NCBI GenBank assembly: GCA_963844715.1
Contig: CAWJPJ010000006.1
Location: forward strand, 832,001-896,000
Source of the DNA: an uncultured Phycisphaerales bacterium
GTDB taxonomy: Bacteria > Planctomycetota > Phycisphaerae > Tepidisphaerales > Tepidisphaeraceae
DNA length: 64,000 nucleotides
Reading direction: 5' to 3'
This document shows, piece after piece, positions 1-64,000 of the stretch. A model generated the notes under the pieces. That model searched no databases, was not told the origin of the DNA, and saw only the letters and a list, made by a program, of their open reading frames with translations. Within the stretch, counting starts at the first letter, position 1; each line of letters opens with the position of its first letter. A program made the position numbers and the translations under genes.

Positions 1-669
1 CGGCGAGAGGCGTGCCGCGTTTCCAAAGTTTGACGATGCGGGGGTAACCGGATTCGGTCAGCGAGCCAGGCCCAAAATCGGTATCGACGTAGATGGAGTC
101 CAGATCGCGCCAGGAAACGTCGCTCTTGGCTTCGGGGAGGGAAAAGCCGTTGGGGACGAATTCTTTTTTGTTCAAATCGAATTCGCGGACCACATGCGCA
201 TCGGCCCCGCCGCGCGAGAGGATGATAAGGCAGCGGTCATACTCCGGCTTGCGAAGGACTTCTCCGCGCCAGACCCAGCTTACCTTCTCGCTTGCCGCAA
301 GCTGGTCAAGATCGAGGACGGTTTCCCATGCGGGATCGGGTTTCTTGTATTCGTCGAGAGTCGTGCGCCGCCACAGGCCTCGAGGATGCTCCTTGTCGCG
401 CCAAAAGTTGTAATAGAATTTTCCGTACTTAGCGATGAAGGGAATTCGGTCTTCCGAATCCAGGGCGCCCAGCAAACGGGTTCGCAGCGGCTGGAAATCC
501 GGCCAGGATTCCAATCGCGCGACCGTGCGGGCATCCTGCTGCTTGACCCAATCGAGGGCGCGCGGGCCGGTGATGTCTTCGAGCCAAAGATACGGATCGG
601 CAGTTTGCGCCAGACGATTGGGGACAAGCACAAAGTCAGCACAAACAAAACCGCCGCTTTGATTTTCAT
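1..669 (-). CDS. Prolyl oligopeptidase family (S9A) serine peptidase, N-terminal part; runs off the window; frameshift just after the signal peptide
   Basis: Manual translation of the minus strand gives signal peptide MKIKAAVLFVLTLCL, then ADPYLWLEDITGPRALDWVK...YYNFWRDKEHPRGLWRRTT...LSRGGADAHVVREFD...SGYPRIVKLWKRG, typical of the S9A N-terminal/beta-propeller region. Confidence 0.85.
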
Positions 670-2219
670 GGTTGGGTTGGCGTCGATTCGACGTTGGGGA
701 ACAGAGGTTGGCCCGGCCCGACCTTGGTGCCGGGTTCCGGCGGATTGGCATAAAGTTCGTCGAGCTTTTTCCCAGCGGCCTGAATACCAAGTTGTGCCAA
801 TCCTTCCCCGGCTTTGTGGGTAAGAATAGGGAGCAGCGCGACCAGCGATTTGTGAATCGCGGCGGCGGCAACGTTGAGGACGGTATCGAGCCGGCCCGAT
901 TGCGCGGGATCCTTGGCGAGCTTGAACGGCTCGGTGGCGTCAATGTAACCGTTGGCGGCGCGAGCCAATTCGATCGGCAATAGCGCGCACTGCTGCAATT
1001 CCAATCGCTCGTAAGCCGCCGCAATATCCCCGGGAAGCTTCTCAGCTTTCTCCACAAGATCGCGATCGATCTGGAGAAGCTCGTCCTGTTTGGGCAATAC
1101 CCCGTCGCGATAGCGCTCGATCATCTTCACGGTGCGATTAAGGCAATTGCCCAGGACGTTCTTCAGTTCATTGAAGGCTTTGTGCAGATCGGCGTCCGTC
1201 CATTGGAGATCGCTGCCAAACGGGGCCGCGCGAATGAGGTAATAGCGCAGCGCGTCCAATGAATAAGTGCCCGCGACGGCTCGCAGTTCGTCCAGGCCAA
1301 TGAAATTGCCCAAAGACTTGCTCATTTTTCGCTCGCCGCTGACCCACCACCCGTGCGCCGCGACTTTCAGGGGCAGCGGAAGCCCCAGGGAAAGCAGCAT
1401 GGCGGGCCAATAGACCGTGTGAAACCAGAGAATGTCCTTGCCGATCACATGCACGTCCGCGGGCCAGAATTTGTCATACAGCTTTTGATCGCCCGACGGC
1501 CACCCAAGAGCCGTGATGTAATTGCTCAAGGCGTCGATCCAGACATAGACCACGTGCTCCGGATCATGAGGAAGCGGGATGCCCCACTTGAGCGACGCTC
1601 GGCTGATGGACAGATCGTCCACCCCCGCCTTGAGCTTGCTGATCACCTCATTGCGGCGCGATTCCGGGTGAATGAAATCCGGGTGCGCTTCAATGTGCTG
1701 GAGAATGCGCGGTATGTATTTCGTGAGCCGAAAGAAATAGCTCTTCTCGGAATGGCGCGAAAGAGCCTTGCCGCTCACGGCGGATTTGTATTGATGGTTC
1801 TTGGCCTCGGTTTCAGTGACAAATTCCTCTTGGCCCTCGTCGTACCACCCTTCGTATCCGCCCAGATAGATATCGTCGTTGACGAGCAGCCGGCGAACGA
1901 TCTCCTGCACGGCGTTTTTGTGCCGGTCCTGGGTGGTCCGGATGAAATCGTCGTTAGTGATCTCAAATTCCTTCCAAACCTGCTCGAAGACGGGGACTAT
2001 CCGCTCGACAAGCTCGGCGGCCGTAAGGTTCTGGGCGGCGGCGGTCTTGACCATCTTGATGCCGTGCTCGTCGGTCCCGGTGAGAAAATAGGTATCCTGG
2101 CCGAGCAGGCGGTGGTAGCGGGCCAGCGTATCCGTGACGATCGTGCTATAAACCGTACCCAGGTGGGGCTGGGCATTGGGGTAATAAATCGGGGTCGTGA
2201 TATAGAAAGTCTTCTTCAT
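666..2219 (-). CDS. metG: Methionyl-tRNA synthetase (short form, no C-terminal tRNA-binding domain)
   Basis: FYITTPIYYPN..HLG (HIGH-like), GTDEHG, YVWIDAL, KMSKS motifs. Confidence 0.97.
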   Translation of the reverse strand: MKKTFYITTPIYYPNAQPHLGTVYSTIVTDTLARYHRLLGQDTYFLTGTDEHGIKMVKTAAAQNLTAAELVERIVPVFEQVWKEFEITNDDFIRTTQDRHKNAVQEIVRRLLVNDDIYLGGYEGWYDEGQEEFVTETEAKNHQYKSAVSGKALSRHSEKSYFFRLTKYIPRILQHIEAHPDFIHPESRRNEVISKLKAGVDDLSISRASLKWGIPLPHDPEHVVYVWIDALSNYITALGWPSGDQKLYDKFWPADVHVIGKDILWFHTVYWPAMLLSLGLPLPLKVAAHGWWVSGERKMSKSLGNFIGLDELRAVAGTYSLDALRYYLIRAAPFGSDLQWTDADLHKAFNELKNVLGNCLNRTVKMIERYRDGVLPKQDELLQIDRDLVEKAEKLPGDIAAAYERLELQQCALLPIELARAANGYIDATEPFKLAKDPAQSGRLDTVLNVAAAAIHKSLVALLPILTHKAGEGLAQLGIQAAGKKLDELYANPPEPGTKVGPGQPLFPNVESTPTQP

Positions 2220-2282
2220 CTGCCACGATCCTCACAAAAATGTCGTGCGGATCAAGTCACCGCCGCTACAATCTCCCGAAGC

Positions 2283-2579
2283 GTGGAATTCACGGTTTGC
2301 GATTTATGCGGTGATGCGATCGCTCCGCACGAGCATTATGTGGTGCGGATTGACGTCTTCGCCGACCCGCAAATGCCCGCAATGACGGCGGCGGAACTGG
2401 CGGGGACCGATTCCGGGGAACTGGCCAAACTGCTGGAAAAGATGAAACACATGACCGCCGAGGAATTGCAGGAGCAGGTCCATCGGCGGGTGGAGTTCAA
2501 AATCTGCCCGCGCTGCCATGGCCCCTATCTGGCCAACCCGCTGGGCAAGCCGCGAGGCGTCCGAACGGCCACGAATTAA
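2283..2579 (+). CDS. Small conserved hypothetical protein with two CxxC pairs (zinc-ribbon-like)
   Basis: GTG start, CDLC...CPRC; 3' end of the 1353..2579 ORF, divergent from metG. Confidence 0.7.
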   Translation: MEFTVCDLCGDAIAPHEHYVVRIDVFADPQMPAMTAAELAGTDSGELAKLLEKMKHMTAEELQEQVHRRVEFKICPRCHGPYLANPLGKPRGVRTATN

Positions 2580-2691
2580 TTTTGGATTTCTCCAGCCGTG
2601 CGCGCAAAAAAAGGCTGCACGGTGGAGGGTTTTGGGCCGTGCAGCCTGGCGGAGGAGGAAACGAGGCTTGTGAGCGAAGCCGCCGGTTTTC

Positions 2692-3024
2692 TTATGCGAC
2701 CGACCTCGCTGATGTTTCGTTGTTATTCGCGATCGTCATCACGACTTTCTTTTCCGGAACCAGCACCACGCTGTTCCAACCGTTTTCACAGGCTTCGATG
2801 CCATGCGACGCGAAATCCGTGAACCAGTAACCGTCGGCGATATATCGAAAACGATAATCCCCGGGTGGCAGGGGGAGAGAGGCTGTCCACCATCCTCCTC
2901 CGGCCGGTTGCATGGCAACCGCGTGTCGAACCCATTGGGAAAAGTCCCCGGCCAGTTTCACGTCGCCTACATGGGGTCGATAAAACCTGAATTCCACTGT
3001 TCCGTCATCCCTGATGCTGGTCAT
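2692..3024 (-). CDS. Glycogen-binding / isoamylase early-set (CBM48/AMPK1-CBM-like) domain protein
   Basis: VEFRFYRP..V.LAGDFSQW...M...GGWW...L.LPPGDYRFRYIADG.W. Confidence 0.85.
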   Translation of the reverse strand: MTSIRDDGTVEFRFYRPHVGDVKLAGDFSQWVRHAVAMQPAGGGWWTASLPLPPGDYRFRYIADGYWFTDFASHGIEACENGWNSVVLVPEKKVVMTIANNNETSARSVA

Positions 3025-3242
3025 CTTTCATTCCTTCGTGGGGATGGTAGAACAAACAGCGTGCCACGCGGACTCGTTTCGGTAATTTGGGGGGTGTTGG
3101 AACCGTCGTGGACCGGGCAAAATGGCCGTTTTCGGGGCCGAAATGGGCTGGAATCTTGGATGTGAATTTTCCGATGATATGGCCACGAATGCAGTTACGA
3201 CGCGGTGATCCAACGCCTGAAGACCGGCGAAAGTTTCGGCAA

Positions 3243-6145
3243 ATGGCATCAGCGTGCCCATCGACTATGCACCTTTGGGGGGTCCGAAGCCTCCTTACTA
3301 CCCTCCTATTCTTAACTTGCTGCCAACATTTGCGGTTAAATCCAGCCGAGAAAAACGGCATGGAAAAGGGCGGCATCGCATCCGGGGCGGCGCTTACCGC
3401 CGTGGATTTCAGCAACCCGGCGGCGCCGGCGGCGATGGATCTGCCGCTTCAAATTCCTGCCGCCAAAAACGAATGGACAAATTTTGTCGTGCAGCTGCGC
3501 AACGTTCCATCGCCACTAGCGGGCTCGACATGGACATTGCACATTCAATCGCCGCCCGAAATTGGGGCGGGCAATTTTCGCGCCTATCAAATCTTGCCGG
3601 TGCCGGTCGAGACCAATCGCGCCGGATACGTTCGGCAGACAGGATTGCCCGTCGGCGCGGCAGAGCTTCCGCGCGCTCCTGCCGTTATCTATTCAAGACG
3701 GCGCGATCGCGATGTCATCACTGCGAACGACATCGCATATTTTTATCTGGGTCGATGTCCACATTCCGCCGGAAATTTCCGCCGGGGATTATTCCCTGTC
3801 GTGCTCATTACAGACGGACGAAAAGTCGGGGGCCATTTCGCAAATTCCAATTTCTTTGCATGTGTACGATTTTGCGATTCCAGACGAGCGCCATCTCACC
3901 ATGGTGAGCCGCATCGACTGGAGTTCGCTTCAGCGGCTTTACGAGGATCGATTTGAAGCCATCACGCCCAGGCTGATGAATCGGGGCGATCCGGTTTACG
4001 CGGCCCCTCTGGAAACGCTCGACCAACTGGTCAATTTGAGCGAGGATAATCGGGTCGAGGCGGTCATTCCGCGCCTTCAGCCGACGGTGAAATGGCCCGC
4101 CGGCGAGCCCCCTCAGGCGGATTGGTCCGATTTCGATACGGTGGTCGCCCCCTGGATGAGCGGGGAAGCCTTCGCCGATCGCCAGCCCCTGGCGTATTGG
4201 CCCCTGCCGGCGATCGATTACCTCAATAACTTCGACGATCGAAATCGCCAGGCATACTGGAGCGAGGCAGCGAGCCATTTCAATGCGAACGACTGGCTGA
4301 ACCGCTCGTCGGCGTTTCTTGTCAGCCCCCCCGGCGCATCGGGCGGACGAGGCCCAGGCGGCGAAATTGTCTGCCGAAGCGCAGCTCATTCTGGAAGCGC
4401 ATCCCTTGCTGCGAGTAACCGTGCCCCTGGAGGACGATCAACTCCATTTCGCCGATGAGCAAAATCCTTCGATGATCGATCCCCACAGCGCCGATCGCGT
4501 CATGGCCGCGGCGAAGGGAATTGTATTTGCCGCGCCCAAACTATCGTGGTCCGCCGATGTTTCCCCGCCGGATCATTGGCTGCGCACGGATCTCCCGGGC
4601 CTGGTGCCATATATCGGCGCCGGCGGGGACGAGCGCGACGTGCGGCTGTGGGCGTGGATGGCTTTCCTTAAACGCGCGGGATTGATTCCGTGGAACGATC
4701 CCCTGCCGCAGAGCAACGCGCTCTCCGAACCCGGCGATCCCTCGGAGATGGTCTGGTTCTATCCCGGCAAATGGTTCGGCGTGGATGAGCCGGTGCCGAC
4801 GCTGCAACTCAAATGGCTGCGCCGCGCCGAGCAGGACTATGAATATCTCTATCTCGCCCAGCAGCGCGGCATGTCAACCAATGCGTTTATGCTGGCCCGG
4901 CTGATCATCAAGCCTGTCGAGATTCAGTCGGATCAGTCGCCCGATCCGGAATATTCGCTTTTAACCGGGACGGTGGATCAAGCCACCTGGGACAACGCCC
5001 TGTCGCTCTTGGCGCGGACCATTCTGCTGCGCGCCACCGGCGCGGACCCGACGAGTCCCGAAAATCGCGCCAAACTCGTCGCGTTGAATCTGGACACCAT
5101 CCGCTGGCAGGAGCCAAAGGAACGGCCCTATATATTGCCGCGTGTGGCGCAGTGGCTATGGGAAATGCCGCCCGACCCGCAGGGGAATCAGAAAGTCTTC
5201 GTCCGCCTGGGCGTGGATATTTACAACGCCGGGGACAACCGCCCCACCGACAATCTATTGCAGTGGGATTCCGCCAGCGCCGGTTGGGAATTCCAACCCC
5301 AACCGTTCGTCATCGGCCCGCTTCAGACGTATTGGGTGCAGCGTTTTTCGCTCGAGGCACGCGTGGATTTGCAGAATGTCTCGGCGGAATCGCGCCGGCC
5401 TTTGGAAATCTCCTTCATCGACGGATACACGCACGACGAATACCGCGCCCAGGCAATGCTGCCCATCGCGGTCAGCGACCGGCGCGAAGGAAGACTCTCG
5501 ATCGACGGGAATCTGGACGATTGGGACCAATCCTACGAAATTCATACCGGACGGCTCACTAAAATGCTCGACCGCCCCACCGTTCAGCATTGGCGGATTC
5601 AGCCGGCGGAAACGAGTTCCACACTCTTTAGCGGCTGGGGGGAGGACAATTTCTATTTTGCATTTCATGTTCGAGGGACTGGGGCCGGCCAGCCGCTGCA
5701 TCGGAATTTCATCGAGCAGCAATTCCGGCGCGGATGGGGTGAAGACCTTTGCGAGATGCTGATCCAGCCGATCTATGATGACAACACGATGGGACCGCTG
5801 ACTTACCTCGCCTGTAAGCCCAATGGCGTGTGCGTGGTTAGCCACTCGATCGCGGGGGCGACAAGGCCTTCGGATTCCAGCGCCCAAACGGATACGACCG
5901 TGCGATATGCCGCCAATCCGCAGTCGGGTGCCTGGGATGGGGAGCTGGCGATACCGTGGTCGGTGCTGCTCGACGGCAACCGCCCCCTGCCCCGTCTGCT
6001 GCGGTTCAATTTCATCCAGCATCGGGCCGCCAATGGCGAATCGGACAGTTGGGCCGGCCCCATCGATTACGACCGGGACGACCAGCTCATGGGGCTCCTT
6101 TATTTAAGGGACACCAGCCCCCCCGGCATGTCACAAATGCCATAA
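3243..6145 (+). CDS. Large exported protein, probably GH123/DUF4091-like with C-terminal CBM9-like domain; two frameshifts (about 3680 and 4330)
   Basis: Three overlapping ORFs join into one protein: signal/lipobox-like N-terminus, AAKNEW..F, PTLQLKWLRRAEQDYEYL (DUF4091-like), IDGNLDDW...WDGELAIPW (CBM9-like). Confidence 0.6.
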
Positions 6146-6379
6146 ACTGGATAGCCCTAAACCCTCCCCCTGCGCAAACCACCGCTTCGCGCAAGTCATT
6201 CTAGATTAACATTATATGGACGTACCAATGGGCTATGAAAGTGCAGATTTCCTTGGCGATTAGGGGTTTGTGGGGTAGCTTCGGTATGATCTTCAGATCG
6301 TCATGCTCCGCGGTGAGGCGGAAGCAAGCTGGGTGATCGCTTTGGACGAGCTTCGTCCATTCATTCGTGGGAGAAACAG

Positions 6380-7219
6380 ATGTTCCTTTCTCTGGTTCGC
6401 CGCCCTTGGCGCGGTGTGGCGGCGCTGATGTTCTCTGGCGTGTTCGCCGCCGCCGCCCAGGCGACGCCCGTGGTCCTCACGGATGGAAACTCGTCGGTCG
6501 ATTTCGACCCGGCAACCAAAACCGGCCAGTCGAGCTGGGTCGTTGACGGCGCCAACGAATTGACCGAGGGTTGGCTCTGGGGCACCACCAGCACGGGCGC
6601 CCTCTCCACCATAAGTAACCAGTTTTCCAGCGGCGGGGTTCTCTCCGCCACCTATCAAGGCGATGGATTTAACACCGTCCTTAATTTCACGCTCGTCGGT
6701 GGCAGCACCGGCAGCAAAACCTCCTCTATTATCGAAACCCTGACCTTCAACAACACGAGCGACGCGCCGATTCAGGCCAAAATTTTCGATTACGAGAATT
6801 TCGCCCTCGATGGCGCGGCCGGCAACGACACGCTGACGTTGAGCGGGTCCCCCGTGAATACCGCCGATCAGACTGATCCCCTCGGCACGGACGCCAATGT
6901 CGTCGCCACCGGCGGCGGCGCGGCGCCGGACTTCTATCAGATCGGAACCAACGGGTCCGTCCTGGCTCTCTTGGCCAGCACGAATGACACCGTCACGCTC
7001 AATGACAACAGCACCGGTCCTCTGGTTGGCGATGACAGCTTCGCCTTTGAATGGGAGCCGACCATCGATGCGGGCGGGAGCTTCCAGATCAGTGTCAATC
7101 AAACCATTACGGGAGGCGCGATGGTGCCGCTGCCCAACGCTGCTCTCAGCGGGGCGGGACTCCTCGGCCTCCTCACAGGCATCGCGCTGATGCGCAAAGC
7201 GTTTCGGGCCTGGGCCTGA
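6380..7219 (+). CDS. Exported protein with PEP-CTERM-like (VPLP) C-terminal sorting signal
   Basis: Signal peptide, Thr/Ser/Gly-rich body, VPLPNAALSGAGLLGLLTGIALMRK. Confidence 0.85.
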   Translation: MFLSLVRRPWRGVAALMFSGVFAAAAQATPVVLTDGNSSVDFDPATKTGQSSWVVDGANELTEGWLWGTTSTGALSTISNQFSSGGVLSATYQGDGFNTVLNFTLVGGSTGSKTSSIIETLTFNNTSDAPIQAKIFDYENFALDGAAGNDTLTLSGSPVNTADQTDPLGTDANVVATGGGAAPDFYQIGTNGSVLALLASTNDTVTLNDNSTGPLVGDDSFAFEWEPTIDAGGSFQISVNQTITGGAMVPLPNAALSGAGLLGLLTGIALMRKAFRAWA

Positions 7220-7260
7220 TTCGCGCCACGGGATCGAAGATATTCACATCGTCCCCCAAG

Positions 7261-7297
7261 CCAGCCGCGGCACTCTTCGCCGCGGCTGGAGTGTTTC
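7261..7297 (+). terminator. Probable intrinsic terminator hairpin
   Basis: CCAGCCGCGGC-actcttc-GCCGCGGCTGG downstream of the stop at 7219. Confidence 0.55.
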
Positions 7298-7789
7298 TAT
7301 CTCCTGATTAAACGACGCCATTGCGCGAAAATCTGGCGACGTTTCGCGCCGGTCGATTGTCGCAAACCATACCGCCAATGTCGTTTTCGACGAAAAATCG
7401 CTGCCTCTCCATTGTGAAGCGCATACGCGAAATCACCGGGGAAACGCGGTTTCGCGTGCATGAGCGCCCGGTTCAGGCCGCATAAATGTCCAATAAATGA
7501 TGCTCAAAATGATGCGCTTTTCTGTTGACTGATTCCGCGCGTCCGTGTTATAGGACCCGCGACGGCCTAGTGGAGGTATTTGGTATCGGTGTAGCGGATT
7601 AACATTTCGATTCATCTCCCCTCCCCTCAGGCGGTCTCTGTTCTGTTTTGCAGGGTTGTTAGTTGTTCAAAAAGTAGATCGGCAAGAGGCCAGTGATCCA
7701 CCGGCCAAGCCATGAAGAGAGTCCGCGCGGACGCGGCGGCTTTGGACGGGGATCACGCATTTACCTTACTTAAGGTGGAAGGTGGAGAG

Positions 7790-9516
7790 ATGTACGTACA
7801 TCCTGGGGTTAAACGGTCAATATCGGGGAAGCGCTATCTGGCATGGGCTCTGGGGCTTGGCGTGGCCGGGCTGCTGGGGGTGCCCAAAGCGGCATTTGCG
7901 CAGACACAAGTCAATGCGGGATTCTCGTTCTACCAGGAAGATGAATTCGAGGCGGGGACTTCCGAGACCCAATCCAGTCCGGATTACACCAGTACGGCAA
8001 TGATCAGCGTTAACCCGAATATCGGCGGCGGCAGCGACGGATATGTCAACGTCGTCGATGGGAACGGCAATTGGGTCGTTCAGAACATGCCGGTCATTCC
8101 CCAGCAGAGTTCGGCTACGACCAGCGCCCCGGTGGATCTGGGGACGCCGGACGATTCGCAAGACGCTTCTGAATCCGCCGCCGTCTATTTCTCCACCAAT
8201 CCGGTAGCCAGCGCGCCCTCGGGTGGAACCGATCAGTCTTATTCTTTGGCGACCGATGACATCGACCCGCAAGGGGCCGGGACCGATCCCAACGAGGCGA
8301 CCGATGAAACGGAATATAATCCGACCATCGGGCCGGGCGGGGCGCCGGGTGTGAACTCCTTTTCGCCCAATTGGGCCGGAATTTTCTCCGGCACGACTCT
8401 GGTCTGGGTTAAGAACTTCAACACCTATAACGTGCAGGCGGCGCTGAATCAGTGCGGTCCCTCGGCGGAAGCCAACGGAATCAATTATCTGGCGACGAAC
8501 AATGCGACCTTCGCCGCCGCGCTGGGCGTCAATTTCAACAACAATCCTGGGCAGGGAATCTTCTCCTCGATGGCCAAAACCGGCACAACCTATACGCCCA
8601 CCGGTGCCTATCCCTACGCCGGCAACGCCTCAACCTATTACGTATCGACGGCCAACGCCAACTCCGCCGCCAGCATTCAGACGTTGACCAATTCCGGCAG
8701 TGCCGCGACGTCGAGCCTGGTTGCCCTGATGGACGTCGCCACCGCCCGCCAGGCTGGGACCGTAGCCGGGCCAGGGCCGATTTACTCCGAGACCCAGAAC
8801 CGCACGGCCGGCAGCGGCGTGTATCCCCTTCAGGGTTTGATTAATTTCATGAACGGCTACGCCGCGCCGAATCTGAAAGTCAGCGTCGGTTATGAGAGCG
8901 TCGCGCATTTGAAAACCCGACCGTGCCGGTGAACGCAAACATGACCGTCGCTGCCCAGAATGCCGGCACCATCAATGTGAACTCCAGTCCCGAATGGATG
9001 TTCCAGCAGTTGATCAACGGCGCGATGGTGACCCTCTCGTACGCGTCCTATACGTACAACGCCAGGGTGACATGGAATAACACCAGCGGCAATATTATCG
9101 GGACCCCGACTTTTGGCGCGACCACACAAACCGTCTCGCACGAAGTCATGTTGTCGGCCATGACCAAAACCGGCCTGGGCGCCAACGCCCAATATCAGGT
9201 GCTGCTCACCTCCGACCTGAACCAGGCCAACGACTTGAGCCTGGGAAATAATCCCAGTTTCTGGTCGACGATCGGAAGCAAGACTGGAAGCATAAACGCC
9301 TACCTGAACGGGCCCGGCATGTCCGGAACGGCGCTCCTTCCCGGAGCTATTAATAATGGCAACGGGACCAGCACCGGAACCTATCAGATCGATTACAGCT
9401 ACATCACCGCCATTGAAGTGGCTTCCGTGCCGGAACCGGCCTCGGCCTCCATGCTGCTCATTGGAGCCGCGGGACTGCTCGGCCGGCGGCGTCGATCGCG
9501 ACACCTTGCTGTTTAA
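7790..9516 (+). CDS. PEP-CTERM surface protein, possible papain-fold cysteine peptidase; frameshift near 8920
   Basis: Signal peptide; NVQAALNQCGPSAEANGINYL; second ORF ends VPEPASASMLLIGAAGLLGRRRRSRH. Confidence 0.8.
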
Positions 9517-9546
9517 CTTGGGACACCATCCCTAGGTCACATGTGT

Positions 9547-9582
9547 CCGCCCGCGGAAGCGTTTCCGCGGGCGGCGCTGTTT
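9547..9582 (+). terminator. Hairpin, probable terminator
   Basis: CCGCCCGCGGAA-gcgt-TTCCGCGGGCGG after the PEP-CTERM stop. Confidence 0.5.
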
Positions 9583-9638
9583 GGAGACCGGGGCTTGCAG
9601 GGTTACAATTCGCACGTCAATAGCCATGGAAGGTGCTG

Positions 9639-12044
9639 ATGCCTCGGGATATTCCAGTCGGCAACGGATCGCTGCTGGTCGCATTCGATAATCGCTATCA
9701 AATCCGCGACGTTTTCTTTCCGCATGTCGGGCAGGAAAATCACGCCGGCGCCGGGCCGTGCCGGTTTGGGGTATACGCGGATATCCCGGCCGCGGGAAAG
9801 AGCCGCCTGGCCTGGACAAGCGACCCCGCCTGGCAGATTCGCCAGCGATACCTCCGCGATTGCCTGACCACCAGTGTCAGTCTGGATCACGCCCAACTGC
9901 GGCTCTCCCTCTACTGCAACGACGCGGTCGATTTCCATCGAAATATTCTGGTGCGGAAGATCAAAATCAAGAATCTCACCGAGGCCGCGCGCACCGTTCA
10001 GATCATCCATCATCAGGACTTCAACATGTTCGGGACGAAAGTGGGCGACACCGCCTATTTCGATCCGGAACTGAAATCGATCGTCCACTACCGCGGCAAG
10101 CGATACCTGATGGCCACGTTTTTCTCCGGCGCAGAGCAGCGGATCGATGAATACGCAACGGGAACCAGCGGCTTTCAAGGCGCCGAGGGAACCTGGCGCG
10201 ACGCGGAAGACGGGCACCTCCAGGGGAACGCCATCGCGCAAGGCGCCGTCGACAGCACGATCAGCCTGCACGTGCCGGTGCGGGGCGGCGGGGAATCGAG
10301 CGTTTACTTCGCGATGATCGCGGCCGAGTCGCGCGAGGAATTACTCGAGCAGCATCGCTGGCTCCTTCGCCAGACCCCGCAAACGGTGCTGGATCGCACC
10401 ACCAGCTACTGGCGGCTTTGGGTCGGCGGCACCCACATCAACTTCGGCAATTTGCCCGCCAAGGTCGTCGAACTCTTCAAACGCTCGCTGCTGGTCATGC
10501 GCACGCAGATCGACAACGGCGGCGCCATCGTCGCCGCAAACGACAGCGATCTGCTGCAATACGCGCGCGACACCTATTCGTACATGTGGCCGCGCGACGG
10601 CGCCCTGGTCGCCGATTCATTGGACATGGCGGGACTGCCGGACGTCGCCAAATGGTTTTACAGTTTTTGCCGCGATGTGATCACACCCGAGGGATATTTC
10701 CGCCACAAATACAATCCGGACGGCTCCCCCGCTTCGAGTTGGCATCCCTGGGTGATGCGCGGGCAGAGCGCCATGCCGATCCAGGAGGACGAAACGGCCC
10801 TGGTCGTCTGGGCGCTCTGGCGGCATTACTACCGCTACCGGGACATCGAATATATCCGCCCCCTCTGGGTGGACCTGGTGCAAAAGGCCGCCGATTTCAT
10901 GGTGCGATATCGCGATCAGCGGACCGGCCTGCCGCTCCCCAGTTACGATCTATGGGAAGAGCGCTGGGGCGTGCACGCCTTTACGATCGCGACCGTTTAC
11001 GGCGCCCTCAAAGCCGCGCGCAACTTCGCCGTTTGCTTTGGAGAGCGCGCCAAGGCCGAGACCTACAACCAGGCTGCCGAAGAGATCAAAACATCCGCCG
11101 CGAAATATCTGTGGAGCGAAAAGCACAAGCGCTTCGTCCGCCGCCTCATTCCGCGCGACAACAACACCAACGGCGACGACATCTACGAAGTCGATGAAGT
11201 CGTCGACGCCTCCCTTTACGCAATTTACAAGTTTCATCTGTTCGACGCCCACGACCCGCGCGTCGAGCAAACCATGCGTCAGGTCGAAAGCCGCCTGTGG
11301 ATCAAAACCCGCGTCGGCGGCGTCTGCCGATACGAACACGACAACTATCACCGCGTCAGCACCGATCTCGCCGGCGTGCCCGGAAACCCCTGGTTCATCT
11401 GCACCCTATGGCTCGCCGATTATTTCATCACCCGAGCGCAATCCGCGGCGGATCTGAAGATGGCGCTCCCGATTTTCGAATGGACCGCCAGCCACGCGCT
11501 CGAATCCGGCGTCCTAGCCGAGCAAGTCAACCCCTACACAAACGAGCCCATCAGCGTCTCCCCCCTAACCTGGTCCCACGCCGCCGTCGTCGGCACCGTG
11601 ATAACTTATTTGGAAAAGCTCGAAGAATTACAGACCTGCTCCGAATGCAATCAGCCGATGTTTCATGTTCGCCATGACGGCCCCACTTCCATGAAGAGCC
11701 AGGCGAATTTCGATCGCCTCGAGGTTTGGCCGCAATCCCCCAACGAGCGCGAAATGACCAGCGCCGTCGGCCGATTCACTTCCACCGACCCCCACACCGG
11801 CCGCCAGCAGGCGGTCACGCTCGGAATCGACATCCGCGACTGCATCGGCTGCGAAGTCTGCGTGGCTCACTGCAAGCAAAACGTCCTGCGAATGGTCGAC
11901 GGCAAGGCTCTGGTCGATCTGCAAAATCTCAATCAGTGCGATCTCGATGCCGAGTGCGTCGAGGTCTGCCCGACCGATGTCGTCATGCTGCGTGTAGTTC
12001 CAATCGAGCCGGCTCTTCGCGACGCGAAAGCGCCCGTCGCGTGA
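9639..12044 (+). CDS. Glycoside hydrolase family 15 (glucoamylase-like) with C-terminal 4Fe-4S dicluster ferredoxin domain
   Basis: YSYMWPRDG, QEDET, YDLWEER, LAEQV..SVSPLTWSHA (GH15); tail has CIGCEVCVAHC and CDLDAECVEVCP. Confidence 0.9.
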   Translation: MPRDIPVGNGSLLVAFDNRYQIRDVFFPHVGQENHAGAGPCRFGVYADIPAAGKSRLAWTSDPAWQIRQRYLRDCLTTSVSLDHAQLRLSLYCNDAVDFHRNILVRKIKIKNLTEAARTVQIIHHQDFNMFGTKVGDTAYFDPELKSIVHYRGKRYLMATFFSGAEQRIDEYATGTSGFQGAEGTWRDAEDGHLQGNAIAQGAVDSTISLHVPVRGGGESSVYFAMIAAESREELLEQHRWLLRQTPQTVLDRTTSYWRLWVGGTHINFGNLPAKVVELFKRSLLVMRTQIDNGGAIVAANDSDLLQYARDTYSYMWPRDGALVADSLDMAGLPDVAKWFYSFCRDVITPEGYFRHKYNPDGSPASSWHPWVMRGQSAMPIQEDETALVVWALWRHYYRYRDIEYIRPLWVDLVQKAADFMVRYRDQRTGLPLPSYDLWEERWGVHAFTIATVYGALKAARNFAVCFGERAKAETYNQAAEEIKTSAAKYLWSEKHKRFVRRLIPRDNNTNGDDIYEVDEVVDASLYAIYKFHLFDAHDPRVEQTMRQVESRLWIKTRVGGVCRYEHDNYHRVSTDLAGVPGNPWFICTLWLADYFITRAQSAADLKMALPIFEWTASHALESGVLAEQVNPYTNEPISVSPLTWSHAAVVGTVITYLEKLEELQTCSECNQPMFHVRHDGPTSMKSQANFDRLEVWPQSPNEREMTSAVGRFTSTDPHTGRQQAVTLGIDIRDCIGCEVCVAHCKQNVLRMVDGKALVDLQNLNQCDLDAECVEVCPTDVVMLRVVPIEPALRDAKAPVA

Positions 12045-13733
12045 AATAAACCAGCAGCCCGACAAACGCCAGACAGAGCAAAACCTCATTCGTCCACGCC
12101 GATGGAAACGCGTCGCCAATGAAGTGATACCCGAGGATGTGCTTGGCGACGATGTTCTGCTCCGCGAATTGGCTGGGGAGATGATCGCCAAGCACGATGC
12201 CGGGGAGACGCTGGCCCATGACGGGCCGAACGGCGTATTCAGCGTGTTCATTGTGCAACTGAAATAGAATCCCCAGCACAAAATCGATTCCGCACCCGCA
12301 CACGCCCAGGATCTGCCACGGAACCGACAGTCGCGGCAAAAGCGACGCGAAGCGCATATTCCAAAATAAATCAGCGGCAGCCCCCACAGCGGCAGCGACC
12401 CCCAAGCCTTCAGTTCCGGAGTGGATGCGATTCCCAGCAACGTCGTAACAACAAACATCATGAGCCAGAACCGCCCCACCACTGGCGCGAGATTGAGCCG
12501 CCGCAGATGCACCACCAGGATCAGCCCGCCGAAAATTCCCCACGCAAACGGGATGGTCGTCTGATCGAGGCAGAAAATCAGGTCGCGAATTAGCGCCGGC
12601 GGGTCGCTCTGCGCGAATTGCCCATAGGGAACACTGCGGAAGAAATACGGCACAAACACATTGACCGCGTTCCCCCCCATCACCGCAATGCGAGTCCACG
12701 ACTGATCTTCGATCGCCCACGCCGTCGTGTTCGTGCGCACAGTATGGCTCACGCCGTAAGTGTGAATCGCCCAAACAAACCACGTCGCCAGCAGCGCCGC
12801 GCACACCCCCGCGATCGTCAATATCTCCCCGAACTTGTTTCGACGCTTCGGCCAGACGGCGACCAAATAATGCAGCCCCAGCGCCGCCGCCCAGGCGCAT
12901 GCGTAATAATGCGAGAGACACGCCATCGCCACGAAAAAAAATCCGGCGGTTAATCGACCGCGATCGTTTTTCATCCACCCGCGCAAATAAAACCAGACCG
13001 CCAGCAAACAAGGCATCGCCGTGAATGATTTTGTCCACGCAAATTCCACGTTTTCCATCACCGCGGCGTTGGTGGCGAGCAAGAAAAGTATCGCGGCGGT
13101 CGCGGCGCGGCGGCCGAGTTTTCTATTCGCGCCGCTGGTTACGAAAAGAAAACAAACCAGCGCGGGAAGTAAATTCAAAAACAGCGCGATGAACTGATAA
13201 GTTTTAAAATCGTTGCCGTACAGCGCCATGAAATGCGCGCAAACCAGGTTCATCAGCGGCGGCCGCGCCGTCAGGAGATACATGCCGAGAATTCTGTAAT
13301 TCAAATCCCAGTGCTCAAGAAAGAAAAGCGGGCGTTTGTAATGTTCGATCCAATCAAAATAGATATCCCCGCCGCCAAAATTGCGAATATCCGCGGCTTG
13401 CAAAAGCGCCCAGCACCAAAGAACCCCAAACGCGCCCAAAACCCGGCGAATATGCCGCCGCGCAATCAATCGCCGCAAATCTTTCCACGATGCGATCGTC
13501 ATCGCGCCGCAAATCGCGGCCAGGATTCGATGCGAATTAATCGTTGGCAGATTCGCCGCGTAAATGAACATCGACCCAGCGTAAATAAACACCAGCGACG
13601 CGGCGACCGAAGCGCAAAGAGTTTCCAGCGGCTTCCAGCGGAAATGGCGCACGAAAAATAATCCCGGCCCGATCGAAGCCACGGCGAGCCACAACAAGAG
13701 GAGCGGAAAATAAACCGGGATGGATAATAACAT
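11983..13733 (-). CDS. Polytopic membrane protein, GT-C/PMT-like glycosyltransferase; frameshift near 12355
   Basis: Many hydrophobic helices, periplasmic DWIEHY...ARPPLMNL loop; C-terminal helices continue in the 11983..13038 frame. Confidence 0.6.
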
Positions 13734-13784
13734 GATGTATCAACAGCCGCGGCGGATTCGCGGCGTGCGAGCCCCGCGCGGATC

Positions 13785-14831
13785 ATGTACACTATCGGCA
13801 TGGAGAAGAACGGAATGCACAAAACGAGCGAAATCCTGCGCGTTGGCGTGATCGGTTGCGGACGAATGGGACGTCTGCACGCGCGGGTTTATTCGCAAAT
13901 GCCCACGGTCAAAGTCATGGGGGTTTATGATATTTCCGAGGATGTGCGCACGGCGGTCGCCGAGGAATTCAATCTCACCGCCGCCAAATCGCTCGAGGAA
14001 TTGCTGCCGAATCTCGATGCCGTCACCATCGCGGTGCCGACGAAGTTTCATCTCGGAATCGCCGAGCAATGCTTGCGCAGAAAGATCGCCTGCCTGATCG
14101 AAAAACCCCTGGCGAAAGATACCGTCGAGGCCGCCAAGATCGTCGAACTCGCCAAACAATTCAGCACCACCGTGCAAGTCGGCCACATCGAGCGATTCAA
14201 TCCCGCGATTCGAGCCATGGCGCGATTGAAGATTCAGCCGCGGTTTCTGGAAGTCACGCGCATCAGCCCCATGACGTTCCGCAGCATCGACGTCGGCGTC
14301 GTGCTCGACATGATGATCCACGATATCGATATCGTCCTGAGCCTCGCCAACTCGACTGTGTCGAAAATCGACGCCATCGGCGTCAGCGTCCTCGGCGAAT
14401 ACGAAGACATCTGCAACGCCCGCCTCACCTTCGCCAACGGCTGCGTCGCCAATCTCACCGCCAGCCGCCTGGCGATGCGCACCGATCGCCGCCTGCGCGT
14501 CTTCAGTCATGACGCCTACGTCTCAATCGACTATCAAAAACGCCACGGCACAGTCATCCGCCGCGGCGGAAATGTCGAGGCCATCCGCAAGGCCGTCGCC
14601 CAAATCCGCGCCGGCGAAATCGAGGACCTCTCCCAACTCAACTACAAGGACCTGGTCCATTTCGAGGAACTGCAAAGCGACGATGTCGAGCCCCTGACAG
14701 CCGAGTTGGATTCGTTCGTCGAGGCGATGCAGACAGGCTCCCGGCCGCTGGTGAACGCCGAGGATGGAATGCACGCGGTGGAAGTCGCCCAGCGAATCGT
14801 CGCGGCGATTGGGCCGGCGAAGCTGGGATGA
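13785..14831 (+). CDS. Gfo/Idh/MocA family oxidoreductase (GnnA-like)
   Basis: GVIGCGRMG, IEKP, VGHIERFNP, DVGVVLDMMIHDID. Confidence 0.92.
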   Translation: MYTIGMEKNGMHKTSEILRVGVIGCGRMGRLHARVYSQMPTVKVMGVYDISEDVRTAVAEEFNLTAAKSLEELLPNLDAVTIAVPTKFHLGIAEQCLRRKIACLIEKPLAKDTVEAAKIVELAKQFSTTVQVGHIERFNPAIRAMARLKIQPRFLEVTRISPMTFRSIDVGVVLDMMIHDIDIVLSLANSTVSKIDAIGVSVLGEYEDICNARLTFANGCVANLTASRLAMRTDRRLRVFSHDAYVSIDYQKRHGTVIRRGGNVEAIRKAVAQIRAGEIEDLSQLNYKDLVHFEELQSDDVEPLTAELDSFVEAMQTGSRPLVNAEDGMHAVEVAQRIVAAIGPAKLG

Positions 14832-14887
14832 AGATAGTTGCCAGGTGCCCAAAGAAGGCCGGGATTTTCTGACAACAACCGATGAGT

Positions 14888-14949
14888 CCTAATCTTTATC
14901 TTGCTCCTAATCTTCTTCGTAATCTTAATCTTGATCTTAATCCTAATCT
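14888..14949 (-). repeat. Degenerate hexamer tandem repeat (ATCTTA)n, i.e. (GATTAA)n on the minus strand
   Basis: ctaatctttatcttgctcctaatcttcttcgtaatcttaatcttgatcttaatcctaatc. Confidence 0.85.
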
Positions 14950-15096
14950 CCGCGTTGGCTTCCCCCGGTGAATTCAGTTTTGCCACAGATGGGGCACCGA
15001 TTCACACACATTCTCCGCGAAAGCCAACGGATGGCCATCCGTTGGGAACCGACCTCACCCCCAGCTTCGGCAGCCGAGTGCTCACCAGCATCCGTC

Positions 15097-15123
15097 AGCT
15101 AGCCGAAGGACCGCCGTGGTGGC
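15097..15123 (+). repeat. Copy 1 of an approximately 27-bp dispersed repeat CTAGCCGAAGGRCCGCCGTGGYGG; other copies at about 18022-18048 and 18333-18359
   Basis: Direct comparison of the three sites. Confidence 0.85.
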
Positions 15124-15347
15124 GAACTGGCGGCTTGGCTGTTTGATGAATATTGAATAAATTGGGCTGGAGGATTGGTTAGGGCGCGGTCCATGGAACA
15201 GCTTGGAGTGGGACTATATTCCGACATCCTGCATGCCTTCTGCCCTCGGTTAGCGTCGTCGTGTTTGACGAGGAAAAAAATGTCCACGTAATTCACCGAT
15301 CTTATCTAAAGAGCATCGGATTATATGAGTGATATGCGAGAAGGGAC

Positions 15348-15842
15348 TTGTGGACGGTCGCTCCGGGAAAGGACCCCTTTATGACCGCAGTTCTTCTCAC
15401 CCGCCACGATCCCGACTTTTCACTTCTGAACGGCAATATAAACCCTTCACGCTCATTTTACGCACAAATGTATCGCGATTACGAGCGGAAATGCCGCCTA
15501 TTGGCTGACGCCGCCGGCGTCAATCAGTTTCTTTGGGCAGTGGAAAAGTCCAAAGGCTTCAAGCATTTCGAGATGATCAAGCTTGTGGAATGGGAAATAG
15601 GCGTGGACGAAAGCCGAGTCCTCGGCTACGTAGAGGACCGCGCATGGTTCGCATTCCTGCAGGGTCAGCGCGCCGGTCTCCAAGGATGCTTCTTTCGAAA
15701 ACGGCCGCACCGGCACGATGGAAGCGTCCTGGTTCCATTCCCGCTTCGGCAAGACGAAATTCTGAAGAAGCGAATATACGAATTTCTTAACCCAAACAAA
15801 GCGAGAGTAATCCAAGAGTTGTCCTTCAATAGAACCCAATAA
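15348..15842 (+). CDS. Hypothetical protein, lower GC, convergent with the OLD-type nuclease gene
   Basis: 164-aa ORF with globular composition; start uncertain. Confidence 0.55.
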   Translation: MWTVAPGKDPFMTAVLLTRHDPDFSLLNGNINPSRSFYAQMYRDYERKCRLLADAAGVNQFLWAVEKSKGFKHFEMIKLVEWEIGVDESRVLGYVEDRAWFAFLQGQRAGLQGCFFRKRPHRHDGSVLVPFPLRQDEILKKRIYEFLNPNKARVIQELSFNRTQ

Positions 15843-15856
15843 GACAGCGCTATCGG

Positions 15857-17377
15857 TTATGGTTGGCGAGCTAAAGCCGACTGAATTTCCTGCAATATTG
15901 TAATCACCTCGGCCGCCGATACCTGAAACTCGTTCCTCGCCACCTCTTCATTAACTCGAATAAACTCCTCAACTTTCGCCAAGAGCACTCTTTTCGCCTC
16001 TCGCTTCTCTCGTTTGTCCAATAGACTAAGGGCCGACGTCGCATCGGCCTCAAAACGCTGCGGGTAATATTTTTCGAAATCGTGCTGAGCTAGCTGACGA
16101 AACTGCCCCCGGTTCCAACCATGGTATTTCTCAACCAATTTACGCAGAATTTCGCTCTCGGTCTCGCCCCCATCCACTATCACCCAAGCCTTATTTCTGT
16201 ACACGGGCTCCAAGTTCAGAAAACAGATCAGATCATTGAAGGTGTCGAATCTCGGCTCCACCTTTGAGAGCGAACCGGCGGAAAAAGTCCGCACGCGACC
16301 ACTCAAGTCCGGTAAGAACCAAGGAATTAAGTACTCCCGAATGATCTTCTCGGCCGACGACTCCTCCAAAAACAGCCAGGCGCTCCACAGATAGTCATCA
16401 GCAAGCTCGTACCCGAGCTCGTCAAGCACCTCGTGGCGCGCCTCCGTCGTGCGCTCCACTTCTCGCACCTCAGCCGTTGGAATCGAAGAAGGCGGCGACA
16501 ACTGGCAGACGCGGAAGACTTTTGCGTCGGCGATCCCGCCAAGCCTCCTCAATACCACGTTCGAATGCGTCGTAATCAGAAATTGATTTGTTTTAGCCTT
16601 ATCAACGATAACATCGAGCAAGCCCTTCAGCGCCCTGGGATGCAAATCGTTTTCGGGCTCTTCGATAATAAAGAGCTTATCATCGGCCAGGCTTAAATCG
16701 GCCAAAATGGCGACCAAACTCATAACGCCCTCCCCCATTTGTGAGAGTGGTATCCGCGAAAAATTATCGATCATGTAGACCGCCTGTTTTCCGCCCGGAC
16801 TTCCACTCGTGGTGATCCTTAGCCCAAGAATCCGCTCGCATGCGTCCATAAAATATTTGCACGCCGGAATGCCGGGATTGCACAGCTTGTCGACCTTTGC
16901 AACCAAGAACTGAAAGTTTGGCATTACGCTATCGGTGGTGTCGGCATTTATTGTCTCGACCAGGTCGGTGACTTTGCGCTTGGCCCCAAAAAGATAGATG
17001 AAGTTATCTGGCGACTTACCAGGGAATGGAGTTAGGGGACTCTCTTGCCTATGCGGACCGGTGGCGGTTGTGGTAAAAGTAGTCATGCTTGGCCCACCTC
17101 TCCCAACGATCTTCCTGATTTTGCCTAGGTTCGCCGGCAAAAAAGGCGGGGGCTTGGCCCACCCGAGCTCAATCGTAACGGTCAATCTCTGATCACCCTC
17201 CCTAATGTCGGCGGGTAGAAGCTGAGGGAAGCGATCCTGAAGCGACAGCAGCGGCCGAAGAAGCGTCGACTTGCCCGCATTGTTCGGGCCAACGATCACG
17301 TTGACGCCCTTCGAAAGCTGCAGTTCGAATGTGGGGAAACACCGAAGGCCTTCGCCGCTTATATTCTTGACCCACAT
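15857..17377 (-). CDS. OLD-family-like ATP-dependent nuclease (ABC/AAA ATPase + Toprim-like domain)
   Basis: Walker A GPNNAGKS, LSQMGEG signature, Walker B IIEEPENDLHP, ITTHS, then FLEESSAE...VIVDGG...HDFEKYY Toprim-like acidic motifs. Confidence 0.8.
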   Translation of the reverse strand: MWVKNISGEGLRCFPTFELQLSKGVNVIVGPNNAGKSTLLRPLLSLQDRFPQLLPADIREGDQRLTVTIELGWAKPPPFLPANLGKIRKIVGRGGPSMTTFTTTATGPHRQESPLTPFPGKSPDNFIYLFGAKRKVTDLVETINADTTDSVMPNFQFLVAKVDKLCNPGIPACKYFMDACERILGLRITTSGSPGGKQAVYMIDNFSRIPLSQMGEGVMSLVAILADLSLADDKLFIIEEPENDLHPRALKGLLDVIVDKAKTNQFLITTHSNVVLRRLGGIADAKVFRVCQLSPPSSIPTAEVREVERTTEARHEVLDELGYELADDYLWSAWLFLEESSAEKIIREYLIPWFLPDLSGRVRTFSAGSLSKVEPRFDTFNDLICFLNLEPVYRNKAWVIVDGGETESEILRKLVEKYHGWNRGQFRQLAQHDFEKYYPQRFEADATSALSLLDKREKREAKRVLLAKVEEFIRVNEEVARNEFQVSAAEVITILQEIQSALARQP

Positions 17378-18277
17378 CCTTAAATCCCTTTTTTTGAACG
17401 GCCTCCTCGGCAAACAGAGGCTACCGCCGCCGCCGGGGTGTGGCAAATCGTGCGGCGCTTTCACCGGGACGCTATTACTTGCGGAAAAAAAAACGCGAAA
17501 CTTGTAAAACTCCCCGCCGATCACCGAGTGCCACGGACGGCGCATCCCCGGTGCCTACTTGATTCCGGTCAGGCCAGTTCGGACCAGCGTTCCCTTTGAC
17601 CGACGGTTGAGTCGACCTATCCTCCGTTTCCTATCGTTGCCCGGGCTCGCCGACTCCCCGCCACCGAAACTGAATATTCAAAAACGAATTTCCAAATACC
17701 GCTTTTGGAAATACGCCAGGTCCATTCCGAATTAATTCCAATTTCCATTTTTTAGCCCAAAGACCGCCGTTTTGAACAAGCCGCAGGACCCCCGTGGCGA
17801 CATTCATCGTTCATCGTTTCCCCCCGACCCGCAACTGGCAACTGGCAACTAATATGCATTTTTTAATATATCTCCCCCCCCCGCAACCCCCAGCCGCCCC
17901 GCCACTTGCGCGCACCCAAAAAATTAAATCTTCTTGCTACGAACGTATGCATTTTTTGATATACCACTGCCTACTGCCTTTTTAAGCTGCCAAACGCGGT
18001 CTTCTTCCCCTAGCAACAAACAACCAGCCGAAGGGCCGCCGTGGTGGCCAACCAGTAACGTGTCTATTAAACATTAAACAGACACCGCAACTCAAGTCCC
18101 CCCAATAACTTCCCCCAAAAAAGTCCCCAATTTCAGTTCGAATCGAAAAAATGTTGCGCAGCTTACCCCCATTTTTTTCCAAAATGATTTATTTTCCCTG
18201 CCCTGAGCCAAGTCGAAGGGGCCCTCTACTGCCCCACTTTTCCAGATCGCCGCGGCCGCAATGCGCGGGGAAATTCA

Positions 18278-18321
18278 GATTAAGATTATGATTACGATTA
18301 CGATTAAGAGAAGGATTAGGA
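18278..18321 (+). repeat. (GATTAA/GATTAC)n hexamer tract; further tracts at 18884-18908, 33652-33712 and 34607-34625
   Basis: gattaagattatgattacgattacgattaagagaaggattagg. Confidence 0.85.
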
Positions 18322-18451
18322 TGCTTTGCCGGCAACTAGCCGAAGGGCCGCCGTGGCGGTCAACTAACAACTGGCAACTGTTCTTATCCATGCAAATTCC
18401 CATCCGTGATATCCGCGAAATCCGTGGTCAAATGAATTGGAAGATCTAACA

Positions 18452-18889
18452 ATGAAACCACCGACAAATATCGAAGTGTTATTCGTCGCCGGGTTTGGGC
18501 CGATCGTTCAGGACCTCGCCGCTGCTCGGAAGTTTTATGGCCAGGCCTTGGGCTTGCCCCTGAAGGAAGAGCCCAATGGCTACATGCACACCGGCGCAAT
18601 CGACGGCGTGAAGCATTTCGCCCTCTGGCCGCTCGAACAGGCGGCAGAGAGTTGTTTCGGCCGCAGCGAGTGGCCCGCCGATCTTCCCGTGCCGCAGGCT
18701 TGGTTGGAGTTTGATGTAGCCGATATCGAAAAAGCCACGGCCGAGTTGAAGTCGCAAGGCTACAAACTGCTGATCGCAATGCGAAAAGAACCCTGGGGCC
18801 AAACCGTGACAAGATTACTAAGCCCCGAAGGCTTGCTGGTAGGAGTGACATATACTCCCGCGATGCGGGGCGGGGAGGGGAAAGATTAG
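18452..18889 (+). CDS. VOC/glyoxalase family protein
   Basis: VLFVAGFGPIV.D...A.KFY...LG, QAWLEFDV, EPWGQTVTRLLSPEGLLVG. Confidence 0.9.
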   Translation: MKPPTNIEVLFVAGFGPIVQDLAAARKFYGQALGLPLKEEPNGYMHTGAIDGVKHFALWPLEQAAESCFGRSEWPADLPVPQAWLEFDVADIEKATAELKSQGYKLLIAMRKEPWGQTVTRLLSPEGLLVGVTYTPAMRGGEGKD

Positions 18890-18950
18890 GATTACGATTA
18901 AGATTGATCTGAGTTGTCAGTTGTTAGTTGCCAGCTGCCAGTGAGGGGCG

Positions 18951-18987
18951 GAGATTTAACCGCGGATTTCGCGGATGGCGCGGATAA
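18951..18987 (+). repeat. 37-bp repeat GAGATTTAACCGCGGATTTCGCGGATGGCGCGGATAA, identical copy at 21359-21395
   Basis: Exact match of both copies; related inverted forms (ATCCGTG...ATCCGTGG) at 18402-18428, 19080-19110, 25788-25818, 33534-33563. Confidence 0.9.
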
Positions 18988-19270
18988 GAATTCAAATCTG
19001 GTAGGGACAACGAGACTAAAAGGCTTGGAGACGGAGAGACTTGGAGACGGAGTGGGTCGCAAGAAAATGGTCTTCTCTGCATCCGTGCGTATCTGTGAAA
19101 TCCGTGGTTGAATCAGAATTCCTTGGCGTGCTTGGCGGGTTGGCGATTTATATCTATTGCGGGGGCGTTGGGTTGCCTTGGCGGCAACGGGGGATTGCAG
19201 TTATTGGGGATTGATTGCCGTGGGGGCAACTAATTGGTAGAATGCGGGTCGGGAACCCGGCGGGGTTGTG

Positions 19271-21326
19271 ATGGCTTACCTGTCGCGCATTTTCTGTCTA
19301 TCCGATCAAGGCGCTGGAGGGGGTGTCGGTTGATGCGGCCAGGGTTTTGGAGACGGGGGCGCTGGCGGATGATCGACGGTTTGCCATCTTTGATGCTTCG
19401 GGGGGATTCGTTAATGGGAAACGAAATCATCGGGTGCATCTGCTGCGGTCTGCGTTTGATCCGGCTAGCGCGGAATTGAGAGTTTGGAGCGCGGAATCGG
19501 CTTCGCGAAATGCGGACCCCCTCCCTTACCCTCCCCCTGAGTACATGGGGAGGGAACAAGAAGACGGCGCGTCGATAAAAGAAGAGGTCCCTCACGCCAA
19601 CCCGCGGACTGCCCCTCACCCTAGCCCTCTCCCCGAGTACAGGGAGAGGGGAAAAGAGCACGGGGAACGGAGGCAAGAGGACAGGGAGAGGGGACCGGAG
19701 GGGAAGACCTTCAATGTGTTCTCTGAGCGGGCGGGGTTGGAGGAATGGCTTTCGGGATTTTTTGGGGAGCGGGTTTGGTTTCGGGAGAATTCGGATGTGG
19801 GGTTTCCGGATGATTTGGAGTCGCCGGGGCCTACGCTTGTGAGTACGGCTACGCTCCGCGCGGTGGCGGAATGGTTTGGGCTTTCTCTCGAACAGACTCG
19901 GGCGCGGTTTCGGACTAATTTGGAGGTGGATGGGGTGCCGCCGTTTTGGGAGGACCGGTTGTATGGGGTGCGCGGGGTTGTGGTGCGATTTAGTTTGGGG
20001 GAGATCGTTCTCGATGGGATTAATCCTTGTCAGAGGTGTGTGGTGCCGGCGCGCGATCCGGGGACGGGGGTTGGTTTGGCGGAGTTTGCGAAACGGTTCG
20101 TGGAGTTGAGGCGGAAGTATTTGCCGGACTGGGCGGAGGAGTCGCGGTTCAATCATTTTTATCGGCTGGCGATCAATACGCGGCTCGTGGATCGCGGAAG
20201 TGGGATGTGCGTTCAGGCCGGGGACGAGGTGAAGGTGATTGGGCCGCGGGGGACGGCGGCGGTGCCGGCGCCGGCGCCAAAAACGGGGAAGTGGTCGGGG
20301 AAGTTGCTTGTGCGGGAGGTTTTGCAGACTACGGCGTCGGTGCGGACGTTTCGATTGGGGGCGGTGGATGGGGGGAATTTGCCGTTCACGCATTTGCCGG
20401 GACAGTTTTTGAATATTGAGGTGCCGATCGGGGGGGTGAAGCATCGGCGGTGTTATACGATCGCGTCGCCGCCGACGCGGGTGGAGTATTGCGATTTGAC
20501 GGTGAAGCGGGAGGAGGAAGGGACGGTTTCGCGGTACCTGCACGATGCGGTGCGCGCGGGAATGGAGATCGAGGCGTCGGGGCCGGGGGGGAAGTTTGTG
20601 TTTACGGGGGAAGAGGCGGATGCGGTGATGCTGGTTGGGGGCGGGGTGGGGATTACGCCGCTGATGTCGGTGATTCGGTATCTGACGGATCGGAAGTGGC
20701 CGGGGAGGATTGAGCTGGTTTATTGTGCCAAGAGCGTCGAGGAGATTATTTTTCGCGATGAGTTGGAGAAGTTGGCGGCGGCGCATGGGAATTTGCGGGT
20801 GACGATGACTTTGACTCGGGAATTGAATGGGCGTTGGGCTGGGGAGCGCGGGCGCATCAGCGCGGAGATGTTGAGAAGGTGCTTGCCGGAGGCGAAGCGG
20901 AGGAGATTGCATGTTTGCGGGCCGGTGGAAATGGCGGGAGAGGTGACGCGGATGCTGCGCGAGGTGGGAGCAGGCGCGGAGGAGATTTATTCGGAGGCGT
21001 TCGGGGGGAAATTTGCGAACGGCAATGGGAACGGGAACGGGCATGCGAAGAATGGCGGGCCCATTGTGGGGTCGGTGACGTTTGCGGAATCGGGGAAATC
21101 GGTGGGTTTGCATGCGGGGCAGTGCGTGCTCGATGGAGCGAAGACGGCGGGGATTGGGATCGACCGCGGTTGCCTGGCGGGGATTTGCGGGAGGTGCAAG
21201 GTGCGCGTGCTCTCGGGAGAGGTGACGATGGAGGTGGACGAGGGGCTGGGGGAAGAGGATCGCCGCAACGGGTTTGTGCTGGCTTGTCAGGCGAAGGTAT
21301 CGGGCAGCTTGGTGGTGGAAGCTTGA
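19271..21326 (+). CDS. MOSC-domain protein fused to FNR-type FAD/NAD-binding and 2Fe-2S ferredoxin domains (YcbX-like N-hydroxy reductase); frameshift near 19295; repeat-derived in-frame insert
   Basis: YPIK, DRRFAI, RFRTNL, CQRCVVP (MOSC); RCYTIAS, GGGVGITP, CGP, EAF (FNR); CLAGICGRC...LACQ (2Fe-2S). Confidence 0.9.
19517..19651 (+). repeat. Two GTAC-cored palindromic elements inside the MOSC coding sequence
   Basis: CCCCTCCCTTACCCTCCCCCTGAGTACATGGGGAGGG and CCCCTCACCCTAGCCCTCTCCCCGAGTACAGGGAGAGGGG. Confidence 0.85.
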
Positions 21327-21510
21327 GGGAAATCAATATAGTTGCGAGTTGCCAGTAAGAGATTTAACCGCGGATTTCGCGGATGGCGCGGATAAAAGGA
21401 CGAAATGGTGGTTTTTGTTTTCGGCGGGCATCCCCGTAGTCGGTGGTCAGCAGTTTTTCTTCGCGGTGGGAGTTTACCTGCCGGGGCGGTCGTGCTGCGC
21501 GGTGGGAAAA

Positions 21511-22991
21511 TTATTTGATTTCTGCTTGCGGGGGGGAGTCTGAGACGGGTTGAGTGGTGGGGTTCCAGTGGGCGGCGTTGGTTGGGGTTAGTTGGCCTGT
21601 GACTCTGAGTAAATCCAGATAGAAAACTGTGCGGTCGAAATTGGCACTGGTGTAGACCAGCTGGGCATTGAGGAGGGTGTCCTGGGCGACCAGGACATCT
21701 AGGGGGATGGCCAAGCCGTTGTCCAGGAGTTGCTCGGATTGCTGTCTGGCGTCGGCGGCGGCTTTTACTTCGAGGGCTAAATCCGTTAGCTGCTTTTCTG
21801 TGGATTCGAGATTGTCGTAGGAGATCATGACGTCCTGGTCGATCTGGCGGCGGAGCATGTGCTGATAGAGGGCGGCCTGGCGGAGGCGCGACCAGGCGTC
21901 GCGGACGTCGGCTTCGATGATGCCCGCGGAGAAGATCGGGAGATTGGCCATCAGAATCGCGTCCCACTTGCTGGCGTCGGAATAATATCGGCGGAAGAGA
22001 AAGCCGGCGACGTTGAGGGAGACGGTGGGGTAATACTCGGCGATGGCGGCGTCAACGGAACTTTTTGCGGCGCGGACGCCGTCGGCGGCGGCGAGGAGGT
22101 CCTGGCGCGTATCGGCGGCGGTGTCGCGGTATTGATCGACGTCGGGGAGGGTTTGGGGGACTTGAACGTCGTCACTGAGGGGACCGTCGACGGCGGGGAC
22201 ACCGATGAGGAAGGCTAGGGTGTGACGGCCGTTCTGTACGTCGGTTAGAGCCTGGCGCAGATCGGCGCGGGTGGCGGCGACTTGTGATTCGGTTTGGGAA
22301 ACTTCCAGGGCCAGAGCGAGGTGGTTGGCGTAGCGTCCGTTGACATCGCGCAAGCGGGCGTCGTCGACGGCGAGCGAATCGCGCAGCACCGGCGCACCTG
22401 CTGCTCGGAACGCAGCACCTGGTAATAGGTTTGGGCTACGTTGAGGAGAACGGTCTCCTGGGCGTCTAAAAGCAGTTGCTTTTGCTGGGCGATGCGCTGG
22501 TTGGCGGTTTCGAGATTGCCGAAGGAGGAGGGGTTGAGGGACATGGCTCCGACGACGGGGACTTCGACGGCGTGCCAGGTATTGCCGGAGACGACGAATC
22601 CGGAACCCTTGGCTGCCGACTGAACCTGGCCGGATGTGGCGGGTAAGGGCGGGTTGGTACCGACGGCGGGTTGCTGCTCGATGGTGAAGGAAGGTTGCAA
22701 ACTGACCGTCGGGAGGAACGCGGCGACGGCGCGATTCTTATCGATCAGGGCCTGGAGATAATTTTCGCCATTGAGGGCGACTTCTTCATTGTCCTGATTG
22801 GCAAGCTGCATCGCGCGAGCCAGGGTGAGAAGCTGCCCGCTTTGATAGGCGCGAGGGCGCGTGGTTTGTCCCGCGTCTAACACATCGCGATAGGTTTGGA
22901 CCTCGGCGTGCTGATTGACGCAGCCGGAGAGAAACATCGCCAATGCGAGGGCCATGCACAGGAAAAAGGGGGTTGTCCATCGGCATGGCAT
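21511..22991 (-). CDS. TolC-family outer-membrane efflux lipoprotein; frameshift near 22390
   Basis: Lipobox FLSGC, two outer-membrane-efflux-protein (OEP)-like repeats (LTLARAMQLA..N; VAQTYYQVL; LDVLVAQDTLLNAQ). Confidence 0.85.
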
Positions 22992-23010
22992 GGTTGAGAC
23001 GGTTCCTTGG

Positions 23011-23556
23011 TTATGGGCGGACCGCCGCGGCCGGGGGATTGGGGATTTCGTGTTGCCCATTGGATTTAATATCGGGATCGGCGCCGTAAATTCCTGAAAG
23101 GAGTTGCATGGCTTCGACGACGGCGTGGCGCTGGGCGGCCGAGAGGGGCGACAGTTGTTTGGAGAGTTGCTTTTGCGTCGCTTGGCGGGAGATTCGAAAA
23201 GCTGCCGCGCTGCGCGGGGTGAGAGCGAGGGAGACTTGGCGTCGATCATCGCGGCAGATTTTTCTGGCGACCAGTCGGCGCGAGACCAGGCCATCGACCA
23301 TTCGCGAAGCGGCCGGGAGACTGGTGCCGACGTAATCGGCCAGAGTCGAGAGGGAAGCCTTCGGACAAAAGCTGAGCAGAGCCAGGGCGCGGAACTGAGG
23401 AACGGAGAGATCGGCGAGCCTATGATCGCGCATAAGCCGACGAATGGCGCGGACCACGCGCGGAGCGACATTGAGTAACTGGCGGGCGCATTCGTCGGAG
23501 GAAACCTCCGAAGGCGGCGGGCTCGCCGGTTCGCTTGCCGTGGTTAATAGTTGCAT
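23011..23556 (-). CDS. MarR family transcriptional regulator
   Basis: LSVPQFRAL...SLSTLADYVG.SLPAASRMVDGLV..LV.R....DDRRQVSLALT. Confidence 0.92.
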   Translation of the reverse strand: MQLLTTASEPASPPPSEVSSDECARQLLNVAPRVVRAIRRLMRDHRLADLSVPQFRALALLSFCPKASLSTLADYVGTSLPAASRMVDGLVSRRLVARKICRDDRRQVSLALTPRSAAAFRISRQATQKQLSKQLSPLSAAQRHAVVEAMQLLSGIYGADPDIKSNGQHEIPNPPAAAVRP

Positions 23557-23729
23557 TAGGCAAATAAATATACCCCCCGCCGCGGAAGGCGACAAGATGA
23601 GGAGTGGTCATTCATGTAAGGGGCTAGATGTACTGGGGTTAGATGGGTTTTTTGATGGCGATTTGTTTTGTTGTGTGAACAGGCTTACCTGGTTTGTCGT
23701 ACCTATAATAAATTAGTCCTCCTTCCCTG

Positions 23730-23768
23730 GGTGGCGTGGAAACCGAGAGGTCCACGCCACCTTTTTTA
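23730..23768 (+). terminator. Strong intrinsic terminator with no plus-strand CDS upstream
   Basis: GGTGGCGTGGA-loop-TCCACGCCACC followed by TTTTTT. Confidence 0.7.
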
Positions 23769-23806
23769 TTGGAGGTGGTAGACTGTGAACCGATAGGATT
23801 CTTCAG

Positions 23807-24067
23807 ATGACGCTTGCGGTTCCAATTTCGGAGGCGGCCGAACGGCGCCTGGCGGACAAGGCGAGGGCCGCGGGGGTGGATCTTCCCACCTTTGTCGCCC
23901 GCCTGTTGGAAGCCGAGGCTCGCCGCCCGAGTCTGGCTGAACTCAGCGAGGACGTGCAGGGCAATTTTGAGCGGTCGAAAATGAGCGAAGAGGAACTGGG
24001 GGAGCGGCTGGAGGAGGAGAAGCACGCCGCTCGCGCGGCTCGGCGCGGGAAGCCCTTCGCCGAGTGA
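23807..24067 (+). CDS. Putative antitoxin (RHH-like) of a PIN toxin-antitoxin pair
   Basis: 86-aa ORF directly upstream of the PIN gene; TLAVPIS..AERRL..KA..AG pattern. Confidence 0.7.
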   Translation: MTLAVPISEAAERRLADKARAAGVDLPTFVARLLEAEARRPSLAELSEDVQGNFERSKMSEEELGERLEEEKHAARAARRGKPFAE

Positions 24068-24071
24068 CGCT

Positions 24072-24527
24072 GTGCATAAGGCCGTCTTCGACTGCAATAT
24101 CTTCGCACAAGCTTTGATCAATTCGAACGGTCCCTCGGGGATTTGTGTTCAGGCCGTCCTAAATGGCGAAGTTACGCTGTTCATTGCCGACTTTGTGATC
24201 GCGGAAATTCGCGACATACCAAATAAGCCCACTCCGGCCAGATTGGGCGTGAGCGCCCAAAAGGCGGAAACTCTTGTTCAGCTTCTGCTTATCAAGTCGG
24301 AGTTGATCTCCAGCTTCCCCTCCCAATTCATTCATCCGATCGACGAGAACGACTCGGACTACATCAACCTTGCGCTCGCGGCCGACGCGAAGTTGATCGT
24401 GTCGCGAGATCGCCACCTCTTGAATCTGAATAATCCGTTGAAGCCATGGTCGGCTGATTTCCGGGCACGATTCCCACATCTTCAGGTCATCAGCCCCGTG
24501 CAATTGCTGGCCGAGTTGCGTCGATAG
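24072..24527 (+). CDS. PIN-domain putative toxin (PIN_3-like)
   Basis: AVFDCNIFAQAL...E...DENDSDYINLALAADAKLIVSRDRHLL. Confidence 0.88.
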   Translation: MHKAVFDCNIFAQALINSNGPSGICVQAVLNGEVTLFIADFVIAEIRDIPNKPTPARLGVSAQKAETLVQLLLIKSELISSFPSQFIHPIDENDSDYINLALAADAKLIVSRDRHLLNLNNPLKPWSADFRARFPHLQVISPVQLLAELRR

Positions 24528-24678
24528 GTTCGTCCCAGCGGAATGCCAGACCAACCTGTTATGGGTTGCCCGGAAGATGTCCCCTCCCCACCACAACGAT
24601 TTACAGTTCGATCCGCACGAAATAAAAAAACATTTTTTTGATTCTAATCCTGAAACCGGCCGGAATAGACTTGGGATC

Positions 24679-25688
24679 ATGCACGCGATGGTTTTGCACA
24701 AGGCTGGGCCGATTGAGACGAATCCTTTGACGTTTGAGGAGATCGCGGAGCCTGTGCCTTCTAGCGGGGAAGTTCGGGTGAAGGTGAGCGTTTGCGCGGT
24801 TTGTCGAACGGATTTGCATATTGTGGAGGGGGATATTTCGCCGCCGAAGTTGCCGATTGTGCCGGGGCACCAGGTTGTGGGGATTGTGGATCGGGTGGGG
24901 GCGAATTGCCGGCGGCTGAAGATGGGGCAGCGGATCGGCGTGGCGTGGCTGCGGCATGCTTGCGGGGTTTGCCGGTTTTGTACTTCGGGCGCGAGAATCT
25001 TTGCGAGTTTTCGCAGTACGCGGGGTTTCATGCCAACGGGGGATATGCGGAATTTGCGAATGTGCCGGAGGATTTTGCTTACGAATTGCCGGAAGGGTAC
25101 GACGATGTCGCGGTGTCGCCGCTGCTTTGCGCGGGGATCATTGGGTATCGGGCGTTCAAGCGGTGCAATCCGAAGCCGGGGGACAAGATCGGGGTCTTTG
25201 GGTTCGGGTCGTCGGCTCACATCATGCTTCAGATCGCCAAGCATCGGGGGCATGAAGTTTATGTGGTCTCGCGAAGCAAGAATCATCAGGAACTGGCCAG
25301 GCAAATCGGCGCGACCTGGTGTGGCGGGGATGCGAAGCAGATTCCGGTGAAACTCAACTCGGCCATCGTCTTTGCGCCGGCCGGGCCGGTAGTGCTGGAA
25401 GCGCTGTCGTCGATCGACAGGGGTGGCATAGTCTCATTGGCGGGGATTCACATGACGCCGATTCCGGAATTGGATTACGATAAGTATTTATATGGGGAGC
25501 GGGATATTCATCCGGTCGAAGCGAATACGCGCGAGGATGGGAGGGAGCTGCTGAGCGAATCCGCGGCGGCGGGCGTGCGGGCGCATACGACCGAGTATGA
25601 GCTGAAGGATGCGAATCGCGCGCTGGCGGATTTGAAGGCGAACAAAATCGACGGGAGCGCGGTTTTGCTTATTTCAAAGAGCAGTTAA
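24679..25688 (+). CDS. Zinc-dependent alcohol dehydrogenase family protein; frameshift near 24990
   Basis: CAVCRTDLH, PGHQVVG, CGVCRFC..GRENLC, LLCAGIIGYR, GFGSSAH. Confidence 0.9.
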
Positions 25689-25924
25689 AGCCAAAAGGCG
25701 AAGAGTTTTTTGCCACGGATGGGGCACAGATAAGATGGTTAGTTGCGAGTTGCCAGTTGCGAGTTGCCAGTAAATGCTTCGCTTTTAATCTGTGTGCATC
25801 TGTGCCCCATCTGTGGCGGTAATTCTTTTTCTTTTTTGCCGGAGGGCGGAGCTGCGCCCAATTAAAAAAGAGCAGCTTCGCCTCCGAGACGTATGGCTGG
25901 CGAAGCTGCTGGGATGAGAGTCGT

Positions 25925-26652
25925 GCAGTCGTTATCGGGCTGTCGCTGGTCTTCATTTTCTTTGCGAATCGGATTAGTCCGAGGGCCAGGAGGCCTAGGC
26001 CACCTTGCCAGACGGCTGCGGGGACGGGGACGACCACGCCGGGACCGGAGGGGGTGACGATGGGGATGGGCGTTCCGCCGGGGAGGACGACCTCAGAGGC
26101 GGTCAGGGGGATTTCCTTGAGGACGAAGTTGGTGCCGAGGCCGGCTGGGTCGGCATCGAGGGTTAAAACGCTGGGGTCGCCCCAGGTGCTGGTGACGCCG
26201 TTGGCCTGGGAGCCGCCGTAAACGATGACGGTCGAGCTGAAGAGGCCGCTGGTGTAACCGGTGCCGGGTTGGAACGGCGAGGACGTGGTGCTGGTGAAGG
26301 TGGCACCGCCGTTGTCATCGAGAAGTTGGAATTGGAATCCGCCCCAGGTCGAGCCGCTGCTGTTCTGCAACGATTCGCTGGAGAAGGTGATGGTAGGAGC
26401 GGCGGTCGAGGAGACCTGGGTGAAAGAGATCACCAATCCCTCGGCCATGGTCGAGAAATTTCCGGATTTGGTCAGGGTGAGATCGGTCGAGCTTGTCGTG
26501 GTGTTGGTCAGTGAGATCCCCGACGCTGGGGTGATGAGCCAGCCGTCGATGGTTGTGGGGGTCGTGAAGACGGTGGCCGCGGGCGCCGCGGCGGCTAGTA
26601 ACTCCACGACGGCAGTGCAGGCCACTGCCACAAATAATTTCCCGATTCGCAT
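25925..26652 (-). CDS. Exported protein with PEP-CTERM-like (VPVPAA) sorting signal; 3' end approximate because the ORF reads on to 25669 through repeats
   Basis: Signal peptide, Thr/Ser-rich body, VPVPAAVWQGGLGLLALGLIRFAKKMK. Confidence 0.8.
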
Positions 26653-26871
26653 ATGAAAGCCTCCTGAAAGACTGCGGTAAATCGACCCACTGAAGAACTA
26701 CATTGCTCTAGGGTGGTGCAAATTTCGGACCGATGCCCGCAAATGCAGTTTACTGATCGGTCGGTCTGACAAAGTGGCTTGAAGGAAAAGATGGGAAAGG
26801 ATTCAGCCGGAAAAATCGGCCAAATTGTCGAGGCGGAAACGGCGCGACGTCGGATGCGAAAATCTGAATGG

Positions 26872-28341
26872 CTAGTGTTTTTCCTTAACGAATTGGCGCA
26901 GTGCCTCGGTGATTTCGATTACAGGGTCGTTCCACTGCTCAATTTTGGTTTGACGGTAGATTCGCAAACTTGGGTAATACGGGGAATCTGCGCGGTTCAG
27001 CAAATATGTGAAATACGGGCAAATTGGAACCAGCGCCCAGACGGGTCGGCCGAGTGCGCCGGCGAGATGGACGGGGGATGAATCGACACTGATAACCAAG
27101 TCGAGGAACTGCATCAGGGCGGCGGTGTCCGCGAAATCGGCGACGTCGTCCATGAAATCGATGATTTCGAGGCCCGGCGGGCGCGCGTCGGCGGTGCGCG
27201 GGCCTTTTTGAAGGCTATAGAACTTGACGTTCTCCACGCTCGCCAGGGGCGCGTAGTTGTCGATTTTGTAGCTGCGCTGATTTTTTACGCTGCCGGCCCA
27301 GACGAGGCCGACCTTGACGGCTGACTCGCCGGCGAAGCGACCTTGCCATTTTGTCATGCGCTCTTCGGGGGGTTTCAGGTAGGGAATGACGGGTCGAAAG
27401 TTTTCCAGCGTGACTTTGAGGAGCCAGGGGGTGCTTTGCAGGGGGAATTGGAGATCGAATTCCGGGAGCTGGGCGCCGCGGGCGACGACTTGGACGGGGC
27501 GGCGCATGGATTGGAAGAGGGAGAGGAGTTCGGGTTGAACTTCGAGGATGAACTTTTCGCCGTTGTCGGGGAGCATTTCGACGAATTGGGCGAAGAAGAG
27601 CGTGTCGCCGAAGCCGCCCTCGGTGGTGAGGAGAATGCGTTTGCCCGGGGCGGGGGAGCCGTCCCAGCGCGGGTGGGGGAAATCGCGGACGAGATCAAGG
27701 GCGGGGATTTGCAGGCGGGCCTCGTATTCGTCCCAGCCTCGGGAGAGATTGCCTTCGCTGAGGTGGATGAGGGACCAGGTCCACAGGTATGGCGGGGATT
27801 GGGCGGCGCCCATATCGAGCAGGCCGGATCGTTTCAGATAGGCGGTGCGCTTTTCGAAATCGCCGAGGATGCCGAGGAGGGAACTGAGGTTGAGCATGAT
27901 CTGGGCGTTGTTGGGCAAGATGGCTTCGGCGCGGCGGAGGGCGTCGAGGGCCTCTCCCCAGCGGGCGAGTTCCATGAGGGTGACGCCCAGGTTGGAAAGC
28001 GTCGCGGGGTTTTGCGGGTTGATCTGGAGGGATTTATTGAGGGCTTCGACGGCGCCGTCCATCTCGCGGATGGCGCATAGCGAGATGCCGAGGTTGCTCC
28101 AGGATTCGGCGTCCCTCGGATCTAGGGCGATCGCTTTTTTGTGCGATTCGATGGCGGCAGCGAAATCGCCGGCGCTGTAGAGGGAGATTCCCAGGTGCTT
28201 GTGGACAGTGGGGTCGTGGGGATTAAAGGCGACGGCTCGGCGGAAGAGGACGATGGAATCGGCGAGTTGGCCGGCGTTTCGCTTGGCCTTGCCTTGGGCG
28301 AGCAAGGCTCGGGCGTGGGTTGGGCGGTCGGTGGTTGTCAT
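26872..28341 (-). CDS. TPR-repeat protein with C-terminal GT-B (GT9-like) domain
   Basis: Five TPR-like repeats; GWDEYEAR, EGGFGDTLFF, VGLVWAG, LDLVISVDSSPVHLAGALG. Confidence 0.9.
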   Translation of the reverse strand: MTTTDRPTHARALLAQGKAKRNAGQLADSIVLFRRAVAFNPHDPTVHKHLGISLYSAGDFAAAIESHKKAIALDPRDAESWSNLGISLCAIREMDGAVEALNKSLQINPQNPATLSNLGVTLMELARWGEALDALRRAEAILPNNAQIMLNLSSLLGILGDFEKRTAYLKRSGLLDMGAAQSPPYLWTWSLIHLSEGNLSRGWDEYEARLQIPALDLVRDFPHPRWDGSPAPGKRILLTTEGGFGDTLFFAQFVEMLPDNGEKFILEVQPELLSLFQSMRRPVQVVARGAQLPEFDLQFPLQSTPWLLKVTLENFRPVIPYLKPPEERMTKWQGRFAGESAVKVGLVWAGSVKNQRSYKIDNYAPLASVENVKFYSLQKGPRTADARPPGLEIIDFMDDVADFADTAALMQFLDLVISVDSSPVHLAGALGRPVWALVPICPYFTYLLNRADSPYYPSLRIYRQTKIEQWNDPVIEITEALRQFVKEKH

Positions 28342-28394
28342 ATTTCCTTCCGGGGCGGAATCTTACCGAAACTGGTCTGCGTGGCTAGAATCTG

Positions 28395-28670
28395 AGAGCG
28401 TCTCCCAATTTATAATAGCGTCTGCGTCGCCGCCCTTTGCGGCACAGGCTAGGCACGGCGACGAGTCGTATCAAGTGAAGCGATACGGCGAGGAGCCGTA
28501 ACGACGCATGGGCCGCAAAAGGCGGCGACCCGGAGGGTTGCGTCCAGGCGGGCCGTTCGCGTCGTTATCGCTCCTCGCCGGGTCGCTTTACTTGACCCAA
28601 CTCGTCGCTCTGCCTATGCCCGGCCCGCCTGGACGCAACGCAGACGCTATTATAAATTGGGAGACGCTCT
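28395..28670. mobile_element. MITE-like 276-bp non-coding element with perfect 33-bp terminal inverted repeats
   Basis: AGAGCGTCTCCCAATTTATAATAGCGTCTGCGT (28395-28427) and its exact reverse complement (28638-28670). Confidence 0.8.
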
Positions 28671-28673
28671 ACT

Positions 28674-29036
28674 ATGTCCTTTGAAATCACGGCGACGGGG
28701 CATTTTTCCGCGAGTCATCAGCTTCGGATGTATGACGGGTCGCTGGAGCCGCTGCATGGGCATAATTGGAAGGTGAGCGTCACCGTGGCGGGGGAAAAGC
28801 TGGACAAAATCGGGGTGGTGATGGATTTTCACGTGCTGCACCGGCTTATGGAGCGGGCGGTGGGTGCGATGCATAACCGGCATCTGAATGACTTGCCGGC
28901 GTTTTCGCAGGCGAACCCCTCGGCGGAAAATGTGGCGGGTTGGGTGGGGAAGCAGATTGACTTGCCGGAGGGGATAAAGCTGGTGCGGGTGGAAGTCTGG
29001 GAGACTGATGATTTTTCGGCCGTTTATCGGCCGTGA
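28674..29036 (+). CDS. queD: 6-carboxy-5,6,7,8-tetrahydropterin synthase (PTPS/QueD)
   Basis: FSASHQL, LHGHNW, MDF, PSAENVA, VEVWET. Confidence 0.9.
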   Translation: MSFEITATGHFSASHQLRMYDGSLEPLHGHNWKVSVTVAGEKLDKIGVVMDFHVLHRLMERAVGAMHNRHLNDLPAFSQANPSAENVAGWVGKQIDLPEGIKLVRVEVWETDDFSAVYRP

Positions 29037-29118
29037 GGAGGTCGCAGGATTTCTCTGTGCGCCGGACATAAAATTGACCCTGTAAGACCCGATCAATAGG
29101 ATTAAGAGCGGCAGCCAT

Positions 29119-29610
29119 ATGAAGTGCGACAGATGTAACAAGCTGGCAACGATCCACCTGACCGAAATCATCGGCGGCAAACAAATCCAAAAGCATCTTT
29201 GCGAGCAGTGCGCGGCGGAGACGGAAGTGCCGATCAAGCCGCATACGCCTATTAATGAACTGCTGACGAATTTCGTATTGGCGCACAGCGGGATGAGCAA
29301 GGAGACGGCCGCGGGTTGCGCAGTGCGGAATTAGCTGGGCGGAATTCCGGCAGAGCGGATTGTTTGGGTGCGAACACGATTATCCATTTTCGATAAGGAA
29401 TTGTCTCCCCTGCTTCAGCGAGCGCATGAGGGGGCGACGCATCATGTTGGGAAGGTCCCCACACGCCGGGGTGGGAGCAACGTGCCGGCGAAAAGGCAAC
29501 TGGATTTGGCGCGATTGCGGAAGGATTTGGCGCGGGCCGTGGAGGGGGAGGATTACGAGCGGGCGGCGAAGTTGCGGGATCAGATCCGATCGGCCGAGGG
29601 AGCGGCCTGA
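29119..29610 (+). CDS. mcsA: McsA (UvrB/UvrC-motif protein, arginine kinase activator); frameshifted
   Basis: CDRC..ATIHLTEI...HLCEQC; H.G...HVGKVP; EDYERAAKLRDQI; directly upstream of mcsB. Confidence 0.88.
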
Positions 29611-29616
29611 TTTGGC

Positions 29617-30670
29617 ATGAAACTCAGCGATCTAACCAGTCAGGCAGGCGAGTGGCTGCGCGGAAGCGGGCCGATGAGCGACATCGTGATCTCGTCGCGC
29701 ATCCGGCTGGCGCGCAATGTCGCGGGGTTCCGGTTCCTTTCCAAATGCACGCGGCATGATCGCAAATCACTCGAGAAAAAAATCCGCGATACGATTCTCT
29801 CGGCTCAGCTCTCCCTGAAAACGCTTTATGTGGACCTGGAAGAAGCGCCGGATATCGATCGGCAGTTGCTGGTCGAGCGGCATTTGATCAGCCGGCCGCA
29901 TAAGGACGCGGAGGGGGCGCGCGGCGTCGCCATCGGCGAGAACGAAACATTGGCCATCATGGTCAATGAGGAGGATCATCTTCGCATTCAGGTTCTTCGC
30001 AGCGGGTTGCAGCTTGAAGAGGCCTGGGAACAGATCAATGCGGTGGACGATCAACTCGAAGCGCTGCTTGATTTCGCGTTTCATCCGCGGTTTGGATATT
30101 TGACGGCTTGCCCGACGAATGTGGGGACGGGGATTCGGGTAAGCGTCATGCTGCATCTGCCGGGGTTGAAATTGGCGGGGGAAATTGAAAAAGTTTTCCG
30201 GGCGGCTAAGGATTTGAAATTGGCGGTGCGCGGGCTTTATGGGGAAGGGACGGAAGCGACGGGGGATTTTATCAGATTTCCAATCAGGCCACGCTTGGGC
30301 GCACCGAAGACGACATTATTCAGGATTTTAAGGATACGGTGATTCCGAAGATCATTGATTATGAACATCAGGGCGCAAGGCGCTGGTGGAGGATCGGAAG
30401 GTTGCGCTGGATGATAAGGTTTGCCGGGCGCTGGGGGTTTTGAGGTCGGCTCGGTTGCTGGCGCCGGATGAGACATTGGCGCTGCTTAGCCATGTGAGGC
30501 TTGGGGTGAATCTGAAACGGGTGGCGGATTTGGATATTAATAAGGTGAATGAATTGTTTCTGCTGACGCAGGAGGCGCATTTGCAGAAGATTTTGGGGAA
30601 GAAGTTGGAGGGGGAGGCGGAGAATGCGGCGCGGGCGGAGTTTGTGAGGCATCGACTGAACGGTGGGTAA
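29617..30670 (+). CDS. mcsB: Protein arginine kinase McsB; frameshifted near 30270-30385
   Basis: SSRIRLARN, LVERHLIS, MVNEEDHLRIQ, GYLTACPTNVGTG.RVSVMLHLP, RAEFVR. Confidence 0.93.
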
Positions 30671-30679
30671 AATACGGCC

Positions 30680-31096
30680 ATGACAATCGAGAAGATTCGG
30701 GAGTTTTGGCGGGCGGAACCTTTTCACAAATTCACAATTCATCTGGCGGATGGGCGCAATATTCCTGTGCACCATCGCGAATTCATGTCCATGTCGCCTA
30801 GCGGGCGGACGGTCAATGTTTACCAGCCTGATGATTCTCACAATATTGTGGATTTGCTGCTTGTGACGGACATTGAGATGGGGGTAAATGGGCGCGACGC
30901 GGGCGGCGGCGGGGTTAAGCGACACTCCACGAATTTCCGGATGCGAGCCTGTGCTTATGTATGCGGCCGCCTAGCCATTTCTTTGAAGTATTTGCGAAAG
31001 CGATCCGCCCGCGGATTCAGGCCGCCGTCTTCGGGAACTTCGCTGGCATCATATCCGATCGATCGTACGAGCTTTGCGTATTCCCGGAACTCGTGA
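30680..31096 (+). CDS. Small hypothetical protein; real stop probably near 30930
   Basis: AEPFHKFTIHLADGRNIPVHHREF...IVDLLLVTDIE; the 3' extension overlaps the opposite-strand gene. Confidence 0.65.
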   Translation: MTIEKIREFWRAEPFHKFTIHLADGRNIPVHHREFMSMSPSGRTVNVYQPDDSHNIVDLLLVTDIEMGVNGRDAGGGGVKRHSTNFRMRACAYVCGRLAISLKYLRKRSARGFRPPSSGTSLASYPIDRTSFAYSRNS

Positions 31097-31458
31097 GGGA
31101 CGTTGCCCGATCGCAGAAGCGCAAAGACCCGGCTGCGGACTCGCTTCTTTTGCTCATCCGAGAGCGAGGCCCGACGAAGTGCGCGAGCGGTGTTCGACTT
31201 CAAAATTTTGCCAAACGGGAAACCCTTGTCCTCTTCGATGAAGTCGATCCCGAGCGCGATACAGGCACGATCGCCGCTTTCAATTCCTGCGATCATTCTC
31301 TCCATTACCGGGTAAATCCAATGGCGACCGTCTGCAAAGTGCTCCTGGGGCGACAAGTCTTGCGGAGTTATCCCTAGCTCGGCTGCAAGTTGCGCATACC
31401 TCGACAGAATTCCCTCGCGGCTCCAGGGACCTTCTCCGTTGTAGTCGGTCACGCTCAT
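30955..31458 (-). CDS. Hypothetical protein
   Basis: 167-aa ORF with ordinary globular composition; no family recognised. Confidence 0.65.
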   Translation of the reverse strand: MSVTDYNGEGPWSREGILSRYAQLAAELGITPQDLSPQEHFADGRHWIYPVMERMIAGIESGDRACIALGIDFIEEDKGFPFGKILKSNTARALRRASLSDEQKKRVRSRVFALLRSGNVPHEFREYAKLVRSIGYDASEVPEDGGLNPRADRFRKYFKEMARRPHT

Positions 31459-31732
31459 ACGATGACTGCCTTCCGCCGGTTGAACGTAGCGGAAACCTTC
31501 TAAATTGTACCAAGAACACGCTGATGGAATGCGCGATGGGAGGGGTCAGTGAGCCCATGCGAGGAAACTACCCGACAAATCATCCCGCGGGCCGGCTCAG
31601 GCCGGAGATGATGGATTATTGGTCCCGCCAGAAAAAACATTGAGAAATTTGCCCCGCGGCGCGACGAATCGTACCTCCAATTCGTGGTTTGAAAATTGCG
31701 CCAGTCACTTACTCTGGATAACGAGGGAAAAT

Positions 31733-32437
31733 ATGACATCTAACCATTGCATCGTCGAGCAGCTTGAGGGTCGGCAGCTTTTGAGCGCGGCGCCGATCGC
31801 GTTTGCGGGGTCGGCGGTTAGCACGACCGGCGCGGTGCAGGATACGCTGCTGATGACCGTGCAGGCGACGGGCAATGGGTTCACGGATAAGTTTATTCTG
31901 ACGGACAATTCCGGGAATATCACGGTTCTGAATTTCAGCATGAAAGCGAACGGGACTTTCACGGATACGCAGGGGGTTTTGACGGTGGCCGGGAAGATGG
32001 ACGCCGGGGAGACGGCGATTACCGGGACCTGGTCGGAGAAACTGTGGGGCAAGAACACGCGCGGGACGTTTTCGCTGGGTGTGCTGGCGCAGCCTAACGC
32101 GAATTTGCCGACGACGAATAATACGACGACGGTGACGGAATACGCCGGGACGGATGTCAACCAGGGGGGTCAATCGGGGACCGTCCTGATCGAAGTCCTG
32201 GACACCAACGGCGTGCGCACGGGCGAGGTGTTTGTCCATAACTATGAAAACCAGCTGGTTCCCATCCCGTTCAACATCAGCAAGACCGGGCAAATCGCGT
32301 TCACGTTCTCACTGACGGATCAGACGAATATCGTGCAAGGCAAGGTGAACGCCAACGGGACGATCACGGGGAGCTGGACTTCAATCAATAGTGATGGGAC
32401 CAATGGGTTTGGACATTTCTCGGGGAAGGAAATTTAG
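31733..32437 (+). CDS. Secreted beta-rich protein with planctomycete LEPR-XLL-type leader
   Basis: VEQLEGRQLLS at the N-terminus; two internal repeats ending GKxxAxxTITGxW. Confidence 0.75.
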   Translation: MTSNHCIVEQLEGRQLLSAAPIAFAGSAVSTTGAVQDTLLMTVQATGNGFTDKFILTDNSGNITVLNFSMKANGTFTDTQGVLTVAGKMDAGETAITGTWSEKLWGKNTRGTFSLGVLAQPNANLPTTNNTTTVTEYAGTDVNQGGQSGTVLIEVLDTNGVRTGEVFVHNYENQLVPIPFNISKTGQIAFTFSLTDQTNIVQGKVNANGTITGSWTSINSDGTNGFGHFSGKEI

Positions 32438-32442
32438 AGGAC

Positions 32443-33077
32443 CTAAGATTCACGCGATCCCTTAGATTGCTGTGGGATAGGGATACTCCCCTTCGGACGA
32501 ATGTGAATGTCCGATAGCGCGACCAGATCGATATCGGCGAGGTACTTTTTGATCGCAAAGTATTGGTCGATATCCCGGAAATTGAACGTAGTTGTCAGCC
32601 GGTGCGGGCGCCCCAAATTGATGCCAAACATGTTTCCGCTCCAATCCAGACCGTCTTTAAACACAGGGTTATAAACGGGGGCTTCGTCGTTCCACCGAAA
32701 CGGCCAAAGCATGTAGATATCGGGCACAGCGTGCTTCTTTTTTATTGGCTCGATCATTGAGTCAATCCAAAGCGCTATCAATGGCAGTCGCTTCTCAGAA
32801 ATAGGCAAACGCAGAATTCGGGAGGGAGGACCCGATCGGTTGGGAACATCATTTGCCGTGCCGTTGGCGCCAAGTTGCGTCTCAAGCGCTTCGATGGACG
32901 CCGAGACAGATGAGTGTTTCGCGGGGGTCCAGCCGACTGAAAACTCAGCCTCTCGTTCGCGGAGAGCCGAGCATTTTCTCGCAGGAACAATAGCGATCTC
33001 TCAACCAGGTGAACGGACTTGCGGCGGCCGACTTGATGTCCCCAAAGCTGCGATTTTGGAGGGTGGTACTTGATCAC
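32443..33077 (-). CDS. Hypothetical protein, probably one gene split by frameshifts
   Basis: Overlapping minus ORFs 32778..33077 and 32443..32808, lower GC, RBS GAGGGG before the start. Confidence 0.45.
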
Positions 33078-33089
33078 TTGATCCCCTCG

Positions 33090-33269
33090 TCATTTGCGGC
33101 TCGTCTTCAATCGCTTGGCGACTTCAGCTTTGCTGATATTGCGGGTGCTCATGGCTTTCCCAAGTTCGTGGGCGAATTTGAATTTGATGGCCGCGGCGCG
33201 GCAGTCCTCGAGGATGCCTTCCTCGGCTAGATAATCTTCGAATTTGGAGCCCAAGCGTTTTCGTTTCAT
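33090..33269 (-). pseudogene. Truncated XRE/HTH antitoxin-like gene
   Basis: LGSKFEDYLAEEGI...AIK...AM....ISKAEVAKRLKTSR then stop within the HTH; no cognate toxin recognised upstream. Confidence 0.6.
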
Positions 33270-33440
33270 GGCGTCACGTCGGCCGATTGATCTTACCATT
33301 CGATCTTAAAAACTGCGCCCGGCCTGCGGAAACTGACTGGCGTCGGGGTGCCGCGACATATTCCATCTCTCGCGTGAGCCCATTGATCTCAACGGCAAAT
33401 TGAACCGCCCGCTTCGCTAGAGAACGCCCGCCGCGGCGGC

Positions 33441-33595
33441 TTGACTCCGAGCGCGGAGAAATTCAAATTCATTTTTGCCGCGGATGAAATGCCGATTTAC
33501 ACGGATAGAAGACAAATCATTTTCGGGTTTTGTCATCCGTGTTCATCTGGGTTTTATCCGTGGCTAAAAGGGTTTTTCTCCGCGCTCGGAGTCAA
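33441..33595. repeat. 20-bp perfect inverted repeat enclosing a nested inverted GCGGAT/ATCCGT repeat pair
   Basis: TTGACTCCGAGCGCGGAGAA (33441-33460) / TTCTCCGCGCTCGGAGTCAA (33576-33595). Confidence 0.8.
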
Positions 33596-33712
33596 ACGGC
33601 CGTGACGGTGTGCTCCGCAGTTCAAACCCGATTCGTGGGGGGCAGGGCGGATGAGTAAGAGTAGGAGTAAGAGTAAGATTAGGAAGACGATTAAGATTAC
33701 GATTAAGATTAA

Positions 33713-34606
33713 GAGCCTCTAACAAAAATGCGAATGGAGCCTGTTCCAACAGATCATTGCCTCACCCACGGTCATGAACGCGGCGTGGATGTCGGGCCGT
33801 TTTTCGTAACGGACTCGCAGTCGGCGATTCTGATGCAACCAACTCAGCGTACGCTCCACCGGCCAGCGGGTTTTGCCAAGACCACTTCCGTGCGGGCGGT
33901 TGCGTCGGGCCAGCAACGGGCGGCTGCCACGCTGACGCAACGCCTTTCGGTGCGGTTCGGAGTGATACGCCCGGTCTCCCTGCACCACCTCGAACCGCCA
34001 GCGCGGCCGGCCCGGTTTGCCCGAGACCTTTGGAATCGCATCGATCAGCGGCAGCAGTTGCGTGATGTCGTGGCGGTTGGCCGCCGTCAGGAGGGCAACC
34101 ATCGGCGTGCCGTTGCCATCGGTCAATACATGGTGCTTGGAACCGTTTTTCCTGCGATCTACCGGGCTCGGACCCGTTTTTTTCCCCCGTGCACGGCCCG
34201 CACGGAAGCAGAATCCACCAAGGCCCGCGACCAGTCGATGGCATTCGACCGCCGCAATCGATTCAGCAATAGTCCGTGCAGCTTCGTCCAAACCCCACGA
34301 TGGTTCCAATCGCGCAGTCGACGCCAGCAACTCATGCCGCTGCCGCATCCCATCTCCTGGGGAAGGTATTCCCACGGAATGCCGGTTTTGAGCACGAACA
34401 GAATACCCGACAACGCCTCGCGATCGTCCAGCGGCGGCCGGCCGCGCTTTCCTGGACCACTGCGGTGCTTGGGAAGCAGGGGTCGGATCAACTCCCAAAG
34501 CTCGTCGGTCACCAACGGCTTGGTCATAAAGCCCTCCATGGCTAAGACCAAGCCGTATTGTCCGATCAACCATAAACATGGGGAAGTGCATTTTTGTTAG
34601 AGGCTC
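33713..34606 (-). mobile_element. IS5-family insertion sequence, 894 bp, 19-bp terminal IRs, TAA target duplication
   Basis: GAGCCTCTAACAAAAATGC ... GCATTTTTGTTAGAGGCTC with TAA on both sides. Confidence 0.93.
33719..34527 (-). CDS. IS5-family transposase, two ORFs joined by a probable programmed -1 frameshift at GGGGGAAAAAAA (34177-34188)
   Basis: orfA TDELWELIRPLLP...GILFVLKTGIPW..LP..MGCGSG.SCWRRL; orfB GSKHHVLTD, GDRAY, RWPVERTLSW. Confidence 0.92.
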
Positions 34607-34659
34607 TAAGATTATGATTATGAGCGGAGCGGGATTGGGTTGAGTTTTAATGGAGGTCC

Positions 34660-36036
34660 GTGATGAGTCGATGGACTTGGGTTTTGGCGGGAGCGCTGGT
34701 TTGCTCGGGTTGTGCGGCGGGGTCGGGGGGGAATTCTGCTACGCAGGCGAGTGGTTCGCCGGGGGTTAGCGCGGGGCTTCAGCCTCGGTTGCTGCGGCTC
34801 CGGTTGTTCCGGGGGATGATATTGTGGCGGCGCTGCCTGTGATTCCTGCGGCGACGTTTAACTTTTCCGATTATGGGGGGGTGGGAGATGGGGAGACATT
34901 CAATACCGATGCGTTCAAGAAGGCTGTGGATGCCGTAGAGAAGGCGGGTGGCGGGCATTTGATTGTGCCGGCGGGGGTTTATCTGACCAAGGCATTTACG
35001 CTGGGCAGCCATATGGATTTGCATTTGGAGCGCGGGGCGGTGATTAAGGCGCCGACGCGGTATTCGGATTATGGGTTGCCTGAGCCGGGGAAGAGGCCAA
35101 CGTCGCGGGAGTCGGGGCGGGGTGGGTTTCGGTTTCGGATTCCGGCTTTGATTTCGGCGACGGGGGTCACGGACGTTTCGATCACGGGGAGCGGGACGAT
35201 TGACGGGTCGGGGGGAATGTTCTGGGTTTTTGCGAGTCATGCGGCTCGGGATTATTTGCCTTTTGCGATGGAGCTGCCGCGGCCGGTGCTGGTGGCGGTG
35301 CATGGGGATCGGCTTTTGTTTGACGGGGTGACGCTGACGGATTCGCCGATGTTTCATCTGACGCCAACGGGGCATGACATCACGATTCAGAATCTGCATA
35401 TCGTGGCGCCGAGCGATTCGCCGAATACGGACGCGATGGATTTGCGCGGGCAGAGGATCGTCGTGCGCGGGTGCGAGATTGACGTGGGGGACGACAATTG
35501 CGAGATCGGCGGGCCTTGCAAGGATGTGCTGGTTGAAAATTGCGAGTGTCTGCACGGGCATGGGATTTCGATCGGGAGCCCGACGCGCGGCGGGGTCAGC
35601 CATGTGGTGGTGCGGAATTGCTCGTTCGACAGCGGGGACAACGGGATTCGCATCAAGTCGGCGCGCGGGCGCGGCGGGCTCATTGAGAATGTGACGTTCA
35701 TGGATTTGACGATGAAGAACATCGCCAAGCGGCCGATCGATATCACGATGCTTTATTCCGGCGACCGCCAGGCGGAAGGGGACGAGACGGATATTCCGCA
35801 GGTGGCGCGACGTGCTGATCAAGAATGTGACGATTAATGGCGGGCCCGAGATTGGGCGCATCGTGGGATTGCCGGAGCAATTGGCGACGGATATCACGCT
35901 GGAGAATGTGAGCACGTACACGGATCGGGGGATTGCTCTTCAGGACGCGGCGGATATCACGTTTAAGAATGTGAAGTTTGACGTGGGAGTGGGACAGGCG
36001 ATTACGACGGATAATGGGAAATATACTAGAAACTAG
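34660..36036 (+). CDS. Glycoside hydrolase family 28 (polygalacturonase-like) lipoprotein; two frameshifts
   Basis: Lipobox CSGC; DYGGVGDG..NT.AF; PNTDAMD, GDDN, GHGISIGS, GIRIKS. Confidence 0.88.
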
Positions 36037-36096
36037 AAACTAGAAACTAGAAACTAGAAACCAGAGGCTAGAGGCTAGAAGCTAGAAATCAGAAGC
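36026..36096 (+). repeat. Heptamer tandem repeat (CTAGAAA)n degenerating to CTAGAGG
   Basis: ctagaaa x5 followed by ccagagg ctagagg ctagaag ctagaaa. Confidence 0.9.
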
Positions 36097-36169
36097 AAGT
36101 CCGAAGCCGGAAACCAGAATGAGGGGATCGAACTACTCTGCTGAAATCCCTGCGAGTTACGGGGAGGAT

Positions 36170-36208
36170 CCCCCCCACCCTGGCCCTCCCCCCGAGTACG
36201 GGGAGAGT
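36170..36208 (+). repeat. GTAC-cored palindromic element, intergenic copy
   Basis: C-rich arm CCCCCCCACCCTGGCCCTCCCCCC, core GAGTAC, then GGGGAGAG. Confidence 0.75.
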
Positions 36209-36319
36209 GAAAAAGAGTGCGCGGCGGTTGGGTTTCTGCGGGGTGGAATCAAATCCGAAATCTGAAACCGGAATGAAGGATTGGGAAGCATCACTGGCGG
36301 TTCGAGCGTGTGCACCGCG

Positions 36320-36382
36320 AGCGACTGGCAACTCGCTACTGGTAACTGGCAATTGGCAATTGGCGACTCGCAGCTGGCAACT
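36320..36382 (+). repeat. Heptamer tract (AACTGGC)n; related tracts at 17830-17850, 18361-18380, 18912-18941, 21340-21356, 25738-25771
   Basis: gactggc aactcgc tactggt aactggc aattggc aattggc gactcgc agctggc. Confidence 0.85.
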
Positions 36383-36524
36383 TGCTCTTTTTCCGGCATC
36401 TTCTTTGCATTATTTCCTGGGTGGTTCGCCGGAGTAACTTGATCTGGCGGACGCAGGCGGGTATGACCACCGCGGCTTTTAAGCTGGCGGCGAGGCCTTT
36501 CACTCATTCATAGAGGAGCGAGAC

Positions 36525-36750
36525 ATGATCTCGAGTTTACGTCGGATGGCCCTTAGTTCTTTGTTCCTGGGCGCGTTGTGCCTGGGGACGGGGTGTGTGG
36601 TTCGTGGCGCATGGGGGCTTCGCCCAGGTGGATATCGTCGGCGGCGACGGGTTCCACCATCAGGGATATTACGACGACCACCACAATTGGCATGGCGGGT
36701 ATTACGACGACCATCATGGGTGGCACGACGATCCGCATGATTGGCATTGA
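36525..36750 (+). CDS. Small His/Asp/Trp/Tyr-rich lipoprotein, paralog 1; frameshift near 36608
   Basis: LGTGC lipobox then, in shifted frame, AQVDIVGGDGFHHQGYYDDHHNWHGGYYDDHHGWHDDPHDWH*; RBS GAGGAG. Confidence 0.75.
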
Positions 36751-36806
36751 TGATCAATTGGCGTGATCTGAAATCAGGCAATTGGGTTTAGCTAGAGGAG
36801 AGGCGA

Positions 36807-37025
36807 ATGGTCTGGGAATTTCGTCGCCGCGCGGCGGGAACGATGCTGGCGGCCGGGCTGGCGCTGAGTGCGGGATGTTTGTTCCGCAGCCATACGCAGG
36901 TGGATATCGTCGATGCCAATGGGGTTCACCACCAGGGGTATTACGACGATACGAATTTGTGGCGCGGGGGATACTACGACCAGCAACATGAATGGCACGA
37001 CGATCCGCGCGATTGGCATCGGTAG
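36807..37025 (+). CDS. Small His/Asp/Trp/Tyr-rich lipoprotein, paralog 2
   Basis: LSAGC lipobox, TQVDIVDANGVHHQGYYDDTNLWRGGYYDQQHEWHDDPRDWHR; RBS GAGGAG. Confidence 0.8.
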   Translation: MVWEFRRRAAGTMLAAGLALSAGCLFRSHTQVDIVDANGVHHQGYYDDTNLWRGGYYDQQHEWHDDPRDWHR

Positions 37026-37064
37026 ATCTTGGCGGGATCGGCGCGGGGGTTCTTGGGGGAGCGG

Positions 37065-37757
37065 CTAGGGGTGATGTTCTTTTTCGGGGTGCGGGGGGTA
37101 GTAGATGGTCAGGGCTTGACCGTTGGTTTCGGCGGTGACTTGACCGTCTTTTTTGCGGCCGGTGATGCTGAATTTTAAGGGGGCCTTGGCGACCTGGATC
37201 ATTCCGCCAAGGACGGAAGCGCCGCCGTAGGAAATATTGGCTTCGATTTCCCCGGTCGCGGGATGATACCAACCGTCAAACGGACCTTCGCTGCTGTGAC
37301 CCTCGAACTTGACTCTGTCTGGCATTCCCAGGACCCAGATGGGGCGGTAGAAGAGGACGTCATCGCCGACGGACGGCATGTGGGTGTCCACCGCCGGGTC
37401 GTACATTCCCTGTTGGGACATTTCGGCCGCGAGGGCATAGGAGATGACATCCTTCACGTTTTCGTCAGCGGTGGGACCGATGGTTTCCCATTGATTCCAG
37501 ACGCGAATGGGACCGATGGCGACGAGTATGCCGCAGACGACGGCGACGCCCAGGCAGATCACGGCGATGATCTTGCCGAGCGAAATATAAACGACGGGGC
37601 TGGCGGCTTTCTTCCTGGCGGCGCGGCCCACGGGGGCGGGGGCGGCTTCGCCGACGGAGATGGGATCTCCGCAGGCGGGGCATCGGATGGTTCTTCCGGC
37701 TAACGCGTCGGCGACGGCGACGCGCTTTCCACAACCACATTGAGCGACGATGGGCAT
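37065..37757 (-). CDS. Membrane-anchored protein with N-terminal zinc ribbon
   Basis: MPIVAQCGCGK...CPACG, single TM helix, C-terminal globular domain. Confidence 0.8.
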   Translation of the reverse strand: MPIVAQCGCGKRVAVADALAGRTIRCPACGDPISVGEAAPAPVGRAARKKAASPVVYISLGKIIAVICLGVAVVCGILVAIGPIRVWNQWETIGPTADENVKDVISYALAAEMSQQGMYDPAVDTHMPSVGDDVLFYRPIWVLGMPDRVKFEGHSSEGPFDGWYHPATGEIEANISYGGASVLGGMIQVAKAPLKFSITGRKKDGQVTAETNGQALTIYYPPHPEKEHHP

Positions 37758-37872
37758 ATTCGGTTTCCCCGGTCAGGTGACGGGGTTGATGATAACATCG
37801 TTGGGGGATGGGGCAATGTTTCGGGGGAGCCCGGCGGATGGCCATCCGTCGGCTTTGTCTGCATGCGGGGCG

Positions 37873-39023
37873 TTAGTCAACTGTTGGGCGCGGGGGTGTT
37901 TTAATTGCCAGCATTCTGTCGAGGGCGACCAGGGCCCATTTGCGGGTTTGGTCGTCGACTTTGATCTGGTTGACGACTTTGCCGGCGACGAGATTTTCCA
38001 GGGTCCAGCACAGGTGGGAGAGGTCGATGCGGAACATCGTTGTGCAGAGGCATTGGCAGTCGCTGAGGACGATGATCTTTTGCTCGGGGTGCTGCCTGGC
38101 GAGGCGATTGACCAGGTGAACCTCGGTGCCGACGGCCCATTCGGAGCCGGCCGGGGCATGGGTGATTTGATTGACGATGTAAGCGGTGGAGCCGACCTGA
38201 TCGGCTTGCTCGACGACCTCGCGGCGGCATTCGGGGTGAACGATCACCTTCATCTTGGGATATTTTTCGCGCACTTGGGCGACGTGCTCGGGACGGAAAA
38301 GTTGATGGACGGAACAGTGGCCTTTCCAGAGGACAAAGTCGGCGCGGGTGACGGCGTCGGGCGGATTGCCGCCGAGGTCCTGGTGCGGGTCCCAGAGAAT
38401 CATGGAATCGAGGGGGTAACCCATGGCGGCGGCGGTGTTGCGGCCGAGGTGCTGGTCGGGGAAGAAAAGGATTTTTACTTTTTGGCCGGGCGACAGTCCG
38501 TTGGCGCCGCCTTGAAGAGCCCATTTGAGGACGGCGGCGGCAGTTGCTGCTGGTGCAGACTGCTCCACCGTGCTCGCCGACGAAGGCTTTGATGGCGGCG
38601 GAGCTGTTCATGTAAGTGACGGGGACGATGAGCTGGCCGGGGCAGAGGTCCTGGAGTTGCTCCCAGCATTCGAGGGTTTGGTCGAGATTTGCCATGTCGG
38701 CCATGGAGCAGCCGGCGCCGAGGTCGGGGAGGATGACTTTGACGTCGGGGGCGGTGAGGATGTCAGCGGATTCGGCCATGAAATGGACGCCGCAGAAAAT
38801 GACGTATTCGATCGCCTTTTGCTGGCGGCGGCTTTTCGGGAGAGTTCGAAGCTGTCGCCGATGAAATCGGCGAATTCGATGACGGGTCCTGCTGGTAATG
38901 GTGGCCGAGGATGACGAGGCGGCTGCCGAGGGCCTTTTTTGCGGCCAGGGCGCGGGCGCGAAGATCGGGGTCTGATGCGCCTCGATACTGGGTGGGGAGA
39001 GATTGTTGCCACACCATGGCCAT
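37873..39023 (-). CDS. nadA: Quinolinate synthase; several frameshifts
   Basis: [63 protein letters not shown]. Confidence 0.93.
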
Positions 39024-39279
39024 GGGTCGCTCCGAGTGATTGTAGCGAGATGAAACCGGGTAAACACCCTCATAAAAACGGAGCACTCCATTCTAATGGG
39101 CCAAAAAGATGGAGATTGATTTGTGTGCATCATGGCGTGGGGGGATGAAATTATCGGAAGTGGCGCGATCATGACGATATTGCCGATTGTTCAGGTGAAA
39201 TCTAACTGATTTCATCGAGGATTCGGGGTTTGGGCAACGAAAAGCCCCAGCCAAAGAGAAAATTTGGAAGGAGATTGTC

Positions 39280-40560
39280 ATGCGAATTCGGAAACGGATG
39301 GTGGGCGCGGCGGCGGCGGTTTTGGCGCTGACTTCAGCGGCATGGGCGGATGATTTTATGTCCGCCTATTCTCAGGATGGATTGAGTGTGAATCCTTCGG
39401 CACCGCTGCTGGCGGATGCGAGCACGCCGGACAAGCCGCTGATGAGCGGTTTGGACGCGATCGGCATCGGCGGCCCGATGAAGGACCTGGGGCTGAATCT
39501 CTACGGATATGTCGAAGTGGGATATCTGTATGACGCGACGGTTCCGAGCAATCTGACGGGGCCGAAGAGCTTTCCAGGCGATTTGATTTTCTTCCCCGGT
39601 CCGGACAAGAACAAAGTGATCCTGGATCAGGTCGATTTGACCCTTGAGCGGACGGTTGATGCGTCGAAAGGGAAATTCGACATCGGCTTCCGCGTGGAAG
39701 GGATTTTCGGACGCGACGCGGTCTTCACGCACTCGAATGGCATTCTCGACAACTCCAATAAAGACGGCGGCGGCGAGGACGATCAGCTCGACCTCGAGCA
39801 GGCGTATTTGACGTTTGCCATTCCGCTCGGCACGGGGCTCACCGTGAAGGCGGGCAAGTTCGATACCCTGCTTGGATTTGAGTCGATCAATCCGACTCAG
39901 AACTATTTCTTCACGCACTCGTATATTTTCAGCTTCGGCGTTCCGTTCACCCAGACGGGGATTTTGGGCAGCTATAACGTGACGGACGATATCAACGTCA
40001 CGGCGGGAATCACCCGCGGGTGGAACCAGTCGACGTCGGATAACAACGGCGCAATCGACTTCCTGGGCCAGGCGGTTTACACCCTATCGAGTTCCTTGAG
40101 CTTGACGGGCAATCTGTCGGTCGGTCCGGAAGCGTTCCAGGACAACAAGGATTACTTCGCCGTTCCGGAATTGATCGCGCAATACAAGGCGTCCGATTCG
40201 TTGAACTTGGACGCGGATGTCCTGTACGGATTCGCGAACCACATTTCGCAGTGGTATGGGATCGCGGCTTACGCGAATTACACGCTGACGAAGAATTTCG
40301 CGCTGAACGGGCGCGCGGAGTTTTACCACGACGGGCGCGGCGCGACAACGGGCGCCGGAACCGGCGGGGACGTGAACTTCTGGGAATTCACGGCGGGCGT
40401 GGATATTACGCCGCTGCCGGACAACGAATACCTTTCCAGCTTACAGCTCCGGCCGGAAGCGCGGCTGGATCTGGCGGATCAGGGCGCGTTTGATTTCAAC
40501 GGAACCAGCGGGCAGGACAGCCAGTTGGTTCTTGCGGTGGACGCGATCTGGTCGTTCTGA
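39280..40560 (+). CDS. Outer-membrane beta-barrel porin (DUF1597/BBP2-like)
   Basis: Signal peptide, LEQAY, GKFDTLLGFESI...NYFFTHSY.F..GVPFTQTG, C-terminal WSF. Confidence 0.85.
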   Translation: MRIRKRMVGAAAAVLALTSAAWADDFMSAYSQDGLSVNPSAPLLADASTPDKPLMSGLDAIGIGGPMKDLGLNLYGYVEVGYLYDATVPSNLTGPKSFPGDLIFFPGPDKNKVILDQVDLTLERTVDASKGKFDIGFRVEGIFGRDAVFTHSNGILDNSNKDGGGEDDQLDLEQAYLTFAIPLGTGLTVKAGKFDTLLGFESINPTQNYFFTHSYIFSFGVPFTQTGILGSYNVTDDINVTAGITRGWNQSTSDNNGAIDFLGQAVYTLSSSLSLTGNLSVGPEAFQDNKDYFAVPELIAQYKASDSLNLDADVLYGFANHISQWYGIAAYANYTLTKNFALNGRAEFYHDGRGATTGAGTGGDVNFWEFTAGVDITPLPDNEYLSSLQLRPEARLDLADQGAFDFNGTSGQDSQLVLAVDAIWSF

Positions 40561-40587
40561 TTTGACGGCCCTGCAAAAAGCGAACTA

Positions 40588-40626
40588 TCGGGCGTCGCAG
40601 GAGGCTGCGACGCCCGTTTTTGTTTG
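40588..40626 (+). terminator. Intrinsic terminator
   Basis: CGGGCGTCGCAG-gagg-CTGCGACGCCCG then TTTTTGTTT. Confidence 0.8.
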
Positions 40627-40685
40627 ATCGTCCGGGCAGAGGAGTCGATCTATCATTAAGCCGATCTATTATTAACATGCCAGAT

Positions 40686-41561
40686 ATGCGGATCGACAAG
40701 CTCTTCGGCTGGGGGAAGCCGACCATTTCGTTTGAGTTTTTTCCGCCCAAGACGGAGGCGGGATTCGCGCAGCTCTTCGCGGCGATCAACGATCTGCATT
40801 CTCTGAAGCCGAGCTATGTGTCGGTCACGTACGGCGCGGGCGGGAGCACGCGGCAAAAGACGGTGGCGCTGGTGGAGCGCATTCAGCGGGAATTGCAGAT
40901 CCGCTCGATGGCGCATCTGACTTGCGTGGGGCACACGGCTGAGGAAATCGGCGGCATCCTGGACGATCTTTGGAAAGCGGGGATCGTCAATGTGCTGACA
41001 TTGCGGGGCGACCCGCCGGTCGGGCAGAGCCAGTTCGTCGCGACTGAAGGCGGGTTTGCCAACGCGAGCGATCTGGCGAAGTACGCGCGGGGGAGGCGGG
41101 ATTTTTGCATCGGAGTCGCCGGGTATCCGGAGGGACATCCGCAATGCCTGAACCGCACGCGCGATCTGGAGATGCTGAAACTGAAGGTGGACAACGGCGG
41201 GAATTTCGTCGTCACGCAGCTGTTTTTCGATAACGGGGATTTTTACCGGTTTCGAGATGAAGCGCGGGCGATGGGGATTTCGGCGCCGATCATCGCGGGA
41301 ATCATGCCGATCGTGAATCTGGCTCAGATCAAGCGGTTCGTGAGCATGTGCGGGGCGAAGATTCCGCATGGGTTGCTGACGAAGCTGGAAACATTGGAAA
41401 CCGATCCGGAGGCGGTGTACCGGGCGGGGATTGAACATGCCATCGGGCAGTGCCGGGATTTGGCTCAGCATGGGGTGGATGGACTGCACTTTTATACGTT
41501 GAATAAGAGCAAGGCCACGGTCGAAATCGTGCGGGGGTTGGGTTTGGCGCATACGTTTTAG
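40686..41561 (+). CDS. metF: Methylenetetrahydrofolate reductase
   Basis: SFEFFPPK, SVTYGAGG, AHLTC, LRGD, AGYPEGH, TQLFFD, GLHFYTLN. Confidence 0.96.
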   Translation: MRIDKLFGWGKPTISFEFFPPKTEAGFAQLFAAINDLHSLKPSYVSVTYGAGGSTRQKTVALVERIQRELQIRSMAHLTCVGHTAEEIGGILDDLWKAGIVNVLTLRGDPPVGQSQFVATEGGFANASDLAKYARGRRDFCIGVAGYPEGHPQCLNRTRDLEMLKLKVDNGGNFVVTQLFFDNGDFYRFRDEARAMGISAPIIAGIMPIVNLAQIKRFVSMCGAKIPHGLLTKLETLETDPEAVYRAGIEHAIGQCRDLAQHGVDGLHFYTLNKSKATVEIVRGLGLAHTF

Positions 41562-41675
41562 CGGGTATCGGGTTTTGACGATAAAGAAGTGTCGGAACGC
41601 GCCGCGAAATTCGCGGGGGCCGGCGTGGCATTTGTATTGGGGTAAGACGTCGGCCATTAACGACAAGGTGGAATT

Positions 41676-42863
41676 ATGAAGCGAGCTGGAATCATTGCCT
41701 TTTTGATTGTTGTCGTCGGGCTGGCGCGGGTGGGGCTGGCGGACGATTCCTCGTTGCAGGTTCAGCAGGCGACGGCTCTGGCCAATGCGCTGGAACAGGG
41801 GCTGAATACGGGAAATGCGGCGCTGGTTAATTCGGCCGCCGACTGGAAGGATCTTCTTCAGAACGCCACCGATGGGATCGCGGTGCCGCCGGGGTTTCGC
41901 GAGCAATTCATCAAGGCGGGGTCGGCAGGCATCGCGGAGAAGTTGATCAAGATGAACTCCAACATGGGCGGGCAATATCATTTGCTGCGCGTCCGGCAGA
42001 ACAATGGGCAGACCAGCGCGGTATTTCGCATGCTGAGCAAGGCGAGCGCGCTGAGTTATTCGGAGTGGTATCTGGGGACGGACGCGGCGGGACAGCCGGC
42101 GTTTGTGGACGCGTATTTTGCGGTATCGGGCGAGCGGCTGAGCCAGACGGAACGGCGGATGTATATGTTGGTGGCGACACGGGCAAATCCGGCAAGTCCG
42201 GACGCCGGCGGACTGGACGACGCGACCCTGGCTGGGTTGCAGGATTTGATCCATTTTCAAAAGGACCTTCTGGCAAGGGAATTTTCGGACGCGGTATATC
42301 GGTATGACCAGCTTCCGCCGGAGTTGCGGAACGAAAAGGCGATCATGGTCCAGTACATTGGGGCGACGATGGAGATGCGAGCGGAGAACCCGCAGGAATA
42401 CATCGACGCGATGAAGGCATTTGAGCAGCGATTTCCGGGCGACCCCGCGGCGGATTTGCTGTGCCTGGACGAACGCGTGATGTCGGGCGAGTACGAGGAA
42501 GCGTTGGCGTCGGCGGACCGCCTGGGGGCCTATTTTGGGGGCGATGCCTATCTGTTGTCGCTGAAAGCGGGCGTTGACGTCACATGGGGTCAGCAGCACT
42601 ATACCGCGGCACGGGAACTTTATGAGGAGTCGATCAAGGAGGAGCCGACGCTGGCGGCGCCTTATTGGGGATTGGTTTCGCTCTCGCTGAAGGAACAGGA
42701 TTACGACCAGACGGTGGTGCAGCTGAATCGGATTACGAAGGCGCTGAATTTGAAACTGCGCAATCTGGAAACGCTGCCGGCGTATTCGGATTTTGTGCAA
42801 TCGGATGCGTATCGGAAATGGAAGGATTCGCTGGGGGCCCCCGCCGCTTCGGCGGCGAATTAG
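41676..42863 (+). CDS. Exported hypothetical protein with C-terminal TPR-like helices
   Basis: Signal peptide, 395 aa, helical repeats (A..LY..SI..EP....PYWGL). Confidence 0.75.
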   Translation: MKRAGIIAFLIVVVGLARVGLADDSSLQVQQATALANALEQGLNTGNAALVNSAADWKDLLQNATDGIAVPPGFREQFIKAGSAGIAEKLIKMNSNMGGQYHLLRVRQNNGQTSAVFRMLSKASALSYSEWYLGTDAAGQPAFVDAYFAVSGERLSQTERRMYMLVATRANPASPDAGGLDDATLAGLQDLIHFQKDLLAREFSDAVYRYDQLPPELRNEKAIMVQYIGATMEMRAENPQEYIDAMKAFEQRFPGDPAADLLCLDERVMSGEYEEALASADRLGAYFGGDAYLLSLKAGVDVTWGQQHYTAARELYEESIKEEPTLAAPYWGLVSLSLKEQDYDQTVVQLNRITKALNLKLRNLETLPAYSDFVQSDAYRKWKDSLGAPAASAAN

Positions 42864-42898
42864 CGGCAGGTTTGATATTGCGATGCGGGGAAGTGGCG

Positions 42899-42994
42899 GT
42901 GCATGGGGTAGATGGGCTGCATTTTTGCGCGTTGGATAAGAGCGAGGTAGCGGCGGAGATTGTGCGGGGGTTTAGCCTTATTCATACCCACTGA
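42899..42994 (+). pseudogene. Degenerate duplicate of the metF 3' end
   Basis: HGVDGLHFCALDKSEVAAEIVRGFSLIHTH* versus metF HGVDGLHFYTLNKSKATVEIVRGLGLAHTF*. Confidence 0.85.
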
Positions 42995-43130
42995 TTCGGA
43001 CGTCTATGTGCGCGACGGGTCACCAAATGCGCCCGATTGACAAAGCAATGCAACCGCGAGGATGATATTGTTTTAACGATTACTGGATCTTGATTTCTAG
43101 TCGGTGGCTCTAGCTGGAAAGGGGTTGGAC

Positions 43131-43983
43131 GTGGCAATCTCCAAGCGGTCGGCAGAACGAGCGCGAGTCGGTCTTAAGCGGCTGTTGCCGGTCATACAGC
43201 AGCAAAAATCAAGCGACGTTTCGGAAGCTGACACCGTCACGTTGGTTAAGGACCTCATGGCGGACGTATTCGGATATGACAAGTTCAAAGACATAAGGAG
43301 CGAGCATGCGATTCGCGGGACGTATTGCGACCTCGCGGTGTCGATCGGAGATGAGAACATCATAGAGCTCGTGGAAGTCAAATCCGCGGGAACCACGTTG
43401 GAGGACCGGCATGTTAAGCAGGTGGTCGACTACGCGGTAAACGTACCCGAGGGGGTCGATTGGGTTGTATTGACCAACGGCTCAGTTTGGAGGCTGTATA
43501 AAGTGCTGTTCGGCCGGCCAATCGATAAGCAATTGCTGATAGAGGTCGACCTGACCCTCCTGGATCTGAGAGGCGACGATTGCATTAGCTGCTTGGCGCC
43601 ATTCATGAAAGAAGGGTTTGCAAAGCGGCGCCCAAGAGTTGTGCGATCGGCAAGACGCCACGAGCAAATTCTTACTTTCGGCTCTGATATTGAACAATTC
43701 CAACGTCATCGCGACGATTCGGCGTGAACTCAGGCGCATAGTCGATGTTCTCGTCGAGGACGATGAGATTCTTAAAGTGCTACGTAACGAAGTGGTAAAA
43801 CGCGAGACAGTAGACGATCCTGAAGCGGACAATGCCATCAGGCGCGTCAATAAGGCTCAAAAGCCGCATATATCACGAGACAAGACCTCCGCTGTCGCGG
43901 AGGCACCGCCCGCAAGCGCGCAGACAACCGCCCCACTTAAGGATCCAAAAGGCGTGTCTAACCCGCCGCCGATTATCAATTGA
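43131..43983 (+). CDS. Stand-alone HsdR N-terminal-like PD-(D/E)XK nuclease domain protein; frameshift near 43630
   Basis: SEADT...DVFGYD...SEHAIRGTYCDLAV...VEVKS....HVKQ..DYA...WVVLTNG..W. Confidence 0.8.
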
Positions 43984-43997
43984 GACTTACGGATGCA

Positions 43998-44035
43998 ACA
44001 AAAACCCCCGCCCAAGAGGACGGGGGTTTTGTTTT
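43998..44035. terminator. Bidirectional terminator
   Basis: ACAAAAACCCCCG-cccaagagga-CGGGGGTTTTGT between convergent genes. Confidence 0.8.
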
Positions 44036-44055
44036 AGATTTTAGGTGGTTGTCGA

Positions 44056-44460
44056 TTAGTAGCGATCGCGTCCTCCGCGGTCGCCGCGGCCTCCGCCGCC
44101 GCCGAATCCGCCGCCGCCGCCGCCTCGTCCGCCGCCGAATCCGCCGCGGCCGCCTCCGCCGCCGCCACCGAATCCGCGGCCACCGCCGCCCCCGCCGCCG
44201 CCGCTACGCTCTTCGCGTGGGCGTGCTTCATTGACGGTGAGCGCTCTGCCCTGATGTTCCTGACCGTTGAGCGCGGCGATGGCGGCCTGCACTTCCTGGT
44301 CGGAGGACATCTCCACGAAACCGAAACCCTTGCTCCGGCCGGTGTCGCGGTCATTGATGATTTGCGCGGACACAACCTGGCCATGAGCACCAAACAACGT
44401 CTCGAGTTCCGAGCTATCCACTTGGTAGCTGAGGTTCCCGACATACAGCTTCTTACCCAT
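44056..44460 (-). CDS. RRM-domain RNA-binding protein with Gly/Arg-rich tail
   Basis: KKLYVGNL (RNP2), SKGFGFVEM (RNP1), VNEARP. Confidence 0.95.
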   Translation of the reverse strand: MGKKLYVGNLSYQVDSSELETLFGAHGQVVSAQIINDRDTGRSKGFGFVEMSSDQEVQAAIAALNGQEHQGRALTVNEARPREERSGGGGGGGGRGFGGGGGGGRGGFGGGRGGGGGGFGGGGGRGDRGGRDRY

Positions 44461-44786
44461 TTGGCATCTCCTTGAGATGGGTAGACTACAGGCCCATATT
44501 GAAACGGTTCTTTCCGGACCTGATCGAAAGAGGTCGCTCAAGCGACCGACGCGGGAGGGGTAAAACGGACGCGGAGGAATGACAGTACACGAAACGCTTT
44601 CCTGAGGCCGATCGACTAACCCGCCACCTTAAACAGGCCAACCTTATACCGGGGGATTGCCGCGGAATCAAGGCAAAAGCGAAGGGCGAGAGTGGGCCAA
44701 TGACGAAATTCGATGATAAATGACGAATGTTCCCGATCCGGCCGGTGGGCGATTGGGGCATCATTGTCGATATAATCGCGGCACAG

Positions 44787-45668
44787 ATGAGTCAGATGAA
44801 CCCTGAGCAGTCTTCAGCCGCGTTGGTTTTGGCGTTTGATTCCGCGATGTTTGAGCAGGGGCAAAGGTGTATTGAGACGATTCGGGCTTATTGCCGGCGA
44901 CCATATCGAATTTCTGCGGTGGGGATTGATCTTCGTGACCCCGAGCGGGAGTGGCTGCGGGGGGAGGGGATTACCACTTTGGAGGGGTTTAGTTTGGTGC
45001 CCAACTATTCCGACGGGCCTCGATATGCGCTGGCGATGACTTGCCGGCCATACATTCCGCGGCTGTTCCCGGGGCACTCGGTTTACATGTCGATCGATCC
45101 GGACATTCGGTTTCAAGATGCGGATGCGTTTGAGTTTTACATCGGGAACGCCGAGGCTCGGCCAAACGCGATTGTCATTTGCCAGGAAATCGATCCGGTC
45201 TATCCGATCATGCGGCAGGCGGCGAAGGCGAATTTTTATTTTGGGACGAGATACCATCGGATCGCCAAGGCGTTTGGGCCGGAGGTGGCGACGCGAATGC
45301 AATTTTTTTTGGGGTTCAACGCGGGGATTTTTGCGATGCACGCCGGGGCGGCGGGATGGGAGTGCTATCGCAAAAGAATCGAACAATCGGTCAAGGGCCC
45401 CTACTCGCACCTGGCGGAACAGGATGCGATCAATGTGGCGATCAGCGAGGATCAATTGGAATTGGTCGTGGCGCCGACGACCATGAATTGGCTGTGCATG
45501 AACTCGCTGCCGGCAGTTGATAATCAGAGCGGGCGGTTTGTGCGGCCGGAGTATCCGTATCTTCCGATCTCGGCGCTGCATTTGAACAACTCGCTGGCGA
45601 AGGTGCCAGGGGAGGCGGAGGGGATCACGCAATACGATATTTACAAGCGGTTGAAGATGACGAAGTGA
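44787..45668 (+). CDS. GT-A fold glycosyltransferase-like protein (GT8-like)
   Basis: RPYIPRLFPG...YMSIDPD (DxD), FNAGIF, AEQDAIN, NWLC. Confidence 0.75.
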   Translation: MSQMNPEQSSAALVLAFDSAMFEQGQRCIETIRAYCRRPYRISAVGIDLRDPEREWLRGEGITTLEGFSLVPNYSDGPRYALAMTCRPYIPRLFPGHSVYMSIDPDIRFQDADAFEFYIGNAEARPNAIVICQEIDPVYPIMRQAAKANFYFGTRYHRIAKAFGPEVATRMQFFLGFNAGIFAMHAGAAGWECYRKRIEQSVKGPYSHLAEQDAINVAISEDQLELVVAPTTMNWLCMNSLPAVDNQSGRFVRPEYPYLPISALHLNNSLAKVPGEAEGITQYDIYKRLKMTK

Positions 45669-45800
45669 AGGCCGAACTGAAGGCGGGATCAATGACCCCT
45701 CCCGCCCTGCGGAAACTATCGGAAGACCGAAGAAGGGCGAGCTCCGTGGCGTCACGGGTTGTCGAGCATCGCGGACGCGCCGGTTTGGCGTCGGCTAATA

Positions 45801-45844
45801 AAAACGACTCCCGACCCCTTTTTAAAGGGGTCGGGAGTCGTTTT
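45801..45844. repeat. Palindrome upstream of the RAYT gene (21-bp arms)
   Basis: AAAACGACTCCCGACCCCTTT-tt-AAAGGGGTCGGGAGTCGTTTT. Confidence 0.92.
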
Positions 45845-45873
45845 CTTGGCTTGTTTGGTGTACACTTCCTCTC

Positions 45874-46570
45874 GTGCCCAGACGCCTGCGCGTTGCCACC
45901 GCTGGATTGGCTTACCACGTCCTCAACCGGGCCGTCCGTCGGGAACGGCTTTTCGACGGCGACGGCGACTACGCCGCCATGCTGCGCGTCATCGAGCAGA
46001 CGCACAAACGCCTGCCGATTCGAATCGTCAGCTTCTGTTTGATGCCCAATCACTGGCACTTCGTCCTCTGGCCGCAAAAAGACGGCGACCTCAGCGAATT
46101 CATGCGCCTCCTCACCGTCACTCACACGCAGCGCTGGCACGCCCACCACGAAACCGCCGGAACCGGCCCGCTCTATCAAGGGCGCTTCAAAAGTTTCCCG
46201 ATCCAGAAGGACGAACATTTCCTCAACGTCTGCCGATACGTCGAACGAAATCCGGTCCGCGCGAATCTCGTCCGCGTGGCCCAGCGCTGGCCATGGAGCA
46301 GCGCCGCCGTGCGCGACGGAGATCGACCCATGGCTGCTCAACCAAACCGACTGGCCGGTGCCGCCTCCCCACGATTGGCTACAGTGGACCAACCGACCCG
46401 AGACCGCCAAGGAACTTGAAGCCCTCCGAACCAGCGTCGCCCGCGGCCGCCCCTTCGGAACCCCCGCGTGGCAAACCCAAACCGCCAAGCGATTGCATCT
46501 CGAGACCACCTTCCGCCCCCCAGGCCGCCCACGCATAAGTTCCATAATCGACTCCCGACCCCATTATTAA
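45874..46570 (+). CDS. REP-associated tyrosine transposase (RAYT, Y1 HUH family); frameshift near 46340
   Basis: YHVLNR, CLMPNHWH (HUH), YQGRFKS, RYVERNPVRA, WPWSS; C-terminus RGRPFG...RPPGRPR in the second frame. Confidence 0.92.
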
Positions 46571-46592
46571 TGGGGTCGGGAGTCGATTATGG
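46542..46592. repeat. Palindrome at the 3' end of the RAYT gene (25-bp arms)
   Basis: CCATAATCGACTCCCGACCCCATTA-t-TAATGGGGTCGGGAGTCGATTATGG. Confidence 0.92.
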
Positions 46593-46722
46593 CATCTGGG
46601 CGCGTGAATGGTGAATGGCATACGTTCCCGAAACGACCGCAAGCGAACTGAATCGGTAACGCCGAACCCATTCATCGGTTCGGAAAGCATTGGCAGACTG
46701 CGGGAGGGGGAACGCGGCGGCG

Positions 46723-48811
46723 CTACGGGGTGTCGCGGACCGTGGTTTTTGTGGGGTCGGCGGGTTTGGCGAGGCGGGGGGCGCTTCTGGGGATTTTTGC
46801 GAAGGTTTCGGCTACGTCGGCAGCGGAGTCTGGGCGATCGTCGGGGTCTTTTTCCAAGAGACGCATTATGAGTTGGGTCAGTTCCACGGGGAGGTCGGGG
46901 CGGCGGTCTTTTAGGGGTACGGGGCGCTTGGCGGTGACTTCCAGGAGCATTTGCTTGGCGTCGCCTTTGGGGTGAATGGGGAGATCGCCGGTCAGCCACT
47001 CGTAGGCGATGACGCCCAGGGCGTATAGATCGGCTCGGGCATCGACGGCGGCGCCGCGGGCTTGTTCGGGGGCCATGTAGCCGGGGGTGCCGGGGGAAGC
47101 GACTGGGGCGCCCGTCCAGCGGGAGACGTGGGCGATTCCGAAATCTACCAGCACCGGGAACGAATCGCGCGTGATGATGATGTTTCCGGGTTTCAGGTCG
47201 CGATGGACTACGCCGGCTTCGTGAAGGGCGGCCAGAGGCGCTGGCGATCAATTGCATGTACTGAAGAAAGACGGCCAGGCCGGGGCTTTTTACCTCGGAC
47301 ATGCGCTTTTGGAGGGATTCGCCTTCGACGAAATCGGAGACGAGATAGAGCTCGCCGTTTTCGTCGAAGCCTACGGCGCTGATGCGCACGACGCCGGGAT
47401 GGCGGACGCGCGAGGCGGCTTCGAGTTCGAGCTTGGCCGAGGCGATCATTCCCTTGCGGCGGCGGACGTCGTAGAGGTTGGCGAGTCGGAATCGTTTTAG
47501 GGCGACGTCCTTGGCGCGGACGGGGTCGAAGGCGCGCCAGACTTCGCCGAAGGTTCCGGAGCCGAGGCGTTCGCGCATCACGTATCCCTCACTGGATTGG
47601 CCGCCGGTTTGGGCGGGGGATTGATCGTTGGGCTGGATGATCGGGCGGGAGCGTTCCTCGATGACTCCTTCGCTGAGTTCGAGACGGGCCATTTCCTGTT
47701 TGAGGACGGGGAGATATCTCTCGTACCCGTCGGATTTGGCGCGCTGCATGCCTTTGAGGAGGCATTCCTCAGCCGTGGCTTTGAGCTTTTGATCGAGAAG
47801 AGCCCTGGCCAGTGCGATGCGCGCGGGGATTTCCAGATCGGGGAGTTCGGCTTCCATGAAGGCGTCAACGGCTTCCTTCAGGAGGGTCGCGGCTTCGGGC
47901 TGGCGGCGGGCGAGCGCGAGTTCGCCCCGGGTGGCGACGAGGACTTGTTTGAGATACGGCTCGGCACCGTTGGATAGTTTCTTTTCGGCATCGTGGAGGA
48001 GTTTGTCGGCGTCGTCGAGTCGATTTTGTGCGATGCGAAGCAGGGCCAAATCCTTAAATGCGAAAAAGGCGAAGTCGTCGTAATGATTGGCGTCGGAGAG
48101 GCGGATGCATTCGAGGAAATCGCGTTCGGCGGCGGGGAGATCGCCGGCGGCGAGATGGACGCGACCCAGATCCTCGTGCATGCGGGCCTGGCCGCGCGGG
48201 TCGCCGATTTCCTTGGCGAGTAAGAGATCGCGTCCGAAGCATTCGAGGGCGTCTTCGAATCTGCCGATGCGGAGGTGGGTGCGGCCGATGTTTCCGAGGG
48301 TGATCGCCATGCCGACCTTGTCGCCGAGGAGGCTTTTGTCGACGAGGGAGAGGGCGTAGAAATGGACGGCGGTGTCGAGCCGCCCGCGGGCCGCCTCGAC
48401 GGAGCCGAGGGTATCGTAAACCTGGGAGCGGGAGGCGAAATCTCGGAGTTCGAGATAGGCGCGCGCGGCTTGCATGAGCTGATCGATGGCCGCCCCGCTG
48501 CGGCGGAGCTTTCCTTCGGCGAGGCCGGCGACGTGATGGGCGCGGGCCGAGAGCGCGGAGCCGGGCCCGGCCTGGCGGATCACGTCCATGGCGATGACGA
48601 GGGCTTCGCGAACGTCGCGGCGCTGGCGGAGATCGAGGTAGGCGAGTTCGATGCGGCATCGGTCGCCGAGGTCGGGGGAGGCGGCTTCCAAATCCTGGTG
48701 GGCTTCGTCGTCGCGGCCGAGGTCGATGCGGGCCATGGCGCGGGCGAAGAGCCGAGCCGCGGTATCCGCGGGCGCGTCCGCGATTTCCGAAGAGCCGCCG
48801 GAGGTCGTCAT
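46723..48811 (-). CDS. TPR-repeat Ser/Thr protein kinase; frameshifts near 47240-47150
   Basis: N-terminal TPRs; LGSGTFGEVW, VALK, HRDLKPGN (shifted frame), DFG, GTPGYMAPE, DLYALG. Confidence 0.88.
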
Positions 48812-50458
48812 GTCGCTGGATTCTCTCTTCGCGCCAGGAGGAAGGTGCGGTCGTCCGTCGAGGGGCAGGAGCCGCGGATTTCATCGAGGGAGTGGTTTAA
48901 CTTTTCGCACAGGTCGCGCAGGGGCATGGCCGGATCGGCGGCATAAAGCTTGGAGATTCTGGAGGAGATTCCGTCGAGGCCGAGCATCTTGCCACAATTG
49001 TCGCGCAGTTCGCTTAAGCCGTCTGTGAAGAGGATTACGAGCTGGCCGGGTTCGATTGCAGCGGCGTCAAGCTGTACGGACATGGGCATGACGCCCAGGG
49101 GCGGATTGTGGCCAAAGGGCATCTCGGCGACTTTTCCGTCGGGATCGACAACGAGCATGGGGGGATGGCCGGCGTTGATGCATTGGGCTTCGCCAGTGTG
49201 GGGGTCGAGCATGACGCCGATGAAGGTGACGAAACTTTGGCGGTCCATGGAATCGAGAAGATATTGATTGAGGCGCTGGATCATGTCCGGGAGATTTGAA
49301 CCGGCGCGGATCGCGGAGTGGACGATGCTGTGGACGCCGCTGGCGACCATGGCGGCGGCGAGGCCTTTTCCGCTGGCGTCGGCGACGGCGAGGAGGATTT
49401 TGCCATCGGGGCCGCTGATCACGTTGGCGTAATCACCGCCGATCCAGCGGCAGGGTTCGAAGCCGATGGAGACCTCGAGGCCGGGGACGTTGGGATTCTT
49501 CGGGACCAGAGACATCTGCATCTGCTGGGCCTTCTTCATGTCGTGATGCAATTCGGCGCTGGCCTGGACGGTGCGGCGGGCCTCGATTTGCAACTGGGCT
49601 TTTTTGAATTGCTCGGCGGCCAGAGCGACGAGGGCGAGCCAATCGACGGTGCCGTGCTCGCGGGGAACCAGGACATAGAGAATGTCGGCGAGTTGAGTAT
49701 CGACGCGCAGCGGACAGACGATGCAGGCGCGGCCCTCGGCTTCGTGCTCGCCGCCGGCGAGGATGGGCTGCTGATTGCCGATCGCGGCTTCGACGATGGC
49801 GCGGGAAATTTCGGTCGGGGCGCTGGTGCCTCCGATCTGGCCGGTGCGAGCGCGCAATTGCAGGGGGCAGAGCATTTCCGGGGGGGCCTGCGGGTCGTTG
49901 CGATCGACGCGAAGAACGGTGGCTTCGTCGCAGCGAACGTCGGATTCGACTAGCGTGCGGCAAAGCTGGGTCATGCGATCCTGGTCGTCGGGGATCTCCA
50001 CGAGTTTTGTACTGAGACCGCCGACAAGGGCCAGGTGGGATTGTTTTAGGCGGGTGGCGGGAGATTCGGTCAGCGTCGTGAAGACGGTGGTGGAGCCGGA
50101 GTGGGTGGACCACATGGTATTGCCCATCTCGGGGCTGACGGTGACGGGGGCGGTGCGGCTTCGGAAGCGGATTTCGAATTCGCCGATGTGGATGCGATCG
50201 CCGTGGACGAGGGTTTGATGGGCGACGGGCCGGCCGTTGACGCGCGTTCCGTTGCGGCTGTTCAGATCGAGGACCGACCAGCCGCCTTCGGGGGCTTTCT
50301 GAATCTCGGCGTGATGACGGGAGACGCGCGGTGCTGTCCAGGGGAATATCGGATTCAGGGGCGCGGCCGATGGTGAGACGCTCGCCGCGCAATTCCTGGC
50401 GGACGGGGGGGCCGCCGCGGGTGCTGATTTCGAGATAAAATTCGTCGGCCTCGGGCAT
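48808..50458 (-). CDS. FHA + GAF-like + PP2C (SpoIIE) phosphatase; frameshift near 50335
   Basis: IGRAPESD..SRHHA..DLNSRNGTRVNG (FHA); IGGDY, ADASGKG, NAGHPP, FTDGL, DDRT. Confidence 0.9.
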
Positions 50459-50590
50459 GGGGTGCATATTACCCTGAGTGTCAATCCCCTGGCTAATGCC
50501 GGGGAAGTGCTGGTAAGCAGCGCCAATCGTTTTTACTTGCAAACCGGGCGGGGCGAACCATCATATCGTCACACCTTGCCGGGAGGCAGA

Positions 50591-52186
50591 ATGAAAATCG
50601 GGCTAAGTATTCTGACAATTCTTGGGTCGATATTGGGGGCTTCGGTCGCTTTGGCGCAAAGCGATTCGGATATGCTGGAAAAGGCTATCAACGGAGTCGT
50701 GACGGTCGCGGTTTACAAGTCCTCGGATTACAACCGGCCGTTTGGATTTGGCGCGGCGGACGCGTACGAGCAACTGCTCGATCTCAGCGATGCGCAGGAA
50801 TCGGGGTCGGGGTTTTGCATCGAGCGGAATAACAAGAAATACATTGTGACCAACTGCCATGTGATCGAGGGGTCGGCGGATGAGTCCGGGGCGGTCGCGG
50901 TGTACGGAACGACGCGGCATAAATATTCGATGAAGCTGGTGGGGGCGGATTCCTTTATCGATATCGCAGCTGCTGGAATTTGACGGGGAGCAGCCGGGGC
51001 CGGAGATCGGGGTGATGGATTTTGAGACCGCCAAGCCGCGGCTCGGGGAGAAAGTTTTTGCGATTGGAAATCCGTATGGAGATTATCCGTATTCGGTTTC
51101 GGACGGGATTATCGGGGGATTGAACCGGGTGCGGAACGAAGACGATCTGACCGGGAAATTCGGTTATCTGGAGAGCACGGCAACGATCATCTGGGGGAAC
51201 AGCGGCGGGCCGCTGGTCAACGAGGCGGGGAATGTCGTTGGGGTGAATACGGGGATTGAGATTCGCGAGCGGTTCAATCAGTTGTTCATCGAGCCGCAGA
51301 TTAACTTCGCGCTGGAGGCGTCGGTGGCGTCGCGGGCGCTGGATGACATGGTGCAATTTGGGCGTGTGCGGCGTGCGTATTTGGGGATTCGGTTTGCCCA
51401 GGATTTTGGGACGCCGAAGAGCGACAGCGATCCGGCGTTTGTGGACATTGGGGCGAAGCCGGAGATTGCGGAAGTGCTGGACGGGTCCCCCGCCGCTGCC
51501 GCAGGATTGGGGCAATATGCGGGGGCGACGGTCACAAAGGTCAATAACCAGGACGTGACTTCGATTGAGGAGGTTTTGGAGGCGCTGGAGTCGATGCGGC
51601 CGGGGGATAACTGCACGCTATTCCTTGATCAGGATGGGCATGCGAGCAAGGTGACGTTTAAGACGGATGAATTGACGCAGGATCGGGCCGCGACGTGGGC
51701 GGAGCACGTTCTTGCCGAGGCGGGATGGACGGTGAAGCAGACGGACAGCGGCGTGACGCTCCAGAATGCGACGCCGAGTTCGAATAACGTTGCCGCGGGA
51801 AGCCTGGGCAGGACCAGAACTCGGCGGGGATGAGCGCACAGGCCCCGGCGACGCCGCCGAATAATCAGTGGAGCAGCCGGATTGAGAAGTTTGAGTATGG
51901 GCTATTGCATCCGGGTTTTCAGCCGGCACCAGCCGCCGGCGGCAGCGGCAGCGCCGCTCCCCCGCCGGAGCAGGAACTGGTGGCGCTGGGGTTATTCGAC
52001 GACAAGGGCAAGGCGGTCACTGTTTGGAAGATGTCGAACCTGAGCGACCTTGGCATATCCGCGCGACTGGCGGCGCTGGAGGGGCGGATCGATCTGGGGG
52101 TGAAGGGGCAGGACGACAAGCTGAGCGTGATTCGCGTTTGGCTTTCGGGGGATCAGAGCAAGCTTAGCCGGTCGCTTTTGTACTAA
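50591..52186 (+). CDS. Exported trypsin-like (HtrA/S1C) serine protease with PDZ domain and C-terminal extension; frameshifts near 50970 and 51820
   Basis: GSGF, TNCHV, DIA, AIGNP, GNSGGPL, PDZ-like GSPAAAAGL. Confidence 0.85.
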
Positions 52187-52295
52187 ATGGGGGATTATGA
52201 TTCCGGCACATGGGAGGGCACGCCCCGCAAGCGGGGCCGCTAAACGGGGGAGTAGGATGTCGCTGGATCGTGGTCTGCTATTTAGAATGATTTGA

Positions 52296-53461
52296 ATGGC
52301 CGCGCCTTATCAAATCTGGGGGGAGGGATTGGATGAGAATGCGCTGGAGCAGACTGCGCCTTGCGGCGAGCTTGCCCATTGCGGTTTCGGGGGCGTTGAT
52401 GCCGGATGCGCATCTGGGGTATGGGCTGCCGATCGGCGGGGTTTTGGCGACGGATAATGCGGTAATTCCTTATGCGGTGGGAGTGGATATTGCGTGCCGG
52501 ATGAAGTTGTCGGTATTGGATGTGCCGGTGGATGCGCTTGAGCATCAGGCGGATCGACTCGCGAAAATTCTTGGGGCGGAGACGGTTTTTGGCGCGGGCG
52601 GAGTGCGGAAAAAGCCGGCGGATCATCCGGTTCTGACGGCTGATTGGAAGGCGAGCGATATCACCCGAAATTTGTTTGACAAGGCGGCGAGCCAATTGGG
52701 GACCAGCGGGAGTGGAAATCATTTTGTCGAATTCGGGACGCTGAGTCTCGATCGAGATGAACTTGGGCTGAAGGCGGGGAAATATTTCGCGCTGCTAAGC
52801 CATAGCGGAAGCCGAGGCGCGGGGGCGGCTGTGGCGGATCATTTCAGCAAGCTGGCGATGGCTCTGCATGCTGAGCTGCCGCAGGAATTGAAGCGGCTCG
52901 CGTGGCTGGATCTGGATTCCGACGCTGGCCGGGAATATTGGCGGACGATGGAACTCATGGGCGAGTATGCGTCGGCGAATCATGCGATCATTCATGAAAA
53001 GATCGCGGCGGCGCTCGGGGGCGCCGGTTTTGGCCGGAGTGGAGAACCATCACAATTTCGCGTGGAAGGAGACGCACGGGGGACGCGAGGTCGTCGTGCA
53101 TCGCAAGGGGGCAACGCCGGCTTCGAAGGGGACGCTTGGGGTGATTCCGGGGTCGATGGCTTCGCCGGGGTTTGTGGTGCGCGGGCGCGGCGAGGAGAAG
53201 TCGCTGAATTCGGCCTGCGCACGGGGCGGGACGGGTGATGAGCCGAACGGCGGCGAAGAAGCAGATTCGCTGGCCGAGTGTGCAGGCGATGCTGAGGGCG
53301 GCGGGAGTGAGATTGCTTTCGGCGGGGCTGGATGAGGCTCCGCAGGCGTATAAGGATATTTTTCAGGTGATGCGGCGCAGGCGGATTTGGTGGATGTGAT
53401 TGCACGGTTTGATCCGAAGATCGTGAAGATGGCGGATGCGGGGGAGAGGCCGGAGGATTAA
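52296..53461 (+). CDS. rtcB: RtcB family RNA ligase; several frameshifts
   Basis: MPDAHLGYGLPIGG, VGVDIAC, QLGTSGSGNHF, HSGSRG, NHHNFAW, HRKGATP, IPGSM, DEAP.AYK. Confidence 0.92.
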
Positions 53462-53522
53462 GAGAATCGATTCAGGTTCGGGCTTTTATGCGCGATACAA
53501 TCGAGGAGTTAGGAGTAAAGCT

Positions 53523-53792
53523 ATGCCGCTGGTTATTTCCGATGAGGTTCTTCGCGCGGCCGGTCTAACCGAGCGTGAAGCCCTGATTGTGTTCGCGTGT
53601 GGGATATTCCAAGCGCGTTGCATGTCCCTTGGCCGCGCGGGGGAAATCGTCGGACTGAGCAAGGTCGAGATGGAAAAGGAATTGGCCGCTCGTAATATTC
53701 CTCGCTACCAATACACAGCCAAGATGCTTGAGGATGACATTCGGGCCTTAAAGCTGATGGAGAGTTGGGACGCTGAAGGCCGTAAAAAGTGA
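53523..53792 (+). CDS. UPF0175 family protein (antitoxin-like)
   Basis: MPLVISDEVL..AGLTERE...MSLGRAGEIVGL......LAARNIP..Y....LEDD. Confidence 0.8.
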   Translation: MPLVISDEVLRAAGLTEREALIVFACGIFQARCMSLGRAGEIVGLSKVEMEKELAARNIPRYQYTAKMLEDDIRALKLMESWDAEGRKK

Positions 53793-53846
53793 TGGCGTCC
53801 CATCATCGGAGAATGCTCGCTCACCTCACATAGTAACGAAATAAAG

Positions 53847-56107
53847 ATGAATCGTCTTTCTCGCGAATCCTCGCCCTATCTTTTGCAGCATGCGCACAAT
53901 CCCGTGGATTGGTATCCGTGGGGTCCCGAGGCGTTCGAACTCGCGCGGCGCGAGGATCGGCCGATTTTTCTTTCTGTGGGGTATAGCAGTTGTTACTGGT
54001 GCCACGTGATGGAGAGGCAGTCTTTTGAGAACGAGGAAATCGCGCGGGCGATGAACGCCGGGTTTGTGAATATCAAGGTGGATCGGGAGCAGCGGCCGGA
54101 CGTGGATCAGTTGTATATGCTGGCGGTGCAGATTTTGACGCGGCAAGGGGGATGGCCGATGAGCGTTTTTTTGACGCCGGATTTGCGGCCGTTTTATGGC
54201 GGGACTTATTTTCCGCCGGGGGATGCGTATGGGAGGCCGGGGTTTGGGCGGATATTGGCGGCGATTGACGGGGCTTGGAAACATCGGCGCGAGGAAGTGA
54301 CCGAATCAGCCGAGAATCTGACGCAGATGCTGCGGCGGTTGGCCGGGCCGAGACGGGCGGAAAATGCGATGCGGGTCGATCTGCCTTGGATCGAGGGGAT
54401 GATCGAGCGCAGCACGAGTGATTTTGATGCCGAGCACGGGGGATTTGGCGGGTCTCCGAAATTTCCGCGGGAGACTTTGCTGGAATTGCTGCTGGTTTTC
54501 CTCGCGCAAAAAGAAGATGCGGGGCTGCGGAAAAAACTGAAGAGGACATTGGACGGGATGGCGCGCGGGGGGATTCGGGATCAGGTTGGCGGAGGATTTC
54601 ATCGGTATAGCACGGATGAAAAGTGGCTGGTGCCGCATTTTGAGATCATGTTGTACGATAACGCGATGTTGCTTTGGATTTATGCCGAGGCACATCGGCA
54701 GACGCCGAACCCCGAATGGGCGGCGGTGGCGGCGGGGATCGCGGATTTCATTCTGGCGGAGATGACTTCGCCGGAGGGGCTTTTTTATACGGCATTGGAC
54801 GCGGAAGTGGATGCGGAGGAAGGAGGGAGCTATCTGTGGACGCAGGCGGAGGTGCGCGAGGTTTTGGCGAAGGAGGGGTTCGAGGCGGTTTTGATCGATC
54901 GATTCTGCCATATTTACGGACTGGATTTGGGGCCGAATTTTTCTGATCCTCACAAGCATGGGGATGCGCCGGAAAAAAATGTTTTGTACGAGGCGGAGAT
55001 GGGGCTGCTGGATGAAAAGATGGCAGAGATGCGGGCGGAGTTGTATGCGGTGCGGAAGAAGCGCAAGCAGCCGATGCTGGATACCAAGATTCTGACGAGT
55101 TGGAACGCGCTGATGATCCGCGGATTGGCGCACGCGGGGACGCTGCTGAAGCGGGGGGACTATGTGGCGGCCGCACAACGGGCGGCGGAGCAGTTGTTGG
55201 CGCGATATCGAACCGGCGATGGTGGAATATTGCGCGATGGGAAGACCGGTGGGTTTTTGGAGGATTATGCTTTTCTAGTTCAGGCGTTGCTGGAACTGGA
55301 GCGACTGGAAACTCCTCTCCCTCCTCCGGTACTCCGGGGGAGGGTTGGGGAGGGGGTCGATGATCCATCGGGCGACCAAGCCCCCTCCCTAACCCTCCCC
55401 CGGAATACCGGGGGAGGGGAAAATGCGGAGGAGCGGGTGGGGACGCATGGAAAAGCCGCGGGCGAATTGCGCAAGAGATGAATCAGCGGTTCTACGATGA
55501 CGCAGATGGCGGATTTTATTTTACGGATAGGGGTGCGGACGATTTGATTGTTCGGCAGAAGATTGGGAGTGACAGCCCGCTGCCGAGCGGGAATGCGGTT
55601 GCGGCGATGGTGATGCTGGAAATGAATGGAGCGGAGATCGCGGCGGATACTTTGCGGGCGTTCGCGGGGCAGATGGAAGATTACGGGGAAGGGGCTAGCG
55701 CGATGATCGAGGCGGCGATGAAATATGTGCGCGGGCACGGGCCCCTGGAGGTTTCCGCGGGAGAAGGGCCTGCGGAGCGGCCGGATTCGCCGGAGGAATT
55801 GGCGGCGAAGGTTTTGGCGGTTGAGCCGGTTTGGATTGATGGGAAGACATTGGATTTGCGATGCGAATTGAGGGAGGGGTATCACATTGACGCGCCAATT
55901 CATGTAGCGCTGAATCGGCCGGGATCGGCGCGAGTGCCGGAGGGCGCGGGGATATTCGGGAAATTTTTGATTGGCGCGGATTTTGAAGAATCGGTTGAGG
56001 GGAGCGCGCTGGTGACGTTAAGTTATCAGGCGTGCGATGAATCGGCTTGCTTGCCGATGATTTCGCGGTCGATTGAGGTTTTTGCCAGGAGCGGGGATTT
56101 AGGCTAA
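53847..56107 (+). CDS. Thioredoxin-domain / six-hairpin protein (YyaL/SPATA20 family) with C-terminal DsbD-N-like domain; frameshift near 55450; repeat-derived insert
   Basis: [67 protein letters not shown]. Confidence 0.92.
55311..55420. repeat. Inverted doublet of palindromic elements inside the YyaL-like coding sequence
   Basis: CCCTCCTCCGGTACTCCGGGGGAGGGTTGGGGAGGGGG ... CCCCCTCCCTAACCCTCCCCCGGAATACCGGGGGAGGG. Confidence 0.85.
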
Positions 56108-56120
56108 CTTCCCCGGCCTC

Positions 56121-57674
56121 ATGATCCCAACCAGCACGAACGTAAAGATCACGGCGGGCGCGATAACCGGGAAATTTGATGCGGCGGCGGTTTTTGTCGC
56201 GTCGGGAAAGAAATTCGATGCGAAATCCGCGGAGGGGTTGGGGACGGAAATTGCGGAAGCGGCCGGGGCGCTTTTGTCGGAAGGGGTTTCGCGCGGGAAG
56301 GCTTCGGAAGTTTCGTTTGGATTGCTGAAATCGGGAAAACCGGCGCGGCGGGTTTATGTGGTGGGGTTGGGGAGGACGGAAAAGATCACGACGGAAACGG
56401 TGCGCAGGCGGCTGGAGCGCTCGCCCGGCGCTGGCCCGGCACGAGCAGAAGAGCGTGGCGATTGCGCTACCGGCGCTGGGGGAGATTTCCGCTGAGGAAT
56501 CGGCGGCGGCGATCGTCGAGGGGATTCTGCTGGCGGCGTTTGATTACCGGGAATACAAGGGGGCCGCTTCCAAAAGCGACGATGAGGAGGATGAGAGCGC
56601 GAAGCACCTGGCGGTTCGAATCGTTTCGACGAAGGCTTCGGTGCGGGAGGCGGTTCGGCGCGCTGAGATTGTTTGCGAGGCGCAGAATCTGGCGCGGACG
56701 ATCGCGTCGCGGCCGGGGAATGATGTGAACCCGCCAGTGCTGGCCCGCGAGGCGAAGGAATTGGCGCGGCAGACTGGCCTAGCGTGCACGATTTATGACG
56801 AGAAGCAGTTGAAGAAGTTGGGAATGGGGGGGATTCTGGCGGTGGGAGCGGGGAGCATTTATTCGCCGCCGCGGATGATTGTGCTTGAGCATAAGCCGCG
56901 GGGATTGGGGCGGACTTCGCGGCCGATTTTGCTGGTGGGAAAGGCGATCACATTTGACACCGGCGGAATCTCGATCAAGCCGGCGGACAAAATGGGGAAA
57001 ATGATCTTCGATAAGTGCGGCGCGATGGCGGTGTTGGGTTGCATGGTGGCGCTGGCGAAGCTCAAGGCGCCGGTTCATGTGGTGGGGATTCTGTCGAGTG
57101 CGGAAAATGCGATCAGCTCCAAGGCGTACCGCCCGGGCGATATTATTCGAATGCATAACGGGGTGACGGTGGAAGTGACGAACACGGATGCCGAGGGGCG
57201 GCTGGTCTTGGCGGACGCGCTAGCGTGGGGAATCGCGAAATATAATCCGACGGCGGCGGTGGATTTGGCGACATTGACCGGGGGCGTGATCGTGGCGCTG
57301 GGAAAGACGATGGCGGGTGTCATGAGCAACAGCGACGCGCTGGTCGAGGAGCTGGAATCGGTTTCGGGCCGGACGGGGGAGAAATTCTGCGCTTGCCGCT
57401 GGGGGACGAGCAGAGGAAGCAGATGAAATCGGAGTTTGCGGATATTGTGAACAGCGCGGGTCGCGAGGGCCATCCGCTCCAGGGCGGGGCGTTTTTGAGC
57501 TATTTCGTTCCGAAAGACGAATCGGTCCCATGGGCGCATCTGGATATCGCGGGCGTGGCGGACACGGAAAAAGAACTGCCCTATTATGGAAAAGGGGCGA
57601 CCGGTTGGGGCGTGCGGATACTGGTGGAGTGGGCGACGTCACGCCCGGCGGGTGGACGATCAAAAAGGAAATGA
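56121..57674 (+). CDS. pepA: Leucyl aminopeptidase (M17); two frameshifts
   Basis: VGKAITFDTGG, DKCGA, NTDAEGRLVLAD, DLATLTG, WAHLDIAG. Confidence 0.93.
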
Positions 57675-57690
57675 GCAAAGGAGCTAATCA

Positions 57691-58656
57691 ATGAATGCCG
57701 CAATCACGGCGATGGCGCTTTTCTTTTCGGTGCTGACGCCGCAGAAAATGTGGTTTGCGCCGTCGCAGCCGATCTCGGTGACGGTGAAGGGTGATCAGGA
57801 TGTCACGCTGATCTTGACGGATTTTCGGGCAAGGCGCTGAAACCGCAGGGATCGGCCGATGAGAAGGCGGGCGCGACGTTCGACGTGAAGAAAGTATTTC
57901 CGGACACGGGTTCGGTGGGGACGTGGATCTTGTACGCGGTGCCGAAGGGATCGCCATCTGTGGCGGCGGCGAGCGCTGGTGAGGCGGTCGTGCCGAAGGA
58001 TTTCCTGGGCGTTCCGCTGGTGATTGAGGAGATGCCCGCGCAGGAGGGAGATACGCCGGACGTGGCGCGAATCGTGCCGCTGAGTTATGCGGTCATGAAG
58101 ACGGACGCGGGGACGATGAAATGCGTGTTCTACTACGAATCCGCGCCGCACACGGTGGACACATTTTTGACGCTGTCGGAGCAGGGTTTTTACGACGGGC
58201 TGACGTTCCATCGGGTGGTGCCGGATTTTGTGATTCAGGGCGGCGATCCGACGGGGACGGGGTCGGGCGGGCCGGGATTTCATATTGGGGCGGAATTCAA
58301 CAATCGGCCGCATATTGCGGGCGTGCTGTCGATGGCACGTAACGGCGATCCGAATGAGGATCCGCAGAATGGCGTCATGCCGCGGGCGGAGTACTGCCAA
58401 CAGCGCGGGGAGCCAGTTCTTCGTCTGCCTGGATTATCGCAATACGCAGCAACTCGATCGGCGTTACACGGCCTTTGGGCAGGTGGTGGATGGGATGGAT
58501 GCCGCCCAAAAGATCGGGCAATCGCCTATCGCAAACAGCGATACGGGAGCGCCGAAGGTTCTGACGTTGATTCAGAGCATTCGCGTATTTCCGGTCACGG
58601 CGGCGGATAATCCGTATAATGCGATCTTGGCGCCGACGACGCAGCCGGCGCAGTAG
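57691..58656 (+). CDS. Cyclophilin-type peptidyl-prolyl isomerase with N-terminal extension; two frameshifts
   Basis: [48 protein letters not shown]. Confidence 0.9.
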
Positions 58657-58682
58657 AAAAATCAGAAGATCGGAGCCGCCTC

Positions 58683-58793
58683 GGGAGGCGGCCGGGTCCG
58701 ATGCAAGGGTCGGCCGCGAACCGGGTCAGGTCCGAGAGGAAGCAGCCCTAAGTGGTCCCGGCTTTGTGCCGTCGTCCCCCCGGCCGCTTTCCG
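58683..58793 (+). ncRNA. ffs: Signal recognition particle RNA (small bacterial 4.5S type)
   Basis: Domain IV motif GAACCGGGTCAGGTCC-GAGA-GGAAGCAGCCCTAAG in a long closing helix GGAGGCGGCCGGG/CCCGGCCGCTTTCC; T-tract at 58801. Confidence 0.9.
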
Positions 58794-58864
58794 CGGCGGC
58801 TTTTTTTGTCGTTTTATTTCCTCTCTCATTCGGGCTTTGATTCGACATTCGTCATTCCAAAAGG

Positions 58865-58904
58865 CCCCTCACCCAACCTCTCCCCGTGAGTACACAGGGA
58901 GAGG
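58865..58904 (+). repeat. GTAC-cored palindromic element, intergenic copy
   Basis: CCCCTCACCCAACCTCTCCCCGTGAGTACACAGGGAGAGG. Confidence 0.8.
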
Positions 58905-58954
58905 CGTAGGAGAGACGCGACAGGAAGCGGCGCGGCGGGTAGGATTTGCTCACT

Positions 58955-59827
58955 ATGCGGCTGGCGATTATTGCAAACAAACGGAAGCCGAACGTCGTGG
59001 CGGCGATGGAGAAGATGCTGCCGCGGATTTCGGCTAAGACTGAAGTTGTCGCCGTAAGTGATTGCGAGCAAGAGTACGATCTCATAAAGATCGAGGCGGA
59101 TGCGATTCTGGTTCTGGGCGGGGACGGGACGCTTCTCTCGGCGGCGCGGCGGTTGGACGGCAGGCAGATTCCGCTGCTGGGGGTCAATTTTGGACGACTG
59201 GGTTTTTTGGCCAGCTTCACGCCGCAGCAGTTTGAGCGGCACTTTGATGATTTTGTTGCCGGGAAGCTGGCTATCAGCCATCGGCTGGTGATTGAGACAT
59301 CCGTTTCCAAGACGATGGACGGGAAGCCGCGATTCCGCGCCACCGCACTGAACGACACGGTGATCACGGCGGGTCCGCCTTTTCATATGATTGAACTGAA
59401 GATTTCCGCCGAGAGCGGCGATGGGGAGGAAATCCTGGCAGAAGGGGTGAGATATTTCGGGGACGGGGTGATCGTTTCCACGGCGAGCGGATCGACGGCA
59501 TACAACGTCTCAGCGGGCGGACCGATCTTGAGCCCGACGGTTTCGGCGTTTTGCGTGACGCCGATTTGTCCGCATTCGCTTTCGTTCCGGCCGGTGGTCA
59601 TTTCTTCCCAGTGCACGGTGTACATCTCGGCCACGCGCGTGAACGAGGGCACAACCCTCTTTTGCGACGGGCAGGAAAGCACGCAGCTGTGCGCCGGCGA
59701 GTCGGTGATGATCAAAAAAAGCCCAAATACAGTTTTATTAATTGAGAATCCGGACGCAGGGGAATGGCGGAATTTGGCGGAGAAACTGAACTGGGCGACG
59801 GGGCCTGCCTATAACTCCGAAAGTTGA
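58955..59827 (+). CDS. nadK: NAD kinase
   Basis: LGGDGT, GVNFGRLGFL, ALND, GDGVIVSTASGSTAYNVSAGGP. Confidence 0.95.
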   Translation: MRLAIIANKRKPNVVAAMEKMLPRISAKTEVVAVSDCEQEYDLIKIEADAILVLGGDGTLLSAARRLDGRQIPLLGVNFGRLGFLASFTPQQFERHFDDFVAGKLAISHRLVIETSVSKTMDGKPRFRATALNDTVITAGPPFHMIELKISAESGDGEEILAEGVRYFGDGVIVSTASGSTAYNVSAGGPILSPTVSAFCVTPICPHSLSFRPVVISSQCTVYISATRVNEGTTLFCDGQESTQLCAGESVMIKKSPNTVLLIENPDAGEWRNLAEKLNWATGPAYNSES

Positions 59828-59873
59828 CGCGGCGAAAAATCCACGCCTACAGTGAACGAACAAAGGAGCGAAC

Positions 59874-60893
59874 ATGGCAGAGATGATCCGGGCGTACGCC
59901 GCGAAGTCCGCCGGCGGCAAGCTTGAACGGTTTGATTTCAACCCCGGCCCGCTTGGCGACGAGCAGGTGGAGATCGCGGTGGATTACTGCGGCTTGTGCC
60001 ACTCCGATCTTTCGATGGTGAAAAATGATTTTGGGATGACGGCGTATCCGTTTGTGCCGGGGCACGAGGTGGCGGGGAGAATCGTCGCGGTGGGAAAAAA
60101 TGCCAAGGATCGCAGGGTCGGGGATTCGGTGGGACTGGGATGGTATAGCCAGAGCTGTCTGCATTGCATGGAGTGTTTGACGGGGAATCAGAATCTGTGC
60201 CCGACCGTGGAGGGGACGATCATTCATCGGCAAGGCGGATTTGCCGATCGGGTGCGGTGCCAGTGGACTTGGGCGACCCCGCTGCCCAGCGCGCTCGATC
60301 CGGCCAAGGCTGGGCCCCTCTTTTGCGGGGGCGTGACCGTCTTTAATCCCATGGTGCAGTTTGACGTGAAGCCGACGGATCGGGTCGGCGTGATCGGCAT
60401 TGGAGGACTTGGCCATCTGGCTCTGCAATACCTCAACAAATGGGGATGCCATGTGACGGCCTTCAGTTCCAATCCGTCCAAAAGCGATGAGGCAAAGCGA
60501 CTTGGGGCTAGTGACGTGATCGATTCGCGCAGTACGGACGCAATGAAAAAAATCGCCGGCTCTCTGAACTTCATTATCAGCACGGTGAATGTTCCGCTGG
60601 ATTGGGGCGCGATCATCAATACGCTGGCCCCCAGGGGCAGGCTCCACATCGTTGGCGCCGTCACCGAACCGATATCGTTGAGCATATTTCCGCTGATGTT
60701 GGGCCAACGATCGGTCAGCAGTTCGCCACTGGGAAGTCCCGCGACCACGGCTCGGATGCTGGACTTTTCGGCTCGGCATGAGATTGCGCCGATCGTGGAG
60801 ATGTATCCAATGTCGCAGATCAACGAGGCGTTCGCGCGGCTGGAATCGGGGAAGGCGCGGTATCGGATCGTGCTGAAAAATGATCTGGCGTGA
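59874..60893 (+). CDS. NAD(P)-dependent alcohol dehydrogenase / aldehyde reductase (CAD family, Ahr-like)
   Basis: CGLCHSD, PGHEV, C..C..C...NLC, GIGGLGH, RYRIVL. Confidence 0.93.
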   Translation: MAEMIRAYAAKSAGGKLERFDFNPGPLGDEQVEIAVDYCGLCHSDLSMVKNDFGMTAYPFVPGHEVAGRIVAVGKNAKDRRVGDSVGLGWYSQSCLHCMECLTGNQNLCPTVEGTIIHRQGGFADRVRCQWTWATPLPSALDPAKAGPLFCGGVTVFNPMVQFDVKPTDRVGVIGIGGLGHLALQYLNKWGCHVTAFSSNPSKSDEAKRLGASDVIDSRSTDAMKKIAGSLNFIISTVNVPLDWGAIINTLAPRGRLHIVGAVTEPISLSIFPLMLGQRSVSSSPLGSPATTARMLDFSARHEIAPIVEMYPMSQINEAFARLESGKARYRIVLKNDLA

Positions 60894-60938
60894 GCCGCCT
60901 TTGACATTTCGAGGATCGGTTCTAACCTTTGGCAAATC

Positions 60939-62444
60939 GTGCCAAGGTATTTTCCGAATTTAGAGGAATTCACGCTGATCGCGCGGTCGGCGAAGATTGT
61001 GCCGGTTTATCGGCAGCTTTTGGCGGATCGGCTGACGCCGGTGACGGCGTTTGAGATTCTGGGGCGGGATGAGCACGCGTTTCTGCTGGAAAGCGTGGTC
61101 GGGGGGGAAAAAATCGGGCGGTATAGCTTTATCGCGTCGGGGCCGAAACTGGCGTATCAGGCTTATGAGGGGAAGGCCACGATTCAGCAGGTGGGCGAGG
61201 CGGAAAAGCAGTTCGAGACCCGCGATCCGCTGGGGGATTTGCAGAAGCTTTTGCCCAAGACCTCGTATCATCGCGACAAGAGACTGCCGGCGTTTACGGG
61301 CGGGCTGGTGGGGTACGCGGGGTACGACACGATTCGATATTACGAGGGGGAGAAGCTGCCCAAACCGCCGGCGGATGATCGGCGATTGCCGGAGGTTCTT
61401 TTTGCGCTCTATGGAGAGATGGTCATCTTCGATCATCTCGACAAGACGATCAAAATCGTCGGAAACGCGGATTTATCGCGCGGGGCGAACGCCGAGGCGG
61501 CGTATCGGGATGCTTGCCGGCGGATTGATGAGATTGTGACGCGACTGAGGCAGCCGCCGCTGCTCAAGCTTGGGGAGATCGACACCAGCGGGGACGTGAC
61601 GTTGGCCTTCACCAGCAATTTTACGCGCGAGCAGTTCGAGCAAGTGGTCGAGAGCGGGAAGGAATTCATCAAGGCGGGGGATATTTTTCAGTTCGTGCCG
61701 AGCCAGAGGTTGCGGGTGAGTTCGCCGGCCGATCCGTTGGATGTGTATCGGGCGCTGCGGATCATCAATCCTTCACCCTACATGTTTTTCTTGAAGAGCC
61801 CGGCTTGCACTTTGATCGGGTCTAGTCCGGAGATTTTGTGCAAAGTTGAGAAAGGGACGATCACCAGCCGCCCGCTGGCGGGAACGCGGCGCCGCGGGAC
61901 CAGCGAGGAGGAGGATGCCCGGCTTGAAAAGGAGCTGCTGGCCGACCCGAAGGAGCGGGCGGAGCACATCATGCTCGTCGATTTGCATCGGAACGACGTC
62001 GGGCGGGTATCGAAGATCGGGACGGTGCGGGTGAGCGATATGATGACGGTGGAGCGCTATAGCCACGTCATGCACATCACCAGCAATGTGACGGGGCAGC
62101 TTGATGAGCAATACAGCGCGATGGACGCGCTGCGGGTGAGTTTGCCTGTGGGGACAGTCAGCGGTGCGCCGAAGATTCGGGCCATGCAGATCATCGACGA
62201 ACTGGAGAAGAGCCGGCGCGGTCCGTATGGGGGGGCGGTGGGTTATTTGGATTTTTCCGGGGATTTGGACACGTGCATCGCCCTGCGGACGATTGTTTTC
62301 AAGAACGGAACCTATGACGTGCAGGCGGGGGCGGGAGTCGTTGCCGATTCGGTGCCGGCCAGTGAGTACAAGGAGACCATGGACAAGGCCAAGGCGATGC
62401 TGAAGGCAGTGGAGATCGCGGAGAAGCAATTTGGAGCGGCATAA
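60939..62444 (+). CDS. trpE: Anthranilate synthase component I
   Basis: LLES, GDIFQ, NPSPYM, PLAGTR, KERAEHIMLVDL.RND, GTVSGAPK. Confidence 0.95.
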   Translation: MPRYFPNLEEFTLIARSAKIVPVYRQLLADRLTPVTAFEILGRDEHAFLLESVVGGEKIGRYSFIASGPKLAYQAYEGKATIQQVGEAEKQFETRDPLGDLQKLLPKTSYHRDKRLPAFTGGLVGYAGYDTIRYYEGEKLPKPPADDRRLPEVLFALYGEMVIFDHLDKTIKIVGNADLSRGANAEAAYRDACRRIDEIVTRLRQPPLLKLGEIDTSGDVTLAFTSNFTREQFEQVVESGKEFIKAGDIFQFVPSQRLRVSSPADPLDVYRALRIINPSPYMFFLKSPACTLIGSSPEILCKVEKGTITSRPLAGTRRRGTSEEEDARLEKELLADPKERAEHIMLVDLHRNDVGRVSKIGTVRVSDMMTVERYSHVMHITSNVTGQLDEQYSAMDALRVSLPVGTVSGAPKIRAMQIIDELEKSRRGPYGGAVGYLDFSGDLDTCIALRTIVFKNGTYDVQAGAGVVADSVPASEYKETMDKAKAMLKAVEIAEKQFGAA

Positions 62445-62550
62445 CGACTTAACGCAAAGCTTAACAATCAAAAATTGCGGGTTAAGAGGCTTGAGGTTCG
62501 ATAATTAGTTCAAGCCGGGATTGGGGTTACGGCTGGAGGCGGCGGCAGGG

Positions 62551-63441
62551 ATGCCCTATATCGTCGTAAATTCAGAACGTCAGGATACGGATTGTCGCCA
62601 GCTCGACAACGCGCTGGTGATCGGTCGCGCGCCGGATTGCCAGGTTGCGGTTCGGGATATTTTGCTTTCGCGAAGGCATTGCCGCATCGAGAAGAGCCCG
62701 CAGGGGTGGCTGCTGATCGACCTCAACAGCAAAAATGGAACGGTAGTAAATGGGGAGAAGCTCACCGCGCCGCGGGTTTTGCGCGATAACGATATCGTGC
62801 GCATGGGCCGGTCGCGACTGGTGTTTCGGGCCGGGGAGCCGGGTTTGGAGGAATTGCGATCGCCGGGTCCGCGGCCGATTGATCCGCACGAGGCGCTGGC
62901 GGGGACGTTGTCGGGATTCGTGCTTACCGAACCCGGCGAGTTTCAGCCTCCGGCGAATATGCCCGCCCCGCGGCCGAAGCCGCGCGAGCCGGCGGCGTTT
63001 GAGCGCGAGGAGTTGCACGAGATGCTCACGGCGATCGCTTCGAGCAGTTGGGATTCGATCTATGCCGAGGCGAGGCAGCCGCTGAAGGGTGAATCGCGGT
63101 CGGGGACGGCGCTGCTGGAGCGTGGGCGAACGCGTCCGATGCGGCCGAGATCGCCGATCGATCTTTCGCTTCAGGCGAGCCCGGCGCCGGTGATGGCACC
63201 CAAGCTCGTGGAGAATCCGAAGCCCTGGATAAGAAGAATCGCGCTGGTGGCAGCGGTTGTTTTTCTTGTGGCGGGAATTGTTTCGATGGGGCAATGGCAG
63301 AGCGATTCCAATCCAACCCCCCCACCGCCGGCGGGCGTCACACACATCGCGGAGCGGGCGAAAATTATCCCGATGGATCAGCTTGCGTGGACGGAAGTCG
63401 CCAAAGCGGCGGCGGCGCGTTTGCCGGTTATTGGGTGGTAA
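62551..63441 (+). CDS. FHA-domain membrane protein
   Basis: IGRAPDC...LSRRHC...DLNSKNGTVVNG; Pro-rich linker; C-terminal TM helix. Confidence 0.85.
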   Translation: MPYIVVNSERQDTDCRQLDNALVIGRAPDCQVAVRDILLSRRHCRIEKSPQGWLLIDLNSKNGTVVNGEKLTAPRVLRDNDIVRMGRSRLVFRAGEPGLEELRSPGPRPIDPHEALAGTLSGFVLTEPGEFQPPANMPAPRPKPREPAAFEREELHEMLTAIASSSWDSIYAEARQPLKGESRSGTALLERGRTRPMRPRSPIDLSLQASPAPVMAPKLVENPKPWIRRIALVAAVVFLVAGIVSMGQWQSDSNPTPPPPAGVTHIAERAKIIPMDQLAWTEVAKAAAARLPVIGW

Positions 63442-63482
63442 AAGCGGGTTCAAAAGCTAACAAAGCGATGGGCGCGCTTTGA

Positions 63483-63594
63483 TCCCCTCGCCCCGGTACT
63501 CCGGGGAGAGGGACAGGGTGAGGGGCGGCGCCCGACGATCGAAAAACGCTCCTCAACCTAGCCCTCTCCCCACGGGTACGTGGGGAGAGGGGAT
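63483..63594. repeat. Inverted doublet of GTAC-cored palindromic elements, intergenic
   Basis: CCCCTCGCCCCGGTACTCCGGGGAGAGGGACAGGGTGAGGGG ... CCTCAACCTAGCCCTCTCCCCACGGGTACGTGGGGAGAGGGG. Confidence 0.85.
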
Positions 63595-63638
63595 AATCAC
63601 TTCGTCACGGCCTCATCAGATTCTGAAGCCGCTTCTTG

Positions 63639-63995
63639 TCACTCGGCGGGTTCGATCGTTGCGGACATGGAGCCTTTGCATGTGGCGACGCGCGGGTCGG
63701 TGCCGTAGGCGTGGATTTGGTCGCGCTTGAGTTCGGCCATTTCCTTGTGGGTGGTGAGGACGATGACGCGGCCTTCGTGATCGACTTCCTCCGCCATGCT
63801 CATTCCTTTTTCGGGTGGATAGGCGAAGAGGACGCCGAGCATTTCAATCACATAGTCGTAGCTGTGATCGTCATCGTTAAAAAGGATGACGTGAAACATC
63901 GGGAGCTGGGCGGGCTTGCGCTTTTTTGACGGCTTGGCCTTTTGTGGCGTGGCTACCGCCACCCCTTCTTCCTTGGATTGTTTCTGCGAATCCAT
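63639..63995 (-). CDS. clpS: ATP-dependent Clp protease adaptor ClpS
   Basis: FHVILFNDDDHSYDYVIEML...EVDHEGRVIV...E.AE. Confidence 0.92.
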   Translation of the reverse strand: MDSQKQSKEEGVAVATPQKAKPSKKRKPAQLPMFHVILFNDDDHSYDYVIEMLGVLFAYPPEKGMSMAEEVDHEGRVIVLTTHKEMAELKRDQIHAYGTDPRVATCKGSMSATIEPAE

Positions 63996-64000
63996 CGACG

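Follow-up and report, generated by a model that had tools for sequence, protein, structure and literature searches.

A GH15 glycosidase fused to a ferredoxin domain in Phycisphaerae, with predicted cluster sites that vary by lineage

Hydrolysis by GH15 enzymes requires no cofactor. The described proteins closest to the enzyme part of the gene reported here are the oligosaccharide amylase family TIGR01577, the bacterial glucoamylase 1lf6 and the glycogen glucoamylase of Sulfolobus acidocaldarius, with which it shares a beta-sandwich, an (alpha/alpha)6 barrel and the WxRD, WEE and EQ motifs. According to excerpts of PMC11046441, the Sulfolobus glycogen pathway comprises a GH133, GT4, GH57 and GH15 set that is also found in other lineages carrying the fusion, and the GH15 there is catabolic. 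An iron-sulfur domain in a non-redox enzyme has a precedent in archaeal Rpo3, whose ferredoxin-like domain is described in passages of PMC5300874 as non-essential, as needed for efficient RNA polymerase assembly, and as carrying two clusters only in strict anaerobes and one or none elsewhere. The 7Fe ferredoxins of Sulfolobus and Acidianus (zinc ferredoxins 2vkr and 1xer) and D. africanus ferredoxin III resemble the tail of the protein in their fold, their seven cysteines and a mid-motif aspartate; in the Sulfolobus protein this residue, Asp48, is a non-ligand of the [3Fe-4S] cluster (PMC2946596, excerpts). The sequence-only reading of the present DNA knew of no described GH15-ferredoxin architecture, and a search of the openly accessible literature, read at title and abstract level, likewise returned no published description, nor one of any glycoside hydrolase that has a ferredoxin domain. 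The word ferredoxin is absent from the accessible part of a 2024 review of prokaryotic alpha-glucan enzymes, a search of full-text literature as far as accessible found no paper on an anammox GH15, and PMC12525153, from the glucoamylase, ferredoxin and glycogen literature, is in its accessible part unrelated to the fusion. Database auto-names do exist, several homologs being called 'GH15 family glucan-1,4-alpha-glucosidase/ferredoxin' by JGI. What is new is the combination, the series of cluster arrangements and a clade of pseudo-enzymes; the GH15 and ferredoxin parts are each of known kinds.

Here, we describe this fusion in a 64,000-nucleotide stretch of DNA (the window) from an uncultured Phycisphaerales bacterium of the family Tepidisphaeraceae (GCA_963844715.1, contig CAWJPJ010000006.1, positions 832,001 to 896,000). 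The features of the gene, in window coordinates, are as follows.

9639..12044, + strand: GH15-CxxC-ferredoxin fusion gene; its ATG at 9639 is preceded by GGAAGG
9639..10373, + strand: N-terminal beta-sandwich, residues 1 to about 245, from AlphaFold strands, as in 1lf6
10491..11591, + strand: GH15 (alpha/alpha)6 catalytic barrel, residues 285-651 (PF00723, 103.8 bits)
10587..10598, + strand: W317-P-R319-D320 motif, lost in 12/12 pseudo-enzymes
10947..10961, + strand: DLWEE including E440, aligned to WEE of 1lf6
11520..11522, + strand: E628 in LAEQ, aligned to SEQ of 1lf6
11637..11648, + strand: C667-x-x-C670 knuckle (CSEC), directly after the last barrel helix
11679..11744, + strand: flexible linker, residues 681-702, pLDDT below 50, the least conserved part
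11766..12002, + strand: beta-hairpin and bacterial-type ferredoxin domain, residues 710-788, from Pfam and structure comparison
11841..11873, + strand: motif 1 (CIGCEVCVAHC), C735-C738-C741 plus C745; C735, C738 and C741 belong with C777 to predicted site A
11937..11972, + strand: motif 2 (CDLDAECVEVCP), C767-D770-C773 plus C777-P778; C767 and C773 belong with C745 to predicted site B

The gene is a single intact frame of 801 amino acids that passes from the GH15 domain through the CxxC and the linker into the ferredoxin domain, as the sequence-only reading had claimed, and the three cysteine motifs lie where that reading placed them. The fusion is real, neither chance nor assembly error, since homologs share it and contigs of other runs cover the junction. 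Residues 640-801 matched 201 homologs among 423 candidates; all 120 listed of the 201 carry PF00723, and in these and the query (121/121) C667, C670, C735, C738, C741, C745, C767, C773 and C777 are kept. Positions 11531-11880 are covered, with zero indels, by contigs of two other soil runs from two studies; these are overlapping pieces, none of which spans the gene, and their sole substitution, at 11616, falls in a depth-2 contig. The continuity that the earlier reading wished to see checked thus holds, and an assembly artefact is ruled out. The window assembly is frameshifted elsewhere, outside this gene. An opposite-strand open reading frame at 11628-13733 overlaps the tail only by way of a frameshift, its true frame likely ending at 11983, and internal stops flagged in two homologous genomes (G493 and G510) are the natural ends of in-frame fusions. 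Homologs begin at the same MPRDIP as the window protein, in which no signal-peptide-like N-terminus is visible, bearing out the proposal of a cytoplasmic-type enzyme. A promoter scan gave 1 site against 0.8 expected, a plasmid collection gave no match, no RNA run occurred among the matching runs listed, and an ESM Atlas search with residues 640-790 yielded no usable match.

The PF00723 score, against a cut-off of 22, places the protein in GH15. Its full-length model (pLDDT 82, pTM 0.79, 90 sequences) contains the (alpha/alpha)6 barrel and resembles bacterial glucoamylase, glucodextranase and dextran dextrinase, the best Foldseek matches being 1lf6, 1ug9 and 9ju0 (E 7e-28 to 2e-24; 1lf6_A at E 7e-28, TMq 0.63). 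The known enzymes differ from it: identity to 1lf6 is 19%, the alignment stops at residue 657, and the tail found no counterpart among solved GH15 structures. The catalytic-site residues E440, E628 and W317/R319/D320 all align to 1lf6 motifs; we take E440 to be the general acid and E628 the general base, and W317-P-R319-D320 is presumably the substrate-binding motif known from glucoamylases. W317, R319, D320, E440 and E441 are invariant in 108/108 full-length homologs and E628 in 41/41 sequences of the family. The best NCBIfam match is TIGR01577, at 329.2 bits (relatives 310-334), below its curated cut-off of 820.7. The GH15 trehalases TreH1 and TreH2 (NF041084 and NF041085) score 66.9 and 63.2 bits against cut-offs of 820 and 1000, so far under the amylase score that trehalose, one of the two substrates first suggested, is disfavoured. 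The protein would be an intracellular glucoamylase-type enzyme predicted to release glucose from glycogen-derived alpha-glucans, a substrate suggested by the nearest family and by the glycogen gene cluster of other lineages and not fixed by a TIGR01577 score of 329 that lies far under 820.7. Another GH15 of the window genome, a TIGR01535 glucan 1,4-alpha-glucosidase, adjoins a sugar transporter; genes for GT4, for GH57 and for two debranching enzymes lie elsewhere, as does a glycogen-synthase-like gene.

The tail scores 23.5 bits against PF00037 (Fer4), over the cut-off of 21.1, and 26.6 bits against PF12838, just below the cut-off of 27. Its model has the bacterial ferredoxin fold by VIA-align comparison with 8jjr_c (Z 8.1, rmsd 1.3 A, 62 residues) and also aligns with the 7Fe ferredoxin 2vkr_A (Z 7.1, rmsd 1.4 A, 62 residues); a Foldseek search with the tail model gave no match at E 0.001. 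The assignment of C735, C738 and C741 with C777 to one site and of C767 and C773 with C745 to the other follows the known ferredoxin pattern. Site A is thus predicted to hold, and likely holds, a [4Fe-4S] cluster and site B a [3Fe-4S] cluster, with D770 (codon 11946-11948) at the open corner of site B. The eight cysteines of a 2[4Fe-4S] dicluster protein are present in certain relatives; the window protein has seven, with D770 at the eighth position, and hence the 7Fe type of pattern, one complete motif and one without its middle cysteine. It differs from the 7Fe ferredoxins in that N, K, E, G or R can stand in for D770, in that C745 is not followed by proline and in being fused; the aspartate of the Sulfolobus ferredoxin, moreover, lies in the first motif and that of the window protein in the second. 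Across a set of 24 genes, pN amounts to 0.11 for the barrel and 0.14 for the ferredoxin domain against 0.34 for the linker (with pS close to saturation, only the pN ranking is used), which indicates that the tail is under selection.

The gene is present in 100 of the 140 other genomes of the window's family, a tally that includes one unpublished genome (G462) on which alone no claim rests. It reaches the ferredoxin in 86 of these, is partial and uninformative in four and ends before the ferredoxin in ten, all of which, each read individually, have an intact catalytic end and a Cys-free tail. The two other genomes of the window's genus (95% and 90% complete) gave no match to the gene, and named homologs are mostly Tepidisphaeraceae. 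Five forms of the tail can be distinguished. The window's family has the seven-cysteine form, with site A complete and a corner of site B open. A second family of the same class (f106) has the full tail in 22/22 genomes, with eight cysteines in 14/14 distinct sequences. The third form, found in 4/7 genomes of the Phycisphaerae family f111 and in further proteins, keeps the CxxC and all eight cysteines in 12/12 sequences on a catalytically dead GH15: E440, W317, R319 and D320 are kept in 0/12, position 320 is a gap in eight, and in five residue 628 is E but in a changed context, which makes that column uncertain. These proteins are one long-branched clade with open frames and about 45% mutual identity, and none of the four genomes (73-97% complete) has a PF00723 match besides them. 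The fourth form occurs in the anammox family f39, which groups with Brocadiaceae-titled records; 39/47 genomes have the full tail, and in 12/12 tails site A is complete and site B gone. The fifth was found through an error-rich record titled delta proteobacterium (L112), in 1/17 genomes of whose class it occurs; 15/16 metagenome loci hold the tail, which is in frame with the GH15 end in ten. In this form site B is a complete Cx4CxxCxxxCP and site A is CxxAxxC, or CxxVxxC in two cases; its barrel clusters with Nitrospirota rows, and the three aligned members keep the catalytic residues. With a single exception, the fused groups all have invariant catalytic residues. The CxxAxxC of the fifth form rules out site A as the invariant; by their motifs, the rule common to all fused forms is at least one complete four-Cys site.

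That the fused GH15 domains all form a single clade is rejected (p-AU 1e-74) on a quick LG+G4 tree of 25 rows without the pseudo-enzymes; a further 83-row tree was built with FastTree. We therefore claim neither a single origin nor an order of events. The linkers of the fused groups resemble one another although the barrels are not one clade, and unfused GH15 relatives without ferredoxin occur in many phyla. These patterns would fit either one old fusion with many losses or repeated shuffling. Spread outside Planctomycetota, from a scan of genome contigs, is to be read as at least that found; two Anaerolineales-titled records (L105 in the tree, L110 by its tail) fall with the eight-Cys Phycisphaerae and do not enter this tally.

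The site patterns were compared with respiratory genes. A coxA match (TIGR02891, E 1e-50) is present in 28/30 chosen genomes of the window's family, tail-less ones included, and in 0/16 of f106, 1/4 of f111 and 0/7 of f39; this pattern rests on three or four lineages rather than on independent events. The window genome encodes cytochrome bd and a coxA that is fragmented. The anammox family breaks a simple rule that anaerobes have eight cysteines, as it has lost site B with coxA in 0/7.

The genes around the fusion also differ between lineages. The sequence-only reading had noted a glycogen-binding and another glycan-active gene upstream. The first is indeed a CBM48 gene (2692-3024, - strand, about 6.6 kb upstream); the second label is unconfirmed, the region 3087-6145, in several frames, having no Pfam match at E 0.1. 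Neither is a conserved neighbour: in 5/5 well-assembled relatives the CBM48 homologs are on another contig or at a distance of 0.2-2.7 Mb, and the 4/5 relatives with a homolog of 4319-6145 have it 0.24-2.3 Mb from the gene. Across 24 loci of the family purB is the commonest neighbour (12/24), a glycogen-synthase-like gene occurs in 6/24 and GT4 and GH57 in 0/24; in this family, the gene lies mostly outside a glycogen cluster. The eight-Cys loci of f106 have amylo-alpha-1,6-glucosidase in 14/14, GH57 in 8/14 and GT4 in 7/14. In f111, GT4, GH57 and a MazG-like gene are present in 3/4 loci, and the fourth genome has GH57 upstream on another contig; the dead GH15 gene directly follows GH57 in 4/4. 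At two anammox loci a hybrid kinase with Tll0287, a c-heme Cache domain (bioRxiv 10.64898/2026.02.01.703092, excerpts), comes after the fusion gene, and at one of them two receiver proteins follow the kinase.

How the tail serves the enzyme can be read in several ways. In the reading that we prefer, the intact GH15 would release glucose from glycogen-derived alpha-glucans inside the cell, and the ferredoxin domain, likely holding one [4Fe-4S] and one [3Fe-4S] cluster, would stand outside the hydrolysis chemistry as an accessory module. The tail is taken as accessory because hydrolysis is cofactor-free and tail-less orthologs retain the active-site residues; catalysis appears not to need it, since ten genomes of the family have lost it. 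It is not debris, being conserved and outliving the loss of catalysis. Its clusters, predicted from the motifs, would set the activity, assembly or stability of the GH15 from iron, oxygen or redox state, a regulatory role suggested by analogy with Rpo3 and one to which we give about even chances. As far as excerpts describe Rpo3, both domains are of the 2[4Fe-4S] type in a non-redox enzyme, non-essential, and variable between zero and two clusters by lineage. They differ in their host enzyme and in that the tail domain is C-terminal, behind a linker and preceded by a CxxC (tail model against Rpo3 structure 2pa8_D: Z 6.4, rmsd 3.7 A, 65 residues); the likeness is a working analogy, not membership. 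In favour of this accessory role we count the all-Cys forms where coxA was not found (0/16; 1/4) against a seven-Cys family with 28/30, the glycogen-gene neighbours in f106, and the precedents of Rpo3 and the Sulfolobus ferredoxin; against it, the predicted disorder of the linker, the loss of site B in anammox bacteria without coxA, the open site A of the fifth form, and the position of the gene in the window's own family, mostly outside a glycogen cluster. A role in catalysis itself, as redox-assisted glycoside cleavage, is scarcely credible, as is an artefactual fusion: the frameshifts elsewhere in the window assembly invite the latter, and they are outweighed by the fusion in 120/120 listed homologs and the junction covered by other runs, while the canonical acid and base are intact and tail-less orthologs exist.

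The sequence-only reading had pointed to Asp770 as the seat of a switch, in which it would ligate a labile fourth iron and let the site interconvert between [3Fe-4S] and [4Fe-4S]. An aspartate does ligate a labile [4Fe-4S] cluster in Pyrococcus ferredoxin (excerpts of PMC2946596) and the [3Fe-4S] site of D. africanus ferredoxin III is reactive (excerpts of PMC13111528), but the equivalent aspartate is a non-ligand in the aerobic Sulfolobus ferredoxin (again PMC2946596, excerpts). Among 174 distinct homolog tails residue 770 is D in 155, N in 13, K in 3 and E, G and R in 1 each, and Asp turns up separately in one further protein (P0276). The 19/174 exceptions, the all-Cys arrangement of two groups and the absence of site B in anammox bacteria weigh against the switch, which we regard as highly improbable. 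K, G and R are unlikely iron ligands. Since Asp770 is not invariant, and since its replacement by K, G or R favours the Sulfolobus-like case, a fixed [3Fe-4S] site is the likelier; the change from Cys to Asp would then have fixed an O2-tolerant [3Fe-4S] site in a mostly oxidase-bearing family rather than built a switch. Purely structural clusters and CxxC, stabilizing the fold or an oligomer without any signal, would explain why proteins repeatedly tolerate losing a cluster, the CxxC or the entire tail, and Fe-S clusters of structural role are known in non-redox proteins (PMC5300874, excerpts). This is quite unlikely, given that unfused relatives in many phyla do without the domain, that the ferredoxin sits behind a flexible linker and that the site pattern tracks respiratory lifestyle in Phycisphaerae. 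The tail could also be an electron carrier or sensor that the GH15 body tethers to a glycogen complex, there to act on partners such as GH57, GT4, an oxidoreductase or a kinase. The dead proteins, with intact frames at about 45% mutual identity, with the CxxC and all eight cysteines, encoded directly after GH57 and alone in their genomes in matching PF00723, suggest such a tether, as does the anammox gene preceding a Tll0287 hybrid kinase. Yet no oxidoreductase gene recurs in the neighbourhoods, site patterns that vary by lineage would fit a fixed electron route poorly, and the dead clade is one family (4/7 genomes) and further proteins, so that we consider this explanation unlikely. That dead enzymes keep the tail shows that it has a role other than gating its own active site, at least in their clade.

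A wider form of the preferred, regulatory reading is possible, if doubtful: an undescribed Fe-S control module for bacterial glycogen, whose cluster set each lineage would have re-tuned (8Fe, two kinds of 7Fe, 4Fe) and whose f111 pseudo-enzyme would now serve to carry the ferredoxin and CxxC to the GH57/GT4 glycogen machinery. The ferredoxin would sense iron, oxygen or a low-potential electron pool and decide the release of stored carbon. If the tail regulates, it would directly link Fe-S state to glycogen mobilization in anammox bacteria as well as in Phycisphaerae of soil and sediment. A natural control set exists in the versions with eight cysteines, with seven (two kinds), with one cluster, without the CxxC, without the tail and with a dead catalytic site, which makes the question open to a simple test of glucose release.

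The lone CxxC behind the barrel, a trait shared by a widespread GH15 subfamily, is itself unexplained. Unfused GH15s also have it after the last helix, in 38 distinct sequences with titles of Nitrospirota, Acidobacteriota, Chloroflexota, Myxococcota, Chlamydiales and archaea; it thus appears to be subfamily-wide and either to predate the ferredoxin or to be independent of it. In three distinct proteins the ferredoxin is present without it; a CPSC in another loop was considered as a stand-in and rejected, being present only in P0310, with a single Cys there in the other two. No Cys or His column is lost together with the CxxC among 119 CxxC-bearing and 14 CxxC-less sequences, as an intramolecular partner would be. 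The motif has what we take to be a resemblance to a Rad50-hook-like zinc-bridged dimer; a homodimer prediction for two copies of residues 262-690 with Zn scored 0.00, which counts neither for nor against such a dimer.

Candidates for free-standing tails comprise 33 short matches, mostly on short contigs. Nine short proteins were read (eight of the 33 and P0148). The majority resemble fragments, their first residue falling within the barrel, linker or ferredoxin; P0349 and P0148, whose N-termini are unrelated, may stem from frameshifts or represent other contexts.

Sequence comparison of 12 members of the pseudo-enzyme clade of the GH15 fusion revealed that both the CxxC motif and the eight-cysteine ferredoxin are retained. 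The genes of these pseudo-enzymes lie in a GT4-GH57-GH15-MazG-like cluster, and the members are represented by the following homolog loci and proteins:

L194:6416-8629, L195:1576-3861 and L197:5714-8074, loci encoding pseudo-enzyme members
P0133, P0139, P0153, P0233, P0272, P0274 and P0277-P0279, pseudo-enzyme member proteins

In a fifth fusion type (L112:7127-7486, from a record titled delta proteobacterium, and L226-L240), a Nitrospirota-like GH15 part is accompanied by the motifs CxxAxxCxxxCP and Cx4CxxCxxxCP. In many of the anammox genomes (family f39), the fused copy is accompanied by GH15 paralogs that lack the fusion and are about 670-725 aa long, and one genome, G880, carries two fused copies.

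A widespread unfused GH15 subfamily, found in many phyla (L116-L163), terminates in a single CxxC(G) knuckle, for which sequence comparison identified no partner ligands. The homolog P0310 lacks the C-terminal CxxC and possesses CPSC at residues 519-522, in a variable loop of the barrel where the homologs at L083 and L104 each have a single cysteine.

Around the GH15 gene of the window (9639-12044, forward strand) lie the following genes:

3087-6145, forward strand, long gene broken across several frames
6380-9516, forward strand, two secreted-looking genes immediately upstream of the GH15 gene
11983-13733, reverse strand, frameshifted membrane-protein gene

The frame breaks in the long gene are likely to be caused by assembly indels; the gene has no match in Pfam, and its homologs, present in four of the five well-assembled relatives, share 39-47% identity in frames of at most about 1,100 aa. 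The frame at 8923-9516 (forward strand) has a PEP-CTERM motif at its end and seems to be an extension of 7712-8932, with a frameshift between the two. The end of the membrane-protein gene, which has two paralogs, both on contig C7, overlaps the final 60 bases of the GH15 gene.

Domain searches identified two further genes in the window:

15857-17545, reverse strand, AAA_21/AAA_15 ATPase of the AbiEii/OLD-like type
19323-21326, forward strand, MOSC, FAD/NAD-binding reductase and 2Fe-2S ferredoxin domains

The ATPase is possibly a defence gene. The MOSC, reductase and ferredoxin domains of the second gene all lie within a single 667-aa frame.
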